Assembly (NCBI GenBank): GCA_046540335.1
Contig: JBKHFH010000004.1
Location: 1-50,310, forward strand
Length of the DNA stretch: 50,310 nucleotides
Direction: 5' to 3'
Source: Thermoplasmata archaeon
Lineage (GTDB): Archaea; Thermoplasmatota; Thermoplasmata; Halarchaeoplasmatales; Halarchaeoplasmataceae
Below the pieces are notes generated by a model. The model was not told where the DNA came from. It made no database searches and worked only from the letters and a program-made list of their open reading frames with translations. Positions 1 through 50,310 of the stretch are shown one piece after another. Position numbers and translations under genes: made by a program. Within the stretch, counting starts at the first letter, position 1. Every line of letters begins with the position of its first letter.

Positions 1-1328
1 AAGCTAGTTTGTATACTATTGATCGTATCTAAAAAATTACCTAAATCTCTAGATCTTCTCAACTCATACAGGTGTCCTTTACACTTATTTTTATTTGTCT
101 CGCGTCGTTCTATTTCCTTCCCAAACCTATAGCCAATATTTGATGTTTTTTCATATAGATTTTTCTCTTCCATTTTATCCATCACCTCCAGATAGTCTAA
201 TATTATTTTATTCACAAAAGCTAATGTTCTCCTATTCTCTGAGATGTTTTTAAAAGTTGCTTTCTCTAATGATTTATAATCAATGGTTTTTTGGATTAAT
301 AATTTTTCAATAAATTTATTTCGATTGATTAGATCATCTTCATCCTTTATATTAGGCGCTAAAGATAGGAAAAATAATCTTGCTGTATTTTCACGGTCAT
401 CATTCCAGGTCTTAAATAGTTCCCATACTTCCGAAGAGGAGTCTAGATGGTCGATATCAAAATAGATTGTTTTATTCCCTTTTACATTTGCTCCTGCTAA
501 TATTATATTTATATTTGCTAAATCAATTTCTTCACTATCTAAACTAAATTCCGGTTTTTTTGAAAACTCATTTAAAGTTGCAAACAATAGTTCACCCGGT
601 CTAGATACGAATTTATACTTATTGAGACCTTTAAGGTTTGTATTATATTTCACTTTAAAACTTTTTCTAATCACATTATCTTTAAAAAACGTAAAATTCT
701 CTCTAACATCTGAATATATTACAAGCATATTCAAATAATCCGAATTCAAATTAAAAATCATGTTTGAATAGGCAGAAAAAAGTTTCATAGCACATTTCTT
801 ACAAATTTGAATATTTTCAACACCCCTAGGTCTTAAATTTTTAAATTTGTTTCTTACAATAGTAAAAGGATAAATGTATTGCTTTATATCATCAACCTTT
901 TTTTCCTCTTCACATAAAGTACAAATTCCATTTTTCTCCCCCCATTTATTCATACTTTTCTTGAGATATTCAGAGGCAATACCCTGCTTTTGATATACTT
1001 TATTTTCTTTTTCGTCATATATTACACCATTATCTAAATCATTTAGCTTTTCATTAGAAACATTTATCAACTTTCGGATATGAAATTTATTACGAAGAAT
1101 TCCCGAGAAAAGTTCCTTTGTTACGACCGTATAACCATTATAAGCTTCTCTAGTGGTAACTAAATCTTTTTCAGAATTATACTCTTTTATTTCTTTTTTG
1201 AGGATCCAGGAATTAATAAAATCTTCAAAATTATCATTGAACAATTGGTAAAATTCCTCATCATCCATATCCTCTTGGTCAACAAACGAAAAGGCACATT
1301 CTCCAGATTTTTTCCATTTATTAAGCAC
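1..1328 (-). CDS. cas8: Type I CRISPR large subunit, Cas8 of the CxxC-CxxC (Cst1/Cas8a1/Cas8b-like) kind; 3' end runs off the window
   Basis: Manual translation gives an open frame from GTG 1328 (GGAGGT SD, overlaps the cas6 stop; alternative ATG 1268) to position 2 with no stop. It contains CTLC...CKKC zinc motifs and a helical C-terminus ([21 protein letters not shown]), and lies directly downstream of cas6. It is absent from the ORF track because it has no stop in the window. Confidence 0.8.
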
Positions 1329-2043
1329 CGTTCACCACCTCCACGCACCCGAACCCCATCGCATTCTTCTCGCCAAAGCCAGCTTCGTAGCCGAGCTTCA
1401 TTAGTTCTTTACTAGCTTGAATATCGAATTTCATCTCGTTGCACCTTCGGTAGTCACCTTTCACAGTATACCTTCTCTCCTTGTGATGGTGGATGTTAGT
1501 TATGTCAAAAAAGTCTTTCGATGGTTTCTCTCCGTAGTAATCCTCGTACCTATCGACTAAATTTTGATGTAATCTTTCGTAAAACTTCCCATCTGTCGGA
1601 TAAAGGTCCCAGTCTTTCAACTCGCCGTCCACTTTCCTCCTAGTCTTAACATAGATCGGCGATAACGTCTTCATGGTGCACTTCTCCGGAACGTCTTTAC
1701 CGTCCAGGATCTCCACCGACTTGACCATGAACTCCGAGTGACCCAACTCGAACTCAGGCTCCTGCAGCAATCCAGAAGCAAAACCCTCGATGAATTCTTT
1801 GTCCGGAGAGGTCAAAAAGAAATGAGCGTTATCGAACTGTAAGCCGTCGTTGGAATCACGCCTGTCCTCCAAACGAAGATTCGAAAAAGTATAGAACTTG
1901 TAACCGGTATGTGAATGTAAGAAATCCGCAAGATCACCATCCGCAGTATCCAATCTATCCAGCAGCATACTAGCTAACCAGTACTGGTAATCGTAACCCA
2001 GGGGCATATCAGATACCTTCTCCGTGGATATCTTCGCTCTTAT
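1321..2043 (-). CDS. cas6: CRISPR-associated endoribonuclease Cas6
   Basis: C-terminal G-rich loop [12 protein letters not shown]-terminal [10 protein letters not shown], and a TLSPI motif. The track start is ATG 2007, but the frame extends 12 codons to ATA 2043 ([11 protein letters not shown]), which has a GGAGG SD 8 nt upstream. Confidence 0.93.
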
Positions 2044-2147
2044 CGGGGATCCCTCCTTTCAGCAAATATATTCGAATTATATATTACCTTCGGATTTTTG
2101 AGTCGAGACCCTCTCCTCCCATATCATGTCGATATACAAAAAAATAG

Positions 2148-2222
2148 TGGGCCCAGAGAGATTCGAACTCTCGACCTCCCGGTTATCAGCCGGACGCTAT
2201 AACCAACCTAAGCCATGGGCCC
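2148..2222 (-). tRNA. tRNA-Ile (GAT)
   Basis: Reverse complement GGGCCCATGGCTTAGGTTGGTTATAGCGTCCGGCTGATAACCGGGAGGTCGAGAGTTCGAATCTCTCTGGGCCCA forms a cloverleaf with anticodon GAT and a TTCGAAT T-loop. No encoded CCA; a T-tract follows. Confidence 0.96.
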
Positions 2223-2275
2223 TTTGGGTTTCAACTTATGAGGAAGGGGTAAATAAAATTTTCTTACAGCCTAGT

Positions 2276-2845
2276 TCACTGGCCTTCTCTGTACTTTTTC
2301 AGCGCCTTCATATCGTCTATCATAGTCTCCTTCAGGTTAGGATTGTATAGTCCCGCGGCGGGATGATACATCGGTATGATACTCCTGCCGTCGTACTCCA
2401 GTTCTTCTCCATGAAGATCGCCGATCCCGCTCTTCCCTATCAATGTTTCAGTTGCATGGTTTCCTAGGCTCACGATGACTTCCGGGTCTAATATCTCTAT
2501 CTGCTTCTCCAGATATGGATTGCATGCCTCTATCTCGTCTTTCCTCGGATCTCTATTATCGGGTGGCCTACACTTCACCACGTTGGTGATGAAGACCTCT
2601 TCCCTAGATAGTCCAGCACTTTCCAAAATTTCTTCGAGTAGTTCTCCCGCCCTTCCGACAAAAGGCCTTCCCTCGATATCTTCGTTCTCACCGGGAGCTT
2701 CGCCTATAAGCAGTATCGCAGGATCGTCGTCACCCTCTCCAGGGACCGCGTTCTTGCGATTTTCATGCAGTCTACATCTAGTGCAGCGTTTGACCTTTTC
2801 CGCGGTAAGATCCAATCCACCTGAAAGTCGCACCTGCTCGGCTAT
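2276..2845 (-). CDS. udg: Uracil-DNA glycosylase, family 4 (Fe-S)
   Basis: CxxC Fe-S ligands (CTRC), IGEAPG, PFVGRAG, NVVKCRPP and YHPAA motifs. The upstream part of the track ORF overlaps osmC and is spurious. Start is ATA 2845 or TTG 2815. Confidence 0.92.
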   Translation of the reverse strand: MAEQVRLSGGLDLTAEKVKRCTRCRLHENRKNAVPGEGDDDPAILLIGEAPGENEDIEGRPFVGRAGELLEEILESAGLSREEVFITNVVKCRPPDNRDPRKDEIEACNPYLEKQIEILDPEVIVSLGNHATETLIGKSGIGDLHGEELEYDGRSIIPMYHPAAGLYNPNLKETMIDDMKALKKYREGQ

Positions 2846-2847
2846 GT

Positions 2848-3282
2848 TTACACCTCGACATCCACGTCCACTTCTATGCCGTTCCTTATACTTTGGGTGA
2901 CCACGCAGTAATCTTCGAAGATATCCAGACACTTCTCCAACTTCTCCTCGTCCTCGCTTTCGATCTCCGGTTCTATCTTCACGTCCAACTTTGAAACTCT
3001 CAGCCGACCGTCTACTCTTTCGATCGTCCCTGTTACCTCTCCCTTCAAGGAATCTAGCTCTACCCTCTTCTTTTCCAAACAAAAAGTCAAGCTCGCCATC
3101 AGGCAGTTGAGAGAGGAAGTGGCCAACAATCGACTAGGATTCGGTCCAGTTTCGTCTCCCCCCGCGTTCTCGGATTCATCGGTGATAAGCTCTCCCATCG
3201 ACTCCTTGTCGAAATCCACTCTGAATCTATAATCCTCAAGTCTTTCCATCCCGATAGTAAATTCGGTCTTTTCTTCGCTCAT
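2848..3282 (-). CDS. OsmC/Ohr-like family protein
   Basis: GPNPSRLL motif, two conserved Cys (LNCL, YCVV), typical length of about 140 aa. Confidence 0.85.
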   Translation of the reverse strand: MSEEKTEFTIGMERLEDYRFRVDFDKESMGELITDESENAGGDETGPNPSRLLATSSLNCLMASLTFCLEKKRVELDSLKGEVTGTIERVDGRLRVSKLDVKIEPEIESEDEEKLEKCLDIFEDYCVVTQSIRNGIEVDVDVEV

Positions 3283-3322
3283 GGTTTATTCATGTATTAA
3301 GAACTTGATAACTTTTTGCCTC

Positions 3323-4327
3323 TTAGCCTTTCTTTTGTTCCATCAATCTTCTCATCTGTTCGATGTATTCTTCCTCATCCTCGGGAGGATGATAGAAATC
3401 CCGTCCGTCCTCGTACATGCAGTTCAAACACTCATCTATATCGAACAGTGAGGTGCTAAAATACTTCTCTCCTCCATCGGGCAAGAGCGTGACTATTGTT
3501 CCCTCATCCAACTCGGAAGCCAGCTGCTGCGATACGTAAGCGGCGGCTCCACATCTCATCCCGACGAAGAGTCCTTCATGAATCGCCAGTTCTCTAGCGG
3601 TGCAGAAGGCGTCCTCGTCCTCTATCGTCCTCACTTCATCTAATCTTTCGGGCTCGTAAACACCCGGGACTATGTCCTCCTCCATATTCTTCAGTCCTTG
3701 TATATCATAATCCTTGGTCGGTTCCACGCCTATCACTTTTATATCTGGATCATGTTCTTTCAACCTTTTCGAAACACCCATCAGAGTACCTGTAGTTCCC
3801 ATCCCAGCGACGAAATGGGTAAGATCGCCGTCCATATCTTCTATGATCTCTCGACCTGTAGTCTCATAATGTGCCCGGGGATTCGCGGGATTGTTGTACT
3901 GATCAGGTCTCCAATAATTCTCATGCTCTTCTACAAGCTCTTCAGCTCTACGTATAGCTCCGTCGGTCCCTTCCTCTTCCGGGGTAAATTCTAATTCCGC
4001 TCCTAGAGCGGTAAGCATCCTCATCCTTTCAACGCTGACTCCCTCCGACATCGTAAGGTGAAGGTGGTAATCTTTTACAGCACAGACCATAGCCAGCCCT
4101 AAACCCGTATTTCCGCTGGTCGCTTCTACTATAACGGTATCTTCATCGAGTTTTTCCTCTCGTTCCGCTTTCTCTATCATAGAAAGAGCCACCCTATCTT
4201 TCACCGATCCTATAGGATTGACCCTTTCCAGTTTCGCATAGATAGGAACTTCGGGATTGGGATTCGTCTTTTCTAGCTTTACCATCGGCGTTTCCCCTAC
4301 AACTTCTAATACACTTTCAACTCGCAT
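3323..4327 (-). CDS. cysK: PLP-dependent cysteine synthase family protein (CysK/CysM-like)
   Basis: NPIGSVKDR PLP-lysine motif, EATSGNTG and GMGTTGT motifs. Confidence 0.9.
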   Translation of the reverse strand: MRVESVLEVVGETPMVKLEKTNPNPEVPIYAKLERVNPIGSVKDRVALSMIEKAEREEKLDEDTVIVEATSGNTGLGLAMVCAVKDYHLHLTMSEGVSVERMRMLTALGAELEFTPEEEGTDGAIRRAEELVEEHENYWRPDQYNNPANPRAHYETTGREIIEDMDGDLTHFVAGMGTTGTLMGVSKRLKEHDPDIKVIGVEPTKDYDIQGLKNMEEDIVPGVYEPERLDEVRTIEDEDAFCTARELAIHEGLFVGMRCGAAAYVSQQLASELDEGTIVTLLPDGGEKYFSTSLFDIDECLNCMYEDGRDFYHPPEDEEEYIEQMRRLMEQKKG

Positions 4328-4412
4328 ATCTTGGATATAAGATATAACTCCGTTTTATCTTTTAGGGAGAGACAATAGGTTTTTTTGACACCGACTATGT
4401 TTACCCTCTTCG

Positions 4413-6314
4413 ATGAAGAAACTATTTCCATACAGCGCCCGGGAAAACCAGGAAGAGATGATGGACGATATAAAGGAATGTCTGGAAAAAGGCAAATCCA
4501 TCGTTTATCAAGCCGCGACGGGCTCGGGAAAGACTATCTGCGCTCTTACACCCGCTATTGACTACGCTAGAAAAGAAGGAAAGAAAATACTTTACCTGAC
4601 AAGGACCAACAGCCAGCAGAGGCAGGTCCTGCTAGAGCTTCGTGAGATAGGCGGTCACTACGGCCTCGGAGTTCAAGGGAGGAACAACACCTGCCTTCTA
4701 GCCGAAGAGGACGAAGAGCTGCAGGAAGGTGATGCGGAAGAACTCTCCAAGTACTGCAGTGATCGGAAAAAAGAGGTCCGAAGAGCGATAGACGAAGGAA
4801 AGGAACCGACCGCGTGTCCGTACTACGCCGGACTTCTCCAGATCGATCTGAAGGAAATACGGCCGTGGTTCGAGGAGAACGTTCCCACTGTGGACGAGAC
4901 CATGGATTTCTGCAGGGAGAGAGATATCTGTCCCTACGAACTCACCAAGGCGCTCATCCCGGACGCGACCCTGATCACCGCTCCATACATCTACTTCTTC
5001 CTACCGTTCATAAGAAAACAGCTGAAAGAATGGATGGGCGTGGAACTTTCCGACCTGATCGTGATCATAGACGAGGCGCATAACCTTCCGGACTACGCTA
5101 GAGAACTCTCCTCTTCTGAGATAGCCAAGATAACACTGGAGAGAGCAAAGAAAGAGAGCCACGAGTTCGACGATCCGGTTCTTCAGACCGATCATACCAT
5201 CTCTGAATTCTGCGATCTCTTCGAGAATATCATCCTTGACACGGTGAGGGAATTCGTCGTCGAAGAGGACGGTTTGATCCCGCCGAGCGAGATCCGGACC
5301 GAGCTGCTGCATTCGTTAGGCATGAACACCAATCAGTTGAAGGGCATAATAAAAGACCTGAAAGTGCAGGGCGAGATAGTACAGGAGAAGAGGAGAGAGA
5401 ACAAAAAATTACCGCGATCATATATCAATTCACTGGCTTCTTTTCTCTCGTTCTGGTTCTCCATTGAAGGAGAAGACTATATCAAACTGATCAATGGAGG
5501 GGAAAATCCGAGCTTAGAAGCTTTCTGCCTGGACCCTAGCAACGTCACTTCGATACTCAATTCCTGCCATTCCAGCATCCATCAATCCGCCACCCTGGAG
5601 CCTCTCGACGAATATCGTGACTCTATTGGCCTTCCTTACGATACAGTCTTAGAAACTTTTCCAAGCCCGTTCCCCGAAGAAAACAGCGTTCTGTTCTATA
5701 CTGATAGGGTGACTACAAGACACGAGGAGATGAAAAGAGGAGACGAGATGAAAAGAAAACTTAGAGATGAGCTAAATTCTATCTTGGAAGGACTCGATAG
5801 AAATACGGTCGTCTTCTTCCCGAGCTATCGCCTGATGGATGAGATAGTGTCTCCCTTAAAAAGTGATTACGAGAACGTTTTCACCGAAAGGCGGGGTATG
5901 AAGCAGTCGGAACTGATGGGGATGGTGAAGGACTTCAAGGAAACCGGCGGCATACTCTTCTCCGTCATTGGCGGCAGGGTCAGCGAAGGGATGGACTTCC
6001 CGGGCAAACAACTGGAGGTCGCGGTCGTTGTAGGCATACCTTATCCAAAACCCACCGCAAAACAGAAAGGATTGAAGCATTACTACGACATGAAGTTCAA
6101 CAAGGGCTGGGAATATACTGTCAAAGCGCCTGCGGTGAGGAAGATATTACAGGCGACGGGAAGATTGGTCAGGAGCGAAGACGATCTGGGGGCATCAGTT
6201 ATCCTAGATGAGAGAGCGGTACACTTCAAAAAATATCTAGAGAATCTGCAGCTCGTAGATGATGTGGAACTTGAAATCAAAAATTTCTTTGAGAAGAGGG
6301 AACAAACTTTATAA
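4413..6314 (+). CDS. xpd: XPD/Rad3-family Fe-S DNA helicase
   Basis: Walker A ATGSGKT, four Fe-S Cys, DEAH box, SATL, SEGMDFPG and QATGRLVR motifs. Confidence 0.93.
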   Translation: MKKLFPYSARENQEEMMDDIKECLEKGKSIVYQAATGSGKTICALTPAIDYARKEGKKILYLTRTNSQQRQVLLELREIGGHYGLGVQGRNNTCLLAEEDEELQEGDAEELSKYCSDRKKEVRRAIDEGKEPTACPYYAGLLQIDLKEIRPWFEENVPTVDETMDFCRERDICPYELTKALIPDATLITAPYIYFFLPFIRKQLKEWMGVELSDLIVIIDEAHNLPDYARELSSSEIAKITLERAKKESHEFDDPVLQTDHTISEFCDLFENIILDTVREFVVEEDGLIPPSEIRTELLHSLGMNTNQLKGIIKDLKVQGEIVQEKRRENKKLPRSYINSLASFLSFWFSIEGEDYIKLINGGENPSLEAFCLDPSNVTSILNSCHSSIHQSATLEPLDEYRDSIGLPYDTVLETFPSPFPEENSVLFYTDRVTTRHEEMKRGDEMKRKLRDELNSILEGLDRNTVVFFPSYRLMDEIVSPLKSDYENVFTERRGMKQSELMGMVKDFKETGGILFSVIGGRVSEGMDFPGKQLEVAVVVGIPYPKPTAKQKGLKHYYDMKFNKGWEYTVKAPAVRKILQATGRLVRSEDDLGASVILDERAVHFKKYLENLQLVDDVELEIKNFFEKREQTL

Positions 6315-6337
6315 GATTGTATAGCTAAGGTATCAAT

Positions 6338-6994
6338 ATGCACAAGACAACTGAGGTAGACATGGAAAAGAACATACTAGAAGAGAACGAGAAGATAGCC
6401 AAAAAGAACAGAGAGATGTTCGAAGAGAAAAGTGTCCGTGCTTTCAACATCCTCGGAGCGATAGGTTCCGGTAAAACATCACTGATAGAAAGATTGAAAG
6501 AAGGCATGGACGAAAGAGTCGGTGCTTTAGCCGGAGACCTGAACGGCAAGGACGACTACGAGAGATTCATTGAGAAAGGCATCTCGGCGGCTGCGATAAA
6601 CACGGGTAAGGACTGTCATCTCGACGCTCACTACGTAAACCACGGCCTTGAAGATTTAGATCTGGGTGATCTAGATTTTCTTTTCATCGAGAACGTCGGA
6701 AACCTGATCTGCCCGGTCGATTTTCCCCTGGGTACCGAAGCCGAAGTAGTGGTAGTATCGGTTACTGAAGGCGACGATATGATCCGGAAACACCCACTGA
6801 TATTCTCCAGAGCGGATCTGACCGTGCTCAATAAAGTCGATCTAGCGGATGCGATGGACGTGGATATAGAGACCATAGAAGAGGACTATCGAGAAGTCAA
6901 TCCACACGGAACTCTGATAAAAACGAATGCAAAAGAAGGGTTAGGTGTTGATAAGGTAGCTGATTTCCTAGATATCCCTTACTCTGATCGATAA
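6338..6994 (+). CDS. hypB: Hydrogenase nickel-incorporation GTPase HypB
   Basis: GAIGSGKT, CHLDA, ENVGNLICP and NKVD motifs. Confidence 0.93.
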   Translation: MHKTTEVDMEKNILEENEKIAKKNREMFEEKSVRAFNILGAIGSGKTSLIERLKEGMDERVGALAGDLNGKDDYERFIEKGISAAAINTGKDCHLDAHYVNHGLEDLDLGDLDFLFIENVGNLICPVDFPLGTEAEVVVVSVTEGDDMIRKHPLIFSRADLTVLNKVDLADAMDVDIETIEEDYREVNPHGTLIKTNAKEGLGVDKVADFLDIPYSDR

Positions 6995-6996
6995 TT

Positions 6997-7845
6997 TCAA
7001 TTTATTTTATCAGCCAGGAGCGGCGCTACCGATACTTCACTTTTCTCCTGTTCTATAGTATCTGTACAGAATACTGAATCGCATGCACTCTCCAGTCTCT
7101 CCTCGGCATCTTCCACGAAAAGTCCATGAGTGCAGCCCGCGTGCACTTCTTCAGCTCCCGAATCTTTTAACTGCTGGGCCGCCTCGGTCATCGTCCCTCC
7201 CGTAGCTATTATATCGTCGAGTATAACGGCAGATTTGCCTTTCACGTCTATATTCTTCGTTTTTATCTCCACCGTATTTGCGTCTATACGGTTCTTTTCA
7301 AGGTAATCCCATTCCAGCCCGACCGATAACGCCGCTTCTTTAACCATATCCTTGGCTCCCTCGTCGGGAGCAATCAATAGGTCTGGATCTTTCTTTTCTA
7401 GGGAGTGTTCCGCCATCCTAGTCATTGCGGAGATATTTTCCGCTGATATATCAAAAAAATCAACGATCTCTTCAGAATGAAGGTCAACACTGAAAAATTC
7501 CTCACACTCAATACCGATACGTTTAGCGAAGGCTTTCGCACTTATAGCCTCTCCTTCCTCGAATATTGTGTCCTGCCTCCCATATGCATAATACGGCACG
7601 ATGACTCTGATCGATCCAGCTCCGTTCTCTCTCAGAGCGTTCTGTATAATGAATAGTTCCAAAAGGTGTTCATTCGGATAGGTGGTCTGAACTATAGTGC
7701 AGTCCTCTCCTTCCACGTCGCCGTCCAGCTTCACATATATCTCTTTATCTGGAAATATTTTCGTTTCGACTCCTACGGTCTCAACATCAGTCCTTTTCTC
7801 TATCCTTTTGCACAGAAGTGGAGATGCGGGTCCTTTCACCAACAT
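6997..7845 (-). CDS. prs: Ribose-phosphate pyrophosphokinase
   Basis: FPDKE, PYYAYGRQD, APDEGA and DDIIATGGT motifs. Confidence 0.95.
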   Translation of the reverse strand: MLVKGPASPLLCKRIEKRTDVETVGVETKIFPDKEIYVKLDGDVEGEDCTIVQTTYPNEHLLELFIIQNALRENGAGSIRVIVPYYAYGRQDTIFEEGEAISAKAFAKRIGIECEEFFSVDLHSEEIVDFFDISAENISAMTRMAEHSLEKKDPDLLIAPDEGAKDMVKEAALSVGLEWDYLEKNRIDANTVEIKTKNIDVKGKSAVILDDIIATGGTMTEAAQQLKDSGAEEVHAGCTHGLFVEDAEERLESACDSVFCTDTIEQEKSEVSVAPLLADKIN

Positions 7846-7965
7846 AGGTCATCATCGATAGAATGAGTTCTACTAATTTATCTTTTTTGAGTCACTGTAC
7901 AGAAACTACAGCTCTCCGAAACCGTTTTATAACTTTCATGCAGTACTAAGGTCAGGTAAGATAAA

Positions 7966-8307
7966 ATGATGCCAGGCGGTGGAAACTCCAGACAGATGAA
8001 GCGCATGATGAAAAAGATGGGGCTAGAAAGCAACGAACTCGACGCTAACAAGGTCATCATAGAGACCGATGAGAAAAATCTAGTCTTCGATAATCCTCAA
8101 GTTGTCGAGATGGACATGAAAGGTCAACGTATGTACCAAGTGGTCGGAGAGCCAAGAGAAGAAGCTCCAGAAGGAGAGGTGCTCATACCAGATGAAGACA
8201 TAGAGATGGTAGCTGAAAGGGCGGGAGTCTCAAAAGAAGAAGCTAAAGAGGCCTTGAAGGAAGCCGAAGGTGAACCTGCTGAGGCTATAATAAGCCTTCA
8301 ATCTTAA
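7966..8307 (+). CDS. nac: Nascent polypeptide-associated complex protein (archaeal NAC)
   Basis: RQMKRMMKKMG N-terminus, NAC domain, and C-terminal UBA-like EDIEMVAERAGVS...AEAII. Confidence 0.93.
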   Translation: MMPGGGNSRQMKRMMKKMGLESNELDANKVIIETDEKNLVFDNPQVVEMDMKGQRMYQVVGEPREEAPEGEVLIPDEDIEMVAERAGVSKEEAKEALKEAEGEPAEAIISLQS

Positions 8308-8314
8308 GGTTTGA

Positions 8315-9820
8315 TCAAACAGCTTCCTCTATCCTCTCTATCACGAATGTTCGATCTAGCTGACTCAAAAATCTTCCTAATCTCGGTCCTTTCTTCTGTC
8401 CAAGTAGTATCTTGTAAAACGAGCGGAAAGCTTTGCCTTTAGCGATCCCTACTTCTTCCGCGGTCTGATGGACTAATCTATGGAGTACTTCTGGATCCCA
8501 CTCCTTATCTTTCATCTTTTTCAGATAGGAAGACAGGAAGCTCTTTTCCTCTTCATCTAGCGCAATATCGGGAAACTCATCTTCGAGTGAAAATTTCACC
8601 ATCTCCGGGGCGAAATTTTCCAGCCAATACTCCACTCTTTCCGCCCTCTCTTTGAAGCGCTCGAAATCTTCACTTTTATCTTCCTCTATCTGACCGGTTT
8701 TCTGAGCTATCTGCCATATCTTCTCCCTATCATCATATATCTGGACAAGATTCACTAAATGCCTGTAGGGTATCCGCTGAGGTTTTTCCGAAGGTGGGGA
8801 TCCTACCTGAGACAATTCATACGTCCTCATAGCTTCTTCATCTTCCCCGTCAAAATAGGCGATCTCACATTCATCATATTTATCCACTAGATCCAATAGA
8901 CCTAATGTTGGATCAAAATCTATATGTGTTCGAGGTTTACTACTGATTATAAGATATCGCAGAACCTCAGGAGATACCATATTTAGGCCTTCTTCAGTCT
9001 TTATCGCAATTCCTGAGGAGGATGACATCGGACCCTCGTTTTTCAGCTGGATCCACTCGTAAACCACCGGATGTGGTGCATCACCTTGCAATACTTCCTC
9101 GATTATCCTTTTGCCGGTATCCCAGGAGCCACCGGATGCGGAGTGATCCTTTCCAAAGGGTTCACAATCAACATCTAAAAGCCACCATTTCGCTGGCCAA
9201 TCGCACCTCCAAGGGAGTTTGCCGTCATCTTTCCTTATATCGGCTTTACCTTCATGGCCGCAGCTGCACCTGTATTCCACATAAGGATCGTCAAAACCCA
9301 GAATTTCACTATCAACCATACTGCCGCATTCAGAGCATCTTGGATTGTAGGGAAACCAGTCTTCTTCGAGCTCCCGGCCAGTTTCTTCCTCTATTATCTC
9401 AGATACCTCTTCCTTTCTCTCTATTATGATCCTATTGGCCTCTTCAAATTCGCCTTCTGCATACATCTCATGTGCGTAAAGAACTTGGACGTCAACTCCT
9501 AGCTCTTCTATAGTCTCCAAAAAAGGTTCCATAAAATGTGCTGCATAATTTTGGTGGTCCCCACATGGACACGGGATATCGCTCAGAGGTTTACCTATAT
9601 GATCTTCAAAAGATTCGTCCAAAAAAGGATAAGACCGTCTTAAAGGATCAAATGAATCCACTATCAACGTCAGATCTCCATCCGAAGCTCTGGAAATAGC
9701 TTCACCCGTCAATATCTCTCTGATGTGACCGAGATGTATTGGTCCAGAAGGTGTTTCCCCTGTATTAACTAAGGGTTTTTCGGAATCTATTTTTTCTGCT
9801 TCAGCGTCTGCCCAATGCAT
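8315..9820 (-). CDS. lysS: Lysyl-tRNA synthetase, class I
   Basis: MHWAD start, TPSGPIHLGH, EPFGKDH, MSSSSG and GPRLG motifs. Confidence 0.96.
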   Translation of the reverse strand: MHWADAEAEKIDSEKPLVNTGETPSGPIHLGHIREILTGEAISRASDGDLTLIVDSFDPLRRSYPFLDESFEDHIGKPLSDIPCPCGDHQNYAAHFMEPFLETIEELGVDVQVLYAHEMYAEGEFEEANRIIIERKEEVSEIIEEETGRELEEDWFPYNPRCSECGSMVDSEILGFDDPYVEYRCSCGHEGKADIRKDDGKLPWRCDWPAKWWLLDVDCEPFGKDHSASGGSWDTGKRIIEEVLQGDAPHPVVYEWIQLKNEGPMSSSSGIAIKTEEGLNMVSPEVLRYLIISSKPRTHIDFDPTLGLLDLVDKYDECEIAYFDGEDEEAMRTYELSQVGSPPSEKPQRIPYRHLVNLVQIYDDREKIWQIAQKTGQIEEDKSEDFERFKERAERVEYWLENFAPEMVKFSLEDEFPDIALDEEEKSFLSSYLKKMKDKEWDPEVLHRLVHQTAEEVGIAKGKAFRSFYKILLGQKKGPRLGRFLSQLDRTFVIERIEEAV

Positions 9821-9830
9821 ATTACAACCA

Positions 9831-10430
9831 TCAACCTATCATCCGTGCTCTTATAAGCGCCCGTAGAGGCACTCCTAAAACGTCATCTCTGCCGTTCTTG
9901 TTAACGATAACAGTACACAGCTTAACATTGGCGCCCTCCTCTTCGAGGTCTGTCACTGCGCCTTTCATCGTCTCTCCCGTATTGATAACATCATCGACAA
10001 CGACTACATTCTTTCCATCCACTCCCGCGTAATTGGAGGCGAGTGTGCCCCCACCCTCCATTCTGTTCTCTTGAGGAGGCCTATAGATGGCTAACTCTCT
10101 ATCCAACTGGTCAGAGACTAGAACTGCTGCGGGAACACCGTTTACAGCGAGGCCGACTACGGTCTCGACCTCGGTATCCATCCTCTCTATCTCTTCGATT
10201 ATTATATCTGAAAATAAACTAGCGAGGTAACTTATCCTTCTTCCAAATACTCCTATCGATCTCCAACCTATCTTTACGTCCATAGGGGGTTTTTGTTCCT
10301 CAATATCACGGGTCAAAAGCCAGGTGACGGTATCTGGTGAAACGTTGAGTTCATCAGCTATCTCCTTCTCTTTCAATCCCCTTTCTTTGAGTCTTTTCGC
10401 TTTATCTACTAACTTCTCTATTCCTTTCAT
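9831..10430 (-). CDS. gfcR: HTH plus orotate-phosphoribosyltransferase-like protein (GfcR-like)
   Basis: N-terminal HTH (EIADELNVSPDTVTWLL) and PRPP motif VVVVDDVINTGET. Start moved to MKGIEK at 10430 to avoid overlap with the AOR gene. Confidence 0.85.
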   Translation of the reverse strand: MKGIEKLVDKAKRLKERGLKEKEIADELNVSPDTVTWLLTRDIEEQKPPMDVKIGWRSIGVFGRRISYLASLFSDIIIEEIERMDTEVETVVGLAVNGVPAAVLVSDQLDRELAIYRPPQENRMEGGGTLASNYAGVDGKNVVVVDDVINTGETMKGAVTDLEEEGANVKLCTVIVNKNGRDDVLGVPLRALIRARMIG

Positions 10431-10461
10431 CGTCTCACTCGATACGTAAATCGAACTGTCA

Positions 10462-12282
10462 TTATTTAATATTGTGGTGGAGGTCAATACCGAGTTCTGA
10501 GAGTTTCTCATCGGTCGGAACGCCTCTTTCGTTCCAGCCCCTTGCCTCATAATAATCGTCAAGCATATTTTTCACTTGTTCCTCTGTGAGTTTCGCGCCA
10601 TCTAGGTCTTCCACCGGAGTAGGAGTGGAGAATTGTTCTGGAACGTGGAGTCTTTTCTTTAAACCGGGGTCCTGTTCAAGGCCGTAGAGTCTCTCCATAT
10701 TGTATATCCTTTCTCCTATCTTGTAGACTTCTTCCGCCGTCATATCGAAACCCAGATGTGCCTCGATGAACTCGCTCATCATCTGGGGAGAGTAAACGTC
10801 TCTTCCGGTCAATTTACAGGAACCTAAAGTATCATGAAGAGTAACATAATTCTCTCTCCAGGCAACGTATTCTTTTCCTTCCACAGATCTATTATCCTTA
10901 TCCATCGTCACCCACTCTCCTCTATCATCGGCGGTTTTACCTCCACCAAGCTCTATACCGTCGCAGTCGGAGCGCAGGTGACACGCACCTCTTGTAGATG
11001 TGTAAAAGCCGAGTCCCATTCCTTTCAGCGCCCGTGGATCATATGCGGGAGGACTCATACCATTCACGTGGACCGCTAACTCTTCACTCTCGAACTCCTC
11101 TCCGATCTTCTTCACTCCTTCAGCAGCGATATCACCGCTATCTTCCCTATAAGCGATCTTTCTCAACAACTCTTTGACCTTTTCAGCATCTCCAAATTCG
11201 AAATCTTCATCTACATCTCCGTTCTCACTCAATCTCATCAAGAATCCGATGCTGTTCCCGGCGCTTATAGTATCCATGCCTAAATCATCACACAGATGAT
11301 TGGCTTTTGCGACCTCTTCTATATCACCTATCGCCAGATTGGAACCCAGCGCGAAAGAAGTCTCGTACTCCACATCGACTATATCCTTATAGACCTGACC
11401 GCACCTGCACGGACATCTATGACAGCCGTTGTTACCGCTTATATCATCTTCCCAGTGATAGCTGCTTAGTTTATCTGCGTCCTCGAATGAGCCGCTCTCC
11501 CAATACCTTGTAGGGAAAATACCTAATTCAGATGCCATACCACTGAATTTGATAGTGCCGTGAGAGCTATAGGCATCGTAACTATCTTTTCCTACACCGT
11601 CTTCCTCAGTAAATTCAGAAAAAGCTCGACTTTTCAATTCATCTATCTTTTCGGGATGGACAGATTCGATCTCTTTCCAACCATCTACGACGATACCCTT
11701 CAGGTTCTTCCAGCCCATCACCGCCCCCAGTCCTGTCCTTCCCACTTCCCGATCATCTCCTGATATTATAGCGTACCTCACAAGGTTCTCTCCTGCCGGA
11801 CCTATCACAGCGGCACTTCCCCCGTGTCTTTTCTTCAATATCTCTTCAGACTTTTTTATGCCTAGCCCTCTGAGTTCTGTAGATTCCTTCACCGAAACCC
11901 CTTCCTCCTCTATGGAAAGATAACTCAACTTCTCAGCCTTACCCTTTATCACGATGGCGTCGAAACCCGCTTTTTTGACTTCTTCCCCCAAAGAACCACC
12001 GTATATCCCCTCAGCCATCATACCGGTCATAGGGGACTTTGAATAGAAACCGCATTTCTCCGTCATCGGGATCTTACTTCCATTCAGAGCGCCTGGTACA
12101 AATATCAGAGGATTTTCTTCCGAGTAAGCTCTGATTTTACCTTTAGTTTCTTCGTGAAGTAGTTTTATCCCTAAGCCGTTACCTCCTAGGTACTTTTTCA
12201 TGGTCTCTTCTTCAACTTCTTTCGTCTCTGTCTCGCCTCTTGATAGATCGACCTTCAATACCTTATTCCATGTTCCCGCCAT
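10462..12282 (-). CDS. aor: Aldehyde:ferredoxin oxidoreductase family protein (W-pterin), paralog 1
   Basis: YLGGNGLG, KSPMTG, IGPAGENLV, GRTGLGAVMG, EYET, DDLGMDTIS and YYEARGW motifs. SD-supported start at MAGTWNK. Confidence 0.93.
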   Translation of the reverse strand: MAGTWNKVLKVDLSRGETETKEVEEETMKKYLGGNGLGIKLLHEETKGKIRAYSEENPLIFVPGALNGSKIPMTEKCGFYSKSPMTGMMAEGIYGGSLGEEVKKAGFDAIVIKGKAEKLSYLSIEEEGVSVKESTELRGLGIKKSEEILKKRHGGSAAVIGPAGENLVRYAIISGDDREVGRTGLGAVMGWKNLKGIVVDGWKEIESVHPEKIDELKSRAFSEFTEEDGVGKDSYDAYSSHGTIKFSGMASELGIFPTRYWESGSFEDADKLSSYHWEDDISGNNGCHRCPCRCGQVYKDIVDVEYETSFALGSNLAIGDIEEVAKANHLCDDLGMDTISAGNSIGFLMRLSENGDVDEDFEFGDAEKVKELLRKIAYREDSGDIAAEGVKKIGEEFESEELAVHVNGMSPPAYDPRALKGMGLGFYTSTRGACHLRSDCDGIELGGGKTADDRGEWVTMDKDNRSVEGKEYVAWRENYVTLHDTLGSCKLTGRDVYSPQMMSEFIEAHLGFDMTAEEVYKIGERIYNMERLYGLEQDPGLKKRLHVPEQFSTPTPVEDLDGAKLTEEQVKNMLDDYYEARGWNERGVPTDEKLSELGIDLHHNIK

Positions 12283-12401
12283 ATAGCTACACCATCCTCC
12301 TAAAATGTATAGGAGCATATAGTTTTAATCGTCTATCACCTTGGCTAAAGAGGAAGATTTTCCCTAAATATATATAGGTTGTACTCAAGTTCAGGATTCA
12401 C

Positions 12402-13118
12402 ATGGCTAACTATTCGGTCGTTCTGATGGAACCTCAGACACCAGGTAATATAGGAGCAATCGCTAGGTTGATGGGGAACTTCTCTATCGAAAATCTATAC
12501 CTGGTAGACCCTGTTCAGATCGACGACGAAGCGGAAAAAAGAGCGATGCACGCAAAGGATGTTTTAGAAAACGCTGAGATAGTCGATGATTATGAAGGAC
12601 TGGTTTCAAGATTCGATCTCGTCATTGGGACCTCGGGTATAAACACAGAAAAGAGAAAAAAATTCCTGAGAAAAGCGGAAACAGCAGAAGATCTTGCGGA
12701 ATCCCTCAGTGATTATGAGGGTGAAGTAGCGCTGGTATTCGGCAGAGAAGACAAGGGTTTGAACAACGAAGAACTGAAAAAATGCGACAGGTTGGTGAGG
12801 ATCCCGGCCTCGGAAGATTATCCTATCTTGAATTTGTCCCATGCGGTAGGTATAGTTCTATACGAGATCTTCAAGGAAAAAGGAGATGGAATAGTCAAGC
12901 ATGAAGAATTTTCCAGCGAGAAGAGCGAACGGGAAAGACTTCACAGATCTTTCTCTGATATCTTAGATGAGATAAGATATCCTGAGCACAAGCACGATAG
13001 AACCGAAATCATGTTTAGAAGGATCTTAGGGAGAGCCTCGTTGACGAAGTGGGAGTATCACCGGCTGATGGGTGTTTTCTCACAGATATCGAAAGAAATT
13101 AAAGGTGAGGACAAGTAA
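12402..13118 (+). CDS. trmJ: SPOUT RNA methyltransferase, TrmJ/LasT family
   Basis: PGNIGAIAR, LVFGREDKGLNNEEL and YPILNLSHAV motifs. Confidence 0.9.
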   Translation: MANYSVVLMEPQTPGNIGAIARLMGNFSIENLYLVDPVQIDDEAEKRAMHAKDVLENAEIVDDYEGLVSRFDLVIGTSGINTEKRKKFLRKAETAEDLAESLSDYEGEVALVFGREDKGLNNEELKKCDRLVRIPASEDYPILNLSHAVGIVLYEIFKEKGDGIVKHEEFSSEKSERERLHRSFSDILDEIRYPEHKHDRTEIMFRRILGRASLTKWEYHRLMGVFSQISKEIKGEDK

Positions 13119-13120
13119 GA

Positions 13121-14950
13121 TTAGGGAAGATATTTTTCCACTTCGCTCATACTCAAGGAGTTCAACTTTTCGGAAGTTGGGCCGTTATCTTTCCAACCTC
13201 GTTCTCTGTAATATTCATCTATAGTCTTCTGTAATTCATCCTCATCTATCGGTTCCTCGGCACTTTCGCCTCTAGGTAGAGATTCTTTTAGCCGTGCGGG
13301 CAAACCATCATCCTCCCTTCCAAAACCTTCTCTTGCAGAGTGTAATTTCAGCAGATTGTAATTCCTTTCGCCTATCCTCTGCATCTCATCTGCATCGATA
13401 TCTAAACCTGTTACCGCCTCCATCATATCTCTTATCAGCGGAAGATTGTAATCCTCACCGGATTGAGAAACGACAAAGATGCAGAGTATGGACGAATTCA
13501 CAAAAGATCTGATGTCTTCAAAGATTTTTACAGCTTCAGCTTTACCTTCAAACGAAAAGCGACCACTGATTTTTTCCAAACCGAGTTCTGGGATCTCTGC
13601 AGCTCCGGTATCATGGAAACCCTCGTTATGAGTACCTCCTCTAGGACTCGCCGCATAGCTCAATCCAAGACCTCTCTTTCCTCTCGGCTCGTGCATCGGT
13701 ATCTCTTGACCTTTAGAAGTGACTGCGAAGTCGGCGCCTATCTTCTCAGCGAACTCATCGATACCGTCAGCGAGCTGTTCGCCTATCCCTTCTCTCTTCG
13801 CGATCTTATCGATAAGATCGATCATAGCTTCTGAATCGCCCCACTCGATATTTCGGTCGAGAATGCCCTTCTCCGATGCCTCCATCAGAAAAGCTATGGT
13901 GTCACCAGCACTGATAGTATCTATCCCGTACTTGTTGCATTTTTGGTTCGCTAAAGCGATAGAAGATAGGTCGGAATTCAAGCAAAGAGAACCGAAGGTC
14001 GCGATCGTTTCGTATTCAGGACCTCCATACCTTTCTTCGACTTCTTCTCCGGCGAACTCTGTTTTTACTACCCTCTTACACCTGACAGGACAGGCGGTGC
14101 AGTTGTCCCTTTCTTCAAGTATCTCTTCGTAAAGTACAGTTCCGTCTATCTCCTCAGCCTGGTCAAATACGCCCTCCTGGAAGTTCTTCGTCGGCAGGAT
14201 GCCCATCTCGTCGAGAGGTTCGATCGCACCAGTGGTGCCGTACTTTCCCCATTCCACTGTACCGGACTCCTGAAGTTGATCGAAGAAATCTCTCTTCTTT
14301 TCTTTCAATCTCTCCTCATCATGTACAGGTAGCTCTTTTGTTCCCTTCGCAAGGATCGCTTTCAGATTTTTACTCCCCATCACAGCTCCAAATCCTGGTC
14401 TTCCTGCAGCCCGGTTTCTATCGTTGATTATACAGGAGAATCTTATCAGATTCTCGCCGGCTTCTCCGATCGCCGCAACTCTTCCACCGCCGTGAATTTC
14501 TTTGAGCTCTTCGTCAACATCGGCTACTTCCTCACCCCACATATCATCGGCTTCATTTATAGAGGGACATTTTTCATCTATTGAAATATAAACTGGAGAA
14601 TCCGCCTTTCCCTCTATCATTATACCGTCGTAACCTGTTGTAGCTAATTCGTGAGCAAAAAACCCACCAGCATAAGAACCGCTCACCGAGCCGGTTTTGG
14701 GTGACTTGGATAAAACCACATGTCTTCCGGAGCCGGGAATTTTAGTGCCCTGAAGAGGACCCGTAGCAAATATCAAGATATTTTCCGGCCCTAACGGATC
14801 TTCACCGCCGTTCATCTCTTCCAACAATATCCGAGCACCTATGCCTCTACCTCCCATATATTTATGCAGCCACTCATCAGGTATCTCATATTCCTCTAAA
14901 GAACGATCCGAAAGATCGACTTTCAGATATCTGCCGAAACAACCCTTCAT
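13121..14950 (-). CDS. aor: Aldehyde:ferredoxin oxidoreductase family protein, paralog 2
   Basis: YMGGRGIG, KSPKTG, GFGAVMGSKNLKA, CTACPVRC, GPEYET and YYRERGW motifs. Confidence 0.94.
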   Translation of the reverse strand: MKGCFGRYLKVDLSDRSLEEYEIPDEWLHKYMGGRGIGARILLEEMNGGEDPLGPENILIFATGPLQGTKIPGSGRHVVLSKSPKTGSVSGSYAGGFFAHELATTGYDGIMIEGKADSPVYISIDEKCPSINEADDMWGEEVADVDEELKEIHGGGRVAAIGEAGENLIRFSCIINDRNRAAGRPGFGAVMGSKNLKAILAKGTKELPVHDEERLKEKKRDFFDQLQESGTVEWGKYGTTGAIEPLDEMGILPTKNFQEGVFDQAEEIDGTVLYEEILEERDNCTACPVRCKRVVKTEFAGEEVEERYGGPEYETIATFGSLCLNSDLSSIALANQKCNKYGIDTISAGDTIAFLMEASEKGILDRNIEWGDSEAMIDLIDKIAKREGIGEQLADGIDEFAEKIGADFAVTSKGQEIPMHEPRGKRGLGLSYAASPRGGTHNEGFHDTGAAEIPELGLEKISGRFSFEGKAEAVKIFEDIRSFVNSSILCIFVVSQSGEDYNLPLIRDMMEAVTGLDIDADEMQRIGERNYNLLKLHSAREGFGREDDGLPARLKESLPRGESAEEPIDEDELQKTIDEYYRERGWKDNGPTSEKLNSLSMSEVEKYLP

Positions 14951-15029
14951 CTTTACCCCTCTCCATATAATCCCTTTTCTTTCTATATAATATTTGGTCG
15001 AGATTTGCCAATTTCAGCGTGATTTAACT

Positions 15030-15647
15030 TCATTCACGTCTACTGTCACCGATACCTACCTTCTCCGCCATCAATTTTTTCAATTCATTCCTGTCTCGGG
15101 CTTCTAAACCGAAGTACTCTTGGAATTTAGGACTCGTTCTGAGAGAGTAAGTCCGGCCGTCTCTTTCCGAAAGTATCAATCCTTTATCTTTCAGGGAATC
15201 AACATGATCGTACACTTTTTCGCCCACCATCTTCTTGAGCTCGCTCTGTTTTACGGGTTGATAATACGCGATCAGAGCGGCCGTTTTCAACAGAGGCTTG
15301 CTGAGTTCCTCGTCTTTCATCTCCAAGCCGTATTTGTTCAACCTCGATTTTAACTGGAGTGAATATTTTCTCCCGATCTTGGCTATCTCTAACGCGGTTT
15401 TCCGGTTCTGATACATCCTTCGGATTTTTTTGACTCCGTCTCTGACTTCATCTCTGGGTCTACCTACGGCTTCCTCTATCTCCGGAACAGTAAGAGGATG
15501 GCTTGAAGAAAAAAGTACAGCTTCCACGACCTGCTCTATGTCTTCTTCCTCTGTTCGCATATCAGGAAAAGAATCCGATCCGTCAAATACTTCGTCTTTT
15601 TCTGGCTCCTCTTCGTCATCAGGATGCTCGTCTGTCATATCTGCCAA
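15030..15647 (-). CDS. scpB: SMC-Scp complex subunit ScpB
   Basis: VEAVLFSS, LKTAALIAYYQPVKQSEL and TSPKFQEYFGL motifs; acidic N-terminal tail. Confidence 0.9.
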   Translation of the reverse strand: MADMTDEHPDDEEEPEKDEVFDGSDSFPDMRTEEEDIEQVVEAVLFSSSHPLTVPEIEEAVGRPRDEVRDGVKKIRRMYQNRKTALEIAKIGRKYSLQLKSRLNKYGLEMKDEELSKPLLKTAALIAYYQPVKQSELKKMVGEKVYDHVDSLKDKGLILSERDGRTYSLRTSPKFQEYFGLEARDRNELKKLMAEKVGIGDSRRE

Positions 15648-15776
15648 ATATAAATAATTCGAGACATATTAACTTACCGATAAAACAGCATAAAATTCAC
15701 CTTCCACTTCTTATATCTAGCCCTTATCGCTCTTTAATACCAAAAATCCATATAACCCGATTTCTTTCAGACAACC

Positions 15777-17414
15777 ATGCCCGTAATATCAGTAAACTCA
15801 GATGAACTGCTCGACCTTACCGATTCGGATCAGGTCACTCTACTGGATGTTCTGCCAAAGATAGGTGTAGAGATAGAGAAGATCGAAGGGGATAAATGGG
15901 AACTGGAGATCGATCCTAACAGATGCGATCTTCTTTCTGTCGAAGGTATCGGAAGAGCCGTCCGAGGTTTTTTGGAGAAGGAAACAGGAGTACCAGACTA
16001 CGAATTGAATCCATCTAAGATAGAGACAGACGTAGAACTCAGTGTCCAAGATGTCAGACCGTATATCGTGACAGCGGTCGTAAAGAACGTTGAATTGAAC
16101 GAGCCCATACTCAAGTCGATGATGGATCTGCAGGAGAAACTTCACCTGACGATAGGTAGAAACAGGTCCAAAGTTGCAATAGGTGTTCACGATCTGGAAC
16201 CGATAGAACCGCCTCTGACTTATAAAGCAGTAATGCCGAAAGAGATAAGCTTCCTGCCTCTAGAAAGATCTATAGAGATGGATCTTCAGGAGATTTTGGA
16301 AAAACATGAGAAAGGGAAAGAATTCGCCCATATATTGGAAGATGAGGAGAAATATCCGATCATCTTGGATTCGAAAGATGACGTTTTGTCTTTTCCGCCT
16401 GTGATAAACGGACAGATGACGCAGGTCACTCCAGAAACGGATTCTCTCTTCATCGATATGACGGGAACTGATATGCGGGCATTAGAACAGACGTTGAATA
16501 TTCTGTGCACGATGTTCGCTGAGAGAGGCGCTGATATATATACTACAGAAGTCAACTACGGAAACAGGACCATAACTTATCCAGATTTCGGATCAGATGA
16601 GATAGAAATATCCCCATCAGAATGTAGAGATTTGCTCGGAGTAGATATCAAAAATGAAGAGATCATCGATATATTGGAAAGGATGAGATACGATGCGCAG
16701 GATAAAGATGAAACTATCGAAGTGAATATCCCGGCCTACAGACACGATATCATGCACCCCTGGGATATCATGGAAGACGTCGCTATAGGTTTTGACTATG
16801 ACAATTTTGATGGCACGCTTCCGGAAGACGTCACGATAGGTAAATCGTTATCAAATTCCGAACTGGAAGAGGCGATGGTGGAGCTGCTGGTCGGATATGG
16901 TTTCACCGAAGTCATGAACTACATGCTCAGCAGTCCTGAAAAAGAATTCGATAGGATGGAAAGAGAGCGAGGGGAAAAAATGGCAAAAGTGGAGAACCCA
17001 GTAAGTGAAGACAGTGTTTCACTCAGGACATGGCTGCTCCCCTCCTTACTGGAAAATTTAAAAGAGAACAAGACTCAATCGCTGCCAAGGAAGTTATTCG
17101 AAATCGGAGATATCGTTGTTGATAACGAGCAAAAAACGAAGGTCGCGGCTGTCATCGAGAGTTCGGACGCTGGTTTCACCGAGATGAAATCCATACTGGA
17201 CGGGTTATTGACAAATCTTGGACAGGAGATGACGGTTGAGTCTAAAAAACATCCCTCTTTCATCGAAGGTAGATGCGCTGCTGTTGTCACTCAAGAAGAA
17301 GAGATAGGATATTTCGGTGAGCTCTCTCCCGAGGTACTAGAAAACTTCGATCTAGAGAATCCAGTCGTTGGTTTCGAGCTTCAATTTGATAGGTTATCTG
17401 ATTTGATCGGATAG
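15777..17414 (+). CDS. pheT: Phenylalanyl-tRNA synthetase beta subunit (archaeal type)
   Basis: PNRCDLLSVEG, LQEKLH, SFPPVING, YRHDIMHPWDIMED and LRTWLLPSLL motifs. Confidence 0.96.
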   Translation: MPVISVNSDELLDLTDSDQVTLLDVLPKIGVEIEKIEGDKWELEIDPNRCDLLSVEGIGRAVRGFLEKETGVPDYELNPSKIETDVELSVQDVRPYIVTAVVKNVELNEPILKSMMDLQEKLHLTIGRNRSKVAIGVHDLEPIEPPLTYKAVMPKEISFLPLERSIEMDLQEILEKHEKGKEFAHILEDEEKYPIILDSKDDVLSFPPVINGQMTQVTPETDSLFIDMTGTDMRALEQTLNILCTMFAERGADIYTTEVNYGNRTITYPDFGSDEIEISPSECRDLLGVDIKNEEIIDILERMRYDAQDKDETIEVNIPAYRHDIMHPWDIMEDVAIGFDYDNFDGTLPEDVTIGKSLSNSELEEAMVELLVGYGFTEVMNYMLSSPEKEFDRMERERGEKMAKVENPVSEDSVSLRTWLLPSLLENLKENKTQSLPRKLFEIGDIVVDNEQKTKVAAVIESSDAGFTEMKSILDGLLTNLGQEMTVESKKHPSFIEGRCAAVVTQEEEIGYFGELSPEVLENFDLENPVVGFELQFDRLSDLIG

Positions 17415-17495
17415 GACCAAGGACAAAAATTATAAACTGTCCTTGCTAAAGTCTTAAGACGCTTCGAAAATGGACCGGATTAGATTTTCACATAT

Positions 17496-17653
17496 GCCGA
17501 GGTAGCTAAGTCTGGACCAAGGCGCCGGCCTTGAGAGCCGCCAAACAGGGAAAAGTCCTGACGGGCTTTTCCTCACACTGGGGAGAGATCTCCGGTGGAT
17601 CAAGCAAGCCGGTGGTGCTATGCACCTCAGGAGTTCGAATCTCCTCCTCGGCG
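17496..17653 (+). tRNA. tRNA-Ser (TGA) with a 71-nt intron at 37/38 (intron 17536-17606)
   Basis: Acceptor stem GCCGAGG/CCTCGGC, anticodon stem CCGGC/GCCGG, long variable arm GGTGC-TAT-GCACC, T-arm AGGAG-TTCGAAT-CTCCT. BHB motif: CTTG(17530-33) pairs with CAAG(17601-04), flanked by two 3-nt bulges. Confidence 0.93.
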
Positions 17654-18027
17654 CTTTCATAACTTTTGAGCTTGGCGAGAAAGTTTGAAAGCAAGGAGAA
17701 TCTTTGATTCTTCGGCGCTTTTTCTGTTTTCTGAGTGATAGCGAAGAAAATGAAAAAGTGAGTGGAATCTTCGATTCCACGAAACCATCATTATTTTTCG
17801 AACAAAGTGAGAAAAATTGATGGCAAGAGGCTCACTCATTCCTACGTCATTCACGCCGAATCGTCGATTCGAAAACTGTTCAGAATACCAACATATTCTA
17901 AACGCTCATAAACTAAGTTTATTCACTGTGAGGAACAAGTTCCTCACGCTCACAATTCGCAGGAAACCAGAGGTTTCCGAAGAAGAAAAGGACTAAGTCC
18001 TGTGAAATCAGAGATTTGTTCGTCTTC
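17654..18027. repeat. Array of about 12 adjacent hairpins/palindromes, including three GAATC-N3-GATTC copies and several tandem-GA hairpins
   Basis: Inverted repeats read directly at 17654-91, 17695-713, 17716-60, 17762-80, 17785-823, 17857-71, 17882-99, 17908-22, 17928-47, 17962-78, 17989-18001 and 18005-17. Confidence 0.85.
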
Positions 18028-18079
18028 ACCTTAGCGCTCTTCTTCATAGACTACCCTCTGAGCCTTTATGCTAAAAGTG

Positions 18080-18094
18080 ATATATATATATATA
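18080..18094. repeat. (AT)7A dinucleotide tract upstream of the NosD-like gene
   Basis: atatatatatatata read directly. Confidence 0.9.
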
Positions 18095-18165
18095 ACGGAG
18101 TAAAATATTAATATCATTCACCTAATTATCTTACGAGACATCATCCTTCGAGGAGGTAGATCGGT

Positions 18166-19416
18166 TTGGATCGTAAATCATTACTCACTAGTTGTATTAT
18201 TTTGTTACTCGTTGTTAGCACTGTTGCCTTTGGCTTAGTAGAGAGTTCTTCTGAAAAAATAAATGAGACAGTTGAATCTGAAGATGATCTCTCAATCGAT
18301 CAATCCAGTGAGAAAGAAAGGCTTCACGAAGATGAAATTGAATTCAAAACGGGGGAGCGATGGCCAAGTGAACAAGAAGAAAAAGGTCAACTTGACGGGA
18401 AAGAGGATCTCTTGGAGATTAATCACAGAGAAAAAATAAAAAATCAAATAGATGAAGACAATTACACCACTAGAGAACCGATCAACATCCATGGCAATGA
18501 TGAGTTTCACGAAAAGGCGGAGGAGAATAACTGGTCCGGCGATGGAACAGAACAAGATCCATATATCATAGAGGGGTATGAGATCGACGGTAGCGAGCCA
18601 ACCTATGCGATCATAATCGGACATACCGATGTGCATTTTGTGGTCCGGAACAATTATTTGTACGGTGCTTGGTTTCCAGAACCGTACTGGTACACAGGTG
18701 CAATTACACTTATGAATGTGACCAATGGGATTGTTAATGACAATACTATTAGGGGTAGTTCTTGTGGAGTTAACTTAGGAGGTTCCTATAATAAAATACT
18801 CAACAACACATTAATAGATAATGTTGTTGGTATCAGGATGAGGACTTCCCAAAATAATACAGTAGACAGTAATAACATTACTAACGAAGAGGAGGGTATC
18901 ATGATAAATGCAATTGGTATTCACCTATGGGGTTCTGACGATAATATCGTTACTGAAAATCGTATATCCAATTACAAGAGAAATGGATCGGAAGGTATAT
19001 TTGCGGATAGTGACTCAAAAAACAACTACATCTATCACAACATTATGATCAACAACGAAGTTCACGCTGTGGATCAAGGAGATAATATCTGGAGCAAACC
19101 CTATCCCATTGGGGGTAATTATTGGGATAATCACACGGAACCGGATGAGTACAGTGGACCTGATCAAAATGAATCTGGCTCTGACGGGTTCGTGGATGAA
19201 CCAAAAGAGATCAAAGGTGAAGGAGACAATGTGGACAAATACCCATTAACCACTACTATACCTCCAGAGGTGGAAGAGGCTGATGAAAATGATATTCCAG
19301 GATTTAACTTGACTCTTCTATTGCTTGGTATGGTCTTCGCAGTTGCTATCTATTGCAAGAAAAGCAAGAAAAAGGTTAATGACTATAATAGAGAAAGTGA
19401 ATCTCTATCGGGCTAA
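18166..19416 (+). CDS. Secreted right-handed beta-helix (NosD/CASH-like) surface protein with PGF-CTERM-like anchor
   Basis: TTG start with GAGGAGGT SD, signal peptide, PINIHGNDEF...GDGTEQDPYIIEG and GGNYW...DKYPL motifs, Asn-rich repeats, and C-terminal IPGF + TM helix + KKSKKK. Confidence 0.85.
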   Translation: MDRKSLLTSCIILLLVVSTVAFGLVESSSEKINETVESEDDLSIDQSSEKERLHEDEIEFKTGERWPSEQEEKGQLDGKEDLLEINHREKIKNQIDEDNYTTREPINIHGNDEFHEKAEENNWSGDGTEQDPYIIEGYEIDGSEPTYAIIIGHTDVHFVVRNNYLYGAWFPEPYWYTGAITLMNVTNGIVNDNTIRGSSCGVNLGGSYNKILNNTLIDNVVGIRMRTSQNNTVDSNNITNEEEGIMINAIGIHLWGSDDNIVTENRISNYKRNGSEGIFADSDSKNNYIYHNIMINNEVHAVDQGDNIWSKPYPIGGNYWDNHTEPDEYSGPDQNESGSDGFVDEPKEIKGEGDNVDKYPLTTTIPPEVEEADENDIPGFNLTLLLLGMVFAVAIYCKKSKKKVNDYNRESESLSG

Positions 19417-19484
19417 GCTAATAGTCTTTCAGGCGATACCTCAACTCTCTTTTTTTGTAACCCGACAAGAAGTATAAATGGTAA

Positions 19485-19692
19485 ATACGAAGAAGAATCT
19501 TCCTATTCTGAGAACTAGGGCAGAGTATTAGAGTGAACTAAAGAGTAACAAACAGGAGTTCTAAAGAGACTAGAAAAAAGCCTTCAAGAATTGATTAAGG
19601 GGCTTGTGGCGATGAGAAACATTATAGTCAACCTCCAAGAGAACAGGAAGATAGAAATCTATTGGGTTATCGTCCTTCATGTCCTCCTCTAA
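19485..19692 (+). pseudogene. Possible decayed HepT/DUF86 (HEPN) ribonuclease remnant
   Basis: The frame at 19561-19692 reads LKRLEKSLQELIKGLVAMRNIIVN...KIEIYWVIV, resembling the DUF86 C-terminus (GxxxFRNILVH...EIVW). The upstream sequence contains stops and there is no start codon. Confidence 0.35.
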
Positions 19693-20075
19693 AAGAAAAA
19701 ACGGAGTCAAATAGCAAATCCTTCGGAAGTGATTAGGAAGAATACGATTAATAAATAAGGACTAAAAAAGTATTAGATGATAGAGAGAATCACTTATCTT
19801 TAGATTTTACGGGCGAATTAAAATGATTGGTCGTGGTGGGTTAAAAACTTTATTGATAATAGAGATTTTTTTTCTTTATTTATCATATACCACATATATT
19901 CCAAAATGTCTGAATATAACTTATGATCAGATCAATAATGAAAAGGGTTTTAAAGTAGACTACTAAGATATTTTCTCTCCTCAGTACCTATAGCCCTCCT
20001 CATATCTAACACAGATTCTTCTAAAGGATCATCTAGAGTTTCAATTGAGTTATTTCCCATGGTTTCTTCCTCCTC

Positions 20076-20807
20076 AACGATAACAGTCGTGACCTCCGAT
20101 TCGACTCCATCGTAAGTAGCGGTCACTTCATACTCGCCAGGCATATCGTAATAGAATACTCCCCTACTTGCGTTCTGCCAATCAAAAGCTTGGACATTAC
20201 TCGCTATCAGATTACCGTGAGCATCGTACGCCACTGCAGAGAACTCTATTTTCTCGCCGGAAACAATAGTCTGATCCTCTGATGGAGTCAATTCGACTGT
20301 ATCTACGGCACCTGGTTCGACTGTCAGTAAGGCAGTATCTGTTAGACCATCATATCCACCAGTAACTGTCCAGTCACCCGAGACTTCAGATGTGTACTCG
20401 CTTCCTGTCCAACTGCCGCCGGCTCCATCTTCTATAGACCATGTCGTATCTCCGCTCACGTCGCCTATCTCGTTCTCGTAAGCATCGTAAGCTGTCGCTG
20501 TATAGGTGATCGTAGTTCCTGCTGCAGCGGTATCTTCCTCTGGACTTATCTCTATGCGGTCCGCCGAGGCAGGATCTACCGTGACTGTCGTTATACCTGA
20601 TGTCACACCGTCGTAAGTGGCTGTCACCTCATAATCTTCAGCTCTTCTCTTGTTGAATACTCCTCTCGTCGCTGTCTGCCAAGTGAAGTCAACCCTATCG
20701 TCGGTGATCAAATCACCATCTAAGTCATACGCCGCTGCGTCAAATATCAATTCGTCTCCGGCGGTGATAACCTGATCTGAACCAGGCGTTATCTCTACGT
20801 TGTCTAC
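20076..20807 (-). repeat. Pair of ~77-aa Ig-like repeats (20577-20807 and 20076-20306) around a related middle domain
   Basis: VDNVEITP..AAAYDLDGD..YEVTATYDGV versus VDTVELTP..AVAYDAHGN..YEVTATYDGV. Confidence 0.75.
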
Positions 20808-20816
20808 TTGGGTTTC

Positions 20817-21278
20817 CGCAAATTCAGCAGTTATCGTGTAATTGTCTTCCATCGTTATCGACGTTTGGTTCGCGGTCACGTCTCCTATCGTTCCATTATC
20901 GCCCGTCCATTCCACGAATTGATAACCCTCATCTGCTATAGCTTCCAAGTCTACTTCGGTCCCGTGATCGTACGTGAATGTACCCTCACCTGGATGAGTT
21001 ACATTACCTCCTGCCGTTGACGACACGTCTAAAGTGTAAGTGTTGATGGCGAAATTAGCGGTTATCGAATAGTTGTCCAACATCTCTATCGTAGTTGCAT
21101 TCGCTGTTGAATCTCCTATCGTTTCATTATCGCCTGTCCACTCGACGAAGTGATAACCCGTATCGGCTACTGCTTCAATATCAATCACTGTACCAGAGTT
21201 GTATTCAAATGTGCCTTCTCCCGGCTGTGTCACGCTGCCTCCACCTGTCGAATCAATCGTTAGTGTATAATTTTGTGT
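20817..21278 (-). repeat. Two tandem ~77-aa InlB B-repeat-like domains inside the carboxypeptidase
   Basis: YTLTIDSTGGGSVTQPGEGTFEY...YHFVEWTGD versus YTLDVSSTAGGNVTHPGEGTFTY...YQFVEWTGD. Confidence 0.8.
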
Positions 21279-24169
21279 TTGTGTGGTAAAGCTCCAAGTG
21301 TCCGAAGTCGTTGTGGTATTTCCATCATCGGCTACCGTGTACCAATTATGCGTTGTATCATACGCTAGACCTGACCACGTGACTGAAGCTGTTCCACCAT
21401 CCGTCACACCAGTATCTGTACCGATCAAATTGTCATCAGATGCGTTATAGAACGATACGTCCATCGTATCTCCATCTGGATCCGATACATCTACACTCAA
21501 CGTCGGGCTTGTGCTCACCCCTGTAGCTCCATCAGCAGGCGATGGATTCGTCGGAGCATCTGGTGCTGTGTTGTTCGATTCTTCGATCTCTGGAACCGCA
21601 TTGGTATTCGAATCTTCGTTACCAACATCGTCTTCCGCCCTGACAACGTACCACCAATTGATCCCGTCGGGTTCGCCTTTATCAACATCGCGGTAACTAT
21701 TGGTGCCTGCGGAAACACTAGTCAGATAATTACTGTCGTCCCATGGTCCAGATTCATTTTCCGATCTGTAGATGTTGTATTGGACAACATCGTCTTCTCC
21801 AGCACCGTCGTCCGGAGACAGGGTCCAGTCCAACAGGTTATCCTCTGTACTTCCACCGCTAGATGTACCGGTAAGTAAAACATTATCAACATTCCAGTCA
21901 TCTAAATCATAAGAGTCTCCATCTACAGTAAAGCTAACATAGAAACTACTAGAACCTACATCGGAAGTATTTACGGTCAATGTTTCTGTTCCCGGCCCTA
22001 TATCAGTATCTGTTGTATGCACCCATGAGGTATCTTGCCAGGTAGTTGCGTTCGAGCTGGTTTCTACCTGTATTTCGCAGCCTGAACCGTAACTGTTGAG
22101 ATAATTGTCCCACTGTAGATTAAGTTCGCTCATACCACTCGTGTCAAATGGACCTGCGTAAAGCCTCCATTGGCTTTCAACACCTGAATCACCATAATTG
22201 AATTTCGCTTCCGGAGATGTTCCACCAGCATCACTTGTACTCGACTGTTCCCATTGAGTACTTCCATCTGTTCCTTTACTCGTCCAATTCGCTGGTGGGA
22301 AAGATCCATCGAAGTTTTCGTCTACGAAGGTTTTGTTTTGTATCCCATCCCACTCTACAGTAAGATCGGACGGGCTCGCCACGCTGCCGTCAACTATCGC
22401 CGTATCGGTCTTCGTCTCCGAAGTCCCGTCTCCTGTATCCGCGTCTTCATAATAAGCTGTGATATTATCCCCATCAGAAACTTGTAATATCCCATCGCTG
22501 TCTGTCTCAGATATAGTTATATCACCCGTGTATTCACCCTGCGTATCTGTAGAACTCAGACCCACACTTTCCCCCGTAGATTCGGTTGTGCTTTCAACAG
22601 TTACAGTGATATTCTCCTCGGTGAGATCGCCGTCGGTCACGGTTATAGCCACGCTGTCTTCTACCCTATATTCATCCTGGTCCAAAGTGATATCCCCATC
22701 TGAACTGTATTCGGCTGTTAGATCGATCCTCCTGCCCCATTCTCCTTCCACAGTGAAATTTTTGCTAGTATCCCCAGCACTTACTGTGAATGTATCCCCA
22801 ACACTATATCCTTCGTTAACAAGATTTCCAAAGTTCAATTCGTAATATCCATTATCATCTGAAGGAATGGAGAGCGTTTCGCCTGTATCTTGATGTTCGA
22901 CCTGGACTTCCACATCGCTGATTACACTCCCAGAACTGACTTTTACACTTCCGTATAAGATGTAAGGGCTCGGTGGATGTAATTCATTACTACCGTCACC
23001 AAGATCTATATCCGCGATCCTGGTCTGATATATGAGGGAATCATCTAGATCTTCATTTATCGTCATTATATCGCTAGTGGGCGGATAGAATCCATTACCA
23101 TCGGTTTCGATCTCGAAGCATAAACCATGGGCTCCCGTATCGTTATAGACCCAATCATTGGCTCCTCCTGAGGCTGTATATCCTATCTCCTCATCCGCCT
23201 GGCCGTAGCTGTAATGATCACTTTCAGAACCCATGATAGAAGTATGATACGTCATATTTTCGGCCATACTCCTGTACCACGAATCGTGAGGTGAAGATGA
23301 GCTCGTATAGCTCCAAGGTATTAGCAGGGTCCCCGCATAACTGTGCAGGTTCTAATAGGACTGTATGTCCCTGCTCAATATCCAATCGCTGTATTTCTTG
23401 GTCTCGTATTCAGAAAAAGGGGATTCACCGTGATATGTGTCACTCGAAGGGTCGTCGTCTCCGCTCTCCCAATCGATATCCCAGTTCCTGTTAAGATCGA
23501 CTCCAACATCATTTGATGTGCCAACGGAATCATTTCTGTTTTTTCGCCAATTGTTTTGTTCTGATGTATCTCCATTGCCGTCATAGTAGTACCCATCTGG
23601 ATTTATCATCGGAACAACGAATATCTCCCTGTTGTTTACCAACCAGTGGATCGTATCGTTAGTATCGTACTCGTTCACCATCCTGTATAAATAGTAAGAA
23701 GCGACCTGAGGGTCGGACCATTCTCTAGCATGCATCCCGCCGTCGATGAGTATCTCTGGCTCGTCCTCGTCTTGGGAAACATTATCTGAGACCTTCATAG
23801 CGTACAGATCCCTTCCTTCCCATGACTCGCCATACTTGATCTTTTCACATATATCAGGATTGTCCGCTGTCAAATTGTCGAACCAGTCGTAGAGTTGAGA
23901 TACGGAGGGATATTCACTGCTGAAAGGATAGCTAGAGGAGGTTATCTCTTCTTCATCCTGACTTTTTTTCAATCTGTCAATTCCAGTCGGAGAAAATACG
24001 CCTGCAGAAAATACAGAGCCGATCAAAATCGCACACGCTACAACGCTAATAAACTTAATTCTATCATCCATAGTTTTTTACCCCGGGAATGATGAACCTA
24101 TTTTAGTCCCCATAAGATTTTGTTTATTTGAGTTTTTCCCAAAAAGAAAAATACAAGAAAAGTTTTTTC

Positions 24170-25600
24170 TCAATCTTCCCGCATCTTATAGCTCAAAACG
24201 GAGTCCTTGACAGCTTTTATCTCGTCTACCCTACCTACGGCGGTATTGTGAGGAGCGTCACTTATCACTTCTTTATCCTCCTCCATGATAGATGCCACAG
24301 CTTCAGCAAAACCATCCAAAGTTTTCTTGGTCTCTGTCTCGGTAGGCTCGATCATCAAGGCCTCATCAACCAGCTGAGGGAAGTAAATAGTAGGTGCATG
24401 GAAACCGTAGTCCAAGAGTCGCTTAGCCAGATCGGTTGTCTTCAGACCTTTGTCCTTCATCTTTTTCCCGGACATCACGAATTCATGTTTCCTCAGTTCT
24501 CTGTAAGGCAGGTCGAGATGGGGCTGCAGTTTCTTCCTCAGATAGTTACTATTCAGAACTGCTCTCTCCGTAACTTCTTCAAGACCGTCCTTACCTTTCT
24601 CTTTTATGTATGTATAGGCTCTTAACAGGACGAGCCAATTGCCGTAGATACCTTTCACTCTTCCTATACTGTTCTCTAGATCATAGTTCAAATGATAACC
24701 GTCATCGTCTTTCTCCACTACGGGCACGGGAAGATACGATGCTAATTCTTCTTTAACTCCCAAGGGTCCTGCTCCAGGTCCTCCACCACCGTGCGGCGTA
24801 CTGAAGGTCTTATGAAGATTGAAGTGCATTATGTCGAAGTTCATCGCCCCTGGATCGGTCTTACCCATGATCGCGTTGAGATTCGCGCCGTCATAGTAAA
24901 GTAATCCTCCAGCATCATGTATGATCTCCGCGATCTGACATGCATCTTGTTCGAAAAGGCCTAAAGTATTGGGATTGGTGATCATGAATGCTGCAGTATC
25001 ATCTCCAGCGGCTTCCTCCAAAGCCTCAACATCCATACAACCATCTTTAGAAGGTATCTCCACCAATTCATAACCCAGCATCGAAACGCTAGCAGGATTA
25101 GTACCATGGGCGGTATCAGGAAGTATGACCTGGTCTCTATCATCATCGTTATCCATATGATACTGGTGAGCGATCATCAGACCTGTGATCTCGCCCTGCG
25201 CTCCCGCGGCGGGCTGAAGGGTCACGGAATCCATGCCGCCCAATTCAGCCAATAATTCCTGCAACTCATACATTATCTCAAGAGTTCCCTGAACCGTATC
25301 TTCGGGCTGATAAGGATGGATACGACTCGCCTTGGGATGAGAAGCGATCTTCTCTGTGAACTTCGGGTTGTATTTCATCGTACACGAACCTAGAGGATAC
25401 AACCCAGTATCTACACCATAATTCATCTGAGATAATCGGTTGAAGTACCTTACAACCTCGTGCTTGGGAATGTCAGGTATTTCTGCCGCTTCTTCTCTTT
25501 CTATTTCCGAGGGAAGTGGGTTATCTCCTATCTCCTTATCTTCACCTCTCTCTATCAAAAGATCTTCATCGTAACGCGCCTGTCTGTACTCGGAACTCAT
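24170..25600 (-). CDS. gcvPB: Glycine dehydrogenase (decarboxylating) subunit 2
   Basis: YPLGSCTMKYNP, LHKTFSTPHGGGGPGAGP and MIEPTETE motifs. Confidence 0.96.
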   Translation of the reverse strand: MSSEYRQARYDEDLLIERGEDKEIGDNPLPSEIEREEAAEIPDIPKHEVVRYFNRLSQMNYGVDTGLYPLGSCTMKYNPKFTEKIASHPKASRIHPYQPEDTVQGTLEIMYELQELLAELGGMDSVTLQPAAGAQGEITGLMIAHQYHMDNDDDRDQVILPDTAHGTNPASVSMLGYELVEIPSKDGCMDVEALEEAAGDDTAAFMITNPNTLGLFEQDACQIAEIIHDAGGLLYYDGANLNAIMGKTDPGAMNFDIMHFNLHKTFSTPHGGGGPGAGPLGVKEELASYLPVPVVEKDDDGYHLNYDLENSIGRVKGIYGNWLVLLRAYTYIKEKGKDGLEEVTERAVLNSNYLRKKLQPHLDLPYRELRKHEFVMSGKKMKDKGLKTTDLAKRLLDYGFHAPTIYFPQLVDEALMIEPTETETKKTLDGFAEAVASIMEEDKEVISDAPHNTAVGRVDEIKAVKDSVLSYKMRED

Positions 25601-26931
25601 ACGACCACCTCCTCAAGAGTCTCGACCAAAATATCCATCTCTTCTTCCGTATTCATCTCCGTGACCGCGACGAGAAGCAGGTCCGGCAGAGAAGCGAATT
25701 TTTCTTTTTCATCTAAAGCGATACCGGGCAGTACGTCCTTCTCTGCACACTTCTCAAACAATTCTTCAGAATCTTCAGGTACTTTTACAGCAAATTCGTT
25801 GTAGAACTCGCTGTCGAAATAAGGTGCCTCGAAACCTTCGATCTCATCTATCCGATCCGCTAATTCATGTGCTTTCTCGTAATTTTCCTTCGCGAGCTCT
25901 TCCATCCCTGTTCCTCCTTTGATATAGGTGTAAGCGGCGGATGCTAAAGCCATCAGAGACTGGTTGGTACATATGTTGGAGGTTGCTCTTTCCCTCCTGA
26001 TGTGCTGCTCTCTGGTCTGGAGCGTCATGCAGTAAGCTCTCTTTCCTTTAGAATCTTCGGTCTCACCTATGATCCTACCGGGCATCTTCCGGATATAGTC
26101 CTCGTGAGACGCAAAAATACCCACGGTCGGACCCCCATAAGAGGGCGGTATCCCCAACGGTTGGCTCTCTCCCACCACTATATCCGCGCCCCAATCAGCG
26201 GGATGTCTCATCAGAGACAAAAGCATCGGATCACTACCCACAACTAGAATACAGTCGTTTTCTTCCTTCAACCCTTCAAAAACATCTAGATCCTCTTCTA
26301 GAACACCGAAAACGTTTGGAGTCTCGACGTAAAACCCGATAACGTTTTCATTCAATTTCGATTTGAGGTCATCTTTATCTATCTTACCGTCCTCGTCAAA
26401 GGCCACGTTCTCTATCTCTATATCCTTCCCTCTCAGATAGTTATCTAAAACGGGATCCTTGTCCCAATGGATGTTCTCTGGGATCAGGAACCTACCGCCC
26501 TTCCGTTGAATCCTGCTGGACATCAAAACAGCTTCGGCCAAAGCGGTGGGATAGTCGTACATGCTAGTGTTCACAGCACCCAACCCCGTCAATTCGGCGA
26601 TCAAACTCTGATACTCAAAAAGTGATTGAAGAAGTCCTTGACTTATCTCAGCCTGATAAGGAGTGTAAGATGTATAAAACTCTGACTTACCTACGATCTC
26701 TCCTACAGCTGCAGGCACATAATGATCGTAGATCCCCGCACCAAGAAAGGATACTAATTCGTCTAAACTTTTATTTTTCTCCAATTTTTCCCTTAAATCA
26801 ACCATAACCTCTCGCTCAGAAAGACCTTCCGGGATGTCTAAATCGGTCCTGATCTCATCAGGTATATCGTCGAAAAGCTCTTCTTTTTCATCCAGCCCCA
26901 AGAAATCCAACATCTCTTTTTCCGCAGACAT
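25597..26931 (-). CDS. gcvPA: Glycine dehydrogenase (decarboxylating) subunit 1
   Basis: FLGAGIY, YTPYQAEISQG, GGPTVG and LQTREQHIRRERATSNICTNQ motifs; 4-nt overlap with gcvPB. Confidence 0.96.
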   Translation of the reverse strand: MSAEKEMLDFLGLDEKEELFDDIPDEIRTDLDIPEGLSEREVMVDLREKLEKNKSLDELVSFLGAGIYDHYVPAAVGEIVGKSEFYTSYTPYQAEISQGLLQSLFEYQSLIAELTGLGAVNTSMYDYPTALAEAVLMSSRIQRKGGRFLIPENIHWDKDPVLDNYLRGKDIEIENVAFDEDGKIDKDDLKSKLNENVIGFYVETPNVFGVLEEDLDVFEGLKEENDCILVVGSDPMLLSLMRHPADWGADIVVGESQPLGIPPSYGGPTVGIFASHEDYIRKMPGRIIGETEDSKGKRAYCMTLQTREQHIRRERATSNICTNQSLMALASAAYTYIKGGTGMEELAKENYEKAHELADRIDEIEGFEAPYFDSEFYNEFAVKVPEDSEELFEKCAEKDVLPGIALDEKEKFASLPDLLLVAVTEMNTEEEMDILVETLEEVVV

Positions 26932-27088
26932 CTGCACACCGGACTACGTAAAGATAGGAGAGTAAAAAGATTTTCGTGAGTAATAGCGAAAAAGATAAAA
27001 GTTAGAATATGGCAAAAAAATCCATGAGGGGAATCTTTATATAGAAGTTCAATAATCCTTCGAACACCTAATATCAAGGTGAATATAT

Positions 27089-28753
27089 ATGATGGGAAAT
27101 CAACCGATCGTACTGTTAAAAGAAGACACAGAAAGAGAGAGAGGAAAAGACGCACAGAAGAACAATATAGCCGCAGCAAAAGCGATAGCTGACGCGGTTA
27201 GGAGCACATTGGGTCCAAAAGGAATGGACAAGATGCTGGTCGATAGTCTAGGTGACGTGGTCATCACAAATGACGGCGCTACGATTCTTGACGAGATAGA
27301 CATCGAACATCCTGCGGCCAAGATGGCTGTAGAGATGGCAGAAAGTCAAGACGACGAGTGTGGGGACGGAACAACTACAGTGGTCGTTCTCGCAGGTGAA
27401 TTCCTCAAACTCGCTGAAGACCTGATAGAGCAGAACATCCATCCTAGTGTGATAGCTAAAGGTTTCAGATTGGCATCTCAAAAGTCTAGAGACATCCTAA
27501 ATGAGAACAAGATTGAGATAGATATCGACGACGAAGAGAAATTGCGTGAAATAGCGATGACCGCGATGACAGGGAAAGCCATCGAAGGCGACAGAGAGAG
27601 ACTGTCTGAGCTGGCTGTGGAGGCTGTCAGAAAAGTCGCAGAAGAAGAGGACGGAGAGTATAGTGTAGATATCGATAACATCAAGGTCGAAAAGAAAGCC
27701 GGCGCGGGCGTAGACAAAACGGAATTGATCAACGGTATCCTGCTTGATAAGGAAAAACCTCATGCCAATATGCCCACTGAAGTGAAGGATGCCAAAATCG
27801 CACTGCTGAATTCTGCACTTGAGATAAAGGAAACAGAGGTCGATGCCGAGATAGAGATCACAGACCCCGACCAGCTCGAGCAGTTCGTCAACAAAGAAGA
27901 AGAAAGCATACAACAGATGGTCCAGAAAATAAAGGATGCAGGCGCCAATGTGTTGCTTTGTCAGAAGGGCATAGATGATCTCGCTCAGCATTATCTTGCC
28001 AAAGAAGGTATTTTCGCTATCAGAAGGGTCAAAAAGTCCGATATGAAAAAGCTTTCCAGAGCTACAGGTGGGAACATAGTTACCAATCTTGACGATCTCA
28101 GTGAAGAAGACCTCGGCGAGGCGAAATCGGTAGCTGAAAAGATGATCGGAGACAGTCAGATGACTTTCATCGAAGATGGTGAGAAAGGCAAAGCCGTTTC
28201 CCTCATACTGAGAGGGGGTACCGATCACGTTGTCGATGAACTCGAAAGAGCGGTACACGACGCCCTAAAAGTGGTCGGAGTCGCAATAGAGGACAGAGCT
28301 ATACTGCCAGGCGGCGGAGCCGTAGAGATAGAACTCAGGAACAGACTGAAGAACTATGCAGGGAAAGTCGAAGGTAGAGAACAGCTCGCTATCGAGGCTT
28401 TTGCCAACGCACTCGACGTTATACCGAGAACTCTCGCAGAGAATGCCGGTCTTGACGGCATAGACGTACTGATGGAACTGAACAACGCTCACGAAGAAGA
28501 AGGACTCACGAACCACGGCATAGAGATCGTCAGCGGAGACGTTTCAGACATGACAGAAGTAAAGGTCGTTGAACCTCTGAGAGTGAAGACCCAGGCTATA
28601 GAAGCCGCCACCGAAGTCGCTAACATGATATTGAGAATCGACGACGTCATAGCCTCCAAAGGTGGAGGCGAAGAAGAAGGTGGGGGACCACCAGGCGGCG
28701 GACCGGGAGGAATGCCCGGCGGAATGGGCGGCGGAATGCCCGGAATGATGTAG
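27089..28753 (+). CDS. ths: Thermosome (group II chaperonin) subunit
   Basis: [18 protein letters not shown] and ILRIDDVI motifs; C-terminal GGM repeats. Confidence 0.97.
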
Positions 28754-28831
28754 GATCGATTTCTAAAATCGATAGCCACTCTTACAACTCAAAACCCTTT
28801 TCTTCTTTTTCACATTTTGATTAAAAATCAT

Positions 28832-29404
28832 CTAATCGGTTTCTCCGTATATCAGTTTTTTAACGTCCGCAAGAACATCTTCAGGCTTCTGTTTTGCGTC
28901 GATCACCTCCCAATCGTGTTTCTTAGCCAATTCAAGATAATTCTCTCTCACCTTTTCAAGAAAGTCTACCTGTTCATACTTGCTCTTATTCTTTCTTTCA
29001 GTTATCCTTTCTAGAGAGGCTTCAGGATCTATATCAAACAGGATAGTGAGATCAGGATTCAAGATAAACGGCATCTGTATAGACTCAGTGTATTCTAGAG
29101 ATATGTCTTCACTAGCTGCCTGATATGCCGAGGTCGAACCCCAGTACCTGTCACAGATAACCGTTCCATCACTCTCCAATTTCTCATCGATCTCTTCTGT
29201 ATGCTCCACTCTATCAGCCAAATACAAGAAAAGATCCAGATAGGGAGAATGGTGCTGGGCTTCCGCTTTCTTAGCCAATTTACCGGGTTCGGAATCGGAA
29301 GGCTCCCTGGTATAATGATATTCAGGATGATCCTCTTTGATAGACTCTATTACGCTGGACTTTCCCGAACCGTCGATACCCTCTAGGACTACGAAGGTTG
29401 ACAT
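28832..29404 (-). CDS. tmk: Thymidylate kinase
   Basis: EGIDGSGKSS, TREP and ICDRY motifs. Confidence 0.93.
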   Translation of the reverse strand: MSTFVVLEGIDGSGKSSVIESIKEDHPEYHYTREPSDSEPGKLAKKAEAQHHSPYLDLFLYLADRVEHTEEIDEKLESDGTVICDRYWGSTSAYQAASEDISLEYTESIQMPFILNPDLTILFDIDPEASLERITERKNKSKYEQVDFLEKVRENYLELAKKHDWEVIDAKQKPEDVLADVKKLIYGETD

Positions 29405-29501
29405 CTATCGGGATATCGAAGACTGACAAAATAGTTTTTCGGTCCTTAAGGTTGAATCCCAAAGCATTAGATTTAAGTACATGTAGTTACTAAGTTGCTT
29501 G

Positions 29502-29723
29502 ATGACTGATAATAGACCGCTCACGATCCTCAATAACAACCTCGGAAACAACGTTATCGTCGAGCTTAAGTATGGGAAGGAATACAGAGGTAAACTCGAC
29601 GGTTACGATCCGCATCTGAACTTGGTAATGAAAGATGTGAAGGAATTCATAAATGGAGAAAAAACTAGAGAGATGGACGAGGCCCTCGTGAGAGGAGACA
29701 ACGTCGTATATGTATCACCGTAG
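29502..29723 (+). CDS. Sm-like archaeal protein (SmAP1/LSm)
   Basis: Sm1 [14 protein letters not shown] and Sm2 [12 protein letters not shown] motifs; followed by rpl37e as is typical. Confidence 0.94.
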
Positions 29724-29734
29724 AGTTGATGAAT

Positions 29735-29902
29735 ATGAGTAAAGGCACTCCGTCTAAAGGAAAAAAATCATCAGGAAAAACACATATCAAATGCAGGAGA
29801 TGTGGTAACAAATCCTATAATGTGAATAAGGGTTTCTGCACATCCTGCGGTTTCGGAAAGTCCGCCAAAAGGAGAGACTACAACTGGGCTAAAGAGCATT
29901 AG
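29735..29902 (+). CDS. rpl37e: 50S ribosomal protein L37e
   Basis: Manual translation [55 protein letters not shown] (below the ORF-track cutoff). Confidence 0.95.
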
Positions 29903-29917
29903 ATCATCGATCTAAGC

Positions 29918-29956
29918 GTCAATATGCATTGACTTCAATATATTTTTTTATTTTTG
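29918..29956 (+). terminator. Putative terminator of the lsm-rpl37e operon
   Basis: GTCAAT-ATGC-ATTGAC inverted repeat followed by T-rich tracts. Confidence 0.45.
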
Positions 29957-30063
29957 GAATTAACTATAGGTGACTTTAGTAATCTCACTGTCTCATAAGT
30001 TATCAGGGATCAAAATAGAAAAGAGAAAAATAGTTATTTCCGCGCATCTACGATCATAACCAA

Positions 30064-30894
30064 CTACCTCTGTAATTCCATCTCTACCCTTACTCGTCTT
30101 ATCTCTAGCTCAGTAATATTATCAACCGAGTTAAAGATCCCCACCGTATTCCCACTAGTGGAAAGATTTAACGCATCAATTTCATTTCCGATGTATCCCT
30201 GCCAAAGCTCTGGATAAGCAGTTGTCAGGTTCCAATTCAAATTCGTGACATTAGAATAGGTGTTACTAAAGATACTGACCAACTCTGTTGTAACACCTAC
30301 CTGTGATGTCCCGTATAATTCTCGTGAGTCGCCGATCAAATGGTACAGAGTAATACTGACTTCATACTCACCTGTCTCTACCTCTTCCACAGAGATGTGT
30401 GGTCTTGCTCTCATTATCTCTCCGTCACTCTGCTCTAGGATCAGTGCACCGTGCTCATATACTAAGGTCTGATCTTCAAATTCTCTATTTATAGCGTGAT
30501 AAGACAGATTACCAGAGCTTCTAAAGGTTACCCACTCATTAGATTCAGTATCGGTAAAATTGAGATACATCCCTTTATTCGGATTGCTATCACTCCATCT
30601 GGGATTGAAACTAAGTCTGCCTGGACTCGCGCCTGAAAACATCGGTACTCCTTCGGTTCCAAGATTTACTGAAGAATATCTAGGGTAGTCAGTCATATCG
30701 TTTATCACCAGACTATCCACTCCTCCTTTTATATCAGCGAATTGTCCCTTCACCTCGTCCATGTGATAAGACTCGTTATCTTCCATCCAAACAGGAACGT
30801 ACTGTTGCGTTATCAACGAAAGAATACTCAAAAATATAAGCAGGGCCATTATCGTTCCTACTGTCGTAGCGACCCCTTTTTCGTTTTTATCCAT
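30064..30894 (-). CDS. Pilin-like protein with class III signal peptide
   Basis: MDKNEKG|VATTVGTIMALLIFLSILSLI; last gene of the T4P operon. Confidence 0.75.
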   Translation of the reverse strand: MDKNEKGVATTVGTIMALLIFLSILSLITQQYVPVWMEDNESYHMDEVKGQFADIKGGVDSLVINDMTDYPRYSSVNLGTEGVPMFSGASPGRLSFNPRWSDSNPNKGMYLNFTDTESNEWVTFRSSGNLSYHAINREFEDQTLVYEHGALILEQSDGEIMRARPHISVEEVETGEYEVSITLYHLIGDSRELYGTSQVGVTTELVSIFSNTYSNVTNLNWNLTTAYPELWQGYIGNEIDALNLSTSGNTVGIFNSVDNITELEIRRVRVEMELQR

Positions 30895-30917
30895 CTTCCT
30901 TTTAAGTCGGCGCATAT

Positions 30918-32582
30918 TTACTCACCATCATAACTAAATTCTTCCTTCTTATCTTCATTTAGTCTTTCATTCACCTGCTCCAGGACAGCCTCTTTATCCC
31001 TGTAATAAGAGGATATTATGTGAGCGAAATCTTTGTAATTGAATATCTCTTCCTTCTCTAGATAATCTAGGACCTTCTTTCTCCTTTTGACCTCTTTTTC
31101 CATCTGCCTTTGTGTCCAGCTCTTCGATTGTGCTACCTTCTCGTAGATATAACTGTGACCGCTATAATTATATGAATCATCTGCGGGATTCCAGGTATAA
31201 GCCTTGTTGGTTATCAATTCTTCAGTTTCTGGATCGACGCCGACTATCTCCGTTATGTTCTTTATCCTCCTAACCATCTTTGTACCTACCTTGACCTTCG
31301 CCTGCATCACAACGATGTCGAGCGCGCCTACAAGGGCCCTGGGTAGATTTATCGGATCGTTCTCCATCCTGTTGACCATGGTTTGAACGTCCTCAGAATG
31401 GAAGGTGGTGTAAGCACTCTTCCCGGTAGCCATAGCCTGGAACACAACATAGGCCTCTTCACCTCTTACCTCACCGACCATCATGTATTGAGGGCGCTGT
31501 CTTAGAGCCGCCTGAAGGAGCTGGTACATGTCAATCTCACCAGCCCTCCTGCCGGTCTCTTCATCTCTCTCACCGAAGCCACTCCTAGTCAGAAGTGGGA
31601 CCCAATTTTCATGAGGCAAGTTCAACTCCCTGGTATCTTCTATACTCACGATCTTGTCCTGAGGAGGTATGAATAACAGTATGGCGTTTAAAGTAGTCGT
31701 CTTACCCGACGCTGTACCACCGCAAATAAGCATCGACTGCCCGTTTTCTATCGCGATCCAAGCATATGCCATCATCTCAGGATTGAACGTTTTGAATTTT
31801 ATGAGGTTTATAGGGGTATAGGGCTCTTCTTCAAAACGCCTGATGGTAAAAGACGAACCTTTCTGAGTGATGTGAGTCCCTAGGGTTTCCTGAAGACGGG
31901 AACCGTCGGGCATAGTAGCGTCTAACATCGGATCAGCAACCGATATATGCTTACCACTCCTCTGAGCCAACCATATGACGTAGTTATCCAACTCATCAGC
32001 ATCATCAAACTTCACGTTTGATTTCATAGACCCATATTTTCTATGGAACACGTAAATGGGTATGTTCACGCCATCGCAGGATATATCCTCAGGATCCGGA
32101 TCATTCATCATCACGTCTATCGATCCAAAACCGAGAAAATCACGTCTAACATAGTACATCACTCGTTCTCTTGAGGTGGGTTTTAATTCTACATCAAGAT
32201 CATTCAGTATGTTCCTCACTTTATGTTCTAGATATTCTCTCTTTTCCTCTTCAGTCTCTAAATCGATAAGCTCTACCCTGTCTATAAGACTGTCTTTGGC
32301 TATCCCCAATACCTCTTCTTCATCTTCAGTTAAAGGAGGTTCGATCACCTCATAAATATACTCGTTTGAAGTATTATCATATTTTATTCTTACATAAGTA
32401 TAAGGTTCATCGATAGCATTGGTTTCGATCTCCTTAACGTTCTCCTCTGCTATCTTGGGTATCGGTGTTATTTCTTCCGAATAATCAGGTCTACTCTCCT
32501 CGCTAGAAGGAAGTTTGACCTTTTTTGGGCCTTCTTGTGTAGTAAACACACCTTTTATTTTCTCTCCTATACTCATAGCCAT
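30918..32582 (-). CDS. Type II/IV secretion (PilB/FlaI/VirB11-like) ATPase, copy 2
   Basis: Walker A GGTASGKTT, IEDTRE, ALRQRPQYMMVGEVRG and FHSE motifs. Confidence 0.93.
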   Translation of the reverse strand: MAMSIGEKIKGVFTTQEGPKKVKLPSSEESRPDYSEEITPIPKIAEENVKEIETNAIDEPYTYVRIKYDNTSNEYIYEVIEPPLTEDEEEVLGIAKDSLIDRVELIDLETEEEKREYLEHKVRNILNDLDVELKPTSRERVMYYVRRDFLGFGSIDVMMNDPDPEDISCDGVNIPIYVFHRKYGSMKSNVKFDDADELDNYVIWLAQRSGKHISVADPMLDATMPDGSRLQETLGTHITQKGSSFTIRRFEEEPYTPINLIKFKTFNPEMMAYAWIAIENGQSMLICGGTASGKTTTLNAILLFIPPQDKIVSIEDTRELNLPHENWVPLLTRSGFGERDEETGRRAGEIDMYQLLQAALRQRPQYMMVGEVRGEEAYVVFQAMATGKSAYTTFHSEDVQTMVNRMENDPINLPRALVGALDIVVMQAKVKVGTKMVRRIKNITEIVGVDPETEELITNKAYTWNPADDSYNYSGHSYIYEKVAQSKSWTQRQMEKEVKRRKKVLDYLEKEEIFNYKDFAHIISSYYRDKEAVLEQVNERLNEDKKEEFSYDGE

Positions 32583-32591
32583 AAATATACC

Positions 32592-33515
32592 TCACACTAA
32601 TAGACCTATACCACCAAACAAAACCCTCAAACTCAAGAAGCCGATCAAAAGCAATATGAAACTGTGCTTCATGCCGTTTGTTATCTTACCGGTCTGTAGT
32701 ACACCTGCTACGAGGCCGTCGCCCAGGGCATGAGCGAAAACCGCTAGAGCGAATATATACCTGATAACGGGAATACTCTCTACATCGATATCTGCTACAT
32801 CAGTTTCCATCTCCACTCCTTCAGCCCCAGCTTCGAGCTGGGCTCCAGCCTGTTCCATCTGAGCCAAAAATTGTGTATTCAATATTATCACGACAACGAT
32901 GAATACCGCAAAAGAGATGTAAATAACAGCGAGATAAGAGGTCATAGCTATCTTCTGTTCGTCCTCAGATGTATGTACCTCCTTAGCATCCTGTGAGACC
33001 ATATTCAAAACATCTGCGACATTACCCCCAGCCTCGTTCGCCTTGGTGATGATGGCTACAACCCTATTTACGAGATCAGTGTCAACTCTTTCAGAGAACA
33101 ATTTCAGAGCCTTGTTAGCAGGTACGCCCCACTTTATCTGAGCGGCCATTTTCTTGATCTCAGGGGTCAATGCTCCGTATCGACCTCGAGCAGAGACGAT
33201 GATAGCATCTGAGAGTGTCATACCAAAACGTCCGGCTTCAGATACGTCCCTAAGAAAGTCTGGGAGTCTCCTTTCTATCTTTTCGATCTGTTTTTGTTTG
33301 TGACTTACATAAAATCCAAAAGGACCAAAAAGGACCATAGCCGCAATCATAGCCCAATCCAAAGGCGCTAATGGAACCCATCCAACGCCGAGTATACCAA
33401 GTATCGCAATAAAACCCAGTATTGCAGTTACCATCCCTGATATTATCAGTACCTCTTTTGCATATCCTAAGGATAGGACCCTTTTGAGCGAACTTTTTCT
33501 TTCTTCTCCTGCCAT
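32592..33515 (-). CDS. Type II secretion system F domain (TadC/PilC-like) membrane platform protein
   Basis: LPDFLRDVSEAGRFGMTL, YGALTPEI and EAGGNV motifs with multiple TM helices. Confidence 0.88.
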   Translation of the reverse strand: MAGEERKSSLKRVLSLGYAKEVLIISGMVTAILGFIAILGILGVGWVPLAPLDWAMIAAMVLFGPFGFYVSHKQKQIEKIERRLPDFLRDVSEAGRFGMTLSDAIIVSARGRYGALTPEIKKMAAQIKWGVPANKALKLFSERVDTDLVNRVVAIITKANEAGGNVADVLNMVSQDAKEVHTSEDEQKIAMTSYLAVIYISFAVFIVVVIILNTQFLAQMEQAGAQLEAGAEGVEMETDVADIDVESIPVIRYIFALAVFAHALGDGLVAGVLQTGKITNGMKHSFILLLIGFLSLRVLFGGIGLLV

Positions 33516-33522
33516 GCTATCA

Positions 33523-34542
33523 TCAATCCTGATTTACGAGCCAAATTATGAATATGAAGCCTGCCTGCGATCCGGGTATCATAAGGCCTACAACCGCGTA
33601 TAAGAACGGTATTATGTTTCCGGCACCTAATCCTTCCATGATCGACATTATAGCCATTATAACGATCAGAAAAAGAGGGAAAGCAACGACAACAGTAACA
33701 AAAGATTCTGCAAGCATGCCCAAAGTTTCCATATTCTGCTGCACTTGGAGCTTTCTTTCCTCTTGATATTCTTCCAATTTACTTTTGAAGTACGGTTTCA
33801 ACTGTCCTCCTGATGTGGAAGTAGTGACCACGCCCTGAAGAAATTCTCTGAAATTGTCGGAAGGACATCTGTCCGAAGCTTTGTCTAGAGCATTCAAGAT
33901 GTCCATACCGAGTATCTCTGTATCCCTAGTGATCCATTTCGCCTCTTCGCTGACCTCACCGTAAAGAGGTTGTTTAGCTAGTTCTTTAAATATCATATCT
34001 ATGTTTATATTCGCAGAAGCCATGGAGGCGATGAAACTCATTGCGGCGGCCAACTTGTCATCTATCTTTTTACCCCGCCTGTTAGCCTTGCTGGCAGGTT
34101 GATACCTCAAAACAAAATAGGCTAAAATAGGAGTCAATACACCCACGGCAGCGCCTATCACATAACCCATTGTTCCCAAAACCTGAGACAATATCATCCC
34201 TATGAACAGTGCACCGACTAGACCTCCCATCGCAGCCAAGATAGTACTCATCCAAACATAGGCGATGTATTCCTCTACTCTTATCTTCATATGGGCTTGG
34301 AGCAAATTCTGCTCCAGTTCTTCATCTTCTACATCTCTTCTTTCAACAATAGGCCCCATCAATTCCCAGCAGAACTTCTGGTATCTGCTCATCGTCAGAT
34401 ATTCAGGGACCGTTGACTTCGGTAGCCTTTTCACATGAGGGCCGTATCTTTCTATCTCTTCACCGGATTCCGCTCTTTTAGATGACAAGAAAGAACTGTC
34501 ACTGAACTCAAACCCGCTGAAGGCATCTTTTAACTTCGACAT
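33523..34542 (-). CDS. Type II secretion system F domain (TadB/TadC-like) membrane platform protein
   Basis: NLLQAHMKI, YGEVSEE, PSDNFREFLQGVV and ETLGMLAESFV motifs with TM helices. Confidence 0.88.
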   Translation of the reverse strand: MSKLKDAFSGFEFSDSSFLSSKRAESGEEIERYGPHVKRLPKSTVPEYLTMSRYQKFCWELMGPIVERRDVEDEELEQNLLQAHMKIRVEEYIAYVWMSTILAAMGGLVGALFIGMILSQVLGTMGYVIGAAVGVLTPILAYFVLRYQPASKANRRGKKIDDKLAAAMSFIASMASANINIDMIFKELAKQPLYGEVSEEAKWITRDTEILGMDILNALDKASDRCPSDNFREFLQGVVTTSTSGGQLKPYFKSKLEEYQEERKLQVQQNMETLGMLAESFVTVVVAFPLFLIVIMAIMSIMEGLGAGNIIPFLYAVVGLMIPGSQAGFIFIIWLVNQD

Positions 34543-36258
34543 CTATGCATCCCTCCTTTCTCTTATCTTGGCCAGGGTCTCTTCAGGTTCCTTATAATAT
34601 GATGCGACAATCTTCGATATATCCTTATAATGCACCATATCTTCCTCGACCATGTATTCTATTATCTCCACTCTGTTCTCGAACTCCTCGTCCATCTCTT
34701 CCTGTGTCCAATTTTTGGCGGTCATGATCTCATCAAAATTGTAACTATGACCCTGGTAGTCATAACTATCTGTAGACCTATCCCACTCAAATACAGTATT
34801 GGTTATCAGTTCATCGCTTTCTGGCTCGAATGCAACTATCTCGGTTATCTCCTGTATCCTCCTTACTCTTTCATCATCCACCATAGCAAATTTCTGTATG
34901 ATCACAAATCTTAAGGCGGTCAGTAAGACTCTAGGACAGTTGATCGGAGGGTTTTCGAGCCTATGGACCATGGACTGTACAGAATCTGCGTGCATCGTAC
35001 TGTAAGTAACGTGGCCTGTCGCCATCGCCTGGAACATATCATGAGCTTCTTCGCCCCTGACCTCACCCACGATTATATAATCCGGTCTCTGTCGGAGAGC
35101 GTTCCTTACAAGGTCGTACATGTCGACTTCCCCGGGATCCTTACCTTTACCTTCACTTATCGTCATCCCTGCTCTAGTCGTGCTGGGTATCCAGTTCTCA
35201 TGGGGGAGATTTATCTCTCTAGTATCTTCAAGAGAGACTATCTTCAGTCCAGGGGGGATGAAAAGGGTCATAGAATTCAGAGTCGCTGTTTTCCCGCAAG
35301 CAGTTCCGCCGGCGACGATAGATGACTTCTCATTCTCCACCATCAGCCATAGATAAGCTATCATCTCTGGATTGGCCGTATTGTACTTTATGAGCTTTAC
35401 AGGTGTGAAGGGTTCTTTTTTGAAACGCCTGACAGTGATCGACGACCCTCTAGTTGATACTTCTTTTGCATATGTGGCCTGCACTCTATGACCTTCCGGG
35501 GTCGTTCCGTCAAGGATCGGGTTGGAAACAGAGACCTGCTTTCCACACCGCTGTCCTAGCTGAATGATATAGGAATTAAGTCTGTCCTCATCGGCAAATC
35601 TTACGTCAGTCCTTATGGACTCATAAGTCGAATGATAAATAAAAACTGGAATGTCAATTCCATCACAAGATATATCTTCTACATTCTCATCACTCATCAA
35701 GACATCTAGCGGCCCAAATCTGACATAATCTCTGATTATGTAATACATGATCCTCTGTTTAGACCTCTCTCCCAGATTGAGATTTCTACTCTCGATATAG
35801 CTCTTTACTGCCTCACGGATAAAAGATTCTTTATCCTTTTTTTCCATGATCTTCCATTCATATGATAGTGTTCTATCTAATGTATCTTTTATCCTATCTA
35901 GCATCTTTACTTCTTTTTCTGTCAAGCTAGGTTCTATGGCCTGATAGATGTACTCCTTATCATCGTCATCATATATTATACGCGCGTAACTGAAGGGTTC
36001 TCTCACTGGTATCAGTTCAACTGCCTCCCGCGATTCTTTATCTATAGGAGGTAAATTAGTATATTCAGAGGGAGCGTCTTTTCTATCCTTCGTTCTTTGA
36101 TCCATTTGCGTTTTAGGGACTTTTACTCTTTTAGGCTCTCTAGAATCGAAGATTGAGAGGAAAAAAAGCGATAGCATCTGTAAAAGTGAATACTTGATTT
36201 TAACGATTTCTTTATCCATTAAATATCCCTTCTTCTGATTTGCATTACCTTTTTCCAT
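34543..36258 (-). CDS. Type II/IV secretion ATPase, copy 1 (true start uncertain, possibly ATG 36177)
   Basis: Walker A GGTACGKT, LEDTRE, ALRQRPDYIIVGEVRG and TMHAD motifs. Confidence 0.92.
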   Translation of the reverse strand: MEKGNANQKKGYLMDKEIVKIKYSLLQMLSLFFLSIFDSREPKRVKVPKTQMDQRTKDRKDAPSEYTNLPPIDKESREAVELIPVREPFSYARIIYDDDDKEYIYQAIEPSLTEKEVKMLDRIKDTLDRTLSYEWKIMEKKDKESFIREAVKSYIESRNLNLGERSKQRIMYYIIRDYVRFGPLDVLMSDENVEDISCDGIDIPVFIYHSTYESIRTDVRFADEDRLNSYIIQLGQRCGKQVSVSNPILDGTTPEGHRVQATYAKEVSTRGSSITVRRFKKEPFTPVKLIKYNTANPEMIAYLWLMVENEKSSIVAGGTACGKTATLNSMTLFIPPGLKIVSLEDTREINLPHENWIPSTTRAGMTISEGKGKDPGEVDMYDLVRNALRQRPDYIIVGEVRGEEAHDMFQAMATGHVTYSTMHADSVQSMVHRLENPPINCPRVLLTALRFVIIQKFAMVDDERVRRIQEITEIVAFEPESDELITNTVFEWDRSTDSYDYQGHSYNFDEIMTAKNWTQEEMDEEFENRVEIIEYMVEEDMVHYKDISKIVASYYKEPEETLAKIRERRDA

Positions 36259-36357
36259 CTAAACGCTGCTTAAAGTAATTTTTCCTAGTTTTTTAATATC
36301 ACTTCTCGAAGCTAGGAAAGAAATCCCATTATCCCGATAAGTAATTTCACTAATTAT

Positions 36358-36582
36358 TCAATCCCAACTGAGTCTTTTAGCTCTTCTCTCTTCTTCCGTA
36401 GCTTTCTTGTACTCCTTGTAATGATCTTTACAGAGGTAAGCATTTCTCCCAGAAGCATCGATGTCGAGATCAGTCTTTTTCCTGACCTTCTTTTTAGAAA
36501 CGGATTTCTTCTTATCATCATCACAGCCTTTCACATCGCAGGTCTTCTCCTTTTTCCTTTTGCTCTTCCTTTTATGCTTCAT
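36358..36582 (-). CDS. Small basic Cys/His (putative zinc-binding) conserved hypothetical protein
   Basis: CDVKGC...AYLCKDHY pattern and very Lys-rich; standalone ORF in an intergenic gap. Confidence 0.7.
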   Translation of the reverse strand: MKHKRKSKRKKEKTCDVKGCDDDKKKSVSKKKVRKKTDLDIDASGRNAYLCKDHYKEYKKATEEERRAKRLSWD

Positions 36583-36752
36583 ATTAGCAAATAATCGTTA
36601 TTGATATTTGTATATTGCCATTTACCCTAAGTGTCTTCAATCCATCCATTCAAAAGTGGTATTTTCATTAGTTGTAGGTACAAATTTCAAGATGGAATGA
36701 TCTAAAGCTTCAACAAACTTCACTTAAAAAAATATTTATAGGGGGTATCCTC

Positions 36753-39704
36753 ATGAAACCTCCAATCTCTGACATAAGTAAGGAGGAACTATACATGAAA
36801 TCTGGAAAATTGAACAAGATGGCCACCACCCTGGCAGTACTGTTCCTAGTCATATCAGGGTTAATGGTGGTCCAATGGAACGCCCAGCCCGCAGAAGCGA
36901 GCGAACATGAGGACTATACGTATACTATAGAAGGATTCCTTGATACCGATGATGTCGTAATAGAATCCAATCTAGAAATCAAACTAAAAAGTCTATCTAC
37001 CGGTGAAGTCAGGAATGAACACACCTCCGAATACTTTTATGAGTTTACTGAAGTTGAACCTGGTTGGTATGAGATCATAGTCCCTTCTCAAGTTAAAGAC
37101 GGAGTCGCCTACATGAGGAACACCACCGAACCCTTTGAAGTTCCTGATCAGGGCGAGGGAATTCCGAACAAGATCAATATTGGTGCTACTGAAGACACCG
37201 ATACATTGGAAGGCCAGGTCACCGACGTAGAGGAAAATTCGATAGAGGATGCGACCGTTACCCTCAAAACGGAAGATTTTGAACATTCGGTCAACACTGA
37301 AACAAAGACAGAGAACAATGAAACAATAAGTCATTACAGTATAGAAGTTTACAATGGTTTCGATGGAACACTGATGATCGAGAAAGACGGATACGCTCCT
37401 GATATTAACACTAATTTTACTTTCCAAGACCAAGGGTATTACAATGTAACTCTGACCAAAAGACCCATGATCGAAGGTAATCTAGTTGATCAAAGTGGTA
37501 GTGGGATAAGAGAAGAGATGGACATAACGGTCTACAACGAATCAACAGGGATACTTCACACTACCAAGAGTGGACCTACATTTAGGATCAGGGCTGCAAA
37601 GAATTATACTTACACGCTCGTTGTCAGTGCTCCAGGATACGAGCCCCTTGTCAGACAATCAGAGGGCCCTCTCGGAGAGAACGAAAGAAGGTTCATAGGA
37701 ACTCATTCGGTGAGTGAATCAAAGCCCGAAGAATTCCAAACGGGGATCGACTTTAATTCAGGCGAAGACTTGAACGAGATGGAAGTTACCACATCTCGTC
37801 AACTAAGAAACAATACTAGGATCGAGACTTTAGATAATGATTATCTGGGACATCTCAGCATGCAGATAGACCATGCTCTGGGGGAGAACAATATAGAAGA
37901 ATTCAAGAGAAGGCTCGATTATACAAAAGACATCCAGTACACTCCCAACTTTATCATGGTCAATGATACGGTTTACGAACTTGAGGATTACGATTCAAAG
38001 TTTAGTGATGGTCTAGAGGCAAACCTCACTAGAGATGCAACCGACCTATTCGAAGGGACGCTATATTTCAACACAACGAGAACCTACACTGCAGTAGACG
38101 ACATAGATGAAGCTAGACATATAATTGATCTCGAAGTCGAGAACAACAGAACCTACGGGAATTTCAGAGATAAGAGTTATACGGTGGATTTAACTGACGA
38201 TTATGAAAGATATATGGGTCCGGGAACCGAAGAGGTAATACCGGAAAATGTAGATGTCAATGGTTACACCGAACTTGATATCTCCCCAGGGGAAAACGAC
38301 CTCACTTCTGACTTAAAGCTAGATATAAGACAATCCGAGGAAGGTGAAGTCAACTTAGGAATAAACAACTCTAGTGAACCTACTATAGAGGAAATAGAAG
38401 AAGGAGGAGAATACGTTGTCAAAGATGGTACCGAGGTTGTATTCGAGGCTGAACATCAGAATGATGTGAGCCAAGCCATACACTACGATTGGGACCTACC
38501 AGTAGAGTATGACGGTGATGAAGATCCCTGGATGAGAACGATCACATTTGAAAAGGGAGACTCGGGAGACCATACCGTTTCAGTAAATGTCACAGAAAGC
38601 AGTGGCAACTACGTGGAAGATGAAATAGATATAACTGTAGATGTCGATGGACCGGACGGCCCCATCCTCGTTGATGATAAGGAATATTCCGACGATGATA
38701 CTTTAAATGTCAACGAAAGCGAAGAAATTGATTTCAGCGGTTCACAGATAACCGATGATGCAACGGATTCAGTCGCACTCTACAGATGGAACTTTACCGA
38801 CGGAAGCCAGATCCAGGAAGGCATGAACATAACCCATGAGTTCGAAACACCTGGTGAGTATGACGTGACCCTTAATGTTACTGATGCTGTAGAAAACACG
38901 AATGAAATCAAATTGCACTTTGAAGTGGCGGACACCACCAAACCAGTCGGAAATTTCACCATCGAATGGGATGATCAAGTGAGCCAAGAATCTCTTGTTA
39001 ATATAGTCAAAGGCACCAATGTGACTTTCAACGCCACGGATATAGAGGCACATCCTGATTACGAGGGAGAGATTGAAGGATACAACTGGACTCTTAGAGA
39101 TGAAGATGATGAGGTCATCGAAGAGAACGAAGAGGTTATTTGGACATACAGTGATTTCACGGAATCAGGTGAGTACACCATTCGGTTGAATGTTACAGAT
39201 CAATCTGGAAACTTCAAAGAAGAGACGAAAACGTTGGTAATAGAGAGAGGACCGGTACCTGATCTGTTGGCCTCGGACCTCAGATTCTCCGCTGATAATC
39301 CACGAGTCGGCGATACCGTAACGATCAGCGTCAACGTGTCAAATGTCGGTGATGTCAACGCGACAAATATTGATTCTAGCCTCACTATCAACAATGACTC
39401 GCTAGTAGAGTTCGATCAAACTTTCTACAAAGACGGTGAAGAATTGAATAGAACGATGATAAAACCTGGAGAAACGGTAACTATCGAGATCGGATGGGAA
39501 CCAGAAGAAGACGGTGATAACGATGTGGCAGTTAACATCACAGATGCCGAGGAACCTGATGATCTTCGGTTTGACAACGAGATGGAAGAAACAATAGATG
39601 TGAGACAAGCAGTCTGGAGAGAGTACCTAGTCTATGCTTTGATACCGATAATAATAATCGGTGTTGCAGTAGGACTCTACATGTTCAAGGACAGACTTAG
39701 ATAA
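36753..39704 (+). CDS. Large membrane-anchored surface protein with PKD and CARDB domains
   Basis: Signal peptide ending AQPAEA, PKD (YRWNFTDG...THEFETPGEYDVTLNVTD), CARDB (PDLLASDLRFS...VSNVG) and C-terminal TM helix plus KDRLR. Confidence 0.85.
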   Translation: MKPPISDISKEELYMKSGKLNKMATTLAVLFLVISGLMVVQWNAQPAEASEHEDYTYTIEGFLDTDDVVIESNLEIKLKSLSTGEVRNEHTSEYFYEFTEVEPGWYEIIVPSQVKDGVAYMRNTTEPFEVPDQGEGIPNKINIGATEDTDTLEGQVTDVEENSIEDATVTLKTEDFEHSVNTETKTENNETISHYSIEVYNGFDGTLMIEKDGYAPDINTNFTFQDQGYYNVTLTKRPMIEGNLVDQSGSGIREEMDITVYNESTGILHTTKSGPTFRIRAAKNYTYTLVVSAPGYEPLVRQSEGPLGENERRFIGTHSVSESKPEEFQTGIDFNSGEDLNEMEVTTSRQLRNNTRIETLDNDYLGHLSMQIDHALGENNIEEFKRRLDYTKDIQYTPNFIMVNDTVYELEDYDSKFSDGLEANLTRDATDLFEGTLYFNTTRTYTAVDDIDEARHIIDLEVENNRTYGNFRDKSYTVDLTDDYERYMGPGTEEVIPENVDVNGYTELDISPGENDLTSDLKLDIRQSEEGEVNLGINNSSEPTIEEIEEGGEYVVKDGTEVVFEAEHQNDVSQAIHYDWDLPVEYDGDEDPWMRTITFEKGDSGDHTVSVNVTESSGNYVEDEIDITVDVDGPDGPILVDDKEYSDDDTLNVNESEEIDFSGSQITDDATDSVALYRWNFTDGSQIQEGMNITHEFETPGEYDVTLNVTDAVENTNEIKLHFEVADTTKPVGNFTIEWDDQVSQESLVNIVKGTNVTFNATDIEAHPDYEGEIEGYNWTLRDEDDEVIEENEEVIWTYSDFTESGEYTIRLNVTDQSGNFKEETKTLVIERGPVPDLLASDLRFSADNPRVGDTVTISVNVSNVGDVNATNIDSSLTINNDSLVEFDQTFYKDGEELNRTMIKPGETVTIEIGWEPEEDGDNDVAVNITDAEEPDDLRFDNEMEETIDVRQAVWREYLVYALIPIIIIGVAVGLYMFKDRLR

Positions 39705-39736
39705 AAACAAAAACACAGAAACCCTTTTTTTTCCTT

Positions 39737-41425
39737 TTACATCTTTTTTGGTTTTTCCATGCCTAATGAGTCTAGAACAGAAGACATCGCACAAGAGAAA
39801 CTTTTGACCATCGACAGTCTCAGTTCCTTTTTATCGCTGTCTAGCACGGGATAGTCTCTATAGAACTGATTGAATTCGGCAGCGAGTTCATGAGCATATT
39901 CGGCGATCCTATGTGGAGCGTTATTTCCGGACGCTTCGTGAAATGACAGAGGAAGTTCAGCTATCTTCTTCAATAAACGTAATTCACCGTCTTCCAAGTC
40001 CTGCCTCTTTATTTTTAGATCATCCGTCTCAATCCGTGAATCTGCTTTCTCAAGAATACTTCTCGCTCTAGTGTAGCTGTACTGGATGAAAGGTGCGCTA
40101 TCCCCCTGAAAATTAAGTGCCTCCTCCCATCTAAAATCGATAGGTTTCTTGGGTTGAACTCTTATTATGTTGTACCGAACAGCACTGAGTCCTACTTTCT
40201 TCGAGATTTCCCTTACAGTTTCTTCTGAAAGATCGTCTCTCCTTTTCAGTATCTCTTTATCAGCTTTCTCTTCTGCAGTATCCATGAACTCATCTAATGT
40301 GACATAACTCCCCTTTCGGGTCGACATCTCGCCGCCCTCAAAAGTAACAAAAGAGTAGAAAACTATCTCAGGAGGATCGATACCCAAAGAGCTCAATACT
40401 GCTCTTATGAACTCGCCATGAGCCTTGTGGTCCTCACCCAATATATCTATCAATCTTTCGGCTCTCTCAGCTTTAGATAGATGATAAGCTACATCTCTCG
40501 CCGGATAAAGATTGGTACCATCTTCTCTAGTGATGAATATCTTATCATCATCGGATTCAAAATAGAGAGCCCCGTCTTCATCACCAGTCTCTTCTAGCTT
40601 CGATATTCTTTCGATGGCTTTTTTCACTGAACCATCCTCGATCAAGGTTGATTCATTTCTGAAGTTATCGAAATGTATATTTAACCTCTTCAAAGAAGTG
40701 GTGATCCCAGAAAGAACTTCTTCAGCATTTTCTTTCAGAGAAGAAAACACTTCTTCATCTCCTTTCTCCATGTCCCTTATTATGTTTCGTATCTCCTCTT
40801 CCAGCTCTTCATCCTTTTCGAGTAGCCGACTTGCCTGCTGATAATATCTGACCATCTTATGATCTACCTTATCTCTTTGAGGAAGAGATAACTGATCTTC
40901 TTCTAAATTTTTTAGACCCCAACTAAGTATCGCCATCTGACGCCCGATATCGTTCACATAATATTCACGTTCGACATCATAACCAACTTTGTCGTATATC
41001 CTAGCGAGAGTATCGCCTATGATCGGATTTCTAGCCCTCCCTACATGTAATGGGCCGTTAGGATTGGCACTTGTATGTTCGACTATCATCTTTTCTTCCT
41101 TCCGTGGAAGTGCCCCGTAATCATCTTCCTTCTCTATACAGGCTTTAATAGTCTCCTTTGCAATATACTCTTCATCGATACTAAAATTGAGATATGGGCC
41201 GCTGCGCCGTACTTCTCCTCTTTCCAACTCTATTTCAGAAGAAAGTTCATCCGCTATATTTTCTGGATCATCTTGAAGTATTGGGGATAAGGGATAACAT
41301 GGAAAGGCAAAATCACCCTTTTCCTTAGGAGGTCTTTCGATATCTATTTTATCTTCAGATATCTCAATGATACGGCTGATCTCCTGCTTTATTTCCTCTT
41401 TAAATTCCAGTATCGGATAAGTCAT
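39737..41425 (-). CDS. argS: Arginyl-tRNA synthetase
   Basis: EHTSANPNGPLHVGRAR, MSTRKG and APFIQYSYTR motifs. Confidence 0.96.
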   Translation of the reverse strand: MTYPILEFKEEIKQEISRIIEISEDKIDIERPPKEKGDFAFPCYPLSPILQDDPENIADELSSEIELERGEVRRSGPYLNFSIDEEYIAKETIKACIEKEDDYGALPRKEEKMIVEHTSANPNGPLHVGRARNPIIGDTLARIYDKVGYDVEREYYVNDIGRQMAILSWGLKNLEEDQLSLPQRDKVDHKMVRYYQQASRLLEKDEELEEEIRNIIRDMEKGDEEVFSSLKENAEEVLSGITTSLKRLNIHFDNFRNESTLIEDGSVKKAIERISKLEETGDEDGALYFESDDDKIFITREDGTNLYPARDVAYHLSKAERAERLIDILGEDHKAHGEFIRAVLSSLGIDPPEIVFYSFVTFEGGEMSTRKGSYVTLDEFMDTAEEKADKEILKRRDDLSEETVREISKKVGLSAVRYNIIRVQPKKPIDFRWEEALNFQGDSAPFIQYSYTRARSILEKADSRIETDDLKIKRQDLEDGELRLLKKIAELPLSFHEASGNNAPHRIAEYAHELAAEFNQFYRDYPVLDSDKKELRLSMVKSFSCAMSSVLDSLGMEKPKKM

Positions 41426-41434
41426 TTCAATTCC

Positions 41435-42661
41435 TCAATTTATTCTGAATCGTAATATCCCGGCTATCCCACCGAACGCGTTAAGAAGGAGTTCACCTTG
41501 TTCAGATTGATCCGATATCATCTCTACATCAGTACCTACTTTTTCGGCCTCTTCAAAGAAAAAATCGATTATATCCTCTCTCTCAGGATCATCGATATTC
41601 GACCCGCAATCAGGGCAGAAAAATTCTTCATCGCCTGACTTAGTATCTTCGGTTTCCAAACCATGAGCACCACAGTTATCACACTCGTATTTGACAACCT
41701 CCGTATCCAGGCCATCGGATAGAAGCAGTGTGTCTACCGCCCCCATCCTGAGAGCTCTCAAAGTTTCCTCTTTACCGTAAGTAGCGAGACCACCATCTGG
41801 ATCTTTGATCTGCTCCATCAGTCTATCGACCAGCTTTTTCTCTTTCATCACTTCAAGGTCTGAAAGCGTTTCCTGAGCATTCTTCATAAGTTCTTTAAGT
41901 CCGTATTCATCTGTATAGCCAGTGTTGAACGTATCTACTATCTTTTTCTGAAGTTCGTGATGAAGGTGACCCTCATCTACGAAATCGTCTTTGGTCTTCC
42001 CGGGTCCACCTATTATGAGACCATCAATATCTTCCTCAAGAAGAAGCCCGGTGGCCTTCTCGCCGACCTTTCTGAAAAAGTTTAGTGCCGCTTTTTCGAT
42101 GCTTCTTTCAAAACGCTGAGCTGACTGTCCTCCTTTAGAGTGTTTACTGGGAACCATGGATTGTATGTGTTTTAAGGTCTCCACTCTGTTCCCTCTTAAT
42201 ATACCGATAGTCGCTTCACTTCTATCTATCACTATCAGACCGTAGTTCTCTCGTTCACCGGACATCTCCTTTAGAGGTTCAACATGAAATTCAGAATCGC
42301 AACGGTAAGTGAATGTCTGCAGTTTTTCGGGCGGTTCGACAGTTTTAGAGATCATCTCGGTCTTATCCCCCTCTTTAGAGACCTCTCCCACAAAGAAGAT
42401 CACACCATTTTCCGGCACCTCATCTATGTACTTCAACTTGTTTCTGATAGACTTCAGAGCGGACTGAACATTCTTTCTAGTGCGTTTAGACTTGATATTC
42501 GAGCTTTCCGACATCTCCTGGTTGATATAGGAACTCACATCAGACAGGGATTTATCGGGTGGTATGTAAAGGGAGATCAGTTCTGTACCCCTACCCCTCA
42601 AGTCTTCGATCTCCTTTATAGCTTTGTTGAATTCGTACTCGTCTTTCTTGGACATCTCCAT
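41435..42661 (-). CDS. prf1: Peptide chain release factor aRF1
   Basis: GRGTELISLYIPP, NIKS, YRCDSEF, GGQS and FGGIAGILRF motifs; zinc-ribbon insert. Confidence 0.97.
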   Translation of the reverse strand: MEMSKKDEYEFNKAIKEIEDLRGRGTELISLYIPPDKSLSDVSSYINQEMSESSNIKSKRTRKNVQSALKSIRNKLKYIDEVPENGVIFFVGEVSKEGDKTEMISKTVEPPEKLQTFTYRCDSEFHVEPLKEMSGERENYGLIVIDRSEATIGILRGNRVETLKHIQSMVPSKHSKGGQSAQRFERSIEKAALNFFRKVGEKATGLLLEEDIDGLIIGGPGKTKDDFVDEGHLHHELQKKIVDTFNTGYTDEYGLKELMKNAQETLSDLEVMKEKKLVDRLMEQIKDPDGGLATYGKEETLRALRMGAVDTLLLSDGLDTEVVKYECDNCGAHGLETEDTKSGDEEFFCPDCGSNIDDPEREDIIDFFFEEAEKVGTDVEMISDQSEQGELLLNAFGGIAGILRFRIN

Positions 42662-42721
42662 GTTTATCAGATGTTAATTCATAGAATAGTGGTCATTAAA
42701 AATCTTTCGTGATTATAAGGA

Positions 42722-42898
42722 TCAATCTCTGAATGTGATAACTTCTATGATGATACCTATAATTAGGGCTATAGGCCCTATCATCCAATTCCAATTTATA
42801 CTGAACACCAAATTAATCGGTATGAGGACCATGGCGAGGATTCCACCCAGTATAAATATGATCCCTACTAAAAGGGCGATCTTTTCCTCTTCAAGTAT
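42722..42898 (-). CDS. Small two-TM membrane protein (putative ATA start)
   Basis: Open frame (I)LEEEKIALLVGIIFILGGILAMVLIPINLVFSINWNWMIGPIALIIGIIIEVITFRD*, preceded by an SD-like GGAAGTGA. Confidence 0.5.
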   Translation of the reverse strand: MLEEEKIALLVGIIFILGGILAMVLIPINLVFSINWNWMIGPIALIIGIIIEVITFRD

Positions 42899-42925
42899 GA
42901 TATCACTTCCAATTCCAATATTAAA

Positions 42926-42999
42926 TGGGCCTGTGGGGATTCGAACCCCAGACCGATCGGTTAAGAGCCGATTGCTCTGCCGGGCTGAGCTACAGGCCC
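42926..42999 (-). tRNA. tRNA-Lys (CTT)
   Basis: Reverse complement GGGCCTGTAGCTCAGCCCGGCAGAGCAATCGGCTCTTAACCGATCGGTCTGGGGTTCGAATCCCCACAGGCCCA; anticodon CTT. Confidence 0.96.
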
Positions 43000-43030
43000 G
43001 TTTACGTGGTTGTGGGATGAAATGTGTAGG

Positions 43031-43084
43031 TATAAAATCTTTACCCTTAAGATCGCTTTCCTATGTGGGAAAACGTTTTTATAT
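43031..43084. promoter_or_regulatory. Divergent archaeal TATA boxes for tRNA-Lys (minus strand, 43031-37) and the recombinase (plus strand, 43076-84 with purine-rich BRE)
   Basis: TTTTATA 32 nt upstream of the tRNA; GGGAAAAC-G-TTTTTATAT 48 nt upstream of ATG 43132. Confidence 0.6.
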
Positions 43085-43131
43085 CTTCATCGACCTATTT
43101 TGTCATACAAAACGTCAGACATGGTGGGTCA

Positions 43132-43683
43132 ATGGGAAAAAAACTGCCTAAATATCTAAAAGAAGACGAGGTCAGGAAGCTTTTGAACTCCCCAGAGAGG
43201 AAGAATGTTAGAGATAGACTCATACTGCGCATCCTTTACAGGTGTGGGCTTCGCGTCTCTGAAGTTACCTCACTGAAAATACAAGATATAAATTTCGACG
43301 AAGGGATGATCACGGTTAGAGGGGGCAAGGGGGACAAAGACAGGATCGTTCCTATAGATGACGATACCCTAGATCTCATCCAGCTCTACAAAGGTGACAA
43401 AGATAAAGGTGTGCTGATACTCTCCCAAAGAGGAAAAGCACTGTCCAATAGGCAGGTCGAGAGGATAGTCAAAAAATACGCCAAGAGGGCGGGCTTGAAA
43501 AAGAATGTTTACCCCCATATGCTGAGACACAGTTTTGCAGTTCACTCTTTGAAGTCAGGGATGAACTTGAGAAGCGTACAGAAGATGTTAGGACATGCTT
43601 CATTGACCACTACTCAGATATATCTGGATCTAACCGGCGAGGACCTGAAGGAAGATTACGAAGAACATCCACTTCCTGCCTAA
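43132..43683 (+). CDS. Tyrosine recombinase/integrase, catalytic domain only (183 aa)
   Basis: R (GLRVSE), K (GKGDKDR), HxxR (HMLRH), LGH and Y (TTQIY) are all intact; no N-terminal core-binding domain. Confidence 0.92.
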   Translation: MGKKLPKYLKEDEVRKLLNSPERKNVRDRLILRILYRCGLRVSEVTSLKIQDINFDEGMITVRGGKGDKDRIVPIDDDTLDLIQLYKGDKDKGVLILSQRGKALSNRQVERIVKKYAKRAGLKKNVYPHMLRHSFAVHSLKSGMNLRSVQKMLGHASLTTTQIYLDLTGEDLKEDYEEHPLPA

Positions 43684-43738
43684 AATTTATATCTAGATAC
43701 CATTTTACTGTTTTTGCTTATGATCATAAGGTGAGATT

Positions 43739-44956
43739 ATGGAAGAAGTTTTCAAAAAAATAGACGGTATGAAAGATGAGATGAAGGATTCGTTGATGGA
43801 GATGGTCCGGATACCCGCTATCGGTCCTGACAACGACGGTGAAGGTGAGAAAGAAAGAGCTAAATTCATTGTAGACCTCATAGCTGATTTCGGATTCGAT
43901 TCTATAGAGGGTTATGATGCTGAAGATGATAGGGTACCGGGAGGAAAAAGACCAAACATAGTAGCTACGAAGGAAGGAAAAAGCGATAAGAACCTAGTCA
44001 TAGTCACTCACATGGATATAGTTCCAGAAGGTGATCTCGATGATTGGGATACTGATCCTTTCGATCCTGTTTTCAAAAACGGTAAGATCTATGGTAGAGG
44101 AACGGAAGACAACGGTCAGGCCTTGATATCTAGCATCTATGCGGTCAAAGCTATGAGTGAAGCTGGCGTCAAACCGGAATACAACATGAAGATAATAATG
44201 GTATCTGACGAAGAGACCGGCAGTGAGTATGGAGTGAAACATATACTCGAGGAAGGGTTGATAGACGAAGAGGATCTGGTAATCGTTCCCGATCACAGTG
44301 AAGACGAGGGGAAAAAGATCGAGATCGTGGAGAAAGCGGGTTTATGGGTCAAGATAGTGGTACATGGCGAGCAAGGACACGGGGCCTTCCCGAATCTTAA
44401 CGTGAACGCAAACAGGATAATGGCTAGGTATCAAAATCTAGTGGATGAGGAACTTCACCACGAATTTGAGGAGGAAGACCTGCTATTCTCACCGCCGGAG
44501 AGTACGTTCGAACCTACAAAACGGCTCAGCAATGTGCCCAATGTTAATACCATCCCGGGTAGCGAAACACAATATTTCGACTGTCGGGTTCTTCCTACTA
44601 TCGATCTTGACAAGGTAAAGGATACCTTTAGGAATGCTGCCGAGGAGATAGAATCGGAAACTGAAGGTAACATAGAGTTGGAATTTGTGAAGGAAAGCGA
44701 GGCACCAGAGAGAACACCAGAAGACTCAGAAGTGGTGCAAAATCTAAAAAAAGCCATAAAAGAAGTAACGGGTGTAGAAGCCGGAGTTGCAGGTATCGGT
44801 GGAGGAACGGTGGCTAAGAGCTTCCGTAAAAAGGGAATTCCTACCGCAGTCTGGTGTTCTAACAAAGGCCTAGCCCACGAACCAAACGAGTTCGCTGTCC
44901 TCGATTATATGGTTAAAGACTGCAAAGTGTTCGCACGATTCGCTCTGGAAGGATGA
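43739..44956 (+). CDS. M20/DapE/ArgE-family metallohydrolase
   Basis: THMDIVP, YGRGTEDNG, SDEETGS, GHGAFP and AHEPNE motifs. Confidence 0.92.
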   Translation: MEEVFKKIDGMKDEMKDSLMEMVRIPAIGPDNDGEGEKERAKFIVDLIADFGFDSIEGYDAEDDRVPGGKRPNIVATKEGKSDKNLVIVTHMDIVPEGDLDDWDTDPFDPVFKNGKIYGRGTEDNGQALISSIYAVKAMSEAGVKPEYNMKIIMVSDEETGSEYGVKHILEEGLIDEEDLVIVPDHSEDEGKKIEIVEKAGLWVKIVVHGEQGHGAFPNLNVNANRIMARYQNLVDEELHHEFEEEDLLFSPPESTFEPTKRLSNVPNVNTIPGSETQYFDCRVLPTIDLDKVKDTFRNAAEEIESETEGNIELEFVKESEAPERTPEDSEVVQNLKKAIKEVTGVEAGVAGIGGGTVAKSFRKKGIPTAVWCSNKGLAHEPNEFAVLDYMVKDCKVFARFALEG

Positions 44957-46153
44957 TCAAAAGACAGTTATCTCGTCGTTCAAGATCCTTTCTTTCAGAT
45001 CAAATATATTTTCAAGATGATCTTCAGCGATAGCCTCGGCATTGTCCATCCTGATTTCAGGGTCTTCATCCTCATCTACTACCAATTGAACACTAGCCAC
45101 TTGGGGTTCTGTGATGGGTTTACCGATCTGTGAAACCAGCCTCACTAAGACCTCGTGTACTCCATCCTTCTCTTCCTCATATACATGCTGTGAAATCTCT
45201 TTTGCCGCTATGTTATAGAGCTTACCGATATGAGTGACAGGGTTTTTACCCGCTGAGGCTTCGAGACTCATCGGTCTGAAAGGTGTTATCAATCCATTGA
45301 CTCGGTTTCCTCTCCCTACAGAGCCATCATCGCCGTTCTCCATAGAAAGACCAGTAACAGTTAAGTAATAAATATCGTTCTCATAATCGTCTGCGGTATT
45401 GATCATAAGATCGATGTCCCTCTCAGTATATTTATGAGCGTGGTCTAAAACCCTATCTTCTAATTCCTCGATCACGCTTTTGTAGTGACCAGGATCAGGT
45501 GTTAGAGAATCGATAAGAGCCGCTGCTATGGTGATATCAATCCGATCCTTCTTTCTGACTGACATGACTTTTATATCCTGACCTACTTCGGGTAGGTCTT
45601 CTTTTAAGGGGCCATTGATCAACTTTTCGATCTCTAACGATATCTTTTCCGTTTCACTCAACGGAGCGTATGAGACACCAAAAGAGGTATCGTTGGCGTT
45701 GTGTCTGCTTGTATCATATACATCCTGAAGATCTACCGATCCTTTACCTATCCTGCAGTCGAGCATAACACCCTGGTCCACATCCAAGTGAGGGCAATTC
45801 TCTTCGAGATATTCTTCAGCTATATTCAAAGCAGTGGACTTATAAGGCAATCTCTCCCCATTCACGTCGGTAGTCGCTCTACCCGCGAGGAGTATATACA
45901 CAGGCTCAAGGATCTCTCCTCCTCCAAACGCAGGCTTGGCCTGACCTCCTACGATCTGGACTTCATCAGTATTATGATGGAGTATCCTATCGTGTTTTTC
46001 TAGATACATCCTGGATAGTTCCTTGCTGATCTCCTCCGCTATGCCGTCGGCTATACTGTCCGGATGACCTTTCCCCTTCCTTTCTACGATCTCGATATTT
46101 TGATTTTCTATAGGGGTTTCGTGAATTACTTCTGCTTCTATGTTATTGGTCAT
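44957..46153 (-). CDS. mat: S-adenosylmethionine synthetase, archaeal type
   Basis: [42 protein letters not shown] and [10 protein letters not shown] motifs. Confidence 0.96.
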
Positions 46154-46260
46154 AACTATACCTCCTTTTATATTTTTAATCTTATTTAATATTATTTAAG
46201 TTGAAAAGTCATAAAATCATATTAATAATTTTTTCTGATTTCGAGGAGCGGAAGTGATTA

Positions 46261-48009
46261 TCATAATCCCCAAAAGTCCTCTTCTTTTTGCTTTATCTCT
46301 CTTACCTCTTTAAGTATACGTTCCTCATCAAATGTTAGTTCTAAGTCCCTCAGATTTCTCGCATCGCCTTCTGGTATCTCTATATACAGTTCTTCTCCCT
46401 CCTCTATCTGCCTTCCAACGGTCACTCCCGATATCGCGATGGCTACTTCGTCGCCCTGCTCAGCATAATCTAGAGACTGTTCTCCGCTTCTGATACTCTT
46501 TATTTCCCCTAGTACTCTTCCTTCCTTGTTCAACAATTTTCTATCGGGTCTTATATTACCTGCTAGAATTCTAATGCCGACGATCGCAGGTTTGGACATC
46601 CTGAAGACATGGTCCTTCAATATACGGAACTTCGCTGGATGGACTATTTTCTTCCTTCTTTCCTTCTCTATCTCTTCTTTCTTTTTCTTTTTCCATTCCT
46701 GATAATCCTCAACCAGCCTGTAAACTACGTCGTGCTCAAATACCTCAACGTCCGCCTTCTTCAGCTCCTCTCTAGCATCAGGCAGAACATCGACATTGAA
46801 AGCGAGTATGGATCTGTAAAGGGGCTCGTCTATAGCCTTGGCGTCGCTTACATCCTTTTTGGATACGTCTCCGACTCCCGCCCTCAATATAGGTATGTCT
46901 TCATCGTCAAGTTCGAAGGCCAAACCTTCTAGTGAACCTATGGCGTCTGCCTTGATTATCACACCTTCGTCGTCCGTTTTTATATTGGCTTTGCTCTCTT
47001 TTCTTATCTGATCCATCACATCTTGTAAATCTCTGTCGCCCACTACCTTTAAAGGAGCTCCAGCTAGAACACCTTCGCACTCTGGAGTGACAAGTTTTAT
47101 TCCAGCAGCGGCTCCAACCTCTTCTATCTCCTCGAATTTCTCACTGGGATCTCTGATCTCATCCATAGGTTTTGGTCTCATCAGAGATTTGACCCTTGTA
47201 TGGATAGGTTCATTCCGGGTGCCTATCACCACTTCATCGCTTTTCCTTATCACGCCGTTGTGGATTATGGTATCCAGAGTTGTACCGAGACCCGTCTCCT
47301 CTTTTACTTCAAGTATAGTCCCTTCGCCGGGACCCTCTTCTACCTGTATTTGATCTTCAAGATAGGTCTGGGCAAGACCTATCAAAGTCATCAAAAGGTC
47401 TTCTATACCCTCTCCGGTTTTAGCACTCATCGGAACGATGCCTATATTTTTAGAGAAATCGTCGACCCTATCGTATCGGTCGGCAGAAAAACCTTTATCG
47501 TAGAGGTCACCGATAATCTCATAAAGGGCGTCGGTCATCCTGCTTTTAGCTTCTTTAGACTGTTTTTGAAAGCTATTCACAAAGGGCTCATCCTCTGATC
47601 TCCAGCCGGGTATCTTATCCAGCTTGTTCGCTCCCACGACAAAAGGAGTCTGCTCTCTTCTCAATATATCTAATGATTCCAGCGATTGTGGCATGAAACC
47701 ATCGTTAATATCCACGATCAAGACCGCTAGATCGGCCAAAGCACCGCCTCTAGACCTCAGATTTATAAAAGAATGATGACCTGGCGTATCGATAAAAAGG
47801 AGTCCGGGTAATTTAAAATCTATATTGCAGCCCAACACCGAACATGCTTTTTTCAAGGTGTCGATGGGAACTTCAGTAGCACCTATATGCTGAGTTATCG
47901 CCCCTGCTTCTCTTTCCTGGACAGCCGTTCCTCTGATCCTGTCTAAAAAGGTCGTCTTTCCATGGTCGACATGACCTAGTACGCTGACTATGGGCTGGCT
48001 GGTTCTCAT
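46261..48009 (-). CDS. infB: Translation initiation factor aIF5B (IF-2)
   Basis: GHVDHGKTT, ITQHIGA, DTPGH and NKLD motifs. Confidence 0.97.
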   Translation of the reverse strand: MRTSQPIVSVLGHVDHGKTTFLDRIRGTAVQEREAGAITQHIGATEVPIDTLKKACSVLGCNIDFKLPGLLFIDTPGHHSFINLRSRGGALADLAVLIVDINDGFMPQSLESLDILRREQTPFVVGANKLDKIPGWRSEDEPFVNSFQKQSKEAKSRMTDALYEIIGDLYDKGFSADRYDRVDDFSKNIGIVPMSAKTGEGIEDLLMTLIGLAQTYLEDQIQVEEGPGEGTILEVKEETGLGTTLDTIIHNGVIRKSDEVVIGTRNEPIHTRVKSLMRPKPMDEIRDPSEKFEEIEEVGAAAGIKLVTPECEGVLAGAPLKVVGDRDLQDVMDQIRKESKANIKTDDEGVIIKADAIGSLEGLAFELDDEDIPILRAGVGDVSKKDVSDAKAIDEPLYRSILAFNVDVLPDAREELKKADVEVFEHDVVYRLVEDYQEWKKKKKEEIEKERRKKIVHPAKFRILKDHVFRMSKPAIVGIRILAGNIRPDRKLLNKEGRVLGEIKSIRSGEQSLDYAEQGDEVAIAISGVTVGRQIEEGEELYIEIPEGDARNLRDLELTFDEERILKEVREIKQKEEDFWGL

Positions 48010-48067
48010 ATAACCTGCTTTAAGAGCGAGGTTATATATTTCTTTTTTTACTGATGGACCTATATCT

Positions 48068-48826
48068 TTAACTCTTAGGTCTCTTTCCGTCGAACCAATG
48101 ATGGTCAGCTCTTATCTCAAATCCCAAATCAGAACTGAGTGAAAGAGAGGGTTCATTATCCTTGAATATCTGGACTGCGGGAACTACCCCCATCTCTTCG
48201 GCGTCTAGACAAAGTTTTTCTGTCAGAGCCCTCGCGAGTCCATCCCTCCTCCATTCTTCTTTGATGTGGAGCATCCCAAGGACCATAGCATCATCTGTCA
48301 AAAAGTGGGTCAAACACCAGCCTACAAGTCCGTCTTCTCTCCTTACCCCGTAAGCCGGCGCTTTCTCGATCCTCTGTTTGATATAATCAGTAGAATCGCT
48401 GTCAGACAAACCCCAGTATTCGTTGATAACACCGGCGTCATCTTTAACTAAAGGTGAAACCTCGATCTCTGGTTTTCGAGGCTTTTCGTACTCGCGCCTC
48501 AATAACCAAGTTGGTCTGTCATCTTCGACTTCTAAAACTTTCTTTGCAGCTCTGAAGGAATTCGGATCGACAGCGTGGAACCTGAAATCCTCACCCGGTT
48601 CGATATGCTGATCGAGGAGTTCCTTGACTCCATCATATCGACCCCTCATCGTGATAGTATCTTCTCGGTGGATCAACACACCCGATATATCTTCTTCATC
48701 TTCCCTTAGAAATACTTCAGAAGCATCTTCATTCAATCTAGCGATCTGATAGGAGTTCACGACAGGTTCTCTTGAAAGGTATTCTCTTGCAGCTTGTATT
48801 TTAGTTGCTTCTTTCATGATATTCAA
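48068..48826 (-). CDS. GNAT-family acetyltransferase
   Basis: LHIKEEWRRDGLA acetyl-CoA motif and NEPSLSLSSDLGF. Confidence 0.8.
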   Translation of the reverse strand: MNIMKEATKIQAAREYLSREPVVNSYQIARLNEDASEVFLREDEEDISGVLIHREDTITMRGRYDGVKELLDQHIEPGEDFRFHAVDPNSFRAAKKVLEVEDDRPTWLLRREYEKPRKPEIEVSPLVKDDAGVINEYWGLSDSDSTDYIKQRIEKAPAYGVRREDGLVGWCLTHFLTDDAMVLGMLHIKEEWRRDGLARALTEKLCLDAEEMGVVPAVQIFKDNEPSLSLSSDLGFEIRADHHWFDGKRPKS

Positions 48827-48894
48827 AGATTAAAAAGTGTTATTTGATTCTTATCGGGAGAAAGTAAAAATAATATCTTTAGTATACTCGAAAT

Positions 48895-49323
48895 ATGGAA
48901 GTAGCGGCCATCGATCTGTCATTCGTGCTTCACGTTCTATTAGCTATAGGGCTGGGTGGATTGATAGGACTAGAGAGAGAACAAGAGCAAAAGAAGCCGA
49001 GAGTTATAGCTGGTGTTAGAACCTTCCCTCTGACTTCGATGTCGGGAGTTTTATTTTCTTTCCTTTCTAGTGCTATAGGAGTTAGATTCATCGAGGTAGG
49101 TGTTATCATCTTCGGGATATTCTCCATCATTTTAGCTTACCTTAAATACGAAATAAAGACCATAGGTATAACGACTTCAGTGGCGCTTTTTATCACATTT
49201 ATCATCGGCGTTTACATTCAACAAGGTTTTATACTCGAGGCTATATTCGTGACTATAATAACTACCGTTCTCCTGATAACAAAAGAGAGACTTCACAGGA
49301 TTGCTCATGAACTCGGTAGATAA
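48895..49323 (+). CDS. MgtC/SapB-family membrane protein (short, possibly truncated)
   Basis: LGGLIGLERE, AGVRTFPL and GITTSVA motifs. Confidence 0.8.
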   Translation: MEVAAIDLSFVLHVLLAIGLGGLIGLEREQEQKKPRVIAGVRTFPLTSMSGVLFSFLSSAIGVRFIEVGVIIFGIFSIILAYLKYEIKTIGITTSVALFITFIIGVYIQQGFILEAIFVTIITTVLLITKERLHRIAHELGR

Positions 49324-49378
49324 TCGTCATCTACTTCTCGTTAAATCTAAATAGCTAACATGTTAAGGACTCATCATC

Positions 49379-50310
49379 ATGACCTCACTTGATAAAGTAG
49401 AAAGCGCTATACAAAAGGACCTCTGTGATCACTGTCTCGGTAGGTTATTCGCTCAGTTAGGAACTGGTATGACGAATAGAGAGCGGGGTGAAGCTCTCCG
49501 CAAGCTTTATGCGATGTTCATATCTGAAGAAGAGAGAACGGAGGTCCCGGAAGAAGCTGAAAGCTGTGGATTGTGTTTCGATCTTTTTGAAGAAACGGAT
49601 AAGTTCGCGGAATTAGCCTCTGAAAGGTTAGAAGAGTATGAATTTGAAGATTTTCTGATAGGTTCAAGGATAGACCCAGAGATAGAAGAAAACGAGGAAA
49701 GCCTGTGGACCGAACTCAATCTTTCGAGCGGAGAACCTATCAAGTCAGAGGTCAATAGGGAAGTAGGTAAGAGAGTTCAAAGAATATTAGAAAAAGAAGT
49801 AGAAATTGAAAGACCCGATATCAAGGCTATAATAGATACCAGATTCGACTCTGTAGAGATCGAGGTCTCACCTCTATTCATTTATGGAAGATATCAGAAA
49901 TTGAGTAGAGATATCCCTCAAACTAGATGGATATGCAAAAGGTGCCGGGGTAAAGGTTGTGAAAAATGCGGCGGTACGGGTAAGATGTATGAAACGAGTG
50001 TGGAAGAGATTATAGGAGAACCACTCATCGAGATGACTTCAGGAGAAGACTTCACTTTACACGGCATGGGTAGAGAAGATATCGACGCTAAAATGTTAGG
50101 AAACGGAAGACCGTTCGTCATCGAGGTAAAAGAGCCTGTTGAGAGGAATATATACCTGAACGAACTGGAACGAGAGATAAACGAGAGTGATAAAGTCAAA
50201 GTGAATTCCTTAAATTTTACTCAGAAAGAAAAAGTTGTAGAATTGAAACAGGCCAGATCCGTTAAGACCTATCGAATAGAGATCTCTACCGGAAAACAGG
50301 TCGATAGGGG
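49379..50310 (+). CDS. pus10: tRNA pseudouridine(54/55) synthase Pus10; runs off the right edge
   Basis: Manual translation MTSLDKVESAIQKDLCDHCLGRLF..., with later GRYQKLSRDIPQTRW, HGMGREDIDAKMLGNGRPFVIEVKEP. Confidence 0.93.
   Translation, partial: MTSLDKVESAIQKDLCDHCLGRLFAQLGTGMTNRERGEALRKLYAMFISEEERTEVPEEAESCGLCFDLFEETDKFAELASERLEEYEFEDFLIGSRIDPEIEENEESLWTELNLSSGEPIKSEVNREVGKRVQRILEKEVEIERPDIKAIIDTRFDSVEIEVSPLFIYGRYQKLSRDIPQTRWICKRCRGKGCEKCGGTGKMYETSVEEIIGEPLIEMTSGEDFTLHGMGREDIDAKMLGNGRPFVIEVKEPVERNIYLNELEREINESDKVKVNSLNFTQKEKVVELKQARSVKTYRIEISTGKQVDR

Follow-up and report, generated by a model that had tools for sequence, protein, structure and literature searches.

tRNA genes are the classic landing sites of integrative elements, and the material that accumulates at their ends is usually regarded as debris. 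CIMEs are short att-bounded stretches of DNA, i.e. kilobase-sized deletion derivatives that have kept the recombination sites and lost the recombinase, and the tyrT distal repeats of E. coli comprise a 178-bp unit that is present 3.14 times, each unit including the last ~19 nt of tRNA-Tyr. The islands described in the Islander paper split tRNA genes, regenerate them and leave a displaced fragment behind, and 1836 of 3919 islands use att sites in the T-stem region (PMC4383910). Here we analyse a hairpin-rich stretch of ~375 nt directly behind a tRNA-Ser gene of an archaeon from an uncultured group of the class Thermoplasmata. In our best reading it is a composite of scars and cassettes at a recombination hot spot, namely the 3' end of tRNA-Ser(UGA). 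The first-pass annotation of this DNA overlooked that the units are bounded by copies of the 3' end of this very tRNA, and it is this property that links the array to site-specific recombination at the gene.

The window, i.e. the whole stretch of DNA that was analysed (50,310 nucleotides), carries a gene for tRNA-Ser(UGA) on the plus strand (17496-17653), which contains a ~73-nt intron, matches the Rfam tRNA model at 38.2 bits and is detected by ARAGORN solely under the intron option, where it is wrongly labelled as Ala. The final 14 nt of the gene, TCTCCTCCTCGGCG (17640-17653), form the core that recurs through the array; as an exact 14-mer it is found once in the window and three times in the whole genome. 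The 512 nt from this gene to the next one (start 18166) are non-coding. No conserved ORF is present in 17654-18036, and a coding reading was rejected because the ORFs are short and non-conserved, with none between the units, and because relatives vary by entire units. A CRISPR array was likewise rejected on inspection of the stretch. In an Rfam search of the stretch only the tRNA reaches the threshold, even with permissive cut-offs, and the remainder is noise; the best other match, to SNORD103 on the minus strand, scores 29.3 bits and stays below the gathering score of 45, which, together with the absence of box pairs, led us to reject an archaeal C/D box sRNA. The earlier statement that the element cannot be assigned to a named family thus holds for Rfam and for any other named match.

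The plus strand of the 374-nt stretch folds at -115 kcal/mol, compared to -86 +/- 5 kcal/mol for dinucleotide shuffles (z -5.6), and the minus strand at -107.8 kcal/mol (z -4.0), so that both fold better than shuffled controls. Direct repeats spaced 67 nt apart reveal a periodicity of ~66 nt, in line with the degenerate units of ~65 nt proposed before. The motifs from which these units had been recognised are found where they were reported: the GA-hairpin cores T-GA-GC-TTG-GC-GA-G (17667-17679), T-GA-GT-GATA-GC-GA-A (17732-17745) and C-GA-AC-AAA-GT-GA-G (17799-17811), and the GAATC-N3-GATTC palindromes at 17698, 17765 and 17858.

What did not survive is the idea of a single ~375-nt element. 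Judged from its sequence here and in related genomes, the stretch is a stack of at least five separable modules and not one RNA gene or element, since the number and order of the modules vary among relatives. It comprises three ~66-nt cassettes, the tRNA 3' end copied in inverse orientation, a hairpin module of 148 nt and a decayed end copy that retains 10 of 14 positions. In a cassette a long GA hairpin is joined by a CAAG-like linker to a short GAATC-N3-GATTC-type hairpin, which is followed by 6-8 nt copied from the tRNA end, and the GA hairpins begin within the final bases of the tRNA end. That of cassette 1 (type A, 17650-17696, plus strand; 51.2 bits with the R1 covariance model described below) has, in the RNAfold structure, a lower stem in which the discriminator G17653 and 17654-17659 pair with 17686-17692, a 1-nt bulge (T17660), an upper stem (17661-17667 with 17679-17685), tandem G.A pairs (17668-69 and 17677-78) and the apex GC-TTG-GC; type A recurs in loci L003, L004, L017 and L019. 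Short hairpin 1, GGAGAATC-TTT-GATTCTTC, and a subsequent GGCGC occupy 17695-17718 on the plus strand, where TTCGGCGC (17711-17718) repeats part of the tRNA 3' end and where the direct repeat D7 is located (TCCTCGGCGCTTT vs TCTTCGGCGCTTT, 92%). The stem of the GA hairpin of cassette 2 (type B, 17714-17762, plus strand; R1 31.7 bits, RNAfold -17.3 kcal/mol) starts inside this GCGC copy of the tRNA end, and is followed by short hairpin 2, GTGGAATC-TTC-GATTCCAC, and the decayed end copy CGAAAC (17762-17780, plus strand). Cassette 3 carries a GA hairpin of type F (17781-17828, plus strand; R1 45.7 bits), which recurs in L011, L019, L025, L027 and L029. The short hairpin covaries as well, for instance from GAATC/GATTC to GAAGC/GCTTC.

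Segment X (17832-17874), which has no assigned strand, terminates in an inverted copy of the tRNA from T-loop to 3' end (17854-17873 vs 17634-17653; inverted repeat I2, 20 nt, 75% complementary). It holds the third GAATC-N3-GATTC (17858-17870), and its GA-type apex reads on the minus strand. The layout is cleaner in relatives, both behind tRNA-Ser (L017, L018, L033) and behind tRNA-Ala (L014, L015), where the segment X hairpins reach -23 to -26 kcal/mol. The module proper (17875-18022, plus strand) is a 148-nt string of hairpins that runs from AACTG to GATTTGTTCG and is preceded by a TTCGAA word; its stems change compensatorily among copies (GGAC/GTCC to GGAT/ATCC, AAATC/GATTT to AAACC/GGTTT). 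Behind it lies the decayed direct copy of the final 14 nt of the tRNA (18023-18036, plus strand; TCTTCACCTTAGCG vs TCTCCTCCTCGGCG, 10/14), a position at which the exact 14-mer is found in the second copy of our genome (contig C91) and in L002, L017, L018, L022 and L033. Minus-strand GA motifs in this second half, on which the first-pass annotation had based a switch of strands, are indeed present, but they lie in conserved rather than covarying sequence; the exception, 17830-17856, is the apex of the palindrome formed with the tRNA 3' end. A three-way junction had been suspected between 17979-87 and 18019-27. It is not kept in relatives, and its 3' arm is composed of the module end and the decayed tRNA-end copy.

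The second copy in the same genome resides on contig C91 behind an intron-less tRNA-Ser(CGA) and ends in exact TCTCCTCCTCGGCG. Positions 17866-18022 of the window are identical to it at 155 of 157 nt (98.7%), whereas the preceding ~212 nt, i.e. the cassettes, reach only 64%; the module is also 96.6% identical over 88 nt in another species. In further relatives the parts occur in other combinations. The orthologous tRNA is without an array in L005 and L007, four or more ~66-nt units follow the tRNA in L003, and in L017, L018 and L033 the second half alone follows the tRNA directly, flanked by the exact 14-mer. Inserts of X+module (87-190 nt) are flanked by exact direct repeats of at least 14 nt behind tRNA-Ser (L002, L017, L018, L022, L033) and by TCCCGCYGGGTCCA behind tRNA-Ala (L014). 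Module homologues of 46-160 nt are present in the T-loops of tandem tRNA-Ala pseudo-copies (L014, L015), as are inverted homologues in T-loops, two of them head to tail in L023 (also L016), and L022 shows a nested insertion within a hairpin apex. A bulge-helix-bulge tRNA intron was rejected on inspection for the T-loop module, with junctions GGAG(A)TTCGAA/AACTG and GATTTGTTCG/TCTCC, because CGAA pairs with the terminal TTCG right against the T-stem, so that no 3' bulge can be drawn.

Cassette types are common to several species, their number and order vary at orthologous loci, and identical hairpin types recur behind different tRNA genes. At an orthologous tRNA-Leu locus of two species the flanks are ~90% identical by eye and the first hairpin is of a different type, which implies replacement and not gradual drift. 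The repeated end is always that of the local tRNA and, behind tRNAs other than Ser, not the Ser end: CGGCGC behind tRNA-Ser, TGGGTCCA or TCCCGCYGGGTCCA behind tRNA-Ala (L014, L024), GGCGTCCGC behind tRNA-Arg (our contig C8), CCCTCGCA behind tRNA-Leu (L177) and GGGAGCA behind tRNA-Glu (L206, L207). Each module is bounded by a copy of the local tRNA end, 6-8 nt long in the cassettes and 14 nt long, from T-loop to discriminator, behind X+module, and the GA hairpin always begins in the final bases of a tRNA-end word.

The same core is used in relatives, which harbour islands of ~6 kb with tyrosine integrases of 418-431 aa, bounded by direct repeats of the T-loop-to-3'-end core. In L204, behind tRNA-Thr, an 18-nt repeat lies ~6 kb off, beside a 418-aa tyrosine integrase; in L207, behind tRNA-Glu, a 16-nt repeat lies 6.5 kb off, with a 431-aa integrase; in L199 tRNA-Ser(CGA) is directly followed by an integrase island that opens with CTAATTTACGGGTAAA, bases similar to those behind the second core of L002. 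In L206 an integrase is followed first by a copy of the tRNA-Glu end, then by three nearly identical units of ~200 nt in tandem, each of which carries end copies, and last by a GA hairpin. These islands fit the established island pattern (PMC4383910).

Our preferred reading, to which we assign a probability of roughly one half, is that the arrays consist of small integrase-less modules left and reshuffled by site-specific recombination at tRNA ends. The modules would be miniature attP-like units in which a short hairpin leads to the tRNA-end core and this to a long hairpin. Such units would enter, duplicate and swap through recombination at the tRNA end, catalysed in trans by the integrases of resident or visiting elements, and every event would regenerate the tRNA and displace the older units outward. 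The GA hairpin would be retained for a function as a folded single strand, either as a trailer or terminator structure that the incoming unit supplies to the regenerated tRNA, or as a folded recombination substrate.

Several points weigh against this reading. As a double-stranded circle, a unit of 66-190 bp would be too stiff to recombine by way of an ordinary integrase, the end copies of the cassettes (6-8 nt) are shorter than the 14-18-nt cores of real islands, and the cassettes could instead stem from unequal crossing-over or gene conversion. Further searches were negative as well: neither in or beside the array of the window nor adjoining any copy of X+module was an integrase found, none of 41 genomes contained an empty site, in which the palindrome would lack the module, viral contigs gave only chance-level matches to the elements, annotated phages and plasmids none, and a metagenome scan only two chromosomal copies, with no circle and no integrase as neighbour. 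A short tyrosine recombinase consisting of the catalytic domain only (43132-43680) was considered as a lineage-specific partner and rejected; it is a conserved single-copy gene that is also present in families without the hairpins, and therefore not a specific correlate. Finally, the conservation of the tandem G.A pairs and the bias in wobbles call for a function as a single strand, which the recombination model does not itself supply.

The evidence for such a function comes from the GA hairpin as a family. A strict whole-genome scan for stem-GA-NN-loop-NN-GA-stem gave 44 matches against 14-22 in shuffles, and the window contains three of the matches with perfect stems. From 19 copies a covariance model (R1) was built, to which 83 distinct copies of the ~45-nt hairpin were fitted; in this alignment 87.1% of the cells are paired, compared to 66.3% for shuffles and 39-67% for slid controls, and double-sided changes are present at 16/16 pairs, where it should be considered that the upper stem is biased because the seed copies were picked by a stem scan. 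The lower stem, which was outside the seed selection, covaries too, as do the two apical base pairs (GC, AU, GU), and the covariation that had been proposed from the three hairpins of the window is thereby upheld. The GA dinucleotides are near-invariant, with a Y-GA-R context in ~75/83 copies on each side, and the loops are mostly G-N-A or G-N-N-A. Stems contain 73 T.G wobbles versus 20 C.A mismatches, which points to folding of the tRNA-sense strand. The GA hairpin is a genuine structural family that is constrained on this strand, so that the selection on folding suspected earlier applies to one strand. Invariant G.A pairs, a bias in wobbles and loops of the G-N-A type together demand a working form that is single-stranded. 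This form may plausibly be RNA, as the hairpin begins at the tRNA end; the alternative is single-stranded DNA, i.e. a folded recombination substrate or the non-template strand while the tRNA is transcribed.

The family is strictly associated with tRNA genes. In our own genome of 1.89 Mb all nine R1 matches adjoin tRNA genes, given that the best 150 first-look candidates were scored and that weak copies may be missed: the window contains three of them and C91 three or four, one follows tRNA-Leu where contig C1 ends, and two flank tRNA-Glu on C71. The prediction of a repeated family with copies behind tRNAs is thereby borne out, also by the C91 copy, while a REP/BIME-like element does not agree with so few and exclusively tRNA-adjacent matches. 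Among the 41 genomes searched with R1, the family is present in ~20 of the 25 that belong to the same taxonomic family, and the 16 other families of the class gave merely three weak matches. ARAGORN detects a tRNA in 13 of 20 additional loci that were fetched, mostly tRNA-Leu, plus Ser(GGA) and Val, and in these 13 the hairpin begins 4 nt within the tRNA 3' end on the same strand. Altogether 64 of 89 hairpins are downstream of a detected tRNA on its strand, with 21 abutting it; the rest are at contig ends or behind tRNA fragments. Many element copies lie at contig ends, as expected for repeats that break assemblies. A near-identical metagenome contig carries a sample name that we read as soda-lake sediment, and an element copy is present in a record of an uncultured Thermoplasmata archaeon.

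It could be argued that these hairpins are functional RNAs, i.e. 3' trailers of pre-tRNAs with a K-loop-like apex that is possibly bound by L7Ae, in which case the arrays would be by-products of duplication. They would serve to form the 3' end, to terminate transcription or to protect the tRNA, in class II and certain other tRNAs. That the hairpin of 21 loci begins on the sense strand within the tRNA, 4 nt ahead of its 3' end, agrees with this, as do the wobble bias, the Y-GA-R context, the covarying apical pairs, the loop types and the fact that the hosts are chiefly tRNA-Leu and tRNA-Ser. However, in 60 of the 83 copies the 5' arm contains a run of T4-T7 directly ahead of the GA, and such a run should halt the archaeal polymerase before the GA hairpin is completed. 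Distal cassettes fold no worse than proximal ones, most tRNAs of the genome are without the hairpin, and orthologous loci differ by whole hairpin types, as described above for tRNA-Leu. Moreover, GA hairpins flank tRNA-Glu on both sides (C71, L207), each outward from the word CGGGAGCA, which at the 5' side is the reverse complement of the 5' acceptor strand, and the upstream hairpin is antisense; these copies argue for the targeting of a DNA word and cannot be accounted for by a role in the trailer only. We regard a function of the hairpins as RNA as credible but unlikely.

In a more far-reaching variant, X+module (87-190 nt) and the ~66-nt cassettes would be mobile entities complete in themselves, i.e. 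integrative satellites of hairpins only, which move as folded single strands of DNA. The short hairpin plus tRNA-end core, paired with its inverted copy, would then mimic the double-stranded T-arm and acceptor of the target tRNA gene, and a host or helper recombinase would insert the units into tRNA T-loops and tRNA ends. We consider this variant quite improbable.

Equally doubtful is the reading that an HUH enzyme of the IS200/IS605, REP-RAYT or IS91 kind mobilises the modules in the form of DNA single strands; an HUH transposase had been among the candidates of the first-pass annotation. Insertion would take place 3' of a short word (TTCG/TTCRAA in the T-loop, YTCG in the acceptor end), and the element's own 3' end (...TTCG) would regenerate this word and so yield head-to-tail arrays. 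Consistent with such a scheme, the elements are hairpins only and lack terminal inverted repeats, their structure is strand-specific, units and modules end in (T/A)CG, and the module is preceded by TTCRAA and ends in GTTCG; the head-to-tail modules of L023, the two orientations in T-loops and the nested insertion in the hairpin apex of L022 fit as well. When examined as IS200/IS605 insertions, the elements show hairpins, the conserved ...TCG end and TTCRAA before the module, with boundaries that are ambiguous owing to the repeated tRNA-end words. On the other hand, no Y1/RAYT gene (PF01797) was detected in this genome, although one may have been missed, as the assembly is 94% complete. The domain is found in 17 of 41 relatives, but their Y1 loci share no sequence with the elements, and the sole Y1 gene near an array (L173) carries G+C-rich end hairpins of its own. 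The 14-nt direct repeats of the target also misfit a duplication-free insertion, unless the target was already a tRNA fragment.

A purely local origin by duplication, unequal crossing-over and correction of quasi-palindromes in A+T-rich intergenic sequence beside tRNA genes, without dedicated mobility or function, would explain the three near-identical ~200-nt tandem units of L206 and the repeated tRNA-Ala units of L014, and templated correction in quasi-palindromes can imitate compensatory change. It would not be expected, though, to retain a G.A/G.A mismatch in ~80 diverged copies rather than correct it, to place one hairpin type behind different tRNA-Leu genes and in different species, to leave a module that is 97-99% identical across loci and species next to sequence at 64-88%, or to confine the family to tRNA ends, and we hold it to be very unlikely. 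Miniature elements derived from casposons and integrated by a Cas1-type casposase at the tRNA 3' end are already disfavoured and hardly credible, for although the 14-nt tRNA 3'-end direct repeat resembles the reported target of the A. boonei casposon at tRNA-Pro, Cas1 is present in just 13 of 41 relatives, mostly with the ~330 aa typical of CRISPR, its loci have no sequence link to the elements, and inspection reveals no terminal inverted repeats.

The debris at tRNA ends is organised in this lineage: it contains a family with invariant tandem G.A pairs, covariation and a strict association with tRNA ends, and the inserts, which are devoid of genes, interrupt TTCGAA words of the T-loop kind in either orientation. 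If the units are mobile by themselves, they would constitute a new class of miniature integrative elements and a minimal substrate for archaeal tyrosine recombinases, and if the satellite variant is true, they would be an archaeal counterpart of the folded sites of CTX phage and attC and the smallest integrative elements known. Should the hairpin act as RNA, it would represent a signal in tRNA trailers that has not been described before, with L7Ae as a possible reader. In both cases, the arrays account for contig breaks at tRNA genes in these metagenome-assembled genomes, and they should not be annotated as single ncRNA genes.

How the preferred reading, i.e. modules recombining at tRNA ends, relates to described systems can be specified as follows. 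With the tRNA islands of tyrosine integrases (PMC4383910) the locus shares an intact tRNA with a displaced copy of its 3' end, from T-loop to discriminator, at the far boundary, and the integrase-bearing islands of relatives use the identical core. In contrast to these islands, the insert is 66-370 nt long, gene-less and made up of hairpins only, with no integrase within 17654-18036, and the units are stacked in arrays that are also found in mirror orientation at a tRNA 5' side. Like CIMEs, the units are att-flanked remnants without an integrase, but they measure tens to hundreds of nt and possess a conserved fold. The tyrT repeats are likewise tandem units directly behind a tRNA gene, each with the 3' end of that tRNA; however, they represent one locus in one species, and are not known to include a covarying hairpin family or to have spread among tRNA genes.

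At the level of structure, the REP/BIME-RAYT and IS200/IS605 palindromes are similar in that they are extragenic and imperfect, with conserved mismatches and a strand-specific structure, which suggests a single-stranded form; they differ from the present units, which are low in copy number, strictly tRNA-adjacent, without a cognate Y1 gene and flanked by copies of the target end. K-loops and K-turns (L7Ae; C'/D' of archaeal C/D sRNAs) resemble the GA hairpin in their tandem sheared-type G.A pairs beside a terminal loop, in the Y-GA-R context and in the 3' strand R-Y-G-A-R-A-A, which is near box C (RUGAUGA). Unlike in these motifs, the loop is closed by two covarying Watson-Crick pairs, so that a plain symmetric 2x2 internal loop is equally possible, and guide regions are absent, as are C and D boxes. 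Folded att sites (CTX attP with XerCD, integron attC) also keep their structure while the sequence varies, and have a bulged base, a strand bias and head-to-tail arrays beside a fixed site; in segment X, moreover, the inverted target copy can fold against the direct copy. They differ in that no integron integrase adjoins the present arrays and that a single-stranded intermediate is hypothetical here. An integron attC or CALIN was rejected as such, since no R-box consensus (RYYYAAC ... GTTRRRY) is present in the 83 aligned hairpins and no ORFs lie between the units. Displaced tRNA fragments, integrase-less remnants and extragenic palindromes are already known kinds, and the novelty lies in the conservation of a hairpin resembling a K-loop, in the way the cassettes are built, in the mirror arrays and in T-loop inserts devoid of genes. 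For the whole we favour the description of an array, specific to this lineage, of att-bounded mini-modules that consist of hairpins only and lie at a hot spot of integration into tRNA genes.

Within the window, the tRNA-Ser(UGA) gene holds an intron of ~73 nt (17534-17606), the length and position of which are kept throughout the genus, whereas its tRNA-Ser(CGA) paralogue lacks an intron; the intron-bearing gene is called as tRNA-Ala(tgc) by ARAGORN.

Elsewhere in the same genome, contig C8 (38892-39148) carries an array downstream of tRNA-Arg(UCU) in which every repeat of the tRNA's own end (GGCGTCCGC) has a short hairpin before it and a palindrome after it, and the contig end falls within this array. 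Contigs C51 (1-160) and C39 (18500-18674) are likewise both broken at an insert of ~150 nt that consists of hairpins only and is flanked by the duplicated 3' end of tRNA-Val(CAC), CCGGCTGAGCCCAC; the left portion of this insert is similar to the part of the array behind the window's tRNA-Ser(UGA) that ends in an inverted tRNA 3'-end copy (…GGATTCGAA). On contig C71 (3543-3790), both flanks of tRNA-Glu(CUC) carry, in mirror orientation, hairpins with tandem G.A pairs (GA hairpins) and short GGAAC-N3-GTTCC hairpins, a layout that is also present in a related genome (G006, locus L207) with a different cassette order. Several genomes share the palindrome TTGTATACAA (or TTGTACACAA), which recurs some tens of bases 3' of tRNA-Leu genes: here on contigs C1 (10846-10940) and C26 (25220-25269), and in relatives at loci L177, L190 and L200.

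In two related loci, L014 (G006:C27, 2950-3700) and L015 (G009:C80, 2360-2760), the tRNA-Ala gene is repeated in tandem along with its upstream spacer, and the T-loop of the upstream copies holds inserts of 46-150 nt resembling the window's 148-nt hairpin module; one such copy is almost intact apart from its insert.

With respect to recombination genes, the window encodes a catalytic-domain-only tyrosine recombinase of 183 aa adjoining tRNA-Lys (43132-43680), which is single-copy in all genomes of the family (73-92% identity) and is also found in four further families (67-70%). Behind the gene for a 418-aa tyrosine integrase at the related locus L206 (G020:C93, 3259-5203) come a tRNA-Glu end copy and then three almost identical tandem units of ~200 nt, each containing two tRNA-Glu end copies. 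Finally, an IS200/IS605-type Y1 transposase gene with G+C-rich end hairpins of its own lies ~340 nt behind the GA-hairpin cassette of tRNA-Ser(GGA) at L173 (G023:C11, 1488-2420).
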